Below are positions 1 through 64,000 of a stretch of 64,000 nucleotides of DNA, in pieces (the stretch's first letter is position 1; every line of letters starts with the position of its first letter). Where the stretch lies: NCBI GenBank assembly GCA_963849325.1, contig CAWKHF010000005.1, positions 544,001-608,000 of the forward strand, in the 5' to 3' direction. The notes beneath the pieces are model-generated. The model had not been told where the DNA came from, made no database searches, and was given only the letters and a program-made list of their open reading frames with translations. This DNA is from an uncultured Planctomycetota bacterium (GTDB taxonomy: Bacteria > Planctomycetota > Planctomycetia > Gemmatales > Gemmataceae). The position numbers and the translations under genes were made by a program.

Positions 1-1
1 T

Positions 2-889
2 CGCGTCGTAACGCAGATGGGCAACCAGATCCAGTCGCACCCGGCGTACCGCACCGCCGTCAAACTGGTACACGATGGCGTCATCGGCCGCGTCAAGGAG
101 GTCCACTCGTGGCAGAGCGGGCCGATGCGCTGGATGCTCGCCGACGACCGGCCGGCCGGGTCGGACCCCGTGCCGGAGAAGCTGCACTGGGACGATTGGC
201 TCGGCGTCGCTCCGGAGCGGCCGTACAAGGCCCGCGTGTATCACCCCTTCAACTGGCGCGCCTGGCAGGACTACAGCAACGGCCAGCTCGGCGACTTCGG
301 CTGTCACATCCTCGATCCGGTCTTTCTGGCCCTGGGTCTGACCGCGCCGACCACGGTGCGGGCCGAGGCACCGGCCATCAACCGCGAGGTGTGGACGAAG
401 CGCTCCACGGTGCGTTACCAATTCCCCGCCACCGAACGAACCGCGGGCGAAGTGTTCGCGTTGACGTGGTACGACGGCGACGGCCATCTGCCGCCGCCGC
501 AGGCGCACGGCTTGCCGCAGAATTACAAGTTGCCCGGCGCCGGCTCGGTACTGGTGGGCGAGAAAGGCTCGCTGGTCATCCCGCACGTCGCCATGCCGAA
601 GCTGTTTCCCGAGGAGAAATTCGCCGACTTCAAGATCGAGGCGGTGCCGGCGCGCGACCATTACACGTCGTGGGCGGACGCCTGCCGCGGCGAGGGGCGG
701 ACGACGTCGTCGTTCGCTTACGCCGGCCCGCTGACGGAGACGGTGCTGCTCGGCACCATCGCCATCCGCGTCCGTGGCGAGACGCTGCGCTGGGACAGTG
801 CCCGCCTGGCGATCGCCAACACGGCCGCCGCCAACGCCCTGCTCCGCAAGCGCTATCGCAAGGGCTGGGAGCCGGCGTGGATCTCCTGA
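2..889 (+). CDS. Gfo/Idh/MocA family oxidoreductase (5'-truncated by window edge)
   Basis: Open frame from the window edge (RVVTQMGNQ...); HPFNWRAW-DYSNGQLGDFGCHILD motif typical of PVC Gfo/Idh/MocA proteins. Confidence 0.9.
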   Translation, partial: RVVTQMGNQIQSHPAYRTAVKLVHDGVIGRVKEVHSWQSGPMRWMLADDRPAGSDPVPEKLHWDDWLGVAPERPYKARVYHPFNWRAWQDYSNGQLGDFGCHILDPVFLALGLTAPTTVRAEAPAINREVWTKRSTVRYQFPATERTAGEVFALTWYDGDGHLPPPQAHGLPQNYKLPGAGSVLVGEKGSLVIPHVAMPKLFPEEKFADFKIEAVPARDHYTSWADACRGEGRTTSSFAYAGPLTETVLLGTIAIRVRGETLRWDSARLAIANTAAANALLRKRYRKGWEPAWIS

Positions 890-936
890 TTCTCCGAGCC
901 GCTTGCGGCTTAGCGCGAGCGGACCAAATGGTTTTG

Positions 937-1013
937 TCCGAGCCTGAAGCGTAAGCGAAGAGGAGCGGCAACCTTTGGTTGCCGTTCCTCTTCGCTTACG
1001 CTTCAGGCTCGGA
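937..1013. repeat. REP-like palindrome, family C (CCGAGCCTGAAGCGTAAGCGAAG...CTTCGCTTACGCTTCAGGCTCGG)
   Basis: Near-perfect 77-nt inverted repeat between convergent genes; related copies at 26278, 39300 and 58087. Confidence 0.85.
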
Positions 1014-1041
1014 GGAGATTTGTCCGCCTGGGGAAAGGTAT

Positions 1042-2202
1042 TCACTTATTGACCGCGGCCACCACTTTCTGAACCAAATCGTCCTCCCAGTTTTTGGGGA
1101 ACTTGCGGCCATCGCCGAGGCGGACGAACACGAGATCGAGGCTCGGCACCACGAAACCGTGATTGTTGAAGGCGCCGGCCGTCTGCACCAGGTCGCGCGG
1201 CCCGTCCTTGTGGCGCGGAAACACCCACCACTGCGCTCCGTAGCTGGGGTTGGTCTTCGTGCTTCGCCAGGCGAAATCGTAGTGGGCCGACGGCACGACC
1301 TGTTTGTCGTCCCAGCGGCCCTTGTGCAGGGCCAGGTAGCAGAAGCGGGCGTGCTCGCGCGGCGTCGTCAGCACGCCGCTGTAACCCTGGCTGTACGGGC
1401 CGATCTTGCCGTCGCCGCCGATCGGCGTCCACTTGACGTTCTCCATGCCGACGCGCTTGAAAACACGCTTTTTCAGATACGGATACAGATCTTCTCCCGT
1501 CGCATGGTGAAAGACCAGTACGAGGTGGGCGACACCGGCATTGGAGTAGATGAACTTCGTGCCGGGGTCGGCCTGGAGTTTCTTGAAGGGCGATTTGTCC
1601 GTATGGCCCAGGGCGATCTCGAACGGCTCCTTATCGGTCGGCAAATTCTCGCCGCCCAGGCCGGAGGCCATGTTGAGCAGGTGGCGCAGCTTGATGTCGG
1701 CCTTGCGCGGATCGGGCAAGGGTAGCGATTCTTGCAGCCATTCCGTGTTGCAGACCTTGGTGTCCAGGGTCAGTCGCTTGCCGCCGGACAGCTTGCCGCC
1801 CTCGTGCTCGGCCAGGAGCAGGCCGAACGCTAGGCTCGTGTACGCCTTGGAGCTGGAGTAGATGTTGAAGGTCTTGTCGCGGCCGCCGTCCTTGTACCAT
1901 TCGCCGACAACGTAGCCGTGGCGGATGATGAGCAGACCACTGGCGCCGTCTATGGCGGCGTTGTGATCCCAGGCCAACTTGAGCTTGTCCCAATCGACGC
2001 CGCCCGTCTTGGCGAGGACGGCCTTCTGTTCGGCGCTGGGTTCGCCCTTGTCCGGCAGCAGACTGCGCCAACCGCCCTGGCTCTCGGGCGGCGGGAAGTA
2101 GTTGGCCAGGACGGCCTTCTGCGGGCGCGGCTCGTCGGCCCGCGCCGCGACAGGCGCGAGCAGTCCCAGGCCGAGAGCGACAATTCCGATCGTCATTCGC
2201 AT
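1042..2202 (-). CDS. Secreted serine hydrolase, beta-lactamase class C-like
   Basis: Signal peptide; YSSSK (SxxK), LLNMASG and FIYSN motifs. Confidence 0.9.
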   Translation of the reverse strand: MRMTIGIVALGLGLLAPVAARADEPRPQKAVLANYFPPPESQGGWRSLLPDKGEPSAEQKAVLAKTGGVDWDKLKLAWDHNAAIDGASGLLIIRHGYVVGEWYKDGGRDKTFNIYSSSKAYTSLAFGLLLAEHEGGKLSGGKRLTLDTKVCNTEWLQESLPLPDPRKADIKLRHLLNMASGLGGENLPTDKEPFEIALGHTDKSPFKKLQADPGTKFIYSNAGVAHLVLVFHHATGEDLYPYLKKRVFKRVGMENVKWTPIGGDGKIGPYSQGYSGVLTTPREHARFCYLALHKGRWDDKQVVPSAHYDFAWRSTKTNPSYGAQWWVFPRHKDGPRDLVQTAGAFNNHGFVVPSLDLVFVRLGDGRKFPKNWEDDLVQKVVAAVNK

Positions 2203-2218
2203 GATGTTCTCCTGACGC

Positions 2219-3355
2219 TCAACCGGACGAGATCACGGCGGCCCCATCGGTCGCCGCACAAACGTGGAGGACGGGGGAAAGGCCGGTCACGGACTGGTAG
2301 CTGGCCGCGACCACGGAGGCGAAGGCGTGTACGTCGTCCTCGCGGACCAGGGCGACGGCACAACCGCCGAAGCCGGCGCCGGTCATGCGAATGCCCAGGC
2401 AGGCCGGATGCAGCCGACCGTATTCGACTAGTACGTCCAGCTCGCGGCTGGACACGGCGAAGTCGTGGCGCAAACTGTCGTGACTGGCGTTCATGAGCCG
2501 GCCCAGGGCGACGGCATCGCCGCAGCGCATGGCCGCGGCCGCTTGCAGGGTGCGCTCGTTCTCGCTGACGACGTGCCGCGCCGCCGCCGTGTGACTTCAT
2601 CGAGCCGGCCCGCTTCCGCCTCGAAGCGGTCCGCGCTCACGTCGCGCAGAGCGGCCACGCCGAAGGCGCGAGCGGCGGACTCGCACTGGCCGCGCCGCTC
2701 GTTGTAGGCCGAATCGACCAGGCCGCGCCGCGTGGCGCTGTCGAGCACGACCACGACGGTGCCCGGCGGCAAGGGCACGGCCTCCGTGTGCAGGGTCCGG
2801 CAGTCGATGAGCAGGGCGTGTCCGGCTCGGCCCGTCGCCGAAATCATCTGATCCATGATGCCGCAGCGCACGCCGACCCACTCGTTCTCGGCGCGCTGGC
2901 CGAGCTTCGCCATCCGCGCCGCGTCCCAGGGCAAATCCGACACGGCGGCGAACGCCCGCGCCACGGCCAGTTCCAGCGCCGCCGAGGACGACAGGCCGGC
3001 GCCGACCGGCACGTCGCCGGCAATCACCCCCTCCCAGCCTCGCAGGACGTGGCGGGACTCTTGCAAGGCCCACGCTACCCCCTTGACGTACTCGGCCCAA
3101 TCTCCGTTCGTCCGCTCGATGCGATCGAGCGCGAACGTCACCGACGCGGCGAAGTCGAAGGAGTGCGCGAGCACTTGCCGATCCACGCGCGGCCGCAGGG
3201 CGATCCACACGGCACGGTCGATGGCCAGCGGCAACACGAAGCCGTCGTTGTAATCGGTGTGTTCGCCGATCAGGTTGACGCGGCCGGGAGCGCGGACCAC
3301 GAAGGTCGGCGGCGCTGAAAACGCTGCGCGAATTCGCGGCGGATAAGCGACTCAC
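2219..3355 (-). CDS. galK: Galactokinase (frameshifted near 3310 and 2570)
   Basis: RAPGRVNLIGEHTDYNDGFVLP, GAGLSSSAA, CGIMDQ and RMTGAGFGGC, spread over 2-3 frames. Confidence 0.92.
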
Positions 3356-3383
3356 CCCAACGCACCATGCGCTCTCCTGGACG

Positions 3384-4784
3384 TCATTGCGTCGGCTTGG
3401 CCTGCAACCCTTCGAGCAATCCCCAGGTATACTGGGCCTTTTTCCATTGCACCGTCACCCGCTCCTCCTGCGTGAGGGTGGTTGCCCTCAGAGGTGTCTT
3501 TCTCCCGCGCCGGAAATCGCCCACGTAACTGTTCACGGATTCGATGCCGGGACGGCCGTGACAGCCCCGGCACGAGGTGCCGATGACTTCGCGCTCGTCT
3601 CCGCCGCCGAGACCGTAAAAGAGCACATAGGCCCGTTCGCGCTCCTGTGCCCCGGCCGGAGTCAACCCACCGGCCTTGCCCGCCAGCAGGTCGCGGCGCC
3701 GCAGTCGGTGCTCGATGAACGTTTGCACGTCACCGCCGTCCGGTTGGGTGATCTGCTGCTTTGGGTCCAGATAGACGCGGACTTGCATCGTCTCGGTCAA
3801 CGGCGTCGGCACGATCTCGCCGCGTTCGTCGAGCAGCATGGTGCGGCGGACCAGCGCCACCTGCGTCCGCGGCGGCAAGGACGGGTTGGCCTGTACGCGC
3901 TTATCGGCGTCGTCGAGCAATTGATTCACGTAATCGAGGGTTTGTCGGCGTCCACCCGGCAAGCACAGGAACACCAGGAAAGCGGAGCGGCCGCCAAAAA
4001 AGCGCGCATGGGTGGAGGCCAGCGGCCCCTCCGAGGCTGCGCCGACAAGCACCCAGGGGCCGTCCACCTGCCACAGATCGCGCGGCAAGAACGCTGCCTT
4101 CGGTCGCTCCGGGTCGAATGCCGCGGGCACCGTGCCGGCCTTCACCGCGGCCGCGAAGTTGTCCGGCAACTGGCGGATTTGCTCGCCAGAGAGGGCCAGA
4201 CGCGGCAGGAGCTTCGCCAGGCGCGCCAGCAGCGGGCGCCGCGCCGGGGTAAACCGGGATGAATCCAAGAGCGGAAAGGCCGGATCGGCGAGGGTATCGA
4301 ACAGCGCCCACAGGTCGCGCTGGAGCAGGGCGCGCCGCAGCGGATCGCGGAGGAGCTTTTCCCCGTCTTTGCTGAGGAACTCATCGAGTACGGCGAGAGC
4401 TTCGCGGTGGGCGTCGCGCGACTTGCGGGGGAATTCTCGCAAGTGCGGCGCCTTGCGGACCAGTGCGTCATAGTGGGCATCCGCGGGACCAGTGAACAGA
4501 TACTTGCTGGGATGCCACAGCATCGGATCGAGGTCGTTGGCATTCTCTTCTTCATTTTCCGCCTCGACCAAAAACTCCTCGTCGGCTCGATTCGTCGTCA
4601 AACGAACACGCAGTGCATCGTGCAGCCGGTTCCACAGATGTTGGGGGTCTGGATCATACAGCGTGCTTCCCCGCGTCGCGGCCGGCGCCGACAGCGAATC
4701 GCCTCGAAACAGCGCCATCCCGAAGGAGACGAGGATCGCGACGATCAGGCCGACCGTTCGCGCCGCTCGTGGATTGGCGAACAT
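3384..4784 (-). CDS. Exported hypothetical protein with a C-terminal CxxCH heme c motif
   Basis: N-terminal hydrophobic segment; SCRGCHG near the C-terminus; directly follows the SDR gene. Confidence 0.65.
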   Translation of the reverse strand: MFANPRAARTVGLIVAILVSFGMALFRGDSLSAPAATRGSTLYDPDPQHLWNRLHDALRVRLTTNRADEEFLVEAENEEENANDLDPMLWHPSKYLFTGPADAHYDALVRKAPHLREFPRKSRDAHREALAVLDEFLSKDGEKLLRDPLRRALLQRDLWALFDTLADPAFPLLDSSRFTPARRPLLARLAKLLPRLALSGEQIRQLPDNFAAAVKAGTVPAAFDPERPKAAFLPRDLWQVDGPWVLVGAASEGPLASTHARFFGGRSAFLVFLCLPGGRRQTLDYVNQLLDDADKRVQANPSLPPRTQVALVRRTMLLDERGEIVPTPLTETMQVRVYLDPKQQITQPDGGDVQTFIEHRLRRRDLLAGKAGGLTPAGAQERERAYVLFYGLGGGDEREVIGTSCRGCHGRPGIESVNSYVGDFRRGRKTPLRATTLTQEERVTVQWKKAQYTWGLLEGLQAKPTQ

Positions 4785-4789
4785 GACGA

Positions 4790-5496
4790 TCACTCCTCCT
4801 CCACTCCGGGCACTGTCAACGACTTGCCATTGTCGCGCCGTCCCAGCCCGAGCAGGAAGGGTACAGCGCGTTCGGCCCATTCGTCGGCCGGCGGATAGCG
4901 GCCGGCGTCATCGCCGAAGCAGCCGCGCAGCATGTCCGTGTCAATGATGCCGGGATTGAGCGGCACGGCCGACAGACCGCGAGGCAATTCCTGCGCCAGC
5001 GCCTGCGTCAGCCCCTCGACGGCGAACTTGCTGGCGCAGTACGGCGCCACCTCCGGCGAGGTCGAGCGCCCCCAGGCCGAGCTGAAATTGACGAGGACAC
5101 CGCTGCCGCGCGCGATCATGGCCGGCACGAAACATCGCAGCACGTTGGCCACGCCCTTGACGTTGACGTCGATGAGTCGGTCGAACTCCTCGGCCGGAAC
5201 CTGCCACAGCACGGCATTGGCGTTCATCACCGCCGCGTTGTTGATAAGCAAGTCGGGCATCCGTACACAGCCAGCAATCGCTCGGCCCAGGCCGGGACCT
5301 GATCGGCCCTGGTCACGTCCACGGCGGCAAAGTCGTGCGGCGGGCCGAAGTGCTGCCGTAAGTCGGCCAGGTCGGATGCGGATCGACCGCAGCCGAGAAC
5401 GGTGTGGCCCAAAGCGATGAACTGCTCGGCCATCGCCCGACCCAGGCCGCGCGTGACGCCGGTGAGCACGATTCGCCGAGCGGATATCACCGCCAT
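4790..5496 (-). CDS. SDR family oxidoreductase (frameshifted ~5270)
   Basis: TGVTRGLG Rossmann motif in one frame; NNAA and YCASK catalytic motif in the next. Confidence 0.9.
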
Positions 5497-5519
5497 GCCG
5501 ATGTCTCCCTTTTCGTGCC

Positions 5520-6344
5520 TTAGCCGTTTCGCGTCCGCGCTTCCAGCTCGCGGATGCGCGCCTGCGCGGCGGCCAGGGCCGCCTCGGCGGCGGCGCGGGC
5601 TTGCGCTTCGGCGTTGCGCGCCTGGGCCATCGCGGTGAAGTCCTCAATCTCTTGTCCTGTGTCCGCGTCCCAACAAACGGCCCGTTCGTCGCGCAGACCC
5701 AACAGCAAGCCCAGCGGCTCCAGCAGTAGCCGGCCCCGACCATCCAGCGGCAGACGCTCGTACTTGCGCGCCCCACGCCAATAACCCACTACCTGCCGCA
5801 GACCCTCCTCCCGTTCCTGGTCCACCAGGGCGTACAACGGCACCCGCGCCCGATAATATTCGCGCACCTTCGTCACCACGTCATTGTCCCGCGCTTGCCG
5901 ATCGTGCGCGTCCGGCGAGACCACCTCCATCGTCAATATGGGGCGAGCACCTTCCCGCGCCACGCGGAAGGTCTTCCAGATACGCTTGGGATCCTGTACG
6001 CCCTCGAAGACGCTGATGTCGGGCGAATGATTGCGCAGGCCGCGGACGCCCCAGTTAATGAGGCAATCGCTCAGCACCACCGTCCGCGGGTTGCCGGACA
6101 GACGCCATTCCAGCACGCCGGCGAGATAGCGACGGTCTCTTTCTTGCTGGCTGCTTTCGGTAATGTGATCGCCCTCCTGGGGATGCAGGACGTCATCGAG
6201 AGTCAACGGCACTTGCACCGACACCTTGGCGCCGTCGGGTCCGATTTGCTGCACGTAACGCCAGCCGAAGCGAAACGGATCGGGTCGCTCCGCTCGGCGC
6301 GATGTGCCGTTGTTGGAGGTGGTGGAACGTCTTCGGTGGTTCAT
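5520..6344 (-). CDS. Uma2 (DUF820) family PD-(D/E)xK putative endonuclease, copy 1
   Basis: HSPDISVF, EVVSP, D-VTKVREYYRARVPLY, C-terminal RAAAEA coiled coil; GGAGGT RBS. Confidence 0.88.
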   Translation of the reverse strand: MNHRRRSTTSNNGTSRRAERPDPFRFGWRYVQQIGPDGAKVSVQVPLTLDDVLHPQEGDHITESSQQERDRRYLAGVLEWRLSGNPRTVVLSDCLINWGVRGLRNHSPDISVFEGVQDPKRIWKTFRVAREGARPILTMEVVSPDAHDRQARDNDVVTKVREYYRARVPLYALVDQEREEGLRQVVGYWRGARKYERLPLDGRGRLLLEPLGLLLGLRDERAVCWDADTGQEIEDFTAMAQARNAEAQARAAAEAALAAAQARIRELEARTRNG

Positions 6345-6409
6345 GGCAGACCTCCATTCCCGAGGGACCGAATCGAGCCGCCCCAGGCCAATGTCTTCCC
6401 TGTTGCGCC

Positions 6410-7234
6410 TCAGCCGTTTCGCGTCCGCGCTTCCAGTTCGCGGATGCGTGCCTGCGCGGCGGCCAGGGCAGCCTCGGCGGCGGCGCGGGCGGACTCGGCG
6501 GCGCTGCGTGCCTGGGCCATCGCCGTGAAGTCCTGGATCTCTTCTCCCGTGTCCGCGTCCCAACAAACGACTCTCTCGTTGCGCAGGCCCAGTAGCAAGT
6601 TCAGCGGCCCCAGCAGTAGCCGGCCCTGACCATCCAGCGGCAGACGCTCGTACTTACGCACCCCACGTCGATAACCCACGATCTGCCGTGGGCTATCCTC
6701 CTGTTCCTGGTCCACCAGGACGTACAATGGCACACGCGCCCGGTAATATTCACGCACCTTCGTCACCACGTCATTGTCACGCGCCTGCCGATCGTGGGCG
6801 TCCGGCGATACGATTTCGATTACGAGAAGGGTGCGAGCGCCTTCCCGCGCCACGCGGAAGGTCTTCCAGTGACGGTTGCGGTCGGCAACGCCGTCGAAGA
6901 CGCTGATGTCGGGCGAATGATTGCGCAGGCCGCGGACGCCCCAGTTAATGAGGCAATCGCTCAGCACCACCGTCCGCGCATTGCTGGACAGGCGATAACG
7001 CAGCACGGACACCAGGTAAGTGCGGTCTTGTTCTTGCTGGCTGCTTTCGGTAATGCGATCGCCCTCCTGGGGATGCAGGACGTCATCGAGAGTCAACGGC
7101 ACTTGCACCGACACCTTGGAGCCATCGGGACCGATTTGCCGCACGTAACGCCAGCCGAAGCGAAACGGATCGGGTCGCTCCGCTCGGCGCGATGTGCCGT
7201 TCTTCGAGGCGGTGGAACGTCCTCGGTGGTTCAT
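6410..7234 (-). CDS. Uma2 (DUF820) family putative endonuclease, copy 2
   Basis: Same length (825 nt) and motifs as copy 1, same RBS region. Confidence 0.88.
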   Translation of the reverse strand: MNHRGRSTASKNGTSRRAERPDPFRFGWRYVRQIGPDGSKVSVQVPLTLDDVLHPQEGDRITESSQQEQDRTYLVSVLRYRLSSNARTVVLSDCLINWGVRGLRNHSPDISVFDGVADRNRHWKTFRVAREGARTLLVIEIVSPDAHDRQARDNDVVTKVREYYRARVPLYVLVDQEQEDSPRQIVGYRRGVRKYERLPLDGQGRLLLGPLNLLLGLRNERVVCWDADTGEEIQDFTAMAQARSAAESARAAAEAALAAAQARIRELEARTRNG

Positions 7235-7331
7235 GGCAGACCTCCATTCCCGAAGGACCGAATCGAACCACCGTATTCTAGCCGAAGCGCAGAGATCGAG
7301 AAACGGTGACGCGAATCGTCTGCCGGTCCTG

Positions 7332-8336
7332 TCAAAACCAGCTTGTCTTATCGACGACGTTTTGAAGAGGCTCGCCGCGCACGAAGCGGCGTACATTCTC
7401 CAGCAACACACCGAGATGACGCTCGGCGATGCGCGGCGAATAGCCGGCGACGTGCGGCGTGAGGATGACTTTGCCGGCCATGCTCCACAGCGGATGCTCG
7501 GCCGGCAGCGGCTCGACCTCGAACACGTCCAGTCCCGCCCCCGCGATCTCGCCGGCCCGCAGCGCCGCCGTCAGGTCTTCCAGATCGACGATGGCCCCGC
7601 GTCCGACATTGATGAGATAAGCGGTCGGTTTCATCTGCTGAAACTGCGGTCGGCGAAACATTTTGACCGTTCGCGGCGTGTGCGGGGCGGCGATGACGAC
7701 GAAATCGCTCTGGGCCAGCAGATCGGGCAGGCGCTCGGCCGGCCACACCCCGGCGACCCCCGGCGGCGTCTCCTTCGGTACCGGATCGACGGCCAGCACG
7801 CGCATACCGAAGGCCAGGCCGCGGCGAGCGACCTCGGCGCCGATGCCGCCGAAGCCGACGATGCCGAGCGTGGCATCGCTCAGGTGCATGTGGGCGCGGT
7901 CGATGGCGTTGATGACGCCGGGTCCGGTGGCAAAACCGACGCGGGCGTCCTCGCCGCCGACCGGCGCCCAGTGGCCGCACATCTGTTGCAGGATGTACTG
8001 GTGCAGATTGCGGGCGAAGCAGAGGACGTAGCCGAACACCTGATCGGCGATGACGTCGGAGAACAGGCCGCGCATGTTGGTCAGGACGCAGGGGTGAGCG
8101 ATCAACTCGGGGAAGATGTAGTGTTCCAGGCTGGCCGTCGACGACTGCACCCAGCGCAGCCGCGGCGCGGCCGCCAGCAGCGGCGGCGTGATCTTACCGA
8201 AGAAGGCGTCCGCGTCCGCCATGTGGTCCCGCGCCTCGCTGTCGTCGGCGGCGTTGACCACTTCCATGCCGGCGGCTTCCGCCGTGATGCGGGTCAGGCG
8301 TGCTTCTTCGACCGGGGGATGGATGACCAGTTTCAT
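7332..8336 (-). CDS. D-2-hydroxyacid dehydrogenase
   Basis: GIVGFGGIG, INVGRG, GAGLDVFEVEPL and LTPHVAG motifs. Confidence 0.93.
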   Translation of the reverse strand: MKLVIHPPVEEARLTRITAEAAGMEVVNAADDSEARDHMADADAFFGKITPPLLAAAPRLRWVQSSTASLEHYIFPELIAHPCVLTNMRGLFSDVIADQVFGYVLCFARNLHQYILQQMCGHWAPVGGEDARVGFATGPGVINAIDRAHMHLSDATLGIVGFGGIGAEVARRGLAFGMRVLAVDPVPKETPPGVAGVWPAERLPDLLAQSDFVVIAAPHTPRTVKMFRRPQFQQMKPTAYLINVGRGAIVDLEDLTAALRAGEIAGAGLDVFEVEPLPAEHPLWSMAGKVILTPHVAGYSPRIAERHLGVLLENVRRFVRGEPLQNVVDKTSWF

Positions 8337-8340
8337 CGGT

Positions 8341-10162
8341 TCACAGGGAGAGAAGGAAGGCGAGGAGGTCTTGTCGCTGGGACGGCGTCAGCGTCTGCCC
8401 GCCCAGCTTCTCCGGGGCGTGCGGCCCTTGCAGCAAGTCGTCGAGCGTTTCCGCCCGACCATCGTGCAGATAGGGGCCGCGCTGCCACAGACCCCGCAAT
8501 GACGGCGGGTTCCAGCGGCGGTACGGGCTGCCGTCCGCCTCCAATTTTACGTCGTAAGTGTGTTCCGAGGTGTACTCCGGCGGGGCGTGACAGCGCGAGC
8601 ACTTCGCCGCGCCCTCGAAAAGCACCTGACCGCGTTCCGCCGCGGGTGACAACCGATTGTCCGCGAGGCGATGCGGATTGGGTGGATGATCGAGCGTACC
8701 GAGGAAGGCGACGACGGCGCGGACCTCATTGGCCGTCGGCCGAGGGCCGAACATTGTCTGCACGTAGGATTTCTCGACGGCGGCCGCGAGGTCCGTCTGC
8801 CAGCCGTGCCACGTCCACGGAGCGGTGCGAGCGACGCCGCGCAGGCTCGGCGTCAGCTTGGGATTGCCGTAGGAGTCGTCGTTGAGCGTGTCGAAGGTCA
8901 GGCCGCAGGTGTGGCCGTCGCTGTGGCAGGTGTGGCAGCTGAACCATTGGTTGTGCGAGCGGCGAGCATCGTAAAACAGCGCCTCGCCCTGCCGAGCCGG
9001 CGACGGCCGTTCCGGGCCGCCCAGCGCGACCGTCCGTATCACCCGGCCGGCGCGGACATCGACGATTTGCAGAGCGTCGCGCAGGTAGTTGGCGACCACG
9101 GCCCGCGAGCCGCCGGGGAGGAAAGCGAGGGCGAGCGGCCGGCCCTCCAACGGCAGACGGCGCAGCTTGCCGTCATTGTTCGCCAGACTTTCGTGAAGGA
9201 AATCGCCCGGATCGCCGCCGCTCCACGGCAGCGCCGCCGCCTCGAACACCAGCATTTCGTGCGTGCCGCCCGCCGTGACGGCGAGATAGACGCCCCGACG
9301 GGTCGAAGGCGACGCCGTGTACGTCGCCGACCGCCTGCCCGTGCTTGTCGAGGGCGACTTGCTCCAGCGGCGGCACGGCTTTGGGGTCCAGCGGCAGCCG
9401 CGTCAGTCGGCTGTCCGTCACCCAGCCCTTGTCGATGTTCTCGCGCGATACCGGGAAGGAACGCCTGACCGCGTGAGCGCAGATCAGCGCCCGGCCGTCC
9501 GGCGTGAACGCCAGGCCGCGCAGATTGAAGGCGTCCTCGATTTTCCGCGTCCAGACGAGCTTGCCGGTCGTCACGTCCCACAGGCGCACCTGCGCCGAGC
9601 GGCTGCTGGCGGCGGCGAGAAAGCGGCCGTCCGATGACAGGGCCAGGTGGCGCGGTTCGCGCGGGGCGGGCCAGCGCTGCGTGATCTTCCGGCTGGCCCA
9701 GTCGAGGACGGCGATTTCGTCGCTGCCGGACAGCGCGACATAGAGCCGTCCGTTCGCCGCGAAAGCCAGGCCGCGCGGCTGCACGCCGACGGTAAGAACG
9801 CCGGCGGGTTTGATCGTGTCGCCATCGAGGTCGAACAGCGACAGGCTATCCGACCAGAGGTTGCTGACGGCGGCGTGCCGGCCGTCCGTAGAACAGGCCA
9901 CCGCCGTCGGTTTGCGGCCGCACGGCCGTTCCGCCAACACCTTGCCGGTATCGAGATCTACAAGGGATACCGAATCCGCCGTGTGGTTGGCCGTCAACGC
10001 CAGTCGGCCGCCCGGCAACAGGGCCACGTCCACCGGACTGCGATGGGGTCCAACCGATTCACCACAAAGACACAAAGAGCACAAAGAAGACAAGGAAAAC
10101 AGGGTCGCCGCGGCGACAACCGCCGAGACGACACCAAGGAAGGGGATCGGAAATCGATACAT
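8341..10162 (-). CDS. Beta-propeller (YVTN/YncE-like) plus di-heme cytochrome c peroxidase-like protein (frameshifted ~9290)
   Basis: Propeller repeats followed by SCHTCH and CSRCH; TPSLRGV..TAPW and GPYLHDGRA motifs. Confidence 0.82.
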
Positions 10163-10222
10163 AATCTTTCTCCTATCACCTTTATTTCTCTTCTTTGTGT
10201 TCTTTGTGTCTTTGTGGTGAAT
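10057..10222. repeat. Inverted repeat with 9-mer tandem arms, family D (ACCACAAAGACACAAAGAGCACAAAG ... CTTTGTGTTCTTTGTGTCTTTGTGGT)
   Basis: Arms 10057-10090 and 10189-10222; same architecture at 31981 and 44906. Confidence 0.85.
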
Positions 10223-11238
10223 TATTTCTCCGGCACGCCGACGACGAGCAGGCGTTTCGGCTCCTTGCCCGCCAGGACGCGGCCGATTACCTTCTTCGTC
10301 GCCGTATCGACCACGGCCACGGCGTTCGCTCCCCGCGCCGCCACGTAGCACGTCTTGCCATCAGGGCTGAACGTCAGCCAGTAGATGCGCGTGCCGATGG
10401 GAATAGTAGCGATCTGCTTCGGCGTCTCGCCGGTGATGTCGTAAACGTGTACGTCATAATGCTCGACGTCGCACTCCCACACTTCCTTCTGATCGGGCCG
10501 GATGCCCAGGCCGTGACTGCGACTGGCGACCTTGCCCTGTCCATCAGTCAGCTCGGCCGGCACGCGATGGACCATCTTGCGGCGAGCGACGTCGGCGACC
10601 TCGATGCCGACCAAGCCATCGACCTCGGCGAACAGACGCTTCTCGTCCGTCGTCAGGGCGACCGGCCGGACCACGTTGCTAAAGGGGATTTCGCCGAGGA
10701 TTTCGTGCGTGGTCGTGTCGGTAATCGTCACCTTCTTCGGCGAACCCATCGGCGCCAGGTACATGCGTTTGCCGTCGGGCGAGCAGAGCGTGTTGTGCGG
10801 CCGACCGCCGGTGAAGATGCGCTTGAGGATCTTACCGTTCTCCACGTCGATCACGTCCCAGTAGCCGTCGGCGCAGGGGACGTAGGCGGTCTTGCCGTCG
10901 GGCGTCACGGCCAACTGGTTCGGCGCGGGTCCGACGTCCATGCGGCGCGTGATACGGTCGGTTTGCGGATCGATCCACACCAGTTCGCCGGGCTTCTTGC
11001 CCTCGATGGTGACGAGGATGAAGTTCTGGGCGGCGGGCACGGCGATGCCGTGTGGATGCGGGCCGACCTCGATACGGCCAATCGGCTTGTTGTTGGCGAC
11101 GTCGATGACCGTCACGTCATCGCCGGCGCTGTTGGTGACGTAGAGCTTTTGACGGACCTTCGCATCGGCGGCAGCGGCGGGCGCGGCGCAGAGCAGACCG
11201 AGCAGGAAGGCGCACAGAGCAGCGGGACATGAGCACAT
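10222..11238 (-). CDS. Secreted YVTN/YncE beta-propeller protein
   Basis: Signal peptide; LYVTNSAGDDVTVID and repeated PDGK-AYV blades. Confidence 0.88.
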   Translation of the reverse strand: MCSCPAALCAFLLGLLCAAPAAAADAKVRQKLYVTNSAGDDVTVIDVANNKPIGRIEVGPHPHGIAVPAAQNFILVTIEGKKPGELVWIDPQTDRITRRMDVGPAPNQLAVTPDGKTAYVPCADGYWDVIDVENGKILKRIFTGGRPHNTLCSPDGKRMYLAPMGSPKKVTITDTTTHEILGEIPFSNVVRPVALTTDEKRLFAEVDGLVGIEVADVARRKMVHRVPAELTDGQGKVASRSHGLGIRPDQKEVWECDVEHYDVHVYDITGETPKQIATIPIGTRIYWLTFSPDGKTCYVAARGANAVAVVDTATKKVIGRVLAGKEPKRLLVVGVPEK

Positions 11239-11344
11239 CTCCTTGCGGATGTTGAGGCGGGATGGGCAGCTGGTTGCCAGCGTAACGACTCGAACTTCCG
11301 CAAGCAAGCGCGTGTCGTTAGACTGAGAAGGAAGGAGTAATCCT

Positions 11345-11554
11345 ATGAACACGACCGAGACCGCCGGCATCCCGCCCGATCTTGCCGCGGAGATCCAGGA
11401 AGCCCTGGAGGATCTGGCGAAGGACATCCGCCGTCCCGAGAAAATGCAGGCTGCTTGCGAGCGCATGGACCGCCTCCGCGAGGAAAATCGGCAGCTTTTC
11501 GGCGAGCAGGATCTCGCCGTCGAACTGGTTCGCCAAACCCGCGATGGGACATGA
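11345..11554 (+). CDS. Small acidic helical protein, probable antitoxin of a PIN-toxin pair
   Basis: AGGAG RBS; 69 aa; stop overlaps (ATGA) the start of an MKYIL stub. Confidence 0.6.
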   Translation: MNTTETAGIPPDLAAEIQEALEDLAKDIRRPEKMQAACERMDRLREENRQLFGEQDLAVELVRQTRDGT

Positions 11555-11568
11555 AATACATCCTCTAG
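11551..11568 (+). pseudogene. Remnant of a VapC/PIN toxin N-terminus (MKYIL*)
   Basis: ATGA-coupled to the upstream small gene; PIN toxins typically start M-K-Y-hydrophobic-L-D; ends in CTAG. Confidence 0.5.
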
Positions 11569-11612
11569 GCGCTTAACCGCGCCTTCACATCCGCGACGGA
11601 AGCAATCTTCAT
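11565..11612 (-). pseudogene. Remnant of a Phd/YefM antitoxin (MKIASVADVKARLSA*)
   Basis: Strong GGAGGTGGAGG RBS; S-V-A-D-V-K-A-x-L-S is a typical Phd/YefM N-terminus; stops at the same CTAG. Confidence 0.65.
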
Positions 11613-11671
11613 CCCTCCACCTCCTCTCCCCCGAGCAACAGACGGTTCCGGTAGCGCCAGCCGAGGAATGT

Positions 11672-12460
11672 TTAACTCAATTTCGGCCATGCCCCCCGCA
11701 CGCTCCCGAAGTGCCGTATTGGTTCGGCGGTATCGGGGCGCCCAGGAACAGGTGTCACCGGAGTGTTGTCACCGAGGAGGTACAGACAGCCAACTTCCTC
11801 CACCGGCAACTGCGGGAAAAGTCCCTCCGCCTGCGTGACGGCGGCGAGCCACTGTTCCTTCAACTCCTTGAGGTCCAAGGGCCGAGCCAGATGTTCACTT
11901 TCCAGGTCTTCTTGCCTATAGCGAACGTGGCATTTCGCCATGTCCAGCAAGGACCAAGGCGTGAACCCCTGATCTTTGCCGCAAGCCGCCCAGACGATGG
12001 CGCCCAAACTCAAGTAATGGGCATTGAGATAAAGGATGTCAAGAAAATCTCGGATCTCGGATCGACCGGCGAGCGCCAGCGCCTTGTTGGTGGCGAGGTC
12101 GGCCGGATGTAAGCAGTAGCCGAAGACCTCATCCGGCTGGACCGGGAAGAAACGAAAGGCCGAGTCGAAACACCAATCCAAGCGAAGCGTATCCGTCCCT
12201 TGGCTGACGCGGGCACGGAACAATCCCGGTTGGCGGAGCAACCATTCGACGGCGTAGCCCCGTGCCAGCAATTCGCCCACGTCGGCTTCAGCGCAGACGG
12301 CGACGCTTTCGGCGGCGTCGTGGAACACGTCGAGGTCGTTGGAATAGCGAAGGCTGCTCTCGGCGCGATTGATGGCCGTGCCGCCCGCGAGGTAACTTTC
12401 GGGGTTGCGATGGGCCGCTAGAACGCGAGCGGCTTCTTTTTGGAAGGCAGTTAACGGCAT
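11672..12460 (-). CDS. AbiEii/AbiGii-like nucleotidyltransferase toxin (type IV TA)
   Basis: YLAGGTAI, RYSNDLDVF and DLATNKALA..GR..IRDFLD motifs. Confidence 0.8.
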   Translation of the reverse strand: MPLTAFQKEAARVLAAHRNPESYLAGGTAINRAESSLRYSNDLDVFHDAAESVAVCAEADVGELLARGYAVEWLLRQPGLFRARVSQGTDTLRLDWCFDSAFRFFPVQPDEVFGYCLHPADLATNKALALAGRSEIRDFLDILYLNAHYLSLGAIVWAACGKDQGFTPWSLLDMAKCHVRYRQEDLESEHLARPLDLKELKEQWLAAVTQAEGLFPQLPVEEVGCLYLLGDNTPVTPVPGRPDTAEPIRHFGSVRGAWPKLS

Positions 12461-12735
12461 GAGTCGGACGATTCCCCCGGAGAGAGCAGCCGAGCCGCCG
12501 CCAAAAGCCCTCGCCTGCCGCCGTGGCTACGCAACCCCTTCACCACGAGCGGAATCGTGTCCTCGGTGATGAGCAGGTCCGGCCGACAGTGCCAAAAGCA
12601 CGACGAGTAAAATTCACGGAAAAGGCGATTCGCAAGTTCTAAGCGCGCTGCGCCACCGGAGTGGGGAGGTTCGACGGTAGAGGAGTCGTAGACATGGTCG
12701 CTCTCCCGGTTCCGGAGCAATATCCTCCCTGGCAC
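12451..12735 (-). CDS. Small partner protein (putative antitoxin) of the AbiEii-like gene; start uncertain
   Basis: Overlaps the toxin start; FREFYSSCFWH..DL...IPLVVKGLRSHGG resembles AbiEii-associated small proteins. Confidence 0.6.
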   Translation of the reverse strand: MPGRILLRNRESDHVYDSSTVEPPHSGGAARLELANRLFREFYSSCFWHCRPDLLITEDTIPLVVKGLRSHGGRRGLLAAARLLSPGESSDSCR

Positions 12736-12934
12736 TCTGGAATTTTATCCACTTCCCCGTCTGAGTCAAAGAAGGCGGGGATGATCGGCCGCGTCCGGCT
12801 TGCGGTTCGCTTCGACAGCGACTTCCGAGAGGGAACCTTGGCACCCTTGCCGAAGCGGGCGGTGTCGAGTGTAATCGCTATATCGTCCCAATACACGGCA
12901 TCCACCCCGCCGACGTACTGCGAGGCCACCCATC

Positions 12935-15900
12935 ATGCACCTGTCTTCCCGACCGGCTCGATTCCGACATTACCTCTCCCTCGTGACCCTGACCGCGTCC
13001 CTGCCCCTCTTGACCTTCCTGCTACTCCATACGCCGGTGCAGTGCGCCGGCGATGCCAAGCCGGCCGCGAAATTCGAGGTCCGTCGCGGCGACCACATCT
13101 GCATCATCGGCAACACGCTGGCCGACCGCATGCAGCACGACGGCTGGCTGGAGACGATGTTGCACAGCCGATTCCCCAAGCACGAGTTGGTCGTTCCGCA
13201 ACCTCGGCTTCTCCGGCGACGAGCTGACCCTCCGTCTGCGCTCGCAGAATTTCGGCACGCCCGATCAATGGCTCGCCGGTGTGCAGCCCATTCCGGAGCC
13301 GGAGAAGCTCGTCACGCGCAAGGGGCTGACCGACAACCGCCTGGAGCGAACGAACACGCGGGCCGATGTTGTCTTCGCCTTCTTCGGCTACAACGAATCG
13401 TTCGCCGGCGAGGCCGGGTTGGACAAGTTCAAAAAAGACCTCGAAAACTTCATCAAGCACACCCTGGCCCAGAAGTACAACGGCAAGAGCGCTCCGCGTC
13501 TGGTTCTCTTCTCGCCCATCGCTCACGAAAACCTGCATGATCGCAACCTGCCCGACGGCAGCGCGAACAACAAGCGCCTGGAGCTGTACACCAAGGCGAT
13601 GGGCGAAGTCTGCCGGGCGAATGGCGTCGTCTTCGTGGACCTGTTTCGCCCCACGCGCGAGTTGTACGGTCAATCGCCGGACAAGCCACTGACCATCAAC
13701 GGCGTCCACCTCAATTCGCGCGGCAACGAGGCAGTGGCCCGCATCATCGACCAGGCATTGTTCGCCGGACGGCCCGAAGCGCAGCGCGAGTCGAAGCAGC
13801 TGGAGAAGCTGCGTCAGGCCGTACTCGACAAGAATTTCTACTGGTTCAATCGCTATCGCGTGCTGGACGGCTTCAACGTCTACGGCGGACGGGCCTTCGA
13901 GAAGTACGCCGACAAGCAGTCCAACTACGAGGACCAGCAGCGCGAGATGGAAGTCCTCGACGTCATGACCAGCAACCGCGACAAGCGCATCTGGGCGGTG
14001 GCGCAGGGCGGGGATTTGCAAGTCGAGGACAGCAACACGCCGCCGTTCATCCCCGTGAAGACGAACAAGCCCGGCAGCGGACCCGGCGGCACGCACATTT
14101 ACCTCGACGGCGAAGAGGCCATCGGCCGCATGACCGTCGGCAAGGGCATGAAAGTGACCCTGTTCGCTTCCGAGAAGGAGTTTCCCGAACTGGCCAAGCC
14201 GGTGCAGATGCAGTTCGACGCCAAGGGCCGGCTGTGGGTGGCGGCCTGGCCGAGCTATCCGCACTGGAAGCCCAAGGAGGAGATGAACGACAAGATCCTC
14301 ATCTTCGAGGACACCGACGGCGACGGCAAGGCCGACAAGATGACCGTCTTCGCCGACCATCTGCACTGTCCGACCGGCTTCGAGTTTTACAACGGCGGCG
14401 TGCTCGTCGCTCAGGCGCCGGACCTGATGTTCCTCAAGGACACCGACGGCGACGGCAAGGCCGACCTGCGCGTCCGCGTGCTGAGCGGCCTGGACTCGGC
14501 CGACTCGCACCACACGGCCAACAGCTTCGCCCTCGATCCGGGCGGAGCGCTGTACTTCCAGGAAGGCACCTTCCATCACACGCAGGTGGAAACGCCCTAT
14601 GGGCCGCCGCAGCGCTGCATCAACGGCGGCGTCTTCCGCTACGAGCCGCGCGGCGCAGAAGTTCGACGTCTACGTCAGCTTCGGCTTCGCCAATCCGCAC
14701 GGCCACGTCTGGGACCACTGGGGCCAGGATTTCGTCTACGACGGCACCGGGGCCAACCCCTATCACGGAGCGCCTGTTCTCCGGCCATCTGGACTTCCCC
14801 GCACAAGCACGCCCGGCCGCCGCAGGTCTATCAGCAGCGCACTCGGCCCTGTCCCGGCGTCGAAATCCTCTCCAGCCGTCACTTCCCCCAGGCCAACCAG
14901 GGCAACCTGCTGGTCGCCAACGTCATCGGCTTCCAGGGCATTCTGCAGTACAAGGTCCAGGACAAGGGCGCCAGCTTCACCGCCACCGAGACGGACCCGA
15001 TTGTCTACTCCAGCGATCCGAATTTCCGGCCGTCGGACCTCAAGATCGGGCCGGACGGGGCCATCTGGTTCATCGACTGGCACAACACGATCATCGGCCA
15101 CTTGCAGCACGCCCTGCGCGACCCCAGCCGCGACCGCACGCACGGCCGCATCTATCGCGTCACCTATGAGGACCGCCCGCTCCTGAAGCCGGCCAAGATC
15201 GCCGGCGAACCGATCGAGAAACTGCTCGACGTGCTCAAGGAGCCGGAAGACCGCGTTCGCTACCGCGCCCGCATCGAGCTGGGCGGCCGCAACAGCAACG
15301 AGGTCATCGCCGCCGTCAAGAAGTGGGTCGCCACATCTCGATAAAAAAGACCCGCAATACGAGCACAATCTGCTCGAAGCGCTGTGGATGCACCAGTATC
15401 ACAACGTCGTGGACGTGGATCTGCTCAAGCGCCTGCTCCACTCGCCGGAGTTCCGCGCTCGCGCCGCGGCCACGCGCGTGCTCTGCTACTGGCGCGACCG
15501 GGTGCCCGACTCTCTGGAGCTGCTCAAGAAGCTTGCCGCCGACCCGGCGCCGCGCGTGCGCCTGGAAGCGGTTCGCGCCGCCAGCTTCTTCACCGTGCCC
15601 GAGGCCATCGAGGTGCCGCTGATCTCCGCCGACCAGCCGGCGGACGAGTATCTCGATTTCATTCGCGGCGAGACGATGAAGGCGCTCGACCCCATCGTCA
15701 GCAAGGCCATCAAGGCCGGCAAGGAGATCCACTTCACGACCACGGCCGGCGCGCGCTTCTTCCTCAAGAACGTCAGCACCGACGACCTGCTGCGCATGAA
15801 GCGGACGCCGGCGGTGTACGTGGAGCTGCTGTTCCGCAAGGGCGTCCGCGACGAGTACCGCCGCGAGGCGCTGGCGGGGCTGGCCAAGGGACAGAACAAG

Positions 15901-18059
15901 AGCGAGCTGCGCGTGCTGCTCGACGCCATCCGCAACCAGGACGACCAGGCCGACAGCCGGCGCTCCTCCACGGACACGGACGAAAGCGTCGTCTTCGATC
16001 TCGTGCGTCTGCTGACCAGCCGTCCCGCGGCCGAGCTGACCGAGGCCCGCGGCGAGCTGGAGAAGATGGCCGTCGAGGCCAAGCTGCCGGTGACGCGGCA
16101 GCTCGGCTTCGTGGCCCTCATCGCCGCCGACGGCAACGTCGACAAGGCGTGGACGTTGGCCCTGAAGTCCACCGCCGGCCTGCGCGATCTACTCCGTGCC
16201 ATGCCGCTGATCCGCGATCCGAGCCAGAAGGCCGCCCTCTATCCCAGGGTCGAGCCGCTGCTGGCCGGTCTGCCGAAGGAGCTGGCCTCCTCGTCGGGCG
16301 ACGGCAAGAGTACGCTCGGCCGCTACGTCCGCATCGAGCTGCCCGGCAGGAGGAAGACGCTGACGCTGGCCGAGGTGCAGGTCTTCAGCGACGGCCAGCA
16401 ACATCGCTCTGCGCGGCAAGGCCAGGCAGAAGAACACCGCCTACGGCGGCGAGGCCCGCAGGGCCATCGACGGCAACACCAAGCGGCAGCTACTGCGGCG
16501 GCGGCCAGACCCACACGCGAGGAGGACACGACCAACCCCTGGTGGGAGGTCGATCTCGGCGGCGAGTCGCCCATCGACTCGATCGTGGTCTGGAACCGCA
16601 CCGACGACGGACTCGGCAAGCGTCTGGACGGCTTCACGCTCAAGGTGCTGGACAAAAATCACAAGGTCGTTTTCGAGAAGAAGAAGCTGCCGGCGCCGAA
16701 GGAGAAGGTGTCCATCGAGGTCGGCGGCGAAGCGCCGGAGCGCGGCATCCGCCGGGCGGCCATGATCGCCCTGACGTCGGTGCGCGGCAAGGAGGCCGAG
16801 GCGTTCAAGGCCATCGCCAAGTACGTCCGCAACGACGCCGACCGTCACGCCGCCATCCAGGCCCTGCAGCGCATCCCCTCCGTGCATCGGCCGAAGGAGG
16901 AGGCCCGGCCGCTGCTGGACGTCCTGCTGCCATACATCCGCACCATTCCCGTGGCCGAGCGCACGTCGCCAGCGGCGCTGGACGCGCTGCAGCTGGCCGA
17001 CTCCCTGGCGTCGCTGCTGCCGCTGGCCGAGGCGAAGCAAGTGCGCCACGAGCTGGGCGAGCTGGGCGTGCGCGTCATCCGCATGGGCACCGTGCCGGAC
17101 CAGATGCTCTTCGACAAGGAGCGCATCGTCGTCAAGGCCGGCAAGCCGGTGGAGATCCTCTTCGAGAACAACGACCTGATGCCGCACAATTTCGTGGTGA
17201 CGCAGCCGGGATCGCTGGAAGAGATCGGCACGCTCGCCGAGGCCACGGCCACGCAGCCGGGCGCCCTGGAGCGCGGCTACGTCCCGTCCTCGAACAAGGT
17301 GCTGCTCAAGAGCCGGCTGCTCCAGCCGCGCAACTCGCAGAAGCTCGAGTTACACCGCTCCGTCGAAGCCGGGCGTCTATCCCTACGTCTGCACCTACCC
17401 CGGCCACTGGCGGCGCATGTACGGCGCCATGTACGTCGTCGAGGACCTCGACGAGTACCTCGCCGACCCGGAGGGCTACCTGGCCAAGCATCCGCTGCCG
17501 GTCGCCGACGAATTGCTGAAGTTCGTGCGGCCGCGCAAGGAGTGGAAGTTCGAGGAGCTGGCCGGCTCGGTTGAACAGCTCGAAAGACGGCCGCTCGTTC
17601 AGCAACGGCAAGCAGATCTTCCAGGCGGCGATCTGCGTCTCCTGTCACAAGATGAACGGCGTCGGCAACGAGATCGGCCCGGACCTGACGAAGATCGATC
17701 CCAAGCAGGACAAACCCATCGAGATCCTGCGCGACATCCTCGACCCGTCGTTCCGCATCAACGAGAAGTACCAGACGTTCACTTTCGAGCTGGAGTCGGG
17801 CAAGGTCGTCACCGGCCTGGTCGTGGCGGAGACGCCGGACGTGGTGAAGGTGATGGAGAACCCGCTGGCCAAGGCGGAGCCGGTGGTCATCAAGAAGTCG
17901 GACATCGCCGAGCGCAAGAAAGCGCCGACGTCGATCATGCCCAAGGGCCTGCTCGACAAGCTGACGCGCGAGGAGATCCTCGATCTGATCGCGTACATCG
18001 CTGCCAAGGGCGATGCCCGCAGCCCGCTGTTCCAGGGGGGACATGAACATGGACACTGA
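12935..18059 (+). CDS. Large PVC-type membrane-bound dehydrogenase-like protein: SGNH/GDSL + glucose/sorbosone DH propeller + HEAT repeats + discoidin-like + azurin/plastocyanin + cytochrome c (several frameshifts)
   Basis: IGNTLADR and NGVHLN; EDTDGDGKAD and FRPSDLKIGPDGA-W-IDW; NPWWEVDLG; HNFVV...YVCTYPGHW..M type-1 Cu site; CVSCH and IGPDLT. Confidence 0.88.
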
Positions 18060-18111
18060 CGTTGTGAGCCACGGAGCTTGAAAAGGTGGAGAGGTCATGG
18101 GAGGATAGCTT

Positions 18112-18171
18112 TGAGCGGGGGGCGTCAGCACCCTGAGAACTGCGGAACTCAGGGGGCTGACGCCCCGCTCA
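18112..18171. repeat. REP-like palindrome, family E (GAGCGGGGGGCGTCAG...CTGACGCCCCGCTC)
   Basis: Inverted repeat; related copy at 52345. Confidence 0.8.
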
Positions 18172-18226
18172 GGGATTTGGTCCGTCAGTTCTACTTATCT
18201 CTAGGCCACGAAGAGGGAGGAACGCG

Positions 18227-18385
18227 ATGAAGCATTTGAAGGAGATGATGCCAATCTTGATCGCGGAGTACAAGGAGCTTGCCGCTAGCTGCTACATCGA
18301 AGATGATTTCATCATCTTCCGTGGTCCGAAGAATGCTGTCGATGGAGAATATGAGATCGTCAAGACGCCTGAAAGAAGAGGTTAA
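18227..18385 (+). CDS. 52-aa hypothetical protein or gene fragment (below ORF-track cut-off)
   Basis: GAGGGAGG RBS, ATG at 18227, MKHLKEMMPILIAEYKELAASCYIEDDFIIFRGP...RRG*, lower GC. Confidence 0.45.
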   Translation: MKHLKEMMPILIAEYKELAASCYIEDDFIIFRGPKNAVDGEYEIVKTPERRG

Positions 18386-18536
18386 TTCAACAAAGAGTGC
18401 TCGATGAGATAACCGTGAACTCCCCCGCGCTTGCCATCAATTTCGCTGCGGATACGAAGGACTCCGTTGGAGGCGGCTTTGATCGGGAGAACGTCCTCAG
18501 TCGGGGCATATGTTCAGGCTAGTCGGAGGTCGAACA

Positions 18537-18839
18537 ATGGAAGTCGGAAGCTACTGTTTTCATCGGCGTGCCTTGGCGGCATTCCATCAACTGGCTGACG
18601 AGGAACAGGCGCAAGTACTGGAGGGCTTGGCCTCGCTCGTTGATGTTCCTGCCATCCAGTGGACTGCGGCACAGGCCAAGAGGTTGCCCGGCGATCAGTC
18701 GCTCTACCTCGTGCGGATCAACGACAGCCTGCGGATGATTGTTCGGGCCGTTGAGGGCCAGAAGCCCGAGGTGATGGACATGGTTCGACACGAGACACTG
18801 GAGTCTTTCACGAAAACCGCCGCCCAGACCGGCAGTTGA
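18537..18839 (+). CDS. RelE/ParE-like small protein
   Basis: GGAGGT RBS; FHRRALAAFHQL...AKRLPGDQSLYLVRINDSLRMIVR pattern of the RelE fold. Confidence 0.55.
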   Translation: MEVGSYCFHRRALAAFHQLADEEQAQVLEGLASLVDVPAIQWTAAQAKRLPGDQSLYLVRINDSLRMIVRAVEGQKPEVMDMVRHETLESFTKTAAQTGS

Positions 18840-18852
18840 ATACGGGTGAGCG

Positions 18853-19488
18853 ATGCCCGATTTTCAGCCGCACGTCCTCGATTGGACCGTCTGCCGGGTT
18901 CAGGTGCAGGAACTCAAAGCCCTGCTTGATGGATCGTCCGATATTGCGGAAGCAGTTCTTCACGCCTTCTTCGAGCCGAGAGCGCATCTCCGGGCCTTGA
19001 TCGGCTCCTACAACCCGTCGCTCGCTTCGCCGGACCTTCTCGCCTGGGAGTACCCGATTTTCGGTGACTTCCGCTGTGATTTCGCCATCGGTGACTCGGC
19101 GCGGAAGGTGTACACGTTCGTGGAGTACGAGGACGCCGGCCCGAACAGCCTCTTCGTCAAGCAAGGGGAGAAGGCCACCCGTGCCTGGTCGCCGCGGTTT
19201 GACAGGGGGTATGGTCAGATCATCGACTGGTTCTACAAGTTGCACGTCATGACCGACACACCGGACATGGAGTCTCGGCTTGGCAAGCGATCCATTCGAT
19301 ACACGGGTGTACTGATTATTGGCCGCGATCAGCACATGCTGCCCGGCGAACGGCTGCGGCTGGAATGGCGGCAAGAACACGTCGTCGTGAACTCCAAGCA
19401 CATCCTCTGCGTTACCTACGACCAACTCCTCGAAGATTTGTTGTTCCGTCTCGAACAGTACACCCTGGCAGCGAATGCGGGTGGATAA
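18853..19488 (+). CDS. sduA: Shedu-type (DUF4263/SduA) immune nuclease
   Basis: EYPIFGDFRCDF, FVEYEDA, GYGQIIDW, LIIGRD and VTYDQLL motifs. Confidence 0.8.
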   Translation: MPDFQPHVLDWTVCRVQVQELKALLDGSSDIAEAVLHAFFEPRAHLRALIGSYNPSLASPDLLAWEYPIFGDFRCDFAIGDSARKVYTFVEYEDAGPNSLFVKQGEKATRAWSPRFDRGYGQIIDWFYKLHVMTDTPDMESRLGKRSIRYTGVLIIGRDQHMLPGERLRLEWRQEHVVVNSKHILCVTYDQLLEDLLFRLEQYTLAANAGG

Positions 19489-19515
19489 ATCCGAGAAGGC
19501 AAAAGGTCGTCTTCC

Positions 19516-19710
19516 TCAATCGGCTGTCTCTCCCCAGGTCAATCCCGCCGCTGCCAGTTCCTCGGCGGTGTGCCGCTGAAAGTGCTGCAACACATAATCG
19601 CGGCCCCAATCCTCGTTCTCGATGGCTTCCAGCGGCGGCAGCGGATGACCGAAATGCTCCGCCACCAACCGATACGCCTCCTCGGTCGTCAACTCGTAAA
19701 TACTTCGCAT
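19516..19710 (-). CDS. Small acidic hypothetical protein
   Basis: 64-aa [24 protein letters not shown]... with plausible composition. Confidence 0.5.
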
Positions 19711-19807
19711 GGAATGGCTGTCCCTCAGGCGTCTTTTCGTCCAACCCACCTACAATAAACGCCCGTCAGCGTGTCCGCCAACGGCAGTCCTTCGAGGAGG
19801 GTCCGCC

Positions 19808-21113
19808 ATGAACGCATCGCCGCGTCTGCTGGTCCATCCGCGCGACGAGATCGTGCGGACGATGGAGCGCATCTACCGCTACCGCATGACGACCACCTCC
19901 GGCGGCAACCTGTCTGTCCGCGACGAGGACGGCGACGTGTGGATCACGCCGGCGCGGGTGGACAAGGGCAGCCTGCGCCGCGAGGACGTCGTCCGCGTCC
20001 GGGCCGACGGCGGCGTCGAGGGGCTGCACCGGCCGTCCTCGGAGCACCCCTTCCACCAGGGCGATCTACCAGGCGCGGCCCGACCTCCGCGCCGTCGTCC
20101 ACGCCCATCCGGTCGCCCTGGTGGCGTTCAGCATCTGCCGCCGCGTGCCGGACACGTCGCTGATGCCGCAGGCCGGACACGTCTGCGGCGCCGTCGGCTT
20201 CGCGCCGTACGCCCTGCCCGGCAGCGAGCAGCTCGGCCGCAACATCGCCGCCGTCTTCGGCCAGGGGTTCAACTGCGTGCTGCTGGAGAACCACGGCGTC
20301 GTCATCGGCGGGGCCAGCTTGGCCGAGGCGTTCCAGCGCTTCGAGACCCTGGAATTCACGGCCAAGACGATCATCAAGGCCAGCCTGCTCGGCCCGGTGC
20401 GCTACCTGACGCCGGAGCAGATCGCCCGGTCGCAGCCGCCGCGAGCCGCTGCCGGAGTTCGAGCCGGGACCGGCCGGCACGCACGAGAAGGAGCTGCGCC
20501 GAGCCGTCTGCGAATTCGTCCGTCGCGGCTACCGCCAGCGCCTGATGACCAGCACCGAGGGCAGCTTCTCCGCTCGCCTCGACGGCGACACCTTCCTCAT
20601 CACCTCCTACGGCATCGACCGGCAGGCACGTCGAGGTCGGATCAACTTGACGCTCGTCCACGACGGCCGCCGGGCCGTGGGCAACGCAGCCCAGCCGCGC
20701 CGTCCACATCCACCGGGCCATCTACCGCCGGCATCCCGAGGTCCACGCCATCGTCAACGCCATCCCGGTCAACGCCACGGCCTTCAGCGTCACCGCCACG
20801 CCGCTGGACAGCCGTACTATCCCCGAGAGTTACCTGCTGCTGCGCGACGTGGCCGCGGTGCCGTTCGGTTGGCAGTACGAGGACGGCGGACGCATCGCTG
20901 AGGCGGTCGTCGCCGGATCGGCCCATCGCCCTGCTCGAGAACGACGGCGTACTGGTCCTGGGCACGAGTCCGCTGGACGCCTTCGACCGGCTGGAAGTGC
21001 TGGAGTCCACGGCGGAGGCGATCATCAACAGCCGGGCCATCGGCGCGGTGCGGCGCATGGGCGACGACGTGATCGAGGAGCTGACCGAGGCGTTTTTGAG
21101 GAAGCAGGCATGA
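19808..21113 (+). CDS. Class II aldolase/adducin family, two tandem domains (several frameshifts)
   Basis: [22 protein letters not shown] and LLENHG; second domain STEGSFSAR and LLENDG. Confidence 0.88.
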
Positions 21114-21184
21114 GCTGGCTGCACGGGGCCTTGCTGTCGGCGCTGTTCGCCGGACGGATCGGAAGCCAGGCCGCTTTCAAATGA
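21110..21184 (+). pseudogene. Probable EamA/DMT transporter N-terminal remnant
   Basis: ATGA-coupled [15 protein letters not shown], typical of small EamA protein starts, stopping after 24 codons against the convergent gene. Confidence 0.4.
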
Positions 21185-22684
21185 CCTTCACCAGCACGAG
21201 AAGGGCGCCCTGTTCGTCGCGCAGTCGCAGGAGGATCTCGGCGCGGCGGGAGGAGGGCCACTGTCGATATTCGGACTCGACCAGGAGGCAATACGCCGTT
21301 TCGCCCTCCGGTAAGGACAACGATCCGGGCAAGCGCCGCGCCGGCCGGCCGTAATAGAACAGGATGCCCTCATCCTTGAGGCGAAAGAGATACAGCATCC
21401 GGCCGGGCGGCACCAGGGCGGCGATCTGTTCGCCCTTGCGCGCGGCTGGCGCGCCGGGTTCCGGCTCGGCAGGATCGCCTGCACGAAGACGAGCTTGACC
21501 GCCAGCCAAAGCACCAGCAGCGCGAGGAAGACGCGGCCCGGCCGCAGTCTGGGCACGGGCCAGCGCAAGCGGCCGTCGAGCCAGGCGACCCACACCAGGG
21601 CGGCCAGCCCGGCAAGGCCGGGTTGCAGTGGCATGGCATGACGCAGGTGATGTCCGGGCGCCAGACCCCAGAAGAGCAGATTCGGCCACGTCCAGCAGTG
21701 CAAGAACTGGAGCAGACGGCGGCCGCGCTCGTCCCACAGCCGCGCGAAGCCGGGATGCAGCGTCCTCAGCGCGAAGGCCGACCACGGCAGGTTCGCAGCC
21801 AGGAACGCGGCGGGGAAGGCGGCCAGTTCGTGCCAGGGATAGGGACGCGAATGATGAGCGGGCGACAGGCGCGGCAGCGCCTCGCGCCGCACGGCGTCCA
21901 AGAAGGTATCCCAGCCCATCCGTGTCGCCACCATCGCCGCCCAGGCGATGCACGGAGCCGCCGCCACGATCACGCTGAGTAGGTGGGATGGACGAAACAA
22001 CATCCGCAGCCGTCCACGCCACCAGAGAAGAGGCCCGACGGTGAGATAAAAGAATGCCGGAGCGGTCCACTTGGTCAGGACGCCGCCGGCCACGCACAAC
22101 AGGGCGAGTTGCCACCACAGCCATTCCCGCCCGAACGTGCGCTCCTCTGTCGATTCGCTAATCTCCAGGGCGCGGAGGAAGCACAGCAGCGCCGCCGTCA
22201 CCCAGGCGAGCTGTACCAGGTCGATCTCGGCGGAGGGAACGCGGCCCAACCACAGGGCCGAGGCGGGCAGCAGACCGGCGGCGATCAGGCCGGCGCGGCG
22301 GCCCAGGCGCCGCGCGAACGCCGTATAGAAGAGGAAGACCGTCGCCGTCGCGGCCAGCGCCGAGGGCAGGCGGGCCGTCGCGGCACTCACTCGCCCAGGC
22401 GGCCAACTGGCTGCGGCAATGGCCGCATACATCCCCGGCGGCTTGGTCAACAGCGGTTCGCCATACAAGGTGGGAACGATCCAATCGCCGTCGCGCAGCA
22501 ATTCCGCCGCCAGGATCGCCCGTAGACTCTCGGTCTGATACAGCTCGCCCGTGTTGAGGCCGAAAAAGAACAATACACCACACCACAGCGCCAACAACAG
22601 GGCGACCGCCATCCGTCGATGGCCGCTCAGCCGCAAGCGGTTTTCGGAACCGACTCGGAATGGAGACGATGCGAGCAGGGACAT
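21177..22684 (-). CDS. ArnT/PMT-family (GT-C) glycosyltransferase (frameshifted ~21435)
   Basis: [27 protein letters not shown] and GVLTKW motifs; many TM segments. Confidence 0.88.
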
Positions 22685-22797
22685 CCGCCACCTCGCTGCC
22701 GGGACCGGCGCGGCCCGCTCCTCGGGCGCGGCCAATCCGTGTGCGAGGCGAACTGTACCAGCGGAGGGCGGGGAGAGATAGGCGAGTCTGGGCGGCG

Positions 22798-23611
22798 TCA
22801 AGCGCCGAGGGCGCGCTTGATGTGCTGCACGAGATTTTTCATGACAAAGCCTTGCTCGGGGCAGATGGAGACGACCGCCCCGCGCTGGCGCAGGTGCTCG
22901 GCGAGCACCGGGCCAATCGCGGCGATGCGCGTGCGCGTCAGCCCTTTCCGCAGAGACGTCCTGCAATCCGCGATGCTGGGCGATCTCATACAAACGATCG
23001 ACCTGCGGCGAGCTGGTGAACAACAACACGTCCACCTCGCCGCGATCCAGGCGAGCGATCAGGTCGGCGACCCGCTCCTCATCGGCGGCGGGGGCATAGA
23101 CGTAAGGCAGGACCGTGCGCACCTGCGCCCCGGTCGAGGCGAGGAACTGCTCCAGCGCCGGGTTCGGCTCACCGTAGAGTGTGACGCCCACGGTCTGACC
23201 TGCGAGCGGCTCGCCGCGCAGCGTGGCGATGACGCCGTCCGTGGTGGGTGCCTGGGCAACGCGCGTCGGAGACAGACCGATCTCCTTGAGCACCTGACCG
23301 GGCTTGGGACCGCGCGTGAGGATTTTCGTCCGCCGCAGGGCGGCGATGACAGCGTCGCGCAACCCCTCGCGCTCGGCGAAGGCCAGCAAGCGGCGCAGGG
23401 CCTCGCCGGTCATCAGCACGACGTAGCCGAAGCGGTCGTCGCCCAGGTCGCGCAGCCAGTCCCGCACTGGATCGGGGTCCGGGGCGTCGAGGATGCTGAC
23501 CATCGGGCAGCGCAGCGTGGTTGCCCCTTCGCCTTCGAGCAGCTGCGCCAGCTCTTCGAGTTGGCGGGCTTCGGCCAGGGCGATGGTACGTCCTTCGAGG
23601 GGGCGCGACAT
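22798..23611 (-). CDS. hemD: Uroporphyrinogen-III synthase (frameshifted ~22955)
   Basis: LRCPMVSI, TRGPKP, PYVY and LFTSSPQV; C-terminal IAAIGP in the adjacent frame. Confidence 0.85.
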
Positions 23612-23678
23612 GAGGTTCTCCCTGCTAGATGTATTTCCGAGCCGCTTGCGGCTTATAGGGTGTAAGAGTCTGTCCCAC

Positions 23679-23716
23679 AAGCCCCCCTCTCCCCCGTACT
23701 CGGGGGAGAGGGGCTT
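23679..23716. repeat. Hairpin, partial copy of the CCCTCTCCCCCG...CGGGGGAGAGGG repeat
   Basis: Inverted repeat related to the 49574 element. Confidence 0.7.
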
Positions 23717-23740
23717 CCGGGACAGACGCTAAGACCCGCG

Positions 23741-25009
23741 CTAGCGCGGCCAATTTTTGACGGCGTCGGCGGCCCCATGCATCAGGGGGTCAATGGCCCC
23801 GGCCGGCTCCTCGTGTTTGGCGCTGTCGCGCGAATTGAACAGGACGGCCCAGGCCAGGCCGTCGTGGCGGCGTACCAGCAATGTCGAGGTGCCATCCAGC
23901 GCGCCGTTATGCCAGATGTTGGCGCCGACAGCGCCGATCGGACGCACCATCCAACCACACCCATAATAGGCGTCGCGCGGCCGGCCGTTTGGTTTATGTC
24001 CGGCCGTGCCCGGCGGAGGCTGCAACATGATGGCAATGCTTTCCGGCTTGAGGATCTGGCAATGTCGCGGGTCGTCGAAGGCGCTGACGAAGCGCACCAG
24101 GTCGGGCGCGGAGGCCAACCAACCGCCGTGGGCGTCCATCGCTTCCAGGCACCAGGCGCCATAAGGCAGCGGCACCGGCTGGCCTCGGCGCGGCCCCATC
24201 ACGGCGGGCGCGGTGGCGTCCTTGGCGACATGGTATTTCACTTCGCCGCAGACACGATGGGCGAGCAGGGTCGCGCCCAGCCGCATGTCCCCAATACCCA
24301 GCGGGGCCAGCACCTCCTTGCGAACGTACGCCTCATACGTTTGGCCGCTAACCTTGGCGATGACGCGGCCGAGCAGACAGTAGCCGAAATTGGAATAGGC
24401 GTATTGGCTGCCGGGATCGAAATCGAGAGGCCGCCGCAGCATGTAACGGATGATGTCTTGCGGCCCAGCCGGAGGCGGCACCTCCAACTCGTTGACGATC
24501 GCGGGGGAACGAAACATCGGATCGAACGAGTGGTCTCGGTCCCAGCCGCCGCGGTGCTGCAACAGGTGCAGGATCGTCACCTGCTTCCAGCGCGGATCGA
24601 AACGGCCGCCCGGCCCCTTCGGCCGTCGCAATTGCAATACGTCGAAGACCGGGGCGTCGAGCTTCAGCCGCCCTCGTTCCACCAATTGCAACACGGCCAC
24701 GGCCGTAAGAGGTTTGGAGATGCTGGCGATGCGGAACAGGGCGTCGGGCTGGACCGGCTCGGCGGTCGAGCGGTCGGCGTAGCCAAAGCCGCGGCCGTAG
24801 ACGAGCCGGCCGTTCTTGGCGACGGCCAGGGACGCTCCCGGCAATTGATGCTCGCGGAGAAAGCGCCTCATCAGATCGTCAAAGCTGGCCAGGCGCGGAT
24901 CGACGCGCCCCGTCGCCGGCATCTCGCGGGCCGGCGTGGACGCGGGATCGCTGACACCGGGGAGACAGCAAGCGGCCCAGACGGCGGCCAATCCGAATGC
25001 GATGCGCAC
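23741..25009 (-). CDS. Secreted serine hydrolase, beta-lactamase family
   Basis: FRIASISK, LLQHRGG, YAYSNFGY and WHNGALDG motifs; GTG start with GGAG RBS. Confidence 0.9.
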   Translation of the reverse strand: MRIAFGLAAVWAACCLPGVSDPASTPAREMPATGRVDPRLASFDDLMRRFLREHQLPGASLAVAKNGRLVYGRGFGYADRSTAEPVQPDALFRIASISKPLTAVAVLQLVERGRLKLDAPVFDVLQLRRPKGPGGRFDPRWKQVTILHLLQHRGGWDRDHSFDPMFRSPAIVNELEVPPPAGPQDIIRYMLRRPLDFDPGSQYAYSNFGYCLLGRVIAKVSGQTYEAYVRKEVLAPLGIGDMRLGATLLAHRVCGEVKYHVAKDATAPAVMGPRRGQPVPLPYGAWCLEAMDAHGGWLASAPDLVRFVSAFDDPRHCQILKPESIAIMLQPPPGTAGHKPNGRPRDAYYGCGWMVRPIGAVGANIWHNGALDGTSTLLVRRHDGLAWAVLFNSRDSAKHEEPAGAIDPLMHGAADAVKNWPR

Positions 25010-25176
25010 AGGTCCATCTCCCGCCAAGGGTATCAGGGCCGGGCCACCGAAGATTGGCCCGATCGCCCTCCCGGCCAACACCTTTCCGATTATGAAGGGC
25101 GCCAGGGTCCGGGGCAAGCGCAATCATCGGATGCCTTTCCGCCGATTCCTGCCGTGCATGAAAGTCGGTTGGACCG

Positions 25177-25238
25177 TTTGTCCAATCGATACATTTTATC
25201 TATTAACTGATTGCATTGGACAAAGACGGTTGTATGAT
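25177..25238 (+). promoter_or_regulatory. Sigma70-like promoter (TTGCAT-16-TATGAT) overlapped by a 10-bp inverted repeat
   Basis: TTGCAT 25211-16, TATGAT 25233-38; TTTGTCCAAT (25177-86) and ATTGGACAAA (25215-24) flank an AT-rich spacer. Confidence 0.5.
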
Positions 25239-25374
25239 AGTCGTTAGTTGGTTGGCCGGCGGAGTGGGGGTTGGTCGCCCGAGATAGGCGGACGGGGCCG
25301 ACGAAACAGAGAAAGGTTAACCCAGCGGCGGATACAAACAATCCCAGAAGGTACTTGCAAGGGGAGACGACGAC

Positions 25375-25755
25375 ATGCCACGAGGTAGGCCGAACGGAGA
25401 TCAAGGGACCGACCCCAAGAAGAACAAAATGGAGGCCGTGCGGCGCGCCATGGATAGCCTGGGTTATGAGGCCCAGCCGCTGGAAATCCAGAAGTTCGTC
25501 AAGGACAACTTCGATCAGGACATGACCGCCAACATGGTGTCCTCATACAAGAGCAGCTTGCGGCGGAAAGCAGGCATGAAGGGACGGCGGAAAAAACGCG
25601 GTCGGCCGCGCAAGGCCGAAGGCGCGCCGGTCGCCGCCGCTCCCGCCACCATCTCCCACGACGTTGTGCCCTGGAAAGACCTTCGCACCATCAAGGACAT
25701 CGCCGGACGCATCGGCAAGAAGAACCTGCGCGATTTGGTGGAATGGCTGGATTGA
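25375..25755 (+). CDS. Small basic putative nucleoid/DNA-binding protein with an AT-hook-like motif
   Basis: GGGGAG RBS; 126 aa, K/R-rich; KKRGRPRK. Confidence 0.7.
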   Translation: MPRGRPNGDQGTDPKKNKMEAVRRAMDSLGYEAQPLEIQKFVKDNFDQDMTANMVSSYKSSLRRKAGMKGRRKKRGRPRKAEGAPVAAAPATISHDVVPWKDLRTIKDIAGRIGKKNLRDLVEWLD

Positions 25756-25873
25756 CCGAAGGGCCGAGATGGTCCTGGAAGTCGGCCGGGGCGGCGGAGG
25801 GGTGCGTTTGATCGGTCCTCGCGGAGGAGGCCGACCTCGTCTGCCCGTTCTCCCGCCCCGGCCGAGTGTATCC

Positions 25874-26075
25874 CCGGGAGCCGGGCGCGAAGGCCCGGCT
25901 CCCGGTCCGACATGAGTTCCACTGTGAAGCGCTCGCCGGAGTGGCCGACCCAGAAACCACTTGGCCCAGCGAGCTGATTGCCTCTACCCAGGAGGGCGGG
26001 TAGTGCTGGCATTCCCGCAAACCCCAGCACACAGCAGAACTCGGCTGTTGCTCACTTCGTTCGCCTCGCAGTCGT
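25874..26075 (-). ncRNA. Candidate structured ncRNA (multi-branch junction plus a terminal hairpin); strand tentative
   Basis: Four adjacent hairpins closed by GAAGTG/CGCTTC, followed by a perfect 13-bp hairpin; lies between convergent genes. Confidence 0.4.
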
Positions 26076-26166
26076 GTGTAACTGACGAGAGGGCGTATAA
26101 CGTCTAGCGCCCGTTTTGGGAAGAGCAATTTCCGGTTGCTAAGGAGCCGTCCAACAACAAGTTCCC

Positions 26167-26233
26167 CGTTTCGCCGCGACGCGCAGCGGAGCGCGGGAGC
26201 ACTCCCGCGCTCCCTGCGCGTCGCGGCGAAACG
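26167..26233. repeat. REP-like palindrome, family A (GTTTxGCCGCGACGCGCAGCGGAGCGCGG...)
   Basis: Inverted repeat; copies at 36498 and 63256. Confidence 0.88.
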
Positions 26234-26277
26234 AAGTTATTTGTGGACGCGACCTAACTAACGGAAAAAGCCCTTCG

Positions 26278-26342
26278 GAGCCCGCAGCGTAAGCGAGGGA
26301 AAGGGCTTGGCATGCCACAACCCTCGCTCACGCTGCGGGCTC
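26278..26342. repeat. REP-like palindrome, family C variant
   Basis: GAGCCCGCAGCGTAAGCGAGGG...CCCTCGCTCACGCTGCGGGCTC abutting the LysM gene stop. Confidence 0.8.
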
Positions 26343-26343
26343 T

Positions 26344-28029
26344 TTAGCGTTGCGTCGCTGGCATGACCGCGGCAGGTGGCGAGCCAGCCGGAGGCACGAA
26401 TGACGCCGGCACCATTGGCAACGTCGCCGGCGATTGCGGTTTCACGATGGCGTCGCCGTAGCGCTGCTCCAGAATGTCGGCCGGGGGGATAAAGATTTTT
26501 TCGCCCGGTGTGATGGTGCCGCCGTTGGCCATCTGCGTACTGGCGCGGGCGTGACGACGATTGTGTCGCTGCAACGCCTTGGCGAACGCCTCGCTCATAT
26601 AGAAGTGCCCGCTGATCTTTTCAAACGTGTCGCCGGGCTGGCACACGTACTCCTGTTCGTCATAGACGATGACCTGCGGATTGGAGAGGGTCGCCGGCCG
26701 CGCCGTTGCCGACGCGCCGGCGGACGCCACGGGCTTGTCGCGCCCCGAGGACGAGGAAGACGCACTGCCGGTCGATAGCGAATCCGGCAGCGCTGGATAC
26801 GGCAGCGGCGGCGCGGGAGTTGTCCCCGCCGATCCGGACTTGTCGCGCGGCGTTGTTCCGCTCGCTGGATTGGCGGAAGTATGCGGATCGGGAATGAAAA
26901 AACTGTTGCCAGCGGGCGGTTTGGGATCCGACGAGGGTGAAGCCGGTGGAGGGGCGGAAGGGGCCGGCTTGCTTTCCGGCGGCGTTCCCACGATCGGAGC
27001 GAATGCGGGAGCCAGATTGTTGTTTGCCTTATTCTGGGCAGGCGGCGGCTCCGGCTTGGGCGGGGCGGATGTCGCCGAGCCTACGAGTCCAGGGCCGACG
27101 GCCATTGGCCCGGATGTTGAGGGAGAAGGTGCCGCACCCGTCAGAGGCGACGAAGGCGGGGGCGCGGGCGGTGTGGACGAGACGGATGGAGGATCGAATG
27201 TTGTAAAGCGAGGGCCACCCGTGGCCGTTAGCGGCGGCGCCGGAGTCGGTGGCGTCGCGGCGGCTTTCTCGGTCGGAGATGTCTTGGGGGGCTCCGGTGA
27301 GGTCGGCGCAGCGGCAGCCGGCGCGGTCGGTTTCGTGGCTTGCCCCGGCCCAAACAGCAACGACGGCGCGGGAGTGGCCTTCTCCCCGCCGGTGCTGGCC
27401 GGAGGAGGACCGTCTCGTCCGGAGGTGCCGCCCGAGACGGGAATGATCAGGGATGGGTTTACCGTCTTCGTGGATGGCCCAGCGGCGGGCGTCGGGCCAC
27501 CCGAGTTGGGCGATGTCATGGGACCGATACCCGGTGGGGCAGAAGTGGTCGCCGCCTTCCCTCCGGAAGTAGGGGGATCTTCTTTTTTTGGCGTGTCTAG
27601 CTTCTGCGTCTTCGTCTCAAGAGTCGATGCCGGAGCGGAGTCCCTGCCATCAAAGGAGAGGAAGCCGCCGGGCTCGACAGACGGTGGCGTCCGGGGAGGC
27701 TCCGGCGATTCGGTACTTCTCGAAGCGGTCGGGGGCGTCTCCTTGCCGGAATTAGATTCCGGCGTCTTTCTGTTGTTGCCCTCCCTAGGAGGCGGAGGTG
27801 TGTCCGAAGAGGATCGTTGGATTCCACTCCGGGTCAGCGCCTGTTCCGTCGTGCGACGTAGTGGCGGCGCGGCGGAGGACGCCTTGGATGAGGCTCCGTC
27901 CGCGTCCGCCGTCGTCGCATTCGCCGCCTTGGGGGCCGGCTGGTTCTGCATTTTCAGTCCAATCACGGCCCCGGTCAGGCACAGAAACGTACACGTGACC
28001 GCCACGCCGATTTTGTGCTCGCGTGTCAT
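26344..28029 (-). CDS. Membrane-anchored Pro/Ser/Thr-rich protein with a C-terminal LysM domain
   Basis: N-terminal TM helix; long low-complexity linker; YVCQPGDTFEKISGHFY...LQRHN...ITPGEKIFIP. Confidence 0.85.
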   Translation of the reverse strand: MTREHKIGVAVTCTFLCLTGAVIGLKMQNQPAPKAANATTADADGASSKASSAAPPLRRTTEQALTRSGIQRSSSDTPPPPREGNNRKTPESNSGKETPPTASRSTESPEPPRTPPSVEPGGFLSFDGRDSAPASTLETKTQKLDTPKKEDPPTSGGKAATTSAPPGIGPMTSPNSGGPTPAAGPSTKTVNPSLIIPVSGGTSGRDGPPPASTGGEKATPAPSLLFGPGQATKPTAPAAAAPTSPEPPKTSPTEKAAATPPTPAPPLTATGGPRFTTFDPPSVSSTPPAPPPSSPLTGAAPSPSTSGPMAVGPGLVGSATSAPPKPEPPPAQNKANNNLAPAFAPIVGTPPESKPAPSAPPPASPSSDPKPPAGNSFFIPDPHTSANPASGTTPRDKSGSAGTTPAPPLPYPALPDSLSTGSASSSSSGRDKPVASAGASATARPATLSNPQVIVYDEQEYVCQPGDTFEKISGHFYMSEAFAKALQRHNRRHARASTQMANGGTITPGEKIFIPPADILEQRYGDAIVKPQSPATLPMVPASFVPPAGSPPAAVMPATQR

Positions 28030-28130
28030 CCGCGTCCTCCTCTCGGACGATGGGTTGCACGAATCAAGAATCCCCCGCCGGCGGACATGGTTCCGTACAT
28101 GCCGGCCAACGGGGGATCGAAAGGGCGAAC

Positions 28131-28206
28131 TGTTTTCCCGACAAGCCCGGAGCGCCAGCGACGGGTTCTCACCCGTCGCTGGCGCTCCGGGCTTGTCGGG
28201 AAAACA
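28131..28206. repeat. REP-like palindrome, family B (CCCGGAGCGCCAGCGACGGGT...ACCCGTCGCTGGCGCTCCGGG)
   Basis: Perfect inverted repeat; copies at 42797 and 59994. Confidence 0.9.
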
Positions 28207-28209
28207 CGG

Positions 28210-29753
28210 TCACTCCTGTTCGGCCGTCGTCGTCGGACGGCTGGCGGCGGCGCTCTTCTGCTGCGTGTACTGACGCCAGCGCGCGGCGTCCCAGACCTCA
28301 AAGTGATCGTCAATGCCGACCAGCACCAGTTCCTGATGCAGTCCGGCGAACTGGGCCAACCGATCCGGGAGCGTGACCCGGCCGTCGGTGTTGACCGACA
28401 GCTTCTCCGTCTGGGCGAAGTACAGGCGTTTGAAGACGCGCACGTCGACTTCGTTGGCCTGCGACTGCTCCAGACGTTCGCCGAGGCGTTCCAGGTGCGG
28501 CTGGTTGGTCAGCCACAGGCACTTGTCCGGGCCGGGCGAGACCAGGACGGTATCGCTGCCGGATAGCTGATCGCGGATGGTGCGCGGCAAAGTGAGCTGG
28601 TTTTTCTCATCGAGGCTGCACTGGTAGGTGCCGGTCAGCGGCAGCACGCGGGCCTTGGGCGGCGCCGGCTTGGGCCGCAGCGCCGGCAGCGGCTTGACCG
28701 GCTCGGCCTCATCGCCCTGCATGCAGGCGTCGCCGGGCAGCCGAACCGTCGTGCCGGCGCCGAGCGGCGCATCCGGTTTCAGCGTGGGATTGAGCTTGTG
28801 GATGTCGGTCCAGCGCTCCGTGCTGCCGAGCGTGCGGCGCACGATGTCCTGCAACGTCTCGGAGCCGTGGACATGGTACAGCTGCACGGGTCCGGGCGCC
28901 GGGGCCAGCGGTGGCTCACCGGGCTGCGGCTTGCCCTCGTGGTCCACGCCGGGCGCGGCGCTGGCGCCAGCGGCCGTTGTCGTGGCATAGGACGTCGGAG
29001 CCACCTTGTCGGGATTGCTCGATGGCGGCGGTCCATCGAAAGGCATGAACGAGGAGGGTTTCGCCTCGGCCGGTTTCTCCGACGGCGGCCGAGGGTTAGA
29101 CCAGGCCGGTGGCATCGACGTGGACGGCGGCAATACCTTACTCGGCTTCGACTTGTCTGGGGTCATTGGAGGGGGTGCAGAAGAAGGCGCGAAAGCAGGG
29201 AAGCTGGGCGGGGTCCCAGCCGCCGGTGTGCTCGCCGACATCTTCCGATCTTCGTCCTTCTTCTGTCCCGCCTTCGCAGTTGTCTCTTCCTTCTTCGATG
29301 TAGGCGGCGCGGGCGTGTTGGGATTGAACGATACCGGCTGCACGGGGGGGATAGGCGGCAGTGGCGGAGTTGCGTTGGGCTTGGCGAGAGGTTCCGCCAT
29401 CGTGGGCATGCCGAGCAGGACCTTCGGCTCGGGCGCGTCTTTTTCGCCGTGGGTTTCTCTTTCGACTTGGCAGCCGCCGTCTTGGTATCGATCACCGGCG
29501 GCAGCACCTTCTCCGGCGTGGCCGAGTGCAGACCGAGGCTCCAGTCATTGACGGGTGTTCCTTTGTCCTTGCTCGTCTTGGGCGGGGGCGATGGTTCCTT
29601 GTCTTCCTTGCTCGAAGGCGGCATCTCGAACGGCTTGTCCGCCTGAGCGACGGCCTTGTTGCCGTCGTGGAGTTTGCAAGCGAGGACCAGGCCGAACAGG
29701 CAGATCAATCCGCCCAGGGCCATCCATGCGTACTGGGTCTTGCGGGTAAGCAT
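28210..29753 (-). CDS. mraZ: TM anchor + Pro-rich linker + LysM + complete MraZ domain fusion (frameshift ~29430)
   Basis: TM WMALGGLICLFGLVLAC; LysM YHVHGSETLQDIVRRTLGS..W.DI.KLN; MraZ LTGTYQCSLDEKNQLTLP...DGRVTLP..L.QFAGL..ELVLVGIDDHFEVWD, in frame with the LysM. Confidence 0.8.
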
Positions 29754-29792
29754 CCTTGCTCCTCTTGTGAAGGCGAGCGGCCTGTTTTCGCG

Positions 29793-30775
29793 TCAGGCCG
29801 CACGCCGGATCTCCTGGGTCATCGCTATCCGGGTCCGGCCGCGTTCAGCGCGGATCTCGGCCGGCTTCCGGCAGCGCCGCCCGCAGCTTGGCGCTGCGGG
29901 CGCGCGGATTGTTCTTCATTTCGTCCTCGCCGGCCTGCACCGGCTTGCGCATCAGCGCCTCCCACACCGAGCGCTCGCGGAACGCCTGTTTGACCAGGCG
30001 ATCCTCCAGCGAATGAAAACTGATGAGGACGACTCGTCCTCCCGGCCGCACGCGCGCCGGCAACACCTTCAGTAAGCGCTCCAGCTCGTCCAGCTCGTCG
30101 TTGACGGCGATGCGGAGCGCCTGGAAGACGCGAGTGGCCGGATCGATGATCGGCCGTCGCCGTTTCGCCGAGCGCGGCGGCCGCGGTACACAGCGGCGCA
30201 CGAGGTCGGCCAACTCCTCGGTGGTCTCTAGCGGCTGACGGCGCCGCGCTTCGACAATCCGCCGCGCAATGCGCCGGCTGAAGCGCTCTTCGCCGTCAGC
30301 GCCAGATCAGGTCGGCGAGGTCGCGTTCGTTGAGGCGACGCAGCAGGGCGGCGGCCGGCTCGCCTTCCGTCGGGTCCAGCCGCATGTCCAACGGACCCGG
30401 CTGGGTGAAGCTCAAACCGCGACCGGCCTCGTCCAGCTGGTCCGAGCAGATGCCCAGGTCGGCCAGTACGCCATCGACGGCGGCAACGCCCAGTTCCTCA
30501 AGGACTTCGTCCAGCCGCGAGAACGGGGCGTGAATCCGCGTCACCGGCAGGTCCGCCAAGCGAGGGCGGGCCAACTCCAACATGCTCGCATCGCGGTCCA
30601 GTGCGATGAGCCGGCCGTCCGGTCCCAACTGCTCGGCGATCAGGCGAGCGTGACCGCCGGCGCCGACGGTGGCATCGACGAATACCTGGCCCGGCTCGGG
30701 CGCCAGTGCCGCCAGCACCTCGACCGGCAGGACCGACACGTGGCGCGGCGAGGCGCCGGAAACAGAATCACTCAT
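29793..30775 (-). CDS. rsmH: 16S rRNA m4C1402 methyltransferase (frameshifted)
   Basis: HVSVLPVEV, DATVGAGGHA, ADLGICSDQLD, PLDMRLD, ATRVFQALRIAVNDEL, ISFHSLEDR and NPRARSAKLR motifs. Confidence 0.95.
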
Positions 30776-31124
30776 GAGGCACATCGAGATAAGACGCGAA
30801 GGGTAGGCAACGTGAGGGCTTCTTCTCCGTGCTCGCGCCCGTCTCCGGGAGCAAGAAGACTATACCCATTTCGGGCCGCGAATCAAGGCGAAGGACTTAC
30901 GACCGAAAATGCACCCTGTTCGGAAGGGCTGGGCTAACGAAAAAACACCAGACCCCAAACCATTCGCGCACCCCGCCCCGCCTTGAAGATGCGGCGAGTT
31001 GACGCTGCTGCGCCGGAGGGCGATGACTATAATGGCGAGGCTGGTCCGCCGCGTGTACGGATGCGCACCGCGAGAGGGCGGATCGGCCGTTTCCCTCTCG
31101 GAACTCGGCCAAGGGAGTATTCGC

Positions 31125-31967
31125 ATGTCGGCCCCCGTCAAGACGAGCAACGGTAGCGGTCTCACGCCCACCAATGAGCTACGCCAGGTAACCGTGCCCG
31201 ACTTCGTCGCCGCCAAGGCACGGGGGCATCGGCTGACCATGCTGACCGCTTACGACTACACCACGGCCCGGCTGCTCGACGACGCCGGCGTCGATAGTAT
31301 TCTGGTCGGCGATTCGCTGGGCATGGTCGTGCAGGGCCAACCCGATTCGCTGGGCGTCACTCTCGACGAGATGGTCTACCATACGCGCTTGGCGGCCCGC
31401 GGCGTGCGCCGCAGTCTGCTAGTGGCCGACCTGCCGTTCATGAGTTACCAGGTTAGTCCGCAGCAGGCGCTGGAGAGCGCCGGCCGACTCCTCAAGGAGG
31501 GCGGAGCGCACGCGGTCAAGCTGGAGGGCGGCGTTCGCAGCGCCGCCGCCATCGCCGCCGTCACCGCCGCCGAGATCCCGCTCATGGGCCACATCGGCCT
31601 GACGCCGCAGTCGGTTCGCCGCCTGGGCGGCTTCAAGGTGCAGCGCGACGCCGAGCGCCTGCTGGAGGATGCGTTGGCCGTCGAGGCCGCCGGCGCCTTC
31701 GCCGTCGTCGTCGAGTGCGTGCCGACCGACGTGGCCGAGCGCATCACCGCCGCGCTGAAGGTTCCGACCATTGGCATCGGCGCCGGCCCGGCCTGCGATG
31801 GCCAAATCCTCGTCACGCCCGACCTGCTCGGCCTGTTCGACGATCTGCGGCCGCGCTTCGTCAAGAACTACGCCGATCTCGGCCAGGCCGTTCGCCAGGC
31901 CGTCGAGAGCTATTGCCGCGAAGTACGCGACGGCGCCTTTCCCGGACCCGAACACAGCTTTCGCTGA
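31125..31967 (+). CDS. panB: 3-methyl-2-oxobutanoate hydroxymethyltransferase
   Basis: MLTAYDY, ILVGDSLGMV, VKLEGG, MGHIGLTPQ and TIGIGAG motifs. Confidence 0.97.
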   Translation: MSAPVKTSNGSGLTPTNELRQVTVPDFVAAKARGHRLTMLTAYDYTTARLLDDAGVDSILVGDSLGMVVQGQPDSLGVTLDEMVYHTRLAARGVRRSLLVADLPFMSYQVSPQQALESAGRLLKEGGAHAVKLEGGVRSAAAIAAVTAAEIPLMGHIGLTPQSVRRLGGFKVQRDAERLLEDALAVEAAGAFAVVVECVPTDVAERITAALKVPTIGIGAGPACDGQILVTPDLLGLFDDLRPRFVKNYADLGQAVRQAVESYCREVRDGAFPGPEHSFR

Positions 31968-31980
31968 AGAAGAAGAAAAT

Positions 31981-32110
31981 CACCACGGAAAACACGGAAA
32001 ACACGGAAAAAGACAAAAACAGAAACAGAGAATTCAGACCAGCGAAGATCGATAAATGAGCGCTACCTCCCTTGCTGTCTTTTTCCGTGTTTTCCGTGTT
32101 TTCCGTGGTG
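31981..32110. repeat. Inverted repeat with 9-mer tandem arms, family D (CACGGAAAA x3)
   Basis: CACCACGGAAAACACGGAAAACACGGAAAAAGACA ... TGTCTTTTTCCGTGTTTTCCGTGTTTTCCGTGGTG. Confidence 0.9.
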
Positions 32111-32141
32111 GGCCTCTTCTGGGAAAGCGCCGCGTCTACCC

Positions 32142-32789
32142 TCATTCGGTCGTCTGTCCCAGGCGCGTCTCGAATTTCTTCCGCAAGACCGCGGCCAGGT
32201 GACGCACACAAAGCGCCTGCCGCATCCGTTCGGTGTTCGTCTTGTCGTGGACCATCAGGCGAAGCAACTCGGTCACGCTCAGCCGGTTCTCCTCCTCGCG
32301 CAGCAATTCCACCGCATCGCCCGGACTTACCGTGCCTTCTTCCAGCACGGCGAGGTAAAACCCCGGACGATTGCTCGCCAGGAAGCGCGGGATGATCCCC
32401 GGATCGCCAAACCGGATGCCCAGCTTGTAACAGGGCAGGCGCGGCTGCGTGACGACGAGGCGCGCCGTGCCGACCCGCAGCTCGTCGCCGACGTGCAGGG
32501 CGTCCTCGCGCAGCCCCTCGGTAGTGAGGTTCTCGCCGAAGACGCCGAGGGGCAGTTCGCGGCCCGGAAGCTGCTCGCGCCAGTAATCGTAGTTCTCGAC
32601 GGGGTAGGCATAGACGGCCTTGTCCGGCCCGCCGTGGACGGAGAGATCGGCCTGAGCGTCGCCCTCCAGGTTGAGACGCCGCAACGGAACGCGGCCGTCG
32701 ATCGGCTCCTTGAAAATCCCCGTGGACACGACATCGCTCCCCCACGCGATTTCGCGGGGCAAACCGACGTTGACGGACACGATTCGCAT
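32142..32789 (-). CDS. MOSC domain protein (YiiM-like)
   Basis: TGIFKEP, GDAQADLSVHGGPDKAVY, FGENLT and TQPRLPCYKL motifs. Confidence 0.93.
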   Translation of the reverse strand: MRIVSVNVGLPREIAWGSDVVSTGIFKEPIDGRVPLRRLNLEGDAQADLSVHGGPDKAVYAYPVENYDYWREQLPGRELPLGVFGENLTTEGLREDALHVGDELRVGTARLVVTQPRLPCYKLGIRFGDPGIIPRFLASNRPGFYLAVLEEGTVSPGDAVELLREEENRLSVTELLRLMVHDKTNTERMRQALCVRHLAAVLRKKFETRLGQTTE

Positions 32790-32949
32790 GACGACGGAAC
32801 CCTCGCGCGGTACACGAGATTGACAGCGGGGCCGGTCTTTGACTATTCTCCCCGTTTTCGCCGGGCGGACAACCTCGGGCACATGAATTGCTCCACATCG
32901 GAAGCGTCTTGGACCGATAAGGAATTGTTTGCCGGGAGGATCCTCCGTC

Positions 32950-35900
32950 ATGGCCGAAACTTCCAAGAACGAAATGACGACCCAGCTTGCCGAGGGTCTC
33001 TCCGTCAGCCGAACTGCGAACGGCAATGGGCTGACGTTGACCATCCGCCTTCAGGGTCCATCCGATTGCGTACTGCACTGGGGTTTGAGCCGGCGTCCCG
33101 GCGGGGCGTGGAATCGCCCTCCCCAGTCGTGCTGGCCGCAAGGGACGACGCCCGCCGACGGTAACGCCGTGCGTACCCCATTCGCTGGCGATGGTCAGAA
33201 AGAGGTGTCCATCCACCTCGATTCATCCGGCCCGTGGCGCGGCCTGGCCTTTGTCGTCCACGCCCCGAAAGAAAATCGCTGGATCAAGAGCGGCAATACG
33301 GACTTCGTCCTGCCGCTGCCCCGTCCGCGGGGCCGCTCGCCCGAAGAAGCGTTGACTGAGTGGGCGCCGGAAGGAACGGGGACGCGCCAGGTCCATTCGC
33401 TCGACAACGGTGATCGCGTCGCGGCGGCTATCGCCGAGACGCCCGACGGCGTGCGCGTCCGCCTGGTTTGCGACGCCGCGGCGCCGCTGGCCTTGCACTG
33501 GGGCTTGGCGTGGCAGTTCCAGCAGGAATGGACGCTGCCGCCGGAGAATTACCGGCCGGAAGGCACGACGCTCGCCGACGACAAGGCCGCGCGCACGCCG
33601 TTCACCGAGCGCGAGGGGTTGCAATACCTGGAGCTGCGCTTCCCCCGACCGTCCGAGGGACCGGGGCCGCGCGGCCTGCGCCTCGTTCTGCATCAGGCCG
33701 ACGAGGGCTGGCTCAAGAGCGACGGCAAAGACCTGTACTTGCCGCTTGTTCCAGGGCGAGCCGGACGCGCGACTGTCCGCGCCGAAGCTGAGCGAGTTGG
33801 CCGAGCAGATCGTCGGCGCCGAGAAGGGTGCCGGTTCGTGGACCCTGATGCACCGCTTCAACCTATGCCACGATCTGCTGGGGTCGGTACAGGATGACGA
33901 GGAGGGGCTGGCGCTGCTGTTCGCCTGGCTGCGCTACAGCGCCATCCGCCAACTCGATTGGCAGCGGCGCTACAACACCAAGCCGCGCGAGCTGAGTCAC
34001 GCCCAGGATCGACTGACGATACGGTTGGCCGGCGTCTGGCGCCGGAACCCGCCGGAGTCTCCGCAGTCGCTTCTGGGTGCGGCAAATGCTCACGACACTC
34101 GGCCGCGGCGGCGAGGGGCAGCGCGTGCGCGATGAGATCCTGCACATCATGCACCGCAATCATCTCAAGGAAACGGCCGGCAACTTCATCGAGGAATGGC
34201 ACCAAAAGCTGCACAACAACACCACGCCCGACGACGTCGTCATCTGCCAGGCTTACCTCGCCTTCCTCCGTAGCAACGGCGACGCCGGCACGTTCTACCG
34301 CACCCTGGAGCAGGGCGGCGTCACGCGCGCAGCGGCTGCAAGGCTTCGAGCGCCCCATCCGCTCCGAGCCGATCCTCTACGGCGACCGCAAGGATGCGCT
34401 GATCGGCGAATTCGAGAACTTCCTGAAAATCCTCAAGTCGGTGCATTCGGGCACGGACCTGGACAGCGCCGTCGCCGCGGCGCGCGGCCGACTCGACGGC
34501 GGCATGAACCGGCAACTCGATGGCCTGCTCGGCCCTGCGCGGGAAGGGTCCGGTCGTGGATGCGCTGGCCGGTACCGTCACGGCGGCGCGCGAAGGTCTG
34601 GCGAAGGCGCTGGCCGCCATCGGCGACGACGCCGGCCGCCGCGACCTGCTCTTCCTCGATCTGGCGCTGGAGGAATACCTGCGTGCGGCGATCGAACGGC
34701 AGAACGTCAGCCAGCTCCGCCGCGATGCGTTGGCGGCGCTGGTGCGGCGCGGCCCTGCGAAACCTCCAGCTCACGGCCGATTCCGCGGAGCTGGCCATCT
34801 GCGCCGGACACTGGGCGGCGCTGTTGGCTCGACCGCGCGACGGCCGCGACTGGGCGCTGCATGCCCGCAGCGTGACCGATCGCGTTTCGCGCTGGGTCGC
34901 AGGACTTCACCGGCGCCATCTATCGGCGCCTGCAACCCAAGGCCGAGGCGCTGGGCGCCGCCTTCGGCGCCGAGAAGTGGACGGTGCCGTTGTTCAGCGA
35001 GGAGGTCATCCGCGGCGGGCCGGCCTTCACCCTTTCGCTGCTCTTGCGTCCGCTCGACCGTCTTCTGCGCGAGGCGGCGGGACTGGGCGGCTGGCAGGTC
35101 ATCAGTCCCGCTCGCGCCACCGGCAAAGTCCGCGCGGTCAGTCGCCTCCACGATGTGCAGGCGGAGCGCTTCGCGGAGCCGACCGTGCTGGTCGCCGACC
35201 AGGTGAGCGGCGACGAGGAGATGCCCGAGGGCGTCACGGCGGTCCTCACCTCCGATTCGCCGGACCTGGTGTCGCACGTGGCCGTCCGCGCCCGCAACGC
35301 CGGCGTTCTCTTCGCCACCTGCTTCGACGCCGACGAATACCAGAACGTCTCAGGCGCTGGCGGGCCAATTCCTCAGCCTGCGCGTGACGCCGGGCGGCGA
35401 CGTGCAATATACGGAATCGTCCAAGTCCGTAGGGTGGGCCGAGTCTTCGAGGCCCACCGAGGAGCGTGGTGGGCCTCGTTCCTCGGCCCACCCTACGAAG
35501 ACCACGAAGGCCACCGCGTCCTTCCACGGATGGGTAGTTGGACAGGACCAGTTCGCCCCCGGCCTCGTTGGCGGCAAGTCGAACAACCTCAACGGCCTGC
35601 GCGGCCGACTGCCCGACTGGATCCGTCTGCCGAAATCCATCGCCCTGCCCTTCGGCGTCTTCGACCGCGTGCTGGCGGACGCGGCCAATCGTCGTCTGCG
35701 CGAGGAATGCAAAACCCTGATCGCGGCGGCCGAGACGAAGGGGACCGAAGCGTTGGCCGAACTGCGAGCCAAGCTGCATGGATTGACGGCGCCGACGGAA
35801 TTGCCAGCGGCGCTTCGGGAGGGCTGGCAGCGCGCCGGCCTGCCGCCGGTGCCGTGGGAGCAGACCTGGCACGCCATCCGCCGCGTCTGGGCGTCCAAGT

Positions 35901-36495
35901 GGAACGATCGCGCCTACCTGTCGCGCCGCGCTCGCGGTGTCCCGCACGACAGCCTGCAAATGGCCGTGCTTATTCAGCAAGTGGTGCCGGCCGATTATGC
36001 CTTCGTCATCCACACGGTCAATCCGCTCACCGGCAACCACGGCGAGATCTTCGCCGAGGTCGTTCTGGGCATGGGCGAGACGCTGGTCGGCAATTATCCC
36101 GGCCGGGCGCTCGGCTTCGTCTGCCGCAAGACCGACCTCAAGCCCGAGATACTCTCCTATCCCGGCAAGAGCGTGGGCCTTTACGGCAAGGGCGTGATCT
36201 TCCGCTCCGACTCCAACGGCGAGGACTTGGAGGGCTTTGCCGGCGCGGGACTTTATGATAGCTTCCTGGCCGAGGAGCCGGAGCATCGCGCTGCTCGACT
36301 ACCGCAACGAGAAGCTGGTCTGGGACGCGAAAGGTCCGCGACGACCTGCTCCGCTCGATCGCTCGGGCCGGGCTGGAAGTCGAACGTCTGCTCGGCTCGG
36401 CCCAGGACATCGAAGGAGCGATCGCCGGCGGCGAGCTGCACGTCGTCCAGACCCGTCCGCAAGTGGGACTGGACGACGACTCTCTCGCCGCGTAA
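32950..36495 (+). CDS. Alpha-glucan, water dikinase (GWD1/SEX1-like), ~1180 aa, several frameshifts
   Basis: Two CBM45-like modules (LHWG...W..PP....P.GT.....A.RTPF); LMHRFN; RQLDWQRRYNTKPRELSHAQDRL; GQRVRDEIL; EEWHQKLHNNTTPDDVVIC; PDLVSHVAVRARN; VWASKWNDRAY; FRSDSNGEDLEGFAGAGLYDS; VVQTRPQ. Confidence 0.93.
35428..35497. repeat. GTAG-type REP palindrome inside the GWD coding sequence
   Basis: CGTAGGGTGGGCCGAG...CTCGGCCCACCCTACG with internal GGCCCACC/GGTGGGCC arms. Confidence 0.85.
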
Positions 36496-36497
36496 AC

Positions 36498-36561
36498 GTT
36501 TAGCCGCGACGCGCAGCGGAGCGCGGCGAGCGCCGCGCTCCGCTGCGCGTCGCGGCTAAAC
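36498..36561. repeat. REP-like palindrome, family A
   Basis: GTTTAGCCGCGACGCGCAGCGGAGCGCGG...CCGCGCTCCGCTGCGCGTCGCGGCTAAAC. Confidence 0.9.
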
Positions 36562-36576
36562 CAGAAAGGATTCATC

Positions 36577-37457
36577 GTGACCCCGCGCATCCGCATCGGC
36601 AATCAGACGGCCATTTCGTGCGCCGACCCCTGACGCCTTTCCGCTTCGCCCTGCGACAACGGCTTCGACGCCTTCGAGTGGTTCGCCGACAAGAAGGTAC
36701 ATGCCGACGGCCGTAGCACCGGCTGGGACGAGCCGGACATGGACGCGGCCACGCGCCTCGCCATCCGCGACGCCGGCGTGGCCCATGACGTGCTCTTCAC
36801 CGTCCACGCCCCCTGGCAGGCCAACCCACTGCACGGCGACGGCATCCCCCTCCTGATCCGCAGCATCGATTTCGCCCGCGACATCGGTGCCGACCTGGTC
36901 AACCTGCACCTGTACATGGAGGAGGGGCCGGACGGTTACGCGCGGCGCTGGCGCCGGTGCTGCGGCATGCCGCCGAAGCGGGGCTGCGCGTCAGCATCGA
37001 GAACACGCCGCACACGACGCCGGACGACTTCAACGAAACTTTCGCCCGTCTCGCCCAGCTGGACGCCGTCCCGTCCGGGACGGTCGGCATGTGCCTGGAC
37101 ATCGGCCACGCCAACCTCTGCGCCGCCACCCGCAACAACTTCGTGCGCTACCTCGACGCCCTGGCGCCCGCGGTGCCCATCATCCACGTCCACGCCCACG
37201 AGAACCACGGCGATGCTGACAGCCACCTGACGCTGTTCACCGGCCCCTCGAAGGACGATGACGCCGGCGTGCGCGCGTTCCTGGATCGCCTGCGCCGCCG
37301 CCATTACCGCGGTGCCGTGATCCTGGAGCAGTGGCCCGACCCGCCGCAACTCCTCGTCGAAGCCGCCACCCGACTGCGCAGCCTCCTCGGCCTGCGTCCT
37401 CTCGCCGCGCCGGATGGCGCGACGACGGAGAAAAGCACGTCCCGGCGAGGCGCCTGA
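36577..37457 (+). CDS. Xylose isomerase-like / AP endonuclease 2 TIM-barrel metalloprotein (frameshifts near 36630-36655 and 36945)
   Basis: AAAGGA RBS + GTG; RIGNQT, FEWF, TVHAPW, IENTP, CLDIGHAN, HVHAHEN.GD.DSH and ILEQW motifs. Confidence 0.8.
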
Positions 37458-37831
37458 ACGGGTGATGGGTCGCTCGTTGCCACGCTCGGCATGGGAGCGA
37501 GCGACAGCTCAAATTTGCACATCGCTTGTTCAAAAAAGACGGACACCGGGGACTTCGGTCTCCGCTTATCCCTCTTTCCAGGCCGGCAGCCGTTGCCTGC
37601 GCGATTTTTTTCTCATGCTCTTTCGCTCTTCTTCCGATTGTTTTTTGGGGATCGCGCAAGAAAAGAGAGGAGGAGAAAGCGCACGGCGCGAGAAGGTAGG
37701 AGAACAAGAACAGGTGTGAGAGGGTGCCGGCGATTTTCTTCACCAAAAATCACGGATTCACTCTCGCCCGCCCTCGGTTCATCGGCGAAAGTTCCCTTGT
37801 CCCAATTGGCGCGCCGCTTGCTCTACCACTC

Positions 37832-37993
37832 CTGTCGGCTTCCAGCCCCCGGTTGGAGGCACTTGGGCTGTGGAGACGGCGCCTCATCGACGGAAAGGCT
37901 CGGAGGGAGCGAGCCTTGCTGAGGCTACCGAAGAAGGTTGGAACGCGGCGGCTCGGAGGGGCCGCGTCCACCACGTCGAGGGCGGACAGAGAT
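37832..37993 (+). promoter_or_regulatory. Structured 5' leader of the amylase gene with repeated GGCTCGGAGGG
   Basis: Several nested stems; the 11-mer occurs at 37897 and 37950; eight GGA triplets. Confidence 0.35.
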
Positions 37994-39277
37994 ATGCAAC
38001 AAGACATCAAGGTTCCGTGGGTAGCAGTCGTCTCGTTTCCTCCGGGGCAAACGCCCGCCGAGGGGAAACACTATATCGGTAACGGGCGCGACATTCTCCT
38101 GGAGGGTTTCCACTGGGAGTCCCACCAGGGCGGCGCGTCCGATCCTGCAACGGGCATGCGCAAAAGTTGGTATCGCGTTCTCGTGGAGAACGCGGCAGCT
38201 GTCAAGGCGGCCGGTTTCACCTGGGTGTGGTTCCCGCCGCCGTCCGATTCATTGGCGCCGCAGGGATATATCCCACGGCGTTGGAACGTCCTGGATACGG
38301 CTTATGGCAGCGAGGCCGAACTGCGGGCGGCCATCCACGCGCTGGAACCGGTGCGGGCGATGGCCGACGTGGTCATCAATCACCGCGTCGGCGTCCACAC
38401 CAGCGGCGCCGACTTTGACGATCCGCCATTTCCCAATAACCGAGCGGCCATTGCCCGCGATGATTCTTCCGGCGTCGGCACCGGCAATCCCGACTCCGGC
38501 GAACACCATGCCGCCGGCCGCGATCTCGACCATACCAACCCCGATGTCCGCCACGCCATCACGGACTACTTGCGCAAGCTCAAAGCGATCGGCTTCCAGG
38601 GTTGGCGCTACGACCTGACCAAGGGCTACGCCGGCCGTTTCATCGCCGAGTACAACGACACCACCGAGCCGGGCTTCTCCGTCGGCGAATTCTACGACGG
38701 CGATCGGCAGAAGGTGACAAGTTGGATCGACGCCACCGGCGGCAAGACGACGGCGTTCGATTTCCCCACGCGCTATCTGCTGTATGAGGCGTGCCTGAGC
38801 GACGATTACGGCCGGCTCCGTTCGCACAACAGCGGCCGAGTGGTTCCCGGCGGTTTGCTCGGCCTGTGGCCGAGCCGTTCGGTGACTTTTCTGGATAATC
38901 ACGATACGGAAAGTCGCCGCGATTACGAACATAGCTGTCACAACGACGGCACGCGGCACTTTCCCGGCGAGACGGTCGGCATGGGTTACGCCTACCTGCT
39001 GACGCATCCCGGTACGCCGTGCGTCTTCTGGCCGCACTTCTTCGATTGGGGCCAACCGACGCGGCAGCGAATCGAGCGCCTGATCCACCTGCGACGGCAC
39101 TGCGGCATTCATTCGCGCAGCCACGTGGACATCAAGGAGGCCGGCCACGGATTGTACGCGGCGATCATCGACGGCAAGGTGGCGATGAAGCTCGGTCGTC
39201 GTGGCTGGTCGCCCGGCGGCGGCTGGCACCTCGCCGTCGACGGCGACAAGTTCGCCGTGTGGATGCGATCCAACTAA
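37994..39277 (+). CDS. Alpha-amylase, plant/GH13_6-like, no signal peptide
   Basis: ILLEGFHWES, VWFPPPSDS.APQGYIP, DVVINHR, catalytic WRYD / VGEF / FLDNHD, GYAYLLTHPG.P, C-terminal LYAAIIDGKVAMKLG beta-domain. Confidence 0.93.
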   Translation: MQQDIKVPWVAVVSFPPGQTPAEGKHYIGNGRDILLEGFHWESHQGGASDPATGMRKSWYRVLVENAAAVKAAGFTWVWFPPPSDSLAPQGYIPRRWNVLDTAYGSEAELRAAIHALEPVRAMADVVINHRVGVHTSGADFDDPPFPNNRAAIARDDSSGVGTGNPDSGEHHAAGRDLDHTNPDVRHAITDYLRKLKAIGFQGWRYDLTKGYAGRFIAEYNDTTEPGFSVGEFYDGDRQKVTSWIDATGGKTTAFDFPTRYLLYEACLSDDYGRLRSHNSGRVVPGGLLGLWPSRSVTFLDNHDTESRRDYEHSCHNDGTRHFPGETVGMGYAYLLTHPGTPCVFWPHFFDWGQPTRQRIERLIHLRRHCGIHSRSHVDIKEAGHGLYAAIIDGKVAMKLGRRGWSPGGGWHLAVDGDKFAVWMRSN

Positions 39278-39299
39278 TCTGGTGGTTCGTGGAAACGAT

Positions 39300-39357
39300 A
39301 CGAGCCGCGAACGTCCGCAAGGGGAGGCAACCCCGCTCGCGGACGCTTGCGGCTCGT
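39300..39357. repeat. REP-like palindrome, family C variant
   Basis: ACGAGCCGCGAACGTCCGC...GCGGACGCTTGCGGCTCGT between convergent genes. Confidence 0.7.
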
Positions 39358-39388
39358 GCCTTGCGCGGCCAGTCCCATGGATGGGTCA

Positions 39389-41107
39389 TTACCCGAATCG
39401 GCGGCTGACCGACGTACACGGCCAGGTCGTGAAGGAAATCCTGGCCTGACCATCCGACAAGGAATGTCCCATAACTCCGGTTCGCCACGCCGGCGCCAGC
39501 AAGCACGCCTGGGCGATCCCCAGTCGAAGGGCGGCGCTCTCCCCGACGCGCTGATCGTACTCCTCGCGCTCGAAGCAGAAGGCGACGCGAGCCACGCGGA
39601 AACACAGCGGCTCCGCTTCGCCGACGAAAACGGCGGCGGCGCGGGAACGCACCTCGCCGGCGAGCGGCTCACAGCTGTCCAGCGGGATTTCCAGCGCGAT
39701 CTCCTGCCGGGTGATTCGGCCATACCACGGCTGCGACGAGAAGGCGCGGTCCTGCGGCACACAGTAGGCCAGAAACGCACGATAGCTGTCGAAACACTCG
39801 CTCCAGGGTGGGCCGGGCAGGGCGGCGCCGTTGGGACGGAGCGCTGCCTCCAGGTCGGGAGCGCTGCCGGTCCCTGGATCGAGCCGGACACGGCAGACGT
39901 GATCCGCGCCGACCGCAACGGCGGCGCGGTGGAGAGCGTGCATGGGCATGCCCTCGGAGAGCAGACGAGCGGCCAGCGCGTGCGGCGTGCTGCTGATGGC
40001 GTTGGTCACGAAATAGACGCCCGGCAGTCCGCTGTGCGGGTCGTGGACGTAGAGACGCCAGTTGGTATGCACCGGCGAGGGCAGCAAGCGGCGCAGTGGC
40101 CCCAGCCGGCGCGGGCCGAAATGGCCGTGCCGGTAGGTCAGGTGCGTGAACAGGGCGTAGCGGCCGGCGCGGCCGAGTCGTTGCAGCTCCAGCCCGGCCG
40201 GGACGAACGACTCCAGACGCTCCGCCTCCACGAGATAATTAACATAAATAACGTCGGTTATATCGCTAACGAAGGCGACGGGCGGCAGCCATTCGCAGTA
40301 GGCACGGAGCAGCCGGCTGTTGGCCAGAACGTCGAGGGCGCGGCCGACCGGGCCGCGTCCAGGGTGCCGCCACGGCGCCAACCGGCCGTGGGTCTCCTCC
40401 GGTCGAGCGCGGCGCAACACCTGCTCGGCGGCCACGGCCAGCCAGGCCAGCAGCAGCGTCAGGCCCACTCCGTTGGCGGCGCCGACCACGGCCGCGGGGG
40501 GCTGCCATTCCTCCGGCAGCAACAGCCCGGCGCTGCCGACGGCGAGCGCGCTCCAGGTCACGATCGACAGGAGCGTCAAGTTTCGGCCCCATGTCCCGGC
40601 GGCGGCGAAGCACCAACTCCAGCCCAGGGCCATGCACAGGTACAGCGTGCCGCCCCAGGCGACGACCGCCTCGTATGCCTGCTTCTCGAATTGCAGATAC
40701 GGCGTCAGGTCGCCATCGCGGTCGGCCCTGGCGGCGAGGTCCAGACCGCGCGTCACCCACAGAGCCTGGCCGCGCTGGTCGGGAAAAATCGCCAGCAGAG
40801 TACACACTAGTACGACCGCCGCCGGCAGACGCGGCACCCAGGACGTGCGCCACAGGGCCAGGCCGGTCAACAAGTCCACGAACGCCGTCACTTGCCAGGG
40901 CAGCCAGCCCAACCGCCATAGCCAGGGATGGGCCGCCAGGTAAGCGACGCGGGCGGCGTCGTCGGCGGAGGTGTCGCCGGGCAGGCCAGGCAGCAGCAAC
41001 AGCGCCGTGCCGGCCAGGGCGAGGACGTGAACGCCCAGGTTGATAAGTAAGACCTGCTCCAGAAACCGCGCCGCCAGACGCGGCTCGCTCTTGGTCGTGA
41101 CGTGCAT
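39389..41107 (-). CDS. Membrane domain + DUF2071 (YqjF-like) protein
   Basis: About 6 TM helices, then VIYVNYLV....LE.FVPAGLEL...TNWRLYV....G..GVYF. Confidence 0.7.
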   Translation of the reverse strand: MHVTTKSEPRLAARFLEQVLLINLGVHVLALAGTALLLLPGLPGDTSADDAARVAYLAAHPWLWRLGWLPWQVTAFVDLLTGLALWRTSWVPRLPAAVVLVCTLLAIFPDQRGQALWVTRGLDLAARADRDGDLTPYLQFEKQAYEAVVAWGGTLYLCMALGWSWCFAAAGTWGRNLTLLSIVTWSALAVGSAGLLLPEEWQPPAAVVGAANGVGLTLLLAWLAVAAEQVLRRARPEETHGRLAPWRHPGRGPVGRALDVLANSRLLRAYCEWLPPVAFVSDITDVIYVNYLVEAERLESFVPAGLELQRLGRAGRYALFTHLTYRHGHFGPRRLGPLRRLLPSPVHTNWRLYVHDPHSGLPGVYFVTNAISSTPHALAARLLSEGMPMHALHRAAVAVGADHVCRVRLDPGTGSAPDLEAALRPNGAALPGPPWSECFDSYRAFLAYCVPQDRAFSSQPWYGRITRQEIALEIPLDSCEPLAGEVRSRAAAVFVGEAEPLCFRVARVAFCFEREEYDQRVGESAALRLGIAQACLLAPAWRTGVMGHSLSDGQARISFTTWPCTSVSRRFG

Positions 41108-41196
41108 GCCCAGCTCCGCCGCTCGCCAACCACCGAAGGCCGCTGGCGCCCTCTTGTGGTCTGGGCGTCATGGTAGCGGCCCACCGGCCGTCGCGC

Positions 41197-41433
41197 CTAC
41201 GAGAATTTGGTAGTGGACGATTCGTGTGTTGACGCGGGCGGGTTCTTGGATCGGAACCGCCAACTTCGCACCTGCACGACGATCAGGCTAGCGACGAGGC
41301 CGGAGACCCCGATCCAATTTCTGGCATCCGAACTGGGTTGAAAGATTCCGTCAACAAGGCTTAGCGCGAGGTAGTGTCCGAACAGCACCCCAGTCAGAAT
41401 GCCGAGCCACCAGTCAGGGGTATTCCACTTCAT
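41197..41433 (-). CDS. Small two-TM hypothetical membrane protein
   Basis: GGGAG RBS; two hydrophobic helices; lower GC. Confidence 0.5.
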   Translation of the reverse strand: MKWNTPDWWLGILTGVLFGHYLALSLVDGIFQPSSDARNWIGVSGLVASLIVVQVRSWRFRSKNPPASTHESSTTKFS

Positions 41434-41629
41434 CGCGCTTATCTCCCTTATGCGTGACCGCTCTTGCAATTCTAGCTCACTCATCCTATGCGGCACCAAC
41501 TCACGAATAGTCCACTACCGAGAATTTGCAAGGAAGGGATACCGCTCAGGGAGTCCTTCTGGGATTAGCGGGAAATCGCTACCATGAGAGAGTCAGGGCG
41601 CCGGCGTGCGCCGCCAGGGGGAGGCTCCC

Positions 41630-42786
41630 ATGTGTCGGACGTGTTCAGGGTGGGGATGGTTGGTTCTCGTCCTCGCGGCGACCGGCTGCTCGTCGAAGAC
41701 GGCGCCCGAGCCGGTGTGGATCGGTCAGCTGCTGCCGCTGGATGGGCCGAACCGCACGGCCGGCCGACACGCTCGCCAGGGGGCTGAGCTGGCGGTCGCC
41801 GACGCGGGCAGCGCCGAGCAGACGGTCGCCGGACGTCTCTGCGCCGTGCTGCACATCGATAGCCGCGGCGATCCTGCCGTGGTCCAGGCGGAGACCGTTC
41901 GCCTTCTGACGGTCAACAAGGCCGCCGCCCTCCTCGCCGATTTCGACCCCGTGCTGACGGAACGCCTGCTGCGTGCCAATCATCCTTATGGCGTGCCGGT
42001 GGTCGTCGCCGGAGAGATGGCCGCCGCGGCCGAGGGCGACGCTGTCCTCTCCCTGGGTGTGCCGCCCGCCGTGCGCGGCCGGCTTCTGGCCCAGTACGCC
42101 TCCACCGAGCTGCGGTTGTCCCGCGCCGCCGTCCTGACCGACAGCCGCCGTCCGGCGGCCGCCGCCCTGGCCGCCGCCTTCGTCCAGGACTGGCCGCGCT
42201 GCGCGGCGGCAGCATCGAGGAATGGACCTTCGCCACCACCGCCGAACGCGACGACCGCGCCGGCCGTGTCATCCAGGCCGCGCCGGCCGTCATCGTGCTG
42301 GCCTGTTCGCCGGCGGATTTCCAGGCCCTCGGTCCCCGGTTGTCCGCCGCCCTGCCGAAGACGCCCTTGCTTTACGGCGGCGAGGACGCCGGTGCCTCGG
42401 CCTTGCAAGCCGAGCTGGAAGCGCGGCCCGACATCTACCTGGCCACCGCCTACAGCGCCGAACATCTCACCGAGTCCGGCCGCTCCTTCGCGCACCGCTA
42501 CGAAGAGCGCTTCCACGAGGCGCCCGACTTGCACGCCACGCATTCCTACGACGCGGTACGCCTCCTCTGCGAGGTGATGCATCGGGCCGGTGCCGCGAAC
42601 AAGGACGCAGTGGTGAAGGAAGTTTCGCGCCTGGAACAGTTCGACGCCGCCACGGGTCCGATTCGCTGGAAAGACCATCAGCCCCTTCGCCGGGTGTTCC
42701 TCGTCGCGCTGAAGAACAATCAGGCGAAGGTCGTTCGCATCGTGGAGCCGGAGGACAACGGAGCACGGCCCGCCACGTCTCGGTAA
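41630..42786 (+). CDS. Periplasmic-binding-protein type 1 (LivJ/K-like) lipoprotein (frameshift ~42200)
   Basis: Lipobox-like AATGC; IGQLLPLDGP; SYDAVRLL and FDAATGPIRW motifs. Confidence 0.82.
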
Positions 42787-42796
42787 GAAGGATTTC

Positions 42797-42861
42797 CCCA
42801 CCAGCCCGGAGCGCCAGCGACGGGTTGCGCGAACCCGTCGCTGGCGCTCCGGGCTGGTGGG
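42797..42861. repeat. REP-like palindrome, family B
   Basis: CCCACCAGCCCGGAGCGCCAGCGACGGGTT...AACCCGTCGCTGGCGCTCCGGGCTGGTGGG. Confidence 0.9.
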
Positions 42862-42952
42862 AAGCGGAGTTTTCCTGGACTTCGCCGCGCCAACCGTTAT
42901 GCTGGCCCCCATGTCCTTGCGAACGTGGCGCCCAAGAAAGGCGGCGAGCGGC

Positions 42953-44295
42953 ATGGGTGGGGCAGACGGACAACGAATCAGTCGAGGTCAGTGGTTGGCC
43001 CTGGCGGCGGCGCTGCTGGGCTGGATGTTCGACGGCTTCGAGCAAGGCATTTTCGGCCTGGTCAGCCGGCCGGCACTGGTGGAGTTACTGCACCTGCGCG
43101 AGGACGCCCGCCTGGCCGCGGACCCCTCCGCGTCCGAAGCGGTTCGCAAGGAGGCGCGCCAGCGAGTGGACCGGCCGGTCGGCGCCTGGAATAGCGGCAT
43201 CACCGCGGGTTTTCTGGTCGGCGCCGCCCTGGGCGGCTGGTTGTTCGGCTGGCTCGGCGACCGCCTGGGCCGCGTCCGCGCCATGGTCTTCAGCGTGCTC
43301 ACCTACGCCCTGTTCACCGGCATGGCCGGGGCGGCCCTCGGCCCGTGGCAGATGGCCGGATTGCGTTTTCTGGCCGCGCTGGGCATGGGGGGCGAATGGG
43401 CGCTGGGCGTCGCCCTGGTCATGGAGAGCTGGCCGCAGTCGATGCGCCCGCTGCTCGCCGGTCTGATCGGCGCCGCCGCCAACGTCGGTTTCCTGCTGAC
43501 GGTCCCGCTCGTCCAGATTGTCGAGTCCGTGGGGATGCCCGTGGCTGCGGGCGGCTGGCGCTGGGCGCTGGGCACCTGTGCCTTCCCCGCCTTGCTCACC
43601 TTCTTCTTACGGGTGTTCGTGCCGGAATCGGAGAAGTGGCTGCACGCCGTCCAGACCGGGCCGCGCCCGCGCATGACGGACATTTTCACGCCGGCGCTGC
43701 AACGTCGCAGCATTCTCGCCGCCACCCTCAGCGGCATTCCTCTGCTCGTCACCTGGGGGGCCGTCGCCTCGATGATACCCGTCTGGGTCAAGTCGATGAG
43801 CAACGAGCAAGCCTGGGTCAACTACGCCCAGGCCAGTTCCGCCGTCGGCGCCATTCTCGGCGCCTGAGCGGAGCGCTGCTGGCGCATTACCTCGGCCGCC
43901 GCCGCACGTATTTCGTCCTCACCGTCGGTTCTCTCCTGATGTGTACTTATCTCTTCCGCTTCTACTTCCCGGTCGGCAGTGAACCGAAACCGGATGCGGG
44001 TTTGCTGTGGGTGATCGGCCTGACCGGCTTTTTCACCGCCTCCTTCTATGGTTGGCTGCCGCTGTATCTGCCGGAACTGTTTCCGACGCGCGTCCGTGCC
44101 ACCGGCCAGGGTTTCGGCTACAACTTCGGCCGCATCATCGCCGCGGCTGGCGCGCTCTTCATGAGCCACCTCCTCCATAATGTTTTCCGAGGCGATTACG
44201 CGCAGGCCGGCGCCGCCATCAGTCTCATTTACCTCGCCGGGTTTCTCGTCATTTGGTTGGCGCCCGAGACACGCGGACAACCGCTGCCGGAGTGA
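42953..44295 (+). CDS. MFS transporter (frameshift ~43863)
   Basis: GWMFDG.E, GWLGDRLGR, GMGGEW and PELFPTRVRATGQG motifs. Confidence 0.92.
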
Positions 44296-44297
44296 GA

Positions 44298-44834
44298 TCA
44301 TCGGAAGGCGCCCGAGGCACCCAAAATCACGAAGAGGAGGATACCGCCCCAGTTGCCCAGCAACGTCAAGCCTCCCATGACGATACCGGCGATGGCGTGG
44401 CCGGTGCCTTTCGCGGTCGGATACGACTTAACGTAGCGCAGACCGAGAATACCCAGGATGAGGGCGGTCGGCCCGAGCAGCAGCCCCGCGCAGGGGATCA
44501 AGCTGAAAACGCCGCAGTAATAGGCGGCCAGGGCCAGGCCGTTCTTATAGGGAATGATGGTCGAGACCGCCTCCTCCGCCGGGTTTCGGCGGATGTCCCG
44601 AGCGCCGCGCCGCGGCCGAATCGGCTCGTCGTCCTCGTCGTCCAGCGCGGGGAGTAGGGTCGGCGTGATGTCCTCCGCTTCCACCGTGGAAGGCTCGGCG
44701 GTGATCGCCGCTTCCGAGGGCGCGGCTGCCGGAAATACCGCCGCGCACTTGGGACATTTGATTTTTTTCCCCGCGAGATTGTCCGCAACCTTCAGTTGTC
44801 CGCCGCATCCGGGACAGGTGAGAAATAAAGACAT
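44298..44834 (-). CDS. Zinc-ribbon + DUF4190-like membrane protein
   Basis: CPGC...KKIKCPKC; ALAAYYCGVFSLIPC; HAIAGIVMG. Confidence 0.82.
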   Translation of the reverse strand: MSLFLTCPGCGGQLKVADNLAGKKIKCPKCAAVFPAAAPSEAAITAEPSTVEAEDITPTLLPALDDEDDEPIRPRRGARDIRRNPAEEAVSTIIPYKNGLALAAYYCGVFSLIPCAGLLLGPTALILGILGLRYVKSYPTAKGTGHAIAGIVMGGLTLLGNWGGILLFVILGASGAFR

Positions 44835-44905
44835 GGGGCATCGCACTCCAGGAGAAGAGGATCGAGCGCCGAGACCATTAGAGCCACTGACCAAATGCAC
44901 TTGGA

Positions 44906-44988
44906 ACCACGGATAACACGGATAAAACGGATAAAGAAAACCAGAATACTTCTTCTGTCTTATCCGTGTTATCCGTGTTATCCGTGGT
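44906..44988. repeat. Inverted repeat with 9-mer tandem arms, family D (CACGGATAA x3)
   Basis: ACCACGGATAACACGGATAAAACGGATAA ... TTATCCGTGTTATCCGTGTTATCCGTGGT. Confidence 0.9.
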
Positions 44989-45013
44989 CAAAATTGCATT
45001 TGGTTCGTGAGTC

Positions 45014-46372
45014 TTAACTCGGCACCGCGCCGAGGCCCAGCCCGGTGAGACAACCTGTTTCCATGATGCCGTCCGTGATGCGGAAAATGCCGGGGAAGCG
45101 TTCTTCCCAGGGTCGATTGGCGGCGGGTACGTACTGCCGCGCGTTGGACTCGATCGCCGACACGCCCGGCACGTGCGCCGCCAATCCGGCCGAGTGGATG
45201 AGCGACGCGCCCGGACAGGTCAGATCCTGCACGCACAGGAACATGCCGTATTTGCGGGCCGCCGCCGCCATCAGCAGCGATTGACTCTGGCCCTTGCACG
45301 CCTTCAGCGCCGCTCCGGTATAGCCCATCTCGCGCGCCAGCCGCAGGCTCTCCAGGTCCAGCAGCGATTCGTCGATGACCACCGGACGCAGCTCCGCCGC
45401 CTCGTGCATGACGTTGCCGCGATTCGCCTGGAGGTCGCGCGCCGTCGGCTGCTCGATGTAGGCGATGCGCTCGAAACCGTCGGCCGTCTGTTCGCGCAGC
45501 CGGCGCAGGAACTCCAGCAGGTAGCCGACGTTGCCGCAGCGCTCGTTGAAATCGAGCGAGTAGCACCAGCGCGTGACACCTCGTTGTCGTTGCGTCTCGG
45601 TCGTCACGCGATCGACGCCGACGACGCGGCCGACGTCCCAGGCCAGGTCGTCGCCGTTGAGCTTGATCTTGAGGTGCGTCAGGCCGTCCGAGTGAATCCA
45701 CTCCGGCAGCGTCTCCGGCAGGCCGTCGCCGACCGGCCGCGTCACGTCCGCCACCGTCAGCGGGTCGAGGGCGCCGATGAGATGATACAGCGGCAAGCGC
45801 GGCTGCGGCTCGCGGCTGATGTATCGATCCAGCGTTTCGCCCTGAAACTCGTCGCCGAGGTAGTGGCCGAGGTCGCGGCTGAGGAAATCGGGTCCGTAGG
45901 TGTGATAGCAGTTGAGGCCGTGGGCCTTGCCGTAGGCGTCGTGGACGGCGGCGTCGAAGGCGCTGGCGACGACCATCGTACACAAACGCGGGATCGGTTC
46001 GGCCAACCGCAGCTCTCGTGACAGCTCCGCCGCGGCGCGCTCGTACTCCGGCTCCAGCGTGCAGCCGAGGTCGATCGGATGCCCCGTCTCCGTGCAGGAG
46101 CCGGCGAGGCGAGCGATGCGCTCGGCCAGGGTCTTCATGGCCCCGAGTGTCGTCTCATAGTCGAGGACGCGCGAGGGGAAGGACCACACGTTGCCCAGCG
46201 GCATCGAGCCGAAGCCGCGCGCGGTTTTCCCGCTCCCCGTATGCACTCGGCACTCGACGTTGAGCAGGGTGACGCGATCGACGGCGATGCCGCCGAACTT
46301 GATCGGCGTGCGGTAGAGGAAGTCCTCGAACTGATGGGTGATTTCGTCGATGCGGATGTCGGTGGCTCTCAC
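45014..46372 (-). CDS. Enolase-superfamily (mandelate racemase-like) protein
   Basis: HLKIKL, LDFNE, YIEQP and VIDES motifs; GTG start overlapping the upstream stop. Confidence 0.85.
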
Positions 46373-47529
46373 GTGTGTGCTCCGTTGCGGGCGGCCTGAA
46401 CGAGCGCATCGGCGGCGCGGTCCACTTGCTCCTCGGTGGTGAATCGTCCGACGGTCAAGCGCAGCGCCCCTCGGCCGATCTCCGGCGGCACACCCATCGC
46501 ACACAGCACCGGCGATTGCGTGACCTTGCCTTCGTGACACGCCGAACCCGTCGAGGCGGCGATCTCCGGCACTTTCTCCAGCAGTTCCGAACCGACGTGG
46601 CCGACGAAGCTGGCGTTGAGCGTGTTCGGCAGCCGTTTGTCCGGATGGCCATTGAGCACGACACGCTCGCCGAGTCCGACCTGCAAACGCTGCCACAGGC
46701 GTTCGCGCAGCTCGCGCAAGTGGTGCGTCGCTTCCGGTAGTCCCTGGCGAGCGAGGACGCAGGCCGTGCCCAGCGCCACCAGGTACGGCACGTTCTCCGT
46801 ACCGGCCCGCCGTCCGCCCTCGTGGCCGGCGCCGTGCAGGTGCGGCTCCAGTGTCACGCCGCGACGGACGTACAGGACGCCCACGCCTTTCGGGGCGTAC
46901 AGCTTGTGCCCGGCCAGCGTCAGCAGATCGACGCCCAGATCGTTGACATCGACCGGCACCTTACCCAGCGATTGGGCGGCGTCGGTGTGCAGCAGCACGC
47001 CGCGCAGGCGCGTCAGGGCGGCGATCTCCCGGATCGGCTGCAAGGTGCCGACCTCGTTGTTGGAGTGCATGATGCTGACGAGAGTGGCGCCGCCATCCAT
47101 CGCCTGGCGCACCGCCTCGGGATCGACCATTCCCCGGCCATCGACCGGCATGACGGTGACGCGGCAGCCGAGGCGGCGAAGAAACTCGCATGGCTGCGTC
47201 GTGGCGGGGTGCTCGACGGCGCTGATAATGACGTGAGCGTCGCGGACCCAGCCGCCGGAGGAGCCGCGCAGCTTGCTGAACACCGCGCCCTTGAGGGCGT
47301 GATTACTGGCCTCGGTGCCGCCGCCGGTGAAGACGATCTCGTCCGGCTGCGCTCCGATCAGCTCGGCCACCTGTTTCCGGGCCTGCTCGACGGCATGGTG
47401 CGCTGTCTTCCCCAGGAGGTGGCTACTCGATGGGTTGCCGAAATGCTCGCGGAGAAAGGGCAGCATGGACTCGATCACCGCGGGATCGAGGGGCGTTGTG
47501 GCGTTGTAGTCGAGATAAATGGGAGCCAT
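46369..47529 (-). CDS. Cysteine desulfurase (NifS/IscS family)
   Basis: [33 protein letters not shown] and STGSACH motifs. Confidence 0.95.
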
Positions 47530-47538
47530 CTGCGTATT

Positions 47539-48411
47539 CTACGAGGAAACCCTCTCCATCCAATCCACGAGTTCCCCCATCTGCCGCCGCATCTCCCCGA
47601 CCGGCCGCTGCACGCGCTGGCCGTGACCGGGCAGGACCCACTCGAACGACAGGCCGGCGAGCCGGTGCATCGATTCTGTCTGTCGCGGCCACGAGTACCA
47701 GCAATAATCGGGGTACGCTTCCAGGCGCCGACCGTGGCGGTCCCAGGCCAGGTGGTCGCCGGTGAACAGGAAGCGCTGCCGAAAGAGCAGAACACAGTGG
47801 CCTTCCGTGTGGCCCGGCGTCGGCACGGCCAGAAAATCCGGGGCCAGCCAAATCGGCTCCTCGCCGTCGAGAACGACCTCGGCGTCTGGCTGCGCCGCCA
47901 ACTCGGCCCGGTGAATGTACCGCTGGCCGCCGAACTGCTTGGCATAAAGCTGGGCGTCGGCCACGTCGTCGCGGTGGGTCAGGAAGATGTGAGCGATGCC
48001 GCCCAGCGCCTCGAAGCGGCGGACGAGACGAGGTAGGAACTTCGGCGAATCGATCAGCCAGTTGCCGTCGGGATGGCGGACGAAGTAGCTGTTGCCGCCG
48101 TAAGACTTCGGCGAGTTGAAGCCGCAGTAAGAGACTGGCTCCTCGATCATCAGCGGAAAGTCGTCGAGGACCGTTTGCGGCCTGTCCGCGCCGGTAGAAC
48201 CGATGGAGCCGGTGGGACAGCAGACGAGGGCGTGCAGGGCGCGGCGGCGGTCGTCGGGCGTCGCCGGTTGGTGCTGGACGAAGGCATGATCGGCGGCCTC
48301 TCCGAACACGGCGGGAGCGAGCTGCCGGCAGGTGTCGCAGTCGATGCAGGTTCGGTCCACGAAGAAATCGCCCGGCGCGTCCTCCGGTACTCGTTTCGTG
48401 AGGTTCGCCAT
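47539..48411 (-). CDS. Ferredoxin + MBL-fold metallo-hydrolase fusion
   Basis: CIDCDTC...CPTGSI; THRDDVAD, PGHTEGH, FTGDH and PGHG motifs. Confidence 0.9.
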   Translation of the reverse strand: MANLTKRVPEDAPGDFFVDRTCIDCDTCRQLAPAVFGEAADHAFVQHQPATPDDRRRALHALVCCPTGSIGSTGADRPQTVLDDFPLMIEEPVSYCGFNSPKSYGGNSYFVRHPDGNWLIDSPKFLPRLVRRFEALGGIAHIFLTHRDDVADAQLYAKQFGGQRYIHRAELAAQPDAEVVLDGEEPIWLAPDFLAVPTPGHTEGHCVLLFRQRFLFTGDHLAWDRHGRRLEAYPDYCWYSWPRQTESMHRLAGLSFEWVLPGHGQRVQRPVGEMRRQMGELVDWMERVSS

Positions 48412-48444
48412 GCTGCTTGCCCCTCCTCGCAGTGCGTGCGGCGG

Positions 48445-48717
48445 TCACTCGCCTCGTGTGGAGGCTTCGTACTCCTCGCGCAGCCGCTGGAGTCCTTCGG
48501 TGTTTCGGCGTTTCTGTACGGAAACGTCGCCGTAGTTCTTTTTTAGGCTTCCGGCCTTGCCCAGGCTCACTCGTCTAGTCGTCAGCAGGAACTCGCCGCC
48601 GTACTTGGCGATCTGCCGGGCGTGTTCAATGCACAGGCGCGTGTCGGTCAACAGCTCGGCTCGCTCCGCATCGATCGGTTGGCCGCAAATCTCGCACGGA
48701 CGGGTTTTCTCCGCCAT
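48445..48717 (-). CDS. TraR/DksA-type zinc finger protein (CxxC...CxxH)
   Basis: CEICGQPIDAERAELLTDTRLCIEH; GAGGAG RBS. Confidence 0.75.
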   Translation of the reverse strand: MAEKTRPCEICGQPIDAERAELLTDTRLCIEHARQIAKYGGEFLLTTRRVSLGKAGSLKKNYGDVSVQKRRNTEGLQRLREEYEASTRGE

Positions 48718-48831
48718 CGGCTCTCCTCCTCGGTCTGGAGTTTGGTCGCCTCTCTATTGAATAATACGGCGGACGGACGCCGATGTTTCAGCCTGGCGAA
48801 GAGGCATCCCAGCCGGCGGCCCAGGCGTCGG

Positions 48832-49359
48832 CTATTTCGTGAAGTCAAAATCTCCGGCGGAGGGAGCGGGCAGGTCGGTCCAGGCGGCGCTGTGCCGAGT
48901 GAGACAGGAAGGTAAACTCTCGATGAAGGCTGCGGGATCGCGGGCGAAGAGGGCCGTCCCTTCGATTTCCCAGCCGGGGTATTCTTTGCCGTTGGCGTCG
49001 GTGACTTTCTGGTCGAGCGAAATCGTTCGCACCAGGTACGGTTCAGCGGGTGCGAACTCCCAGCCGCCTCCCGAGCTGACCAGTTCCTTGAGGTAGGCAC
49101 GCAAGGGGCCGGCGTCGTCTCGGTCGATGAGGCTGGGGTGCTGCCATTCCAGCTCGTTGGAGCCGACCATGCGCGCGATTTTCGTCTTCCTCCCCGGCAA
49201 GGGACTCAGCCCCCACTGGGAGTAGCGTCCCTCCAACCCGATCAGGTGCGGGCACGGTTGGGGCGGGTTGGCATCGGGATTGAAGACGACATCCAGGCTA
49301 TCGGTCAGGGCGATCTCGCCGTTTTGGCAGTAGGGACACTGGGCTAGTTGCCTTCTCAT
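48832..49359 (-). CDS. Hypothetical protein with CPYC...CPH putative Zn ligands
   Basis: 175-aa ORF with GAGGGAG RBS. Confidence 0.6.
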   Translation of the reverse strand: MRRQLAQCPYCQNGEIALTDSLDVVFNPDANPPQPCPHLIGLEGRYSQWGLSPLPGRKTKIARMVGSNELEWQHPSLIDRDDAGPLRAYLKELVSSGGGWEFAPAEPYLVRTISLDQKVTDANGKEYPGWEIEGTALFARDPAAFIESLPSCLTRHSAAWTDLPAPSAGDFDFTK

Positions 49360-49531
49360 GGCTCCCTCGTGTTGGGACGACGGTGGCGGAGGACTTACGA
49401 ATCCATCCCAGTGTATCTCGCCGTCCGGGCTATGCCTCGCAAAATCCGGGACGGCCATTGACCCTCGGACGAGACTCTGGCATCATTTCGCCGGGTGGGA
49501 AGGATGGCTGCACTCGGTCGAGGTCCCGATC

Positions 49532-51297
49532 ATGGAAGATCAGGCTCCCCAGGTCCGCTCCGTCGGGGCTTTGCTCCCCTCTCCCCCGCTTCGGGGGAGA
49601 GGGGTAGGGGGTGAGGGGGAGACGCCGCCCCCTCACCCCCTACCCCTCTCCCCCGAAGCGGGGGAGAGGGGAGAGATGCCGGCGAACCTGCCGCGCTCCC
49701 TGGCCGCCTGGCTGCCCTTCCTGTGGTCGCGCGTACTCTTTCCGGGCGGTGCCTGTTCCGGGGTCGAACGCTGTCGTCTGTCGTCGCTGCTGGTGCTGCT
49801 GCTGGTGCCGGCGGCGCTGCTCTATCCGTGCTTGTCGTTCCACCTGTTCGAGCCGGACGAGAGCCGCTACGCCGAAATTCCCCGCGAGATGCTTCAGCGC
49901 GGCGAGTGGGTGGTGCCGTATCTCCAGGGCGAACCGTATCTCGATAAACCGCCGCTCCTGTACTGGCTGATCGAGGCCAGTTACGCCGTGTTCGGCGTCA
50001 AGGTGTGGGCGGCGCGGTTGGTGCCGGCATTGGCCGTACACGGCTGCATCCTGCTCGTGTACCTGCTCGGCCGGCGCAGTCTCGGCGAACGAGCGGCGTT
50101 CTGGGGCGCCCTGGGCCTGGGCCTGGCGCCGGGCTTCCTGAGCATGGGGCGCCTGTTGTTGATGGACAGCCTGCTGACGCTGTGGACGACGCTGGCCTTG
50201 CTCAGCGCCTTCGAGTCCGTGCGCGGCGGCCGGCTGCGCTGGGGCTGGTGGCTGCTGGCGTCGCTGGCCTGCGGCCTTGGCGTGCTCACCAAGGGTCCGG
50301 TGGCCCTTGTATTGCTCTTGCCGCCGTTGGCATTGCAACGATGGCTGACCGGCACGACCTGCCGCGTCGGTCGGGCCGGGGCGTTCGTCTTCGTCCTCGT
50401 CCTCGCGGCGGTGACCCTGCCCTGGTACGCGGCCATGACGATGCGCGTGCCGGCCTTTGCCGGTGATTTCTTGTGGGAGCACAACGTCCGTCGTTTCCTG
50501 GCCCCGTTCGCGCACGAGCACGGCCTCTGGTTCTATGGCCCGGTCCTGCTCGCCGGCTTGCTGCCGGGTACGCTGCTGCTGCTGCCCTTTCTGCGATTCC
50601 TGCTCAGCAGCGCCCCCGACCGTGCCGGACGGCGTACCGCCGAACTGAGCTTCGTACTGCTGGCCGGCGGATGGTGCGTGTTCTTCTTCACGCTGTCGCA
50701 GTGCAAGCTGCCGACGTACATCATGCCGGCATTTCCGCTTCTGGCCCTCGCCCTGGGCCATTTCCTGGTCCACAGCCGCTGGCAGGCATCGCGTCTGCCC
50801 CGGATCACAGCCGCCGTCACCTTCACCGTCCTGGCCGCAGTCCATCATCTCGCATGTCCCTGGTACGCCGCCTATCGTTCGCCGGTCGGGCGACCCGAGG
50901 AGGTTCGCCGCCTGTGCGCCGATCCGACGATTACCGTTGTCTGCTATCCGCGCAACTGCGACTCGGCGGCTTTCTACCTTGGCCGCGACGACCTGCGCAG
51001 TTATCGCAGCAAGAGCATCGAGGAGCTGCGCACCCTGGTCCGCGTCCGGCCGCGCACGGTCATCCTGTGTACGCACCGTCATTCCCTCGGCGGACTGCGG
51101 CAGCTATTGCCGCCGGACGTGCGCATCGTGGACGAGGCCCACTTCGGCCTGCGCGATATTCGCGGGGTGCCGCCGCGCCTGATGAAGGTGCTCGTGCAGC
51201 TGATGGGCGAGACGGCCCTGGGCTTGTGCGACATCGCCGTGGTCGAACCGGGCTGGCGCCATCCGGCGCTATCCCAACAAGCCAACGTACCAATTAG
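49532..51297 (+). CDS. ArnT/PMT-family glycosyltransferase; 3' end uncertain (ORF reads on antisense to pilC)
   Basis: FEPDESRYAEIPREM, PYLQGEPYLDKPPL, GVLTKGPV and KLPTYIMP motifs. Confidence 0.88.
49574..49673. repeat. 100-bp palindrome (CCCTCACCCCCTACCCCTCTCCC type) inside the glycosyltransferase 5' region
   Basis: Perfect long inverted repeat, translated LPSPPLRGRGVGGEG..PPHPLPLSPEAGERGE. Confidence 0.9.
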
Positions 51298-52299
51298 CGA
51301 TCCGAAAAATCGCCACGATGATGATGAGGCCGACGAAGGCCCAGACCGCGTAGCCGGCCACGGCCGTCAGCGCCGTCAAACGCCGGCCCGATTCCTCATG
51401 GTAGTGCTCCGCCTGGTGGGCGAGGACCGCGTCCAGCGAACCGGATTCCTCGGCGACGGCGATCATGTGCTGAAAATCCAGCGGAAACAGGCCGCTACGG
51501 ACCAGCGTGGCCGTCAGTTCCTCGCCGCGCCGCAGGTCCATCTCGATCGCCTCGCTCCGTGCCGTGAAGGCCCGGTTGCCGCTCGCTTGCAGGCTCAGGC
51601 GCATGGCCTGGACGATCGACATGCCGGTCTCGGTCGTCAGGCGCAGCGCCACGCAAAACCGCGCCAGGGCCAGCGCGCGAAGACAGGGACCGATCCCCGG
51701 CAAGCCGAGCAGGAACGTGTCCAGCGCGGCGCTCTCGCGGAGACCGCGCCGCATCAGCGCATAGCGCCGGCCAGCCCGCACAGGAAGCCGAACACGATGC
51801 CGAGGAAGATCATCGCTCCGGACGCTCCGGCCAAGCCGATGCCCAACGGGTCCAGCGGTTTGGCTCCGGGTACCTGCGAGTCGGCGATTATCCCCATGAT
51901 GAAGATCAGCCCGGCCAGCACGAAGATGGCCAGCACGAACTGGAGAATCGGCCAGGTGCTGGCGGCGACAAACTGTCGCCAGAGCGTCCGCTGGCGAGCG
52001 TAATACTTCTCCAACTCGGCGAATACCTCGGGCAACATGCCGGTGTGTTCGCCCACGCGCGCCAGGGACAGAAACAACGGCGGGAAGAAGGCGTTTTCGC
52101 GCTGGAGGGCGTCTTCCAGGCTGTCGCCGCGGGCCAGGGCCGCGGCGATGCGGCCGGCCACCGGACGAACGCCGGCGGCGCCCTTGTCGGATTGGTGATG
52201 GAAGGCGGCGACGAGCGGCAAGCCCGCTCCGAGATAATGGCGCAGCACCCGGCACAACTCGATCAGGTTGGACAGGGACAAGCGCGACGAGAAGAACAT
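51269..52299 (-). CDS. Type II secretion system F / PilC family protein (frameshift ~51760)
   Basis: GDSLEDAL....FPPLF..L..VGEHTGMLPEV; second repeat MIAVAEESGSLDAVL. Confidence 0.9.
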
Positions 52300-52344
52300 A
52301 CAACAGAGCAAGGCCGCTGGCGGCTTAGAGGCACTAACCAAATA

Positions 52345-52410
52345 GGCGAGCGGGGGGCGTAAGCCCCCTGTTGACGGCGAAAAACAGGGGGCTTACGCCC
52401 CCTGCTCGCC
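52345..52410. repeat. REP-like palindrome, family E
   Basis: GGCGAGCGGGGGGCGTAAGCCCCCTGTT...AACAGGGGGCTTACGCCCCCTGCTCGCC. Confidence 0.85.
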
Positions 52411-52475
52411 AAAAAGTTACAGCTTCTTAGCGCCGGGACAACGCGAAGCCGCCAGCGGCTGGGAAAACCGTGCTC

Positions 52476-55400
52476 CTAGAGCAACGTCACATCTCCGGAG
52501 AAGAGGGGCAGCCCTCCTCCCATTCCGCCGGAAGATAGCACGCTCACGGCCTCCACGTAACCGAACAAGAGCGCGAACTGACCCAGAGACGTAGGCGTCA
52601 TGGGATCGTTAGCGATGGCGGTGGACAGCTGGCCGATCGTGGCGTTGAGCTGCGTGGCGTTCGAGGAGCCGAACAGGACCAGGAAGGAATCGAGCGTCAC
52701 CTCGAATTCCTCGATCATCAGGCCGAAGAACCCCGCGCTTTGCGGCGGCGTGGGCGTGGGCGTCGGTGTCGGCGTCGGGGTTGGAGTGGGCGTCGGCGTC
52801 GGAGTGGGCGTCGGCGTGGGCGTCGGGGTTGGCGTCGGCGTGGGCGTCGGCGTAGTGGCGTTAACGGTCCACGCAAAGGCGGTATTGCCCGTGACGCCTT
52901 GGTCCGAGGCGCTGACCTGGACGGCGTAGGTATTCGGCGGACCCAAGACGGTGCCCGTGATCTTGCCGGTGTTGGGGTCGATACTCAGGCCCGTCGGCAG
53001 GTTGGTGGCCGTCCAGTTCGACGCATTGGGGTCCGAACTCTGGATTTGCAGGGACACCGTGTCGCCGATGGAGTTGGTCTGCGGACCCGGGTCGGTCAGC
53101 GAGACGGTGGGCGTCGCGGTGACGGTGAAGGTCGCCGGAGCCGAGGTCGTGCCGCCCGGATTGGTCACGGTGACGTTGTACACCTGTTGGCTGGTCAGCA
53201 ACGACGCGGGAACCTGCACTGTCAGCTGGCTGCTGCTGAGGACGGTGGCCGGCCCCGGCAGAGCGGTGCCGTTGAAGTTCACCGTGGCGCCCGAGAGGAA
53301 GTTCGTGCCGTTGATGGTCAGCGTGAAGGACGGGCTGTTGACGGCGATCGAGTTGGGACTCAGGCTGGTGATCGTCAAGGCCACCGGCTGGAGTTCAAAG
53401 GCGCCGATGTCCACGATCGAGTTGCTGATGCGCACGAAGCCGGGGCCGCGCTGGTCGGTGGTCAGACCGCCGGGGATGAGGGTGTTGTCGCCATTGTTGA
53501 CGGCGATGCTGCCCGCGAAGAGAGCGTCGGTCGGCGTGTTGCCGCCGTTGTTCTGGAGCGGTCCCATGTTCAGCTGGCCGGCGGTGACGTTGGTAACGTC
53601 GGTGTTGATGAAACCGCTGGCGCTGCTGGGGGTGACGACGCTGAGGAGATTGTGACCCTGGCTGTTGAATTGGCCGGCCGCATCCGGCCCGATGGCGGCG
53701 GCGTTGAGGGCGATGATGTCGTTGCCGACGGTGTTGACGGTCGGACTGTTGGGGTTGGTGGAACCGAATCCGGCCGCGAAATAACCGCCACCGTTGGAGG
53801 TGCCGTTGGGGCCGGTGGCGCCGTCGGAGCCGTTGCCGGCATGGGAGCCGAAAAAGCCTCCCTGACCGAAAGCGGTGGCCTGGTTGTTGAGGATGGTGTC
53901 GTCGAGGAAGGTGGCGGTGCCGCTGTTGATGTAGACGCCGCCGCCCTCGACGGTGCCGCCGTTGCCGCCGCTGCCGCCGTTGTTTTTGGTGATCCCCGAC
54001 CCCGGGGGGATGCCAGCGTTGCCGCCGCGGCCGCCGTTGCCGGCGGTGACGGTGTTGCTTTCCAGGGTGGGATTGCTGGGATTGGGCGACAGTCCGCCGA
54101 TGGTGGTGTTGTAAACACTCAGCTTGGTATTGTCGCCGCCGAAGAGTCCGCCGCCCTCGCCGTTGCCGCCGTTGCCGCCGTTGCCGCCCGGCCCGCCGTT
54201 GCCGGTCGTGCCCGAACCGCCGATGCCGCCCGTGCCGCCCGCCGCCGTGTCGGCGGCGATGGCGGTGTCGAGGACCTGGAGGATGCTGGGCGATTTGGTG
54301 TTGAGGCTCTGGTTGTACAGGCCGCCGCCGGCACCCAGGCCGCCGGACCCGCCGGCGGCGGAGGCGCCCACGGTCGGACTGGTGGTGTTGGAAGAACCGG
54401 CGCCGCCGTTGCCGCCGACGCCGGCGGTGACGCTGTCGTTGAGCAGGTTCAGGCTGGTCGAGCTGGCTGGTATTGACGCTGCCGCTGGCATTGCCGGCCC
54501 ACAGAGCGAGGCCGCCGCCGACCGCCTCGCCGCCGCTGCCGCCGCTGCCGGCCAGGACGTTGTGGCCACCCGGCCCGGCGGCGTCGCCGCCGAGCCCGCC
54601 CAGGCCGGCGGTCAGCTGGTTCTTCGACATCGAGCCAGCGTTGAAGGTGAAATTCAGGGAGTAACCGAGGCTGTTGTTGAAGAAGACGCCGCCGCCCAGG
54701 GCGTTGCCGCCGTCGCCGCCGTTGCCGCCGACGCCGCCGTTGATGCTGAAGGTGCCGTTGGCGCCCGAGCCGGCGGCGCCGGCAACGCCCACGTTGTCGT
54801 CAATGTTCGTGTTACTGATCTGGGCGTTGCCGTTGTTCAAGCTGGCCCCGGCGCCATGCAGTCCGGTGGGAGCCAGGCCGCCGGCGGGGACCGTGCCGGC
54901 CGATCCGCCGTTGCCGCCGAGTCCGGCGGCCCCCACTCCGGCGTTACCCTCGGTCAGCGTGTTGGCGCTGATGTTGCTATTGGAGAGGACGTAGTTGAGC
55001 GGCACGGTCAAGTTGGTGGCCGGCTCGCCGACGGACAGGCCCCCGCCGTCGGCCGAACCGGGGTTGCCACCCTGGACGCCGTCGCCGCCAGCCCCACTTT
55101 TGGCCGTGTTGCCGGTCACCGGACTGTTGGTCAGGTTCAGGTTGAAATTCTCGCCGGACAGGCCGCCCCCGGAGACCAAACCGCCCTGCCCGCCCAGCGG
55201 ATTGGTGAACGTGGTGCCGACGACGGGGGGAAAGAGGGGAGGGCCGGAGCTACTTCCGGGACCGCTGGGGCTGAGGCCGCCATTACCGCCGATCGCGGTG
55301 TTGCCGGTGATCGGGCTATTGTTGATCGTCGCGCTGGCGGTGCCGATCGACGCCAGGTCGATGGCCCCGCCGAAGGCCGTGCCGCCGGCGCCGCCGGGAC

Positions 55401-57804
55401 CGCCTTGTTGGCCGTTGGCGCCGGTCGCCGTGTTGCTGCTGAACGCACTGGTATCAATGGACACGTTGGCGGTGCCCGACTGATCGAACACGGACAAGGC
55501 ACCTCCGCGGGCACCCTGACGTTGGTTGGGGTCTCCGACCAGGGCGGTGATTCCGGGGAAACCGTTGAGGGGTATTCCCGCGCTGTTGCCGCCCGCGCCG
55601 GCGGTAATGCCTTCGCCGCCCGAGGAGCCGGTCACCTGGTTGCCGCTGAAGGGACTGTTCGTGATGGTGATCGTTTGCGTCTGGCTGTTGCCGTTGTTCA
55701 TCTGAATGAAGTACGAAACGGCGCCGCCCCAGGCCGCTCCGCCATCACCGCCCGTACCGGAGAGGATGGTCGTGGTGGTCGGACCCACGAGCGAGCTAAT
55801 CGTGGGGCTGTACAGGACCTCGCCGGCATTGGTGACGTTGACGTTGATCGGCGGGTTGTTGTAGTTGCTGATGGCGCCGCCATTGCCGCCGACGCCGGAG
55901 ACGATCGAATCGCCCGTGAAGGTGTCGTTGAGGAGGGTGAGGTTTTGATTATTGCTGGTGGCGGCAATGGCGCCGCCGTAGACGGCCGTACCGTTGCCCC
56001 CCAAACCGCCCTCTCCCCAGGTCACGGGTGGGGTCTGCAAAAAGGGAGGATTGGTCCACACGACGGGAAAGACGCCGCCGGGGAGAGTGGGGACCGCTCC
56101 GCCGGCCCCGCCGGCCCCGCCCGCTCCGCCGGTCACGGTGTCGGCCGTGCCAGCCGCGGCCGTGCCGAAGGTGCTCGCCGACACGCTCAGGTTGCCGGCC
56201 AGATTGGCGATGGCGCCGCCCAGGGTGTAAGGGGCGGGCAAGGACGTGTTGGCGGGGAACAGGGTGATGGGGAAATCGGCGATGGGGACGGACGCCTGGG
56301 CCAGGGCCACCGACGTGAAGCTGTTGCCGCCATCGCCGCCGTCGCCAGGATGGCCAATGGGGTTGTCGGTGTTGGGCTGAGCGCCCAGTCCGGCCGCGCC
56401 GCCGGGACCGCCGTCGCCAGCGGGGAGAGAAACGGACGTATTATTGGTGAAGGTACTGCCGAAGACCGCCCCCACGGTCAAGTCGCCGCCCTGGTTCATG
56501 ACGGCGCCGCCCTCGGCGGTGCCGTCGTCGCCGCCGAAGCCGCCGTGGCCGCCGTCGCCGCCATGACCGCCCGGCGAGGTCGCATTGCCGCCATAGCCGC
56601 CCGCGCCGCCCGCGCCGCCGGCACCGGCGAGCGCCTGGTTGCCCGTGAACGTCATAGCGTCCAGGGTGAGCGATCCGCTCTCGGAGAACAAGCCGCCGCC
56701 GAAGGCGTCGCCGCCCACGCCGCCGTTGCCGCCCTTACCGCCGTTGCCGCCCGTGGGTCCACTGGCCGCGTCGCCGCCATCGCCGCCATTGCCGCCGTTG
56801 CCCCCGGCAGCTTGATTGCCCGAGACCGTAATCCGGCTTGTGGGCGTTCCCTGGAGGGTCAGGTTGCCGGCGTTGAAAATACCGCCTCCGGCACCCCAAC
56901 CGCCATTGGCGCCCGCTTGACCATCGGTCCCGTTGGCTCCCGTGTTCTGCGGCGGAAAACCATTGATGCCGCGGGCCCCGGGGATGGGAGTTTTGTTGCC
57001 GCCCTGGGCGACGTTGTTCGTGATCTGGCTGGCGTTGCCCTGACTGTCCAGCCCGACGGTCACGGTGCCGGACGTGTCGTTATAGATGCCGCCGCCCGCG
57101 CCCATGCCGGCCAGCCCGCCGTTGGCAAGACCCGTGGCGTACTCGCTAAGGCCCGTGGCCGTATTGCCCGTGATGGTGGTGCCGAGAAGGGTCAGTGTTT
57201 CGCCCTGGGCGTTGAAGATGCCGCCCCCAAGGCCGTTCGGCGCGCCGAACGCGCCAAAGACCGTGCCCTTGCTGACAACGTCGTCGAGAAGGGTCAGGGT
57301 GCCGCCATTGAAGATGTCGCCGCCCTGGTTGCCAAAGGGCTGGGTCTTGTCCACGGCGCCGTCGCCGCCGGTGATGGTCAGTCCGGAAATGCTCACCACC
57401 GCCGTGTTCGACTCGATGTTGAAGACGCGCGAAGAGACGCCAGCGACAGTCAGGACGTTGGCGCCCGGCCCGGTGATGGTCGTGCTGGCCGAGATTTCCA
57501 GCTCCTTGCCGAAGGAGAGGCTGATGGTGCCTTTCAGACTCGGAGCGAACGTGATAGTGCTGCCGGGGTTGAGGTCGGCCTGATTGACACAGTAACGCAG
57601 ATCGCCGGTCAGGCCCACACCCACACCCGGGCCGTTCGGGCCGCCGCCAGCGTCGGTCAGCACGTTGACGACATAGGTGTTCGCGGAAAACAAGGTCCGG
57701 TCTTCCAGGGTCTCCAGGAAGCACTTCCGATAGTACGTTTTCTTGTTCGAGCTGCTGGGACGGGTCGAGAGACGACCCCACTTCCGCCAAGAGAGGAGGG
57801 ACAT
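52476..57804 (-). CDS. ~1770-aa Gly-rich extracellular/surface protein: beta-helix repeats, choice-of-anchor Q-like, IPT/Ig domains, Pro-Thr linker (frameshift ~54465)
   Basis: Planctomycete export motif LETLEDRTL; GG.GG.GG.A.GG repeats; LQNNGG.TPT.AL and TDQRG...DIGAFE; LPTGLSIDPNTGKITG. Confidence 0.88.
52746..52857 (-). repeat. (Thr-Pro)n coding tandem repeat linker
   Basis: About 18 TP dipeptides, hexamer periodicity with synonymous variation. Confidence 0.9.
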
Positions 57805-58086
57805 GATGATTCTCGCGTGGATGACTCGTGATGCTGGATGAATGCCCGCTGGGGAGATGCGATTGCCCCTGGGGACCGGAGCAAACGATTGCTACCCTTC
57901 CGAGGGCTACTCCTGCGTGGTGTTCCGTGTTCCATCGGCAGGAGGAACGTTTCTGGTCCAGTCGGCCAACCAGATAACTTATAAAATTACAGATTGACTT
58001 ACGTGGATGCAAGAAGAATACGCGGAAAAGCTAAATTTTGTGCAAATACTCCTTCTTGACGGTGGCCAAATATGAACGAGCGTTCA

Positions 58087-58144
58087 CATCCGAGCCGGAA
58101 GCGTTAGCGAAGAAAGGTCTTCGCTAACGCTTCCGGCTCGGATG
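58087..58144. repeat. REP-like palindrome, family C, supplying the GH15 stop codon
   Basis: CATCCGAGCCGGAAGCGTTAGCGAAGA...TCTTCGCTAACGCTTCCGGCTCGGATG. Confidence 0.88.
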
Positions 58145-59968
58145 GCCCGAGTTCGACTTGGCCAGTGCCCGCACCGCCCGGACATACTCGATCTGCGAGA
58201 ACAGCAGCGGATGGTTGCCCAGGAAATCGCCGGAACGGGTGTCCAAGCCCTCGGCGAACAGACCGACGGGACCGGCGATTTGTTCGGCCCGGTCGAGGAT
58301 GGACTCGGCCTCTTTCTCGCGGCCCATCATGGCCAGGACCGTCACCAGCCAGAAGGTACAAGGAAGGAAGGCTCCCTCGAACTCGCCCAGCGGCAGCTGC
58401 TGCTTCTGCACGCCCGGCGTCAGCAGCGGGTCGAAGCGATACACGAAGCCGTCGATACTCAGCAACTCCATCACCTTCTCGACGGTGGACTTCACGCGCG
58501 GGTGGTCGATCGGTAGAAAGCCCACGATGGGGATGAGCAGGGCGGCGGCGTCGAGGTTGTCGCCCTCGTAGCGCTGGCGGAACGCCGCCAGGTGGTGATG
58601 GTCGCTCCAGCCGCGTTCCATGACCTCGGCGTGCAGCTCGTCGCGCACTGCGCGCCAACGCTCGGTCTTCTCGGCTTTGCCGAGTTTGTTGGCGATGCGG
58701 AGGGCGCGATCGAGCGCGACCCAGCCCAACACCTTGCCGCTGACATAATGCTGCTTGGCCGGCAGCTCCCAGATACTGTTGCTTTCGTCCTTCCAGTGCT
58801 CGGCAATGTAATCGGCGATGCGCTGCACCAGGTCCCAGAACTCCGGCCGCCAGTCGCCGCCGCCCTCCAGATACACGTGGATGCAGTCCACCAGGTAGCC
58901 CATCGAGCCGTGCTGGTCCTGCCGGTAGGCGCGGTTGCCGAGGCGCACCGGCTTCGAGCCGCGATAGCCTTCCACGTCCTTGCGCTCCTGCTGCGACAAT
59001 TTTTTCTCACCGTGGATGCCGTAGACGACTTGGAGGGGCGGTTCGTCGGACGACTGGAGCTTCGATAGCCATTCCAGATAATGCTGTGCCCCTTCCTTGT
59101 CGCCCAGCAAGGTGAGGATTTCGAGTGACAAAGACGTGTCACGAACCCAGGACAGGCGATAATCGGCGTTCCAATCGCCGCCGATCCGCTCCGGCAGCGA
59201 CGTGGTGACGGCGGCGACGTGCGAGCCGTTCGGCGCGTAGCCGAGCTGATGGACCAGGATCGCCGAGCGCCGCACCATCGTTTGGCGCGGCCCTTTGTAG
59301 GACAACCGGGCCGCCCATTGTTTCCAGTAGCGATCGGACTCCGCCATCGCCTCGGCGGCCTTTGGCTCATTCCAGTCCGCCGCCCGGTGTCCGCAGGCGA
59401 GCACGCACCAGAACTCCTCGCCCTCCTTCAACTCGAAGGCCGCCGCGACGCCGGACGGATGGACTCGGACGGGCCGGCTGGCCCACAACTCGATGTCGTG
59501 ATGGCCCGTCCGCAGCGAGACCGTATTCTCGGAGAGGGTCGTCGGTTCGACCGGCTTGAAATCGCAGGCGATGGCGAGTAGGAGGCGAGCAGGAGTCCGG
59601 CCTCGGACGCAGCGCAGCCGGCGCAGGACGGCATGGTGCTTTTCTCGGCCGGGTGGCCGCTGATCGGCCGGCCAGGCCATGACGTCCGTCAACTCCAGTC
59701 GGCCCTCGCGCAAGTCCCACTCGGTCCGCAACGACGTCGTGTCTTCCAGGTAGCTCTGCCGGCCGAGGTGCCGGCTGCCGGGTCCGAAGTGCCAGTATCC
59801 GCCTTTCTGGGCGTCGAGCAAGGCGCCAAAGAGGACGTTGCCATCGTAATCCGGCAGAGCGAACCAATCGATGGAGCCGTCGGCGGCGACCAACGCCGCC
59901 GTGCGACGGTCGCCGACGACGCCGTGATGCCGGATGGCGGCGTAGGGCACGGGGGGATGCGAATGCAT
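58124..59968 (-). CDS. Glycoside hydrolase family 15 (trehalase/glucoamylase-like)
   Basis: VGDRRTAALV..DGSIDW, TTSLPE.IGG.WN.DYR.SW.RD, EGAFLPCTFW and GNHPLLFS motifs. Confidence 0.92.
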   Translation of the reverse strand: MHSHPPVPYAAIRHHGVVGDRRTAALVAADGSIDWFALPDYDGNVLFGALLDAQKGGYWHFGPGSRHLGRQSYLEDTTSLRTEWDLREGRLELTDVMAWPADQRPPGREKHHAVLRRLRCVRGRTPARLLLAIACDFKPVEPTTLSENTVSLRTGHHDIELWASRPVRVHPSGVAAAFELKEGEEFWCVLACGHRAADWNEPKAAEAMAESDRYWKQWAARLSYKGPRQTMVRRSAILVHQLGYAPNGSHVAAVTTSLPERIGGDWNADYRLSWVRDTSLSLEILTLLGDKEGAQHYLEWLSKLQSSDEPPLQVVYGIHGEKKLSQQERKDVEGYRGSKPVRLGNRAYRQDQHGSMGYLVDCIHVYLEGGGDWRPEFWDLVQRIADYIAEHWKDESNSIWELPAKQHYVSGKVLGWVALDRALRIANKLGKAEKTERWRAVRDELHAEVMERGWSDHHHLAAFRQRYEGDNLDAAALLIPIVGFLPIDHPRVKSTVEKVMELLSIDGFVYRFDPLLTPGVQKQQLPLGEFEGAFLPCTFWLVTVLAMMGREKEAESILDRAEQIAGPVGLFAEGLDTRSGDFLGNHPLLFSQIEYVRAVRALAKSNSGHPSRKR

Positions 59969-59993
59969 GAGAGGGTCTCTCCACGAAGGAGGC

Positions 59994-60061
59994 ATGCTCA
60001 CCAGCCCGGAGCGTCCGCGACGGGTGAACACCCGTCGCGGACGCTCCGGGCTGGTGAGCAT
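59994..60061. repeat. REP-like palindrome, family B variant
   Basis: ATGCTCACCAGCCCGGAGCGTCCGCGACGGGTG...CACCCGTCGCGGACGCTCCGGGCTGGTGAGCAT. Confidence 0.9.
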
Positions 60062-60067
60062 CACCTT

Positions 60068-63000
60068 TTATCGCGCCTTCTCCTGATACATCTGCCACGC
60101 CAGCAGGCCGCCGGCCAGGGCGCCGGCGCCGAGCAGCGCCGCCGTGCCCGCTCCAACCCGGCGACGGCGCCGCGGCGGCTGCATCGACGGTGGCGGCCCC
60201 ATGCGGCCGCCGAGGCGTGGATGCAGCAGCGACGGGCCGTGATCGTGACTGGACCGATACGGCGCCTGGTGCAGGGCCATTTGGATGACCTGCGCCAGGT
60301 GCAGCGGTTTGCGGCCGGCCCCTTGCAGGATCTGCTCGTGGCAGCTGAAGCCGTCGGCGATGATGAGCGTGTCGTCGTCGGCCTGGCGCACCGCCGGCAA
60401 CAGCCGCTGCTCGCCAACCTTCATCGATACCTCGTAGTGATCGGCCTCGAAGCCGAACGAGCCGGCCATGCCGCAGCAGCCGGGGTCCGGCATGTCGAAG
60501 TCCAGTCCCATCTTTTTCAGGATCGACTGCTCATTCCCGAAGCCGATGACGGCCTTGTGATGGCAGTGGCCATGTACCAGTGCCTTGCGCTGAAGCTGCG
60601 GCGGCCGATAATCCTCCACCTTCGCGTCCAGGAACTCGCTCAGCAGGTACGACTGTTCGCGCAGGCGGCTGGCATCGTGATTGTTCGGCAGAAGGTTAAT
60701 CATCTCGTCGCGGAAGACGGACAGGCAACTCGGCTCCAGGCCGATCACGGGAATGCCGGCCTCGATCTGCGGCTGCAAGGCGGCCAGGATTTCGTGCAGC
60801 ACTTTCTTGGCCGTATCCAACATGCCGAAGTCGTACAGCGGCCGGCCGCAGCACAGGTTGGCCTGCGGCACCCACACCTGGAAGCCGGCGTGCTCGAGCA
60901 CCTCCACGGCGGCCTGGGCGACCTCGGGGTGGAAATAGTTGTTGAACGTGTCCGCCCACAGGATGACCGGCGGTTTGCCGTGGTTGCGCACCTCGCGCTG
61001 GGCGAACCACTCCTTGAACGTGTGGCGAGCGAACGGCGGCATGTGGCGATGCTGCGAGATGCCGCCGAGGAACTTGGCGATGCTGCTCAGACCGGGCGTC
61101 TGGCTGAAGAAGTTGGCGACATCCGGCGCCAGCGACGCCAGGCGCGACCACCAGTGAATCCAGCCCATCGCATAGGCGTGGCGCGGCCGCAGCCGGCCCT
61201 CGTAGTAGTGCGACAGGAATTCGGCCTTGTAGGTGGCCATGTCCACGTTGACGGGACAGTCGCCCTTGCAGCCCTTGCAGGCCAGGCACAAATCGAGCGA
61301 ATCCTTGACCGCCTCACTCTTCCAGCCCTCGGTCAGCACCTCGCCGTTCATCATCTCCCACAAGAGATGCGCCCGGCCGCGCGTGCAGTCCTTCTCCTCG
61401 CGCGTGACCTGGTAGCTGGGACACATGACCTGGCCGCCTTCCTTGCGGCACTCGCCGACGCCGACGCAGCGCAGGGACGCTCGCGCGAACGAACCCTTGT
61501 CCTCCGGGAAGTGGAAGTGCGTCTGCGGCTGCGGCGGGTTGTAGTCCGCGCCGATGCGCAGGTTCTCCGTCAACCTTGTAAGCGTCGATCTTCTTGCCGG
61601 GATTCATCTTCCCTTGCGGGTCCCAAATGGCCTTGAACTCGCGGCATGGCCTGGTACAGCGTCTCGCCGAACATCTTGGGCAAAAACTCGCCGCTGGCCT
61701 GGCCGTCGCCGTGCTCGCCGGACATCGAGCCGCCGTAGCCGACAACCAGATCGGCGGCCTCCTCCAGGAAGCTACGCCATTTCTTGATGCCCTCGGCGGT
61801 GTACAGGTCGAAATCGACGCGGCAGTGGATGCAGCCCTGGCCGAGATGCCCGTACAAGGAGGGTTGGTAGCCGTACTTGTGAACAGCTTGCGCAGCTCGC
61901 GGAGGTAGTTGCCTACCTTCTCGGGCGGCACCGCCGAGTCTTCCCAGCCGGGCCAGTTGTCGGGCTTGCCCGGCACCCAGGCCGTGGCGCCCAGGCCGCC
62001 CTCGCGCACCTTCCAGATCATCTCCTCTTCTTCCGGGTCATCGAACATCTTCATGGTCGGCGGATGGGCCTGCTTCTTGAGCAACTCCATGCAGCGGATG
62101 GCCTGGGCGTCGGCGTCCTCCTTGCTGTCGCCGCCGAACTCGACGAGCAAAAAGCCGGTGCCCTCCGGCATCAGGGCGAGGTTCTTCTTCTTCGATCCCT
62201 TGATGGTCTCGAACTCGAAGAGCAGATGATCCATGCCCTCCAGGGCGGTCGGTTGGAGCGGCAGGATGTCGGTGACGTGGTCGCCGGCGGTGTACACGTC
62301 GGGGTAGCCGAGCACCAGCGTCGTGCGCGCCTTCGGCTCCGGCACCAAACACATCGTCGCCTCCAGAATCGAGACGAGGGTGCCTTCCGAGCCGACCAGG
62401 GCGCGGGCGACGTGGCACTTGTGTTCGGGCAGCAGGTATTCGAGGTTGTAACCGGAGACGCGACGCGGCAGGTTCGGATAGCGACGGCGAATCTCGTCGC
62501 CGTACTTCTCGCGCAGCGCCTTGAGTTTGCCGTAGATCTCGCCGCGGCGGCCGCCCTGGCGGATGATGCTCTCCAACTCTTCGTCGGAGGTTTCGCCGAC
62601 GCGCATTCGTACGCCGTCGTAGGTGAGGATTTCCAGTTCGTGGGTGTTGTCGGCGGTGCGATAGCCCATACCGTGCTTGGCGGCCAACAACGAGTGGGTG
62701 CCGCACGAATCGTTGCCGAGCATGCCGCCGAGCGCGTTGTGGTTGTGCGTGGCCGGGTCGGGGCCGAACGTCAACCCCTGCTTCTTGGCGGCGTCGCGCA
62801 GATCGTCCAGCACACAGCCGGGTTGAACCGTGCCCAGGCGGCGTGGCGGCGTCGATTTTCAGGACACCGTGCATGTACTTGGTGAAGTCCATGACGACGG
62901 CGACGTTGCAGCACTGGCCGCGCAGACTGGTGCCGCCGCCGCGCGACAGGACCGGCGCCCCGAACTGACGGGCCAGGGCCATCGTCTGCACCACGTCTTC

Positions 63001-63235
63001 CTTGCTGCGCGGCAGGACGACGCCGATGGGAGCTTGCCGGTAGTTGGAGCCGTCGGTCGCGTACAGCGCCCGGCTGCCGTCGTCGAAGCGCACTTCGCCC
63101 TCGATGCGATGGCGCAGCTCGGTGCTCGAGTTCGCGGACGGCGGCGGGCGGGATGGCCGTCCGGCTGTCGTCGCGGCGCTGCCGCTCGAAGCGGGCCTTC
63201 TGGTTCTGCTCTCTCAGGACGGTCAGGCTAATCAT
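60068..63235 (-). CDS. FAD-binding + Fe-S (GlcD/GlcF-like) oxidoreductase, several frameshifts
   Basis: YATDGSNYRQ, RGGGTS, GSEGTL, SGEHGDG, CVGVGECR, CLACKGCKGDCP, CCGRP and CCGMAG motifs. Confidence 0.92.
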
Positions 63236-63255
63236 GGCTCTCCTCGAATGACCTT

Positions 63256-63319
63256 GTTTAGCCGCGACGCGCAGCGGAGCGCGGCAAGCCCCGCGCTCCG
63301 CTGCGCGTCGCGGCTAAAC
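63256..63319. repeat. REP-like palindrome, family A
   Basis: Arms near-identical to the 36498 copy. Confidence 0.9.
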
Positions 63320-63328
63320 GGGGAATAT

Positions 63329-64000
63329 CTAACCTTTCCACACCAGGTATTGCTCGGCGTCGGTGTGTTTGAATTCCAGCCCCATGCCGGGGCGCGACAG
63401 ATCGGGATGCAGAGCGCCCTTCTCCGGGTTGAGAGCGCCGTCGAACAGCATGTGCTCGATGCGATCGTGGTCGTGAAAATACTCCATCGGGCGCAACGGC
63501 AGGATGGCGGCGCAGGGATGCACGGATTCCGACGGGCGCAGTGGGCCGACAGCTCCAGACAGTGAGCGGAGCACAGGGCGCCGACCTGCAAGAAGCCGGT
63601 GACGCCGCCGCAGCGCGTGACATCCGCCTGCAGTACGTCCACGGACCCGGCGTCGAGCATGTGGCGGAAGTAACGCAGGTCGTAGCCGTACTCGCCGGCG
63701 GCGATGTCCATGCCGGCCGGGCCCCGATCGCGGATCAAGTGCAAGCCCGCCAGGTCATCGCTGGAGACCGGCTCCTCGAACCACACGACGCCGAACTCCT
63801 GGTGCAGCCGGTGCGCGAAGGCCAGCGCCTGCTTGCGGCTGAAGGCGCCGTTGGCATCGACGAACAACTCGACATCGTCGCCGATCGCCTTGCGCGCCGC
63901 CCGCACGCGCTCGATGTCGTCCTCCGGGTGGGTGCCGATCTTCATTTTGACGCGCGGGATACCTTGCTTGGCCCAGCCGCCGAGTTGCTCCTGGAGCTTC
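63329..64000 (-). CDS. Mandelate racemase/muconate lactonizing enzyme family (5' outside the window; frameshift ~63530)
   Basis: VKMKIG, FVDANGA, WFEEPV, AAGEYGY and EYFHDH motifs. Confidence 0.9.

Follow-up and report, generated by a model that had tools for sequence, protein, structure and literature searches.

Genes and features of the locus

The window (the whole stretch of DNA that was analysed, 64,000 nucleotides) comes from a soil-type planctomycete of the Gemmataceae. It carries a gene of the alpha-glucan, water dikinase (GWD) family, followed on the same strand by a TIM-barrel gene and a plant-type alpha-amylase gene (Table 1). The GWD gene was identified by tblastn with eight intact orthologues and by Pfam. 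A sequence-only reading of this DNA had named a Shine-Dalgarno sequence and a series of motifs; every feature that it named is there, where it was said to lie, and its length of ~1180 aa, obtained by stitching frames, agrees with our piece coordinates, which give 1183 positions and no stop codon. The gene has no introns and a GC content of 0.680, against 0.661 for the window; GC3 in the corrected frames is 0.844, compared with 0.858 for panB and 0.780 for the amylase gene. Over the kept tree columns it is 81-82% identical to the orthologue in genome G009.

Table 1. Coordinates of the GWD gene, its parts and the neighbouring features, numbered from the first position of the window.
Feature	Position	Strand	Basis or remark
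Shine-Dalgarno-like GGGAGGA	32934..32940	+	9 nt 5' of ATG 32950; direct reading
GWD1-type alpha-glucan, water dikinase gene	32950..36495	+	ATG 32950, TAA 36493-36495; about 1180 aa; ten frame pieces
Ig/CBM45-like module 1	32998..33318	+	best PF23166 stretch, residues 24-130 of ORF from 32929; alignment
Module 1 landmarks	LHWG 33073-33090	+	second conserved Trp in NRWIKSG
Ig/CBM45-like module 2	33430..33750 (approximate)	+	second PF23166 stretch; limits by alignment
Module 2 landmarks	LHWG 33493-33510	+	also GWLK
GWD-specific central helical domain	33790..35085 (approximate)	+	PDB match of orthologue; alignment
LMHRFN motif	33845-33862	+	
RQLDWQRRYNTKPRELSHAQDRL motif	33947-34015	+	
EEWHQKLHNNTTPDDVVIC motif	34191-34247	+	
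Phosphohistidine domain	35089..35349	+	PF22973, E 1.2e-34; His codon 35275-35277
PDLVSHVAVRARN phosphohistidine motif	35275-35277 (His codon CAC)	+	
Internal palindrome	35428..35497	+	within GWD gene, in linker
Nucleotide-binding (PPDK_N / ATP-grasp) domain	35528..36470 (approximate)	+	GGKSNNL to VVQTRPQ; PF01326; alignment
VVQTRPQ motif	36442-36462	+	
Nine frame breaks in GWD	about 33748, 34061-34064, 34329, 34534, 34748-34751, 34899, 35350-35356, 36290, 36330	+	
REP-like palindrome, perfect 31+31 nt	36498..36561	.	between GWD stop and TIM-barrel gene
Xylose-isomerase-like / endonuclease-IV-like TIM-barrel gene	36574..37457	+	PF01261, E 3.3e-16; tblastn
Plant-type alpha-amylase gene	37994..39277	+	427 aa from ATG 37994, intact; PF07821, PF00128

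Domain organization and relation to known dikinases

Pfam was run on eight frame pieces of the GWD gene, three of which gave matches: PF23166 Ig_N_CWD1 in two stretches (E 2.9e-41), PF22973 GWD1_pHisD (E 1.2e-34) and PF01326 PPDK_N (E 1.1e-24). No Pfam match was obtained in the other five pieces, which span the central region; residues 291-717 of the orthologue P0001 match the central domain of potato GWD1 (PDB 9ha9/9qvi, E 4.3e-86). The Pfam matches follow one another in the order claimed earlier for GWD1, with the central domain supplied by the PDB match, and the intact G009 orthologue likewise shows two Ig_N_CWD1 stretches, GWD1_pHisD and PPDK_N.

The same five-domain order is found in plant and algal GWD1 (potato R1/StGWD1, Arabidopsis SEX1; EC 2.7.9.4), and over residues 170-1169 the G009 orthologue and Gossypium GWD1 share 43% identity. 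However, plant GWD1 is longer, about 1470 aa against about 1180 aa, and has a transit peptide and a long linker (two DUF7067 stretches) between the CBM45 modules, both of which are missing from the window gene. The GWD of the glaucophyte Gloeochaete is equally short at 1177 aa.

Across 11 aligned sequences, among them four named eukaryotes, 124 of the 1183 window positions are invariant, including the catalytic His motif, the EE..R motif and both Trp residues of each CBM45-like module. The catalytic-His motif (...SHV.VRARN) shares its SH and VRARN columns with Gossypium, Picocystis and Gloeochaete in the alignment. In both modules the Trp of LHWG and a downstream Trp align with plant and algal sequences; we take these to be the published starch-binding Trp residues of CBM45. 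The stretch FSEEVIRGG (34993-35019) aligns with potato FTEEIIRAG, and judging by this motif its acidic and basic residues would correspond to E900, E901 and R904 of StGWD1. According to PMC13553574, these residues of the central domain face the His domain, placing EE..R near the catalytic His.

Two other dikinase classes were considered. PEP synthase, pyruvate phosphate dikinase and rifampicin phosphotransferase share a homologous ATP-grasp domain and the swivelling phosphohistidine mechanism, but their domain order is reversed and they have neither the CBM45-like modules nor the GWD central domain. In our searches only the ATP-binding domain matched PEP synthases in the PDB (E 7e-11 to 3e-9), and NCBIfam models of the PEP synthase and rifampicin phosphotransferase type scored 24-71 bits against cut-offs of 598-1700, covering residues about 920-1170 of 1179. 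Domain order and scores thus led us to reject PEP synthase and rifampicin phosphotransferase, in line with the earlier assignment to the GWD1 type. PWD/GWD3 (EC 2.7.9.5) shares the dikinase core, in which the His domain likewise precedes the ATP-binding domain, and is described in PMC8703398 as carrying an N-terminal CBM20. CBM20 was not found by Pfam (E <= 0.001-0.01) in the window pieces or in P0001, which show only the two Ig_N_CWD1 stretches.

Frame breaks in the GWD gene

Alignment by tblastn with the intact orthologues divides the gene into ten pieces whose frames run 1>2>3>1>2>3>1>2>3>1. Each of the nine breaks is a single extra base, and no residue is lost. The neighbouring TIM-barrel gene has three more breaks, two near 36630-36665 and one near 36945.

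These breaks could be genuine, the gene being a real pseudogene of this strain and the glucan-phosphorylation module, with its nine insertions and three TIM-barrel breaks, being in decay. Their density speaks for such decay: at 9 in 3.55 kb it is roughly seven times as high as the 0.34 per kb measured genome-wide in 45 other genes, and the Poisson probability of this density is 5e-6 if errors are evenly spread. The breaks also lie in one patch (33.7-37.0 kb) over two functionally linked genes, whereas the flanking panB, MOSC and amylase genes are all intact, and GWD was not found in two of the ten other genomes of the genus, so that loss may happen. In addition, no near-identical intact copy was found when the piece 35357-36289 was compared with longer proteins, the best match being 73% identical. 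Given the density of the breaks, an explanation by assembly error needs errors that are clumped, and clumps of breaks occur elsewhere in the genome, with five in 3.3 kb at C4:195814 and five in 1.8 kb at C10:229909.

Other observations speak against decay. Despite nine indels, the correct frames contain no stop codon, and all 124 positions that are invariant in ten other GWDs are kept. Its terminal tree branch, at 0.10, does not exceed the 0.12 of the intact G009 orthologue. Decay of bacterial genes is usually biased towards deletion, whereas all nine breaks are +1. Frameshifts are, moreover, common throughout the assembly, which is only 84.7% complete despite its 14 contigs: 15 of the 45 other genes are also frame-broken relative to G009 (24 shifts in 71 kb), and a GT5 synthase gene elsewhere in the genome is spread across three frames. 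Open GWD frames of 1185-1250 aa are present in six short-read assemblies from the same genus, while two other few-contig assemblies (G007 and G002) have GWD broken at different positions. The frame breaks are therefore probably assembly errors, and decay in the strain appears very unlikely.

Taking these observations together with the domain content, we estimate at roughly 70% the probability that the window gene is a functional orthologue of plant and algal GWD1, broken in appearance only through single-base indel errors of a long-read-type assembly. The gene is real and native but its deposited sequence is error-ridden, so that studies would do better to use an intact orthologue, for instance the one of G009 on the minus strand at L010:4917-8453.

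Chromosomal context and palindromic repeats

The order GWD, TIM barrel, amylase is kept in all nine same-genus genomes that have GWD. The sequence-only reading placed the gene on a bacterial chromosome, and this synteny, the host-like GC3 and the host REP elements uphold that placement. The opposite possibility, that this DNA comes from a eukaryotic contaminant or was joined chimerically during assembly, draws on the restriction of the GWD family to eukaryotes in the literature and on the low assembly quality of the region. Yet the gene has no introns and a host-like GC3 of 0.844, members of a host REP family lie both inside and beside it, eight further genomes of the genus have contigs with this gene order, and in the trees the window GWD joins other Gemmataceae sequences on a branch with starred support. 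Contamination was rejected on the synteny with same-genus genomes, and its probability is close to nil.

An internal REP palindrome and an adjacent copy of a repeat recurring in the window had also been claimed, and both were found. A 16-nt arm of the internal palindrome has nine copies in the genome at about five loci; G009 and G010 carry different palindromes at the same GWD linker. The 20-nt core of the palindrome downstream of the GWD stop has 484 genome copies, with further ones in the window at 26175 and 63263/63293. In G009 the position between GWD and the next gene is likewise occupied.

Distribution and phylogeny of bacterial GWD

In the starch literature, GWD is an enzyme of starch-storing eukaryotes. 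The earlier view of the window gene as an exceptional eukaryote-type gene does not hold, since a second planctomycete family and eight of the ten other genomes of the genus have the same architecture. Proteins under the NCBI names Nitrospirota, Desulfobulbaceae and Fibrobacteria show it too, a cross-phylum spread that rests on the names of few clusters (eight of 30 representatives, half of them eukaryote and half bacterial); the remaining tree rows were labelled "bacterial-like" or "eukaryote" from clade, length and composition. A contig search with a single GWD protein gave five close loci in Gemmataceae or Planctomycetota, and IMG annotates bacterial relatives as alpha-glucan, water dikinase. 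Our literature search found no paper on bacterial GWD; supplementary phylogenies (e.g. Fig. S5 of a 2026 preprint) might include bacterial sequences. GWD genes are common in bacteria and, as far as this search shows, unstudied there.

A 56-row tree (PMSF) places 52 GWD rows, the window gene among them, and four dikinases fused to a TIM barrel on opposite sides of a branch with 100* support, and this split recurs in other trees, including that of the 30-row set. The tree backbone is weak. Monophyly of the eukaryotes was not rejected by the AU test (p 0.237) on the 30-row LG+G4 set, whose rows were picked after the first trees had been seen. These trees do not tell whether bacteria or eukaryotes were the donor, nor do they choose between the two origins offered by the sequence-only reading, a gene acquired from a eukaryote or a relative of the ancestor of eukaryotic GWD.

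That free-living bacteria from several phyla have full-length GWD orthologues and conserved partner genes challenges the eukaryote-only picture and makes the origin of starch phosphorylation testable. These orthologues also offer simple, intron-free and shorter enzymes for structural and mechanistic work.

Proposed function and partner genes

A mechanism can be proposed from the homologous GWD1 enzymes of potato and Arabidopsis. ATP would bind to the C-terminal ATP-grasp domain, and the swivelling His domain (His 35275-35277) would accept its beta-phosphate. The His domain would then swing to the central helical domain, where an alpha-1,4-glucan, bound by the two CBM45-like modules, would receive the phosphate on a glucosyl hydroxyl, which in GWD1 is that at C6; AMP and Pi would be released. 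Phosphorylation may open ordered chains for the adjacent plant-type alpha-amylase, which matches barley AMY2 (1amy) with E 1.5e-75. A candidate for taking the phosphate off again is the endonuclease-IV-like TIM barrel encoded next to GWD.

The substrate is most likely the cell's own storage glucan, because GWD and the amylase have no signal peptide (none was seen on GWD, and none was evident by eye on the amylase) and the genome holds GT5, GT35 and CBM48 matches (glycogen synthase, phosphorylase and CBM48 enzymes). That the source bacterium may phosphorylate an insoluble glucan, as suggested earlier for this DNA, is plausible. Plant GWD1 is partnered by SEX4/LSF2 and beta-amylase, whereas the window gene is partnered by the TIM barrel and the alpha-amylase; no beta-amylase (GH14) was found in the 85%-complete genome. 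The plant pathway is not simply copied in the source bacterium.

The protein could also be an active GWD-family dikinase whose natural acceptor is not a storage alpha-glucan, such as another polysaccharide, a glycoconjugate or a different hydroxyl. Bacterial paralogues with a TIM barrel in place of the CBM45-like modules give this idea some weight, since they indicate that the catalytic core is re-used with other targeting parts. However, both CBM45-like modules of the window gene keep the conserved Trp, conservation with plant GWD1 extends over the entire central domain, and the neighbouring gene encodes an alpha-amylase in the source genus and, in family f44, a GT5/GT4 glucan synthase. A different acceptor is accordingly unlikely, and storage glucan remains our preferred substrate.

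The TIM-barrel paralogues come from related bacteria (f44 and f10 planctomycetes and Gemmataceae genus g5) with a tandem of GWD and a second dikinase of 1170-1260 aa. In these genomes GWD is orthologous to that of the window (44-46% identity), and the TIM barrel, homologous to the free-standing one of the window (40-58% identity), forms the N-terminal domain of the second dikinase. This divergent enzyme might have a PWD-like role. It was not found in the source genome, where there is a single PF22973 match; in the source genus the TIM barrel, of about 280 aa, has a gene of its own, and the plant-type amylase gene comes next.

In a wider and rather doubtful reading, GWD, TIM barrel and amylase would form a bacterial cycle of reversible glucan phosphorylation, in which the TIM barrel would be a new class of phosphoglucan phosphatase replacing SEX4/LSF2, and this module would be the source of eukaryotic GWD. 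If this were true, the storage glucan of some Planctomycetes would be ordered and starch-like. The TIM barrel, as a conserved partner, offers a concrete candidate for a missing step. Compared with metal phosphoesterases of the endonuclease IV/CbiR type, whose TIM barrel has a full set of His/Asp/Glu metal ligands, it scores 47.5 bits with the CbiR model, below the cut-off of 105, and 12 residues are invariant in 16 sequences (H78, H112, E143, D176, H179, H205, H207, H209, E210, D216, H218 and E252). The AF2 model (pLDDT 86.6) is nearest to MJ1311 (3wqo), followed by the ASFV AP endonuclease and then by sugar epimerases.

Gene structure and domain content

The alpha-glucan, water dikinase (GWD) gene is laid out as a chain of overlapping plus-strand ORFs in all three frames that together carry recognisable GWD sequence, and the ORF list for 31.0-38.5 kb contains no single long frame that spans it. 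Three of the eight frame pieces matched Pfam families, while the other five, corresponding to the central region, had no match to any Pfam family; NCBIfam has no model for the GWD family. Every motif quoted in the sequence-only reading was found where that reading had placed it. Its identification of the gene as a GWD is borne out both by the Pfam domains and by the central domain of the intact orthologue in G009, a related short-read assembly, which matches the crystal structures of potato GWD1 (StGWD1; E 4.3e-86). The window gene adds a bacterial representative to an established enzyme family, and the assembly it sits in is error-prone.

Features of the GWD locus and of TIM-dikinase fusions in other planctomycetes
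Feature	Coordinates	Strand	Evidence or remark
GGGAGGA preceding GWD start	32934-32940	+	direct reading
GWD gene	32950-36495	+	ORF list
GWD start ATG	32950	+	direct reading
GWD catalytic His codon CAC	35275-35277	+	direct reading
GWD stop TAA	36493-36495	+	direct reading
PF23166 Ig_N_CWD1	two stretches in GWD		Pfam, E 2.9e-41
PF22973 GWD1_pHisD	GWD		Pfam, E 1.2e-34
PF01326 PPDK_N	GWD		Pfam, E 1.1e-24
Nine +1 breaks in GWD	~33748, 34061-34064, 34329, 34534, 34748-34751, 34899, 35350-35356, 36290, 36330	+	
Palindrome inside GWD	35428-35497		16-nt arms
Perfect palindrome	36498-36561		31+31 nt, after GWD stop
TIM-barrel gene	36574-37457	+	PF01261, E 3.3e-16
Alpha-amylase gene	37994-39277	+	427 aa, PF07821
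Fusion: N-terminal TIM barrel, then divergent GWD-type His domain, PPDK_N	L035:8443-11958	-	directly after GWD
Same fusion	L036:8087-11662	-	directly after GWD
Same fusion	L037:3402-7004	-	directly after GWD
Same fusion	L038:2513-6247	+	directly after GWD
Same fusion	L017:8759-12219	+	directly after GWD

Origin of the frame breaks

When eight intact orthologues from related genomes were used in tblastn, the gene resolved into ten pieces in frames 1>2>3>1>2>3>1>2>3>1, with tight junctions at which zero residues were lost, and DNA inspection revealed one surplus base at each of the nine sites. Joining the pieces with an X per break yields a translation of 1183 positions that is free of stops. 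The downstream TIM-barrel gene has three breaks (-1 and +1 near 36630-36665, -1 near 36945). Poor sequence thus extends over ~33.7-37.0 kb, across the boundary between the two genes, and the flanking panB, MOSC gene and amylase are intact.

We attribute the GWD breaks to assembly error, at a probability of roughly 0.85-0.9. Each break is a single extra base, the correct frames are free of stop codons, and the gene keeps 124/124 of the positions that do not vary among ten other GWDs (including four from named eukaryotes), the intact G009 orthologue keeping 124/125. Its terminal branch (0.10) does not exceed the G009 branch (0.12) in length. Open frames of 1185-1250 aa occur in six short-read assemblies of the genus, and the other two few-contig assemblies are broken at different positions (one break in G007, at least three in G002). 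The density of the breaks speaks against a straightforward error origin: nine fall within 3.55 kb, sevenfold the mean rate, with a Poisson probability of 5e-6 if errors are evenly spread. A protein search with the window piece 35357-36289 found no near-identical intact copy.

The source assembly (8.16 Mb, 14 contigs) has a completeness of only 84.7%. Compared with G009, 15 of 45 other genes are also broken, with 24 shifts in 71,025 bp (0.34 per kb; 15 of +1 and 9 of -1), although the filter may have let through some antisense ORFs. Shifts also clump elsewhere, five in 3.3 kb at C4:195814 and five in 1.8 kb at C10:229909. The GT5 glycogen/starch synthase gene (C8:88876-89653), whose Pfam model matched in three separate frames, is another instance of assembly indel errors.

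Nativeness and palindromic repeats

The gene is native to the bacterium and not contamination, as the sequence-only reading had argued. All nine genus genomes with GWD share the arrangement GWD, TIM barrel, alpha-amylase; the GC3 of GWD (0.844) is host-like (panB 0.858, amylase 0.780), and the gene carries host palindromes. Its GC is 0.680 vs 0.661 for the window. In G022, of genus g13, the amylase lies on the opposite side of GWD.

The palindrome following the stop codon belongs to an abundant REP-like family; its 20-nt core, CGCGACGCGCAGCGGAGCGC, has 484 copies genome-wide (terminal 11-mer, 471) and recurs in the window at 26175 and 63263/63293 (copy region 63256-63319). The GWD-TIM intergenic spot of G009 also holds a REP-like copy (L010:4856-4909). 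The arm of the palindrome inside GWD has 9 genomic copies, spread over about five loci. Other palindromes occupy the corresponding linker in G009 (L010:5885-5967; (AATGCAG)n arms, 31 nt) and in G010 (L013:6055-6114; GTTTAGCCGCG...CGCGGCTAAC, REP type), and this linker apparently tolerates the insertion of REP/MITE-like elements.

Distribution among bacteria

PF22973 was found in 11 of 41 related genomes including the source: 8/10 other genomes of the genus, 10/24 of the family and 0/15 of the sister family f2. In an even sample of the phylum it exceeded the cut-off in 10 of 401 genomes, again including the source; the other nine (eight in family f44, one in f10) have two copies each. Five second copies, each from a different genome (one in f10, three in f44, one in G014 of genus g5), were scanned by Pfam or tblastn. 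Of these, four have a TIM barrel in place of the CBM45-like modules, fused to divergent His and ATP-binding domains (1170-1250 aa); that of G079 has no Pfam TIM-barrel match and 40% identity to the G009 TIM protein. Fusions directly follow GWD in f44/f10 planctomycetes and in the Gemmataceae genus g5, and since the TIM barrel is found either as neighbour or as fusion, the GWD-TIM link is conserved in either form. On its opposite flank, GWD is bordered in G175 and G228 by a GT4/GT5 glucan synthase-like gene.

Of 8000 candidates scored in a word-indexed search with the G009 protein, 2325 matched at E <= 0.001, and for the best 120 the IMG name, where any, is "alpha-glucan, water dikinase". When the 50% representatives were searched exhaustively, 6817 matched at E <= 0.001, of which 608 reached E <= 1e-30. 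Among clusters named by look-up of 30 representatives, the eukaryotic ones are Gossypium GWD1, Picocystis, Rhodomonas and Gloeochaete, and the bacterial ones are Desulfobulbaceae/Deltaproteobacteria, Nitrospirota (two) and Fibrobacteria. With family matches in these phyla and in further planctomycetes, the sequence-only reading had overstated the rarity of GWD in bacteria. A full-text literature search, covering main texts, returned no paper on bacterial GWD. A 2026 preprint (10.64898/2026.09.25.754361) still holds GWD specific to starch-storing eukaryotes, and the words bacteria and prokaryote are both absent from the StGWD1 structure paper (PMC13553574).

Relation to eukaryotic GWD

The G009 orthologue shares 43% identity with Gossypium GWD1 over residues 170-1169. 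Plant GWD1 is longer than the bacterial proteins because of two DUF7067 stretches between its CBM45 modules, whereas a glaucophyte GWD is as short as the bacterial forms. All 42 bacterial-like rows form one clade in a FastTree tree of 115 rows (SH-like support 95), and the 24 such rows of a 56-row IQ-TREE PMSF tree do likewise (SH-aLRT 84). When the TIM-fused dikinases serve as the root, the PMSF tree places this clade among eukaryotic groups, on a short backbone with support of only 84-92. With LG+G4 and 30 rows, the backbone collapses and Gloeochaete is drawn towards bacteria; eukaryote monophyly is not rejected (AU test, 30 rows, p 0.237). Given the weak backbone, the root on a long branch and the predominance of metagenome proteins, we conclude only that the window GWD falls within a broad bacterial group, the trees leaving the direction of bacteria-eukaryote transfer undecided.

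Proposed mechanism and glucan metabolism

By homology with StGWD1 (PMC13553574), the ATP-binding domain would phosphorylate a swivelling His. Once phosphorylated, the His domain would engage the central domain, which holds the EE..R residues described in that paper for StGWD1 and conserved in the window GWD, and phosphate would be passed to a glucan gripped by the CBM45-like modules. Genomic context suggests that the substrate is a storage glucan inside the cell, that the amylase profits from its phosphorylation and that dephosphorylation is a candidate role for the TIM barrel. No N-terminal signal sequence was seen by eye in GWD or the amylase. The source genome also encodes a GT5 synthase, a GT35 phosphorylase and several CBM48 enzymes; GH14 beta-amylase was not found in this 85% complete genome.

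The upstream neighbours of GWD are panB and a divergent MOSC-domain gene. The xylose-isomerase-like TIM-barrel protein (~280 aa) directly downstream has as nearest named relatives the cobamide-remodelling phosphodiesterase CbiR (47.5 bits, under the cut-off of 105) and MJ1311 (PDB 3wqo, E 1.5e-9), and twelve His/Asp/Glu residues are invariant in an alignment of 16 homologues. Its AlphaFold2 model (pLDDT 86.6, pTM 0.85) is nearest to MJ1311, followed by ASFV AP endonuclease and ketose 3-epimerases; as it resembles both endonuclease and epimerases, the fold alone cannot tell a phosphoesterase from a sugar epimerase. The intact alpha-amylase that follows has a plant-type C-terminal domain (Alpha-amyl_C2); among solved structures it comes closest to barley AMY2 (E 1.5e-75) and a rice amylase. 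Identity across the genus is 83-87% for the amylase vs 66-77% for GWD. This amylase of plant, barley AMY2-like type is kept beside GWD throughout the genus.

Follow-up and report, generated by a model that had tools for sequence, protein, structure and literature searches.

A homologue of alpha-glucan, water dikinase (GWD) is encoded in a 64,000-nucleotide stretch of Gemmataceae DNA (the window), where it is followed on the same strand by the genes of a TIM-barrel metalloenzyme and a plant-type alpha-amylase. The first two of these genes constitute the conserved core of the system and are paired in many phyla. With moderate confidence, the locus is regarded as a cytoplasmic module for the phosphorylation and breakdown of alpha-glucan, the frames of which are intact in vivo, the breaks being due solely to indel errors in an assembly of few contigs. 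In the starch literature, glucan phosphorylation by GWD is a hallmark of starch-storing eukaryotes. The pairing of GWD with the TIM-barrel protein suggests an undescribed bacterial route for loosening and digesting stored glucan. The preliminary description of this DNA knew of no such system in planctomycetes, and no published account of a GWD-TIM-amylase system was found in the literature covered, supplementary GWD trees (which possibly include bacterial sequences) lying outside that coverage.

Gene content of the locus

Both the positions and the identities of the three consecutive + strand genes named in the preliminary description were borne out: a GWD homologue, an AP_endonuc_2 TIM barrel, and a barley-type GH13 amylase lie side by side. 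According to Pfam, the GWD homologue (32950-36495, + strand, read across nine +1 frame changes) harbors the full GWD domain architecture, comprising tandem Ig-like/CBM45-type domains at about 32998-33740 (two matches to Ig_N_CWD1, PF23166, 2.8e-41), a central domain, a phosphohistidine domain at 35089-35358 (GWD1_pHisD, PF22973, 1.2e-34), and an ATP-binding PPDK_N domain (PF01326, 1.1e-24) with its best stretch at 35858-36091, all on the + strand; the PF22973 match is also present in the search of the window's own genome. The phosphohistidine domain includes, at about 35230-35270, the histidine-bearing stretch with what is presumably the catalytic histidine of GWD. For folds and searches, intact orthologues from the related genome G009 were used in place of the frame-broken GWD and TIM proteins of the window. 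Residues 292-718 of the G009 GWD, corresponding to the central domain, match the plant GWD structure 9ha9 at 4.4e-86 and 9qvi at about 4e-86. A tblastn search with the proteins of ten relatives recovered nine colinear GWD pieces in the window with 65-88% identity to G009 (about 77% when weighted over the nine HSPs); for seven further intact orthologues, the identity to G009 is 63-74%. The window gene is colinear with intact orthologues of 1185-1250 amino acids from congeneric genomes, and its domain architecture and central-domain match identify the predicted protein as a GWD homologue. A sigma-70-like promoter match (TTGACA-18-TATTCT, 32820-32849, + strand) lies approximately 100 nt 5′ of the GWD start; it agrees with the consensus at 10 of 12 positions and is a pattern match from a consensus scan that found two sites against 0.6 expected.

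The xylose-isomerase-like/AP_endonuc_2 TIM-barrel metalloenzyme (PF01261) occupies 36577-37457 on the + strand, with three indels in the assembly, and is 81% identical to its G009 counterpart over 150 amino acids. A profile of the GWD-associated TIM subfamily, termed A2, matches it at 36586-36948 and 36924-37388 in two different frames. The TIM stop codon at 37457 and the amylase ATG at 37994 are separated by 536 bp, exactly the gap previously claimed. The amylase itself (37994-39277, + strand, 427 amino acids, intact) combines PF00128 with the Alpha-amyl_C2 domain (PF07821, 6.3e-19). Its best solved relative is barley AMY2 (PDB 1amy, 1.3e-75), in which D179, E204, and D289, which we take to be the catalytic residues, align with D, E, and D. 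A longer amylase starting at a GTG at 37724 was rejected, since this region contains stop codons in relatives; the open frames of the short-read relatives span 428-456 amino acids. By inspection of the N-termini, no export signal is visible in any of the three proteins.

Conservation of the gene pair

A failure of the three genes to co-occur or co-localise in related genomes had been named beforehand as part of what would refute the module; instead, the trio was found together in the window, in G006, and in most of the GWD-bearing relatives. PF22973 was matched in 11 of 41 related genomes searched, with G006, where GWD is cut by a contig end, as the twelfth; all 12 GWD-bearing genomes encode the TIM subfamily and the amylase, and the trio is co-localised in 11 of them. 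At the relative loci that were fetched, the TIM gene is adjacent in 10/10 and the amylase in 9/10. A TIM-like match in G023, 46% identical and lacking a neighbouring GWD, was treated as a paralogue and left out of the count. The amylase is 83-89% identical within the genus.

A wider survey of one-genome-per-species prokaryote contigs yielded 259 stretches encoding full-length GWD homologues. In 53 of the 64 loci whose downstream sequence extends for 1 kb or more, GWD is immediately followed on the same strand by the TIM gene (median spacing, 38 nt); this gene is absent downstream in the other 11, three of which belong to MAGs (L081, L090, L097) that have another GWD copy with TIM. Many bacterial GWD loci feature a second, PWD-like dikinase, and in 23 loci the TIM barrel is fused to this second dikinase. 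An independent lineage, sampled as relatives of a Chromatiales MAG, has GWD in 3 of 26 genomes, and the TIM subfamily occurs in exactly these three. Within Gemmataceae the three genes of the proposed module are co-localised; the amylase was found in only 7 of 80 wider GWD loci and is a Gemmataceae-specific addition to the GWD-TIM core. The pair offers a means of flagging bacteria with possible stores of semicrystalline glucan, and the bacterial GWD sequences provide material for rooting GWD and PWD evolution.

The TIM-barrel metalloenzyme

The AlphaFold2 model of the G009 orthologue is a TIM barrel (pLDDT 88.4), and every Foldseek match to it stems from the PF01261 TIM-barrel superfamily. The top matches comprise MJ1311, the ASFV AP endonuclease, UlaE, and ketose 3-epimerases, so that fold comparison did not separate relatives of endonuclease IV from epimerases; the ESM Atlas returned only clusters annotated as 'xylose isomerase-like TIM barrel'. 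Ranking by profile match places MJ1311 first, followed by endonuclease IV proteins, with ketose epimerases lower. In 34 A2 sequences, H77, H111, E142, D175, H178, H204, D215, H217, and E251 are invariant, and in the alignment, on which this correspondence is based, these nine residues coincide with the endonuclease IV motifs. The nine metal ligands listed for Chlamydia pneumoniae EndoIV follow the same H-H-E-D-H-H-D-H-E pattern (PMC13113976).

The TIM protein shares with endonuclease IV (Nfo) and CbiR the TIM-barrel fold and nine His/Asp/Glu ligands in the same order and with similar spacing. It differs from them in a gene context of glucan metabolism rather than of DNA repair or cobamide genes, and in the additional invariant residues H206, H208, E209, N210, and D213. 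Its sole NCBIfam match is to CbiR (1.5e-12; 47.6 bits against a cut-off of 105), a phosphodiesterase (PMC7733943), and none of the NCBIfam nfo models is matched at E ≤ 0.01. Since the scores of the curated nfo and CbiR models are not reached, the TIM protein is, by sequence, a subfamily separate from both. The best solved relative by both profile (5.1e-14) and fold is MJ1311 of Methanocaldococcus jannaschii (PDB 3wqo, 'D-tagatose 3-epimerase-like protein'), with which it has the motif HVH-H-(D/E)-N-x-G-x-x-D-x-H in common, although the two are only 22-23% identical and MJ1311 is itself uncharacterised. A 2009 paper lists MJ1311 among predicted EndoIV homologues (PMC2770678).

The nearest characterised relatives of the TIM barrel are phosphodiesterases, and a role as a non-DSP phosphoglucan phosphoesterase can be inferred. 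The strongest alternative is that the protein is no phosphatase at all. It might instead be an isomerase or epimerase of sugars or sugar phosphates, in line with the ketose 3-epimerases and UlaE among its fold matches, or a metal-dependent reader of glucan phosphate that targets the PWD-like second dikinase to pre-phosphorylated sites, a role that would fit the position of the TIM domain in the fusions, namely the N-terminal place of the carbohydrate-binding domains of GWD. Such functions appear unlikely, though they deserve serious weight, given that none of the nine EndoIV-type ligands varies between phyla, that MJ1311 and endonuclease IV proteins outrank the epimerases in profile matches, and that a phosphodiesterase provides the sole NCBIfam match. 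Moreover, the TIM protein of genus g1 stands alone, without a second dikinase that it could target (one PF22973 match per genome).

Interrupted reading frames

It had escaped the preliminary description that neither GWD nor the TIM gene has an intact frame in the window sequence. The longest open reading frame within GWD encodes 436 amino acids, and the homology path runs through frames 1>2>3>1>2>3>1>2>3>1, amounting to nine net +1 shifts near 33743, 34057, 34324-30, 34532, 34744-48, 34898, 35349, 36283-89, and 36331. DNA alignment reveals a net single-base surplus at each junction, and codon-model decoding gives the same switch sites; the three indels of the TIM gene lie near 36627, 36655, and 36946. 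Uninterrupted GWD frames are found in G001, G004, G005, G008, G009, and G010. Programmed +1 frameshifting was considered and discarded, as the sites have no motif in common and the same switches occur genome-wide, including in rpoB.

The window's genome (G000) contains 3131 no-stop frame switches in 8.16 Mb, or 3.8 per 10 kb, of which 2155 are of the insertion and 976 of the deletion type. rpoB is split into at least four frame pieces, glgA into three, and one glgC-like copy into six. Because the switches are spread over the whole genome and also affect rpoB and glgA, the breaks are judged to be assembly indel errors, and the frames are probably intact in the living organism. Eight fragmented relatives, examined as a control, showed 3 switches in 133 kb, as against 6 and 3 per 20 kb in the few-contig relatives G007 and G002. 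These two assemblies and that of the window's genome consist of 5-14 contigs, yet reach only 74-85% completeness.

With 12 in 4.5 kb, breaks are locally about seven times as dense as the average for the genome; each of the nine in GWD is a +1 change, and the 1.3-kb amylase has none. This clustering, which falls within the top 2% of 4-kb windows, would be compatible with GWD and TIM being true pseudogenes in this strain, inactivated by real indels, with only the amylase still functional. That explanation is improbable: rpoB, which is essential, and other genes are broken likewise, and 160 of 8116 4-kb windows carry at least seven switches (maximum 12) and are hence equally or more dense. Furthermore, the correct frames of the window GWD display neither stop codons nor excess amino-acid divergence, and GWD is also split in the long-contig MAGs L040, L073, L096, G007, and G002, whereas it is whole in fragmented assemblies.

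Glucan context and substrate

A genome survey of the kind that had been suggested earlier detected glgA, glgC-like genes, CBM48 enzymes, and a GT35 phosphorylase in the window's genome. Among the neighbours in 80 wider loci, clusters of GlgA (19 loci), a GH13 protein (22 loci), GlgB (10 loci), and GH57 (10 loci) were found, and such neighbours of the GWD-TIM pair in other phyla agree with the earlier proposal of an internal rather than an external glucan. It is very hard to credit that the dikinase acts on external starch or a non-glucan acceptor and that the amylase clusters with it for scavenging. In favour of that view, NCBIfam sees only PEP-synthase-like and rifamycin-phosphotransferase-like similarity at the C-terminus, and NCBI names homologues 'PEP/pyruvate-binding domain-containing protein' (JGI uses 'alpha-glucan, water dikinase'). 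Against it stand the N-terminal and central domains specific to GWD, the requirement for ATP in a protein with no visible export signal, and the genes for glycogen synthesis and branching that are neighbours in other phyla. The search for DSP phosphatases, likewise suggested, did turn up two DSPc-domain genes in the genome, but on other contigs (C9:96165 and C12:758224) and neither linked to the locus, where the TIM barrel is the linked enzyme. These two unlinked genes could instead encode the phosphatase.

Proposed pathway and comparison with known systems

In the proposed cytoplasmic module, GWD would act on the alpha-glucan that the cell itself stores, adding phosphate to glucosyl residues at the expense of ATP and via a phospho-histidine intermediate; the reaction that defines GWD enzymes is transfer of the beta-phosphate of ATP to C6 of glucan. 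Phosphorylation would open ordered or poorly soluble regions of the glucan, and the plant-type alpha-amylase would then cut the loosened chains. The TIM enzyme, with its putative endonuclease-IV-type three-metal site, would free the glucan, or phospho-oligosaccharides, of their phosphate esters, and would thus take the role of the unrelated eukaryotic DSP phosphatases SEX4, LSF2, and laforin; both the substrate and the direction of this reaction are inferred. At first glance, joining a phosphatase to a dikinase in one protein would seem a futile arrangement.

The closest known system is the starch phosphorylation cycle of plants and algae (GWD/PWD, SEX4/LSF2, AMY3/BAM), with which the bacterial locus shares the domain architecture of GWD (central-domain match 4e-86), the partnership with a plant-type alpha-amylase and, in many loci, the PWD-like second dikinase. 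It differs from the plant cycle in being bacterial, probably cytoplasmic, and arranged as an operon-like cluster, and in having a linked or fused TIM-barrel metalloenzyme instead of a linked DSP phosphatase. PWD carries a CBM20, the place of which is occupied by the TIM barrel in the bacterial second dikinase. The linked TIM enzyme lacks the DSPc domain of SEX4, LSF2, and laforin, and the analogy proposed with these phosphatases is one of function alone. The laforin/glycogen phosphate system of animals has in common the idea that covalent phosphate must be removed from a storage glucan for normal turnover, although laforin is a CBM20-DSP protein, unlike the bacterial TIM barrel. According to a 2026 review, laforin is missing from prokaryotes, and glycogen phosphate may therefore be missing as well (PMC13666283).

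The TIM protein is a concrete and easily assayed candidate for the missing bacterial phosphoglucan phosphatase. Tentatively, and with more doubt than attaches to the module itself, GWD-associated TIM proteins may represent a new class of metal-dependent phosphoglucan phosphatases unrelated to SEX4, LSF2, and laforin, which together with GWD, and often with the TIM-fused PWD-like dikinase, would form a reversible glucan-phosphorylation cycle in eight or more bacterial phyla that are represented almost entirely by MAGs. If this were true, ordered, poorly soluble alpha-glucan stores would be far commoner in bacteria than thought, and a bacterial origin of eukaryotic GWD would be reopened as a question.

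The amylase leader and the intergenic hairpin

The gap before the amylase, where the preliminary description suggested a promoter of its own for this gene, contains a non-coding leader of about 255 nt (37743-37993, + strand) that is conserved in 9/9 loci of the genus. A search of positions 32000-40000 against Rfam gave no match to the leader, the only matches being sub-threshold, at chance level, and located on the palindrome described below. The observed count of doubly changed pairs in the leader was reached in 65 of 500 shuffles and lends weak support to covariation.

Between GWD and the TIM gene, a hairpin with a perfect 30-bp stem is located at 36498-36561 (no strand assigned; predicted fold -73.3 kcal/mol, z -9.8). 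Its arm recurs in 286 copies with at most four mismatches in the window's genome, and the hairpin is a member of a genome-wide REP-like family of palindromic repeats. The same kind of hairpin is present at the GWD-TIM junction in G009, G007, and G002.

Organization of the locus

Three homology units occupy the + strand of the window (contig C5, 544001–608000) between 32950 and 39277: an alpha-glucan, water dikinase (GWD) homologue (32950–36495), a gene for a TIM-barrel metalloenzyme (from GTG 36577 to the stop at 37457), and an amylase gene (ATG 37994 to 39277). In Pfam searches of the window, successive ORF pieces of the GWD carry two Ig_N_CWD1 domains, GWD1_pHisD (PF22973), and PPDK_N; AP_endonuc_2 (PF01261) was matched at 36957–37457 (+), and Alpha-amylase together with Alpha-amyl_C2 in the ORF at 37724–39277 (+). 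The trio of consecutive genes set out in the preliminary description is thus real, as is the 536-bp gap measured upstream of the amylase; the reading frames of GWD and of the TIM gene are broken in this assembly, while that of the amylase is intact. An amylase start at GTG 37724 was ruled out, since relatives carry in-frame stops just 5′ of ATG 37994, and the open frames in short-read relatives encode 428–456 aa. Alignment of the amylase with barley AMY2 (1amy, 1.3e-75) and with a rice enzyme spans its full length, and D, E, and D occupy the positions of D179, E204, and D289 of the barley chain. A MOSC protein, PanB, and RsmH/MraZ are encoded upstream of the trio, and a DUF2071 protein, a binding protein, and an MFS transporter downstream.

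Two non-coding elements were observed at the locus. A perfect hairpin with a 30-bp stem lies between GWD and the TIM gene (36498–36561) and recurs near 26168 and 63256; its arm has 286 copies in the genome (≤4 mismatches), marking it as a member of a REP-like palindromic repeat family, and a hairpin of like kind occupies the GWD/TIM junction in three relatives (G009, G007, and G002). The non-coding leader of the amylase (about 255 nt, 37743–37993) is conserved in all nine genus loci compared; it has no Rfam match, and its predicted structure is 90% paired, with covariation that is not convincing.

Assembly indels versus pseudogenization

Intact GWD frames of congeneric genomes encode 1185–1250 aa. 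By tblastn with the proteins of ten relatives, the GWD of the window falls into nine colinear pieces (65–88% identity to G009, the reference relative with intact orthologues) in frames 1,2,3,1,2,3,1,2,1, with an additional short frame-3 piece at 36283–36330. Alignment of the DNA to G009 and G007 revealed a net surplus of one base at every GWD junction, and the TIM gene carries three indels: deletions near 36627 and 36946 and, between them, an insertion near 36655. Such breaks could be real, making this locus a true pseudogene, or could have arisen during assembly. The genome (8.16 Mb, 14 contigs, completeness 84.7%) was therefore decoded as a whole, using a codon model trained on 628 of its long ORFs and a seven-state Viterbi pass over all contigs, in which a frame switch was counted when both frames lay on the same strand with a boundary free of stop codons. 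This yielded 3131 switches, or 3.8 per 10 kb, of which 2155 were of the insertion and 976 of the deletion type (2.2:1). The switches are clumped, with at least seven in 160 of 8116 4-kb windows and a maximum of 12; the 4-kb window of GWD scores 7. The same decoding found 3 switches in 133 kb of eight fragmented relatives; for G007 and G002, which resemble the genome under study in their few contigs and low completeness, the counts per 20 kb were 6 and 3, respectively. Even the essential rpoB is split into at least four frame pieces (contig C1, 334967–338611), glgA into three, and one glgC-like gene into six. With about 77% identity to G009 (our weighting of the tblastn pieces), the GWD is no more divergent than other intact orthologues (63–74%), and no stop codons occur in its correct frames. 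Given the genome-wide switches, the split housekeeping and glycogen genes, and the lack of both excess divergence and stops, assembly indels are the most likely source of the breaks in both genes, and a genuine pseudogene is improbable. Elsewhere in the window, the region 19824–21096 contains a run of four +1 switches in succession (20063–20922).

Conservation of the trio in Gemmataceae

Among 41 genomes (the present one and 40 relatives), PF22973 was detected in 11; in G006, a contig end cuts GWD down to its C-terminal 326 aa, which are followed by the TIM gene and then the amylase. All 12 GWD-bearing genomes possess a high-scoring TIM orthologue (at least 416 bits in each, except for the split copy of the window) and an amylase. 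The 29 genomes without GWD include one, G023, whose TIM-like gene scores lower (343 bits, 46% identity) and is not adjoined by a GWD, and two, G019 and G023, with an amylase homologue. The TIM gene lies directly 3′ of GWD in all ten relative loci examined; the amylase follows in eight, precedes GWD in G022, and is located elsewhere in the genome in G014. The genes flanking the trio vary from genome to genome. The preliminary description had named a failure of the three genes to co-occur or co-localize in relatives as evidence against a cytoplasmic module for glucan phosphorylation and mobilization; the trio does both. The proposal holds in outline.

A GWD–TIM pair spanning phyla

A pattern search of one genome per prokaryote species retrieved 259 stretches encoding GWD relatives. 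The best 80 of these, almost all of them from records labelled as MAGs, share 41–100% identity across about 1150 residues and derive from Gemmataceae and other Planctomycetota including Ca. Scalindua; Chromatiales, Thiotrichales, and other Gammaproteobacteria; Methylophilus and Methylobacillus; Desulfobacterota; Nitrospirota (Thermodesulfovibrionia, Ca. Sulfobium); Nitrospinota; Verrucomicrobiota, Acidobacteriota, and Deferribacteres; and two low-coverage contigs labelled archaeal. Contigs of MAGs labelled Promethearchaeota or archaeon (L088 and L105) encode full or partial GWD homologues and possibly reflect mis-binning, given the very low coverage in their contig names. The barley-type amylase occurs in only 7 of the 80 loci, all titled Gemmataceae, Gemmatales, or Planctomycetota.

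Sequence 3′ of GWD extends for at least 1 kb in 64 loci; in 53 of these, a TIM orthologue follows in the same orientation, with a median spacing of 38 nt. The barrel is free-standing in 28 loci and cut by contig ends in 3; in 23 loci it makes up the N-terminal part of a second dikinase (about 1170–1290 aa; AP_endonuc_2 + GWD1_pHisD + PPDK_N, e.g., L036:10436–13951). Such fusions directly follow GWD in Gammaproteobacteria, Desulfobacterota, Nitrospirota, Ca. Scalindua, and others. A separate 623-aa fragment of a second dikinase, featuring GWD1_pHisD only, follows the TIM gene in the Gemmataceae genome G014 (L018, 12288–14159), an arrangement intermediate between the fused and TIM-only forms. 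Three of the 11 loci devoid of TIM belong to MAGs whose other GWD copy has the TIM gene (L053/L080 with L081, L089 with L090, and L046 with L097). Among 26 genomes sampled independently (a Chromatiales MAG plus 25 relatives), the three that encode PF22973 are also the three with the TIM subfamily. In a check of three genomes, each had a single TIM-subfamily gene, the one adjoining GWD. This phylum-spanning pair is a more interesting object than the trio.

Putative chemistry of the TIM barrel

In an alignment of 34 TIM orthologues from these phyla, 46 positions are invariant, many of them His, Asp, or Glu. Its profile ranks MJ1311 first (3wqo, 5.1e-14), followed by Mycobacterium tuberculosis endonuclease IV (5.3e-5), the ASFV AP endonuclease (1.3e-3), TTHB071, and Escherichia coli endonuclease IV (0.027); ketose epimerases appear only at E > 0.1. 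Residues H77, H111, E142, D175, H178, H204, D215, and H217 (G009 numbering) align with endonuclease IV motifs, and E251 closes the barrel. Order and spacing match those of the nine ligands that a study of the Chlamydia pneumoniae enzyme lists as His75, His115, Glu153, Asp187, His190, His224, Asp237, His239, and Glu269 (PMC13113976; His224 is printed as His229 in its text list). The sole NCBIfam match is CbiR (1.5e-12; 47.6 bits against a cut-off of 105), a cobamide-remodelling phosphodiesterase of the AP endonuclease 2 superfamily described in PMC7733943 as hydrolyzing a phosphoribosyl bond. AF2 models the G009 protein with confidence as a TIM barrel (pLDDT 88.4, pTM 0.86). In a Foldseek search with this model, closely spaced ranks went to MJ1311, the ASFV AP endonuclease, UlaE, and ketose 3-epimerases, which leaves the chemistry undecided by fold alone.

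From these sequence relationships we infer that the barrel would act as a phosphoesterase on glucan-bound phosphate, a candidate phosphoglucan phosphatase outside the DSP class of SEX4, LSF2, and laforin. The bunched Foldseek ranks and the fusions leave some room for an isomerase or epimerase, or for a phosphate-reading module serving the second dikinase; both readings are weakened by the invariance of the three-metal ligand set and by the barrel standing alone in genomes with a single dikinase.

Glucan metabolism and annotation

The genome also carries glgA, three glgC-like loci, about six CBM48 loci, and a GT35 phosphorylase, and thus has a conventional glycogen pathway on which the module could act. 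Its two DSPc-domain genes are unlinked to the GWD locus. Neighbours of the best 80 of 259 loci were clustered and one representative per cluster annotated, yielding GlgA (19 loci), GlgB (10), GH57 (10), a GlgX-like protein (6), a GH13 protein with an hDGE_amylase-like N-terminus (22), and a GT1/GT4 protein (18). An unannotated protein of about 348 aa recurs in 24 of the 80 (e.g., L036:13955–14998); it belongs to no Pfam family, is weakly CbiR-like (E 2e-4), follows the TIM–dikinase fusion in many loci, and may represent a second, divergent TIM-barrel partner.

Full-text searches of main articles, on GWD or dikinases in bacteria, planctomycetes, and MAG lineages and on glucan phosphatases and prokaryotes, turned up no paper describing a bacterial GWD; the spelling 'glucan water dikinase' does not retrieve the form written with a comma. 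JGI labels metagenomic homologues 'alpha-glucan, water dikinase', so that database annotation partly anticipates the identity of GWD. The genome paper of Desulfotignum phosphitoxidans (PMC4046663) lists two neighbouring genes, Dpo_3c01990 and Dpo_3c02000, as 'pyruvate water dikinase'; they may represent a misannotated GWD pair, here in a member of Desulfobacterales that has been cultured.
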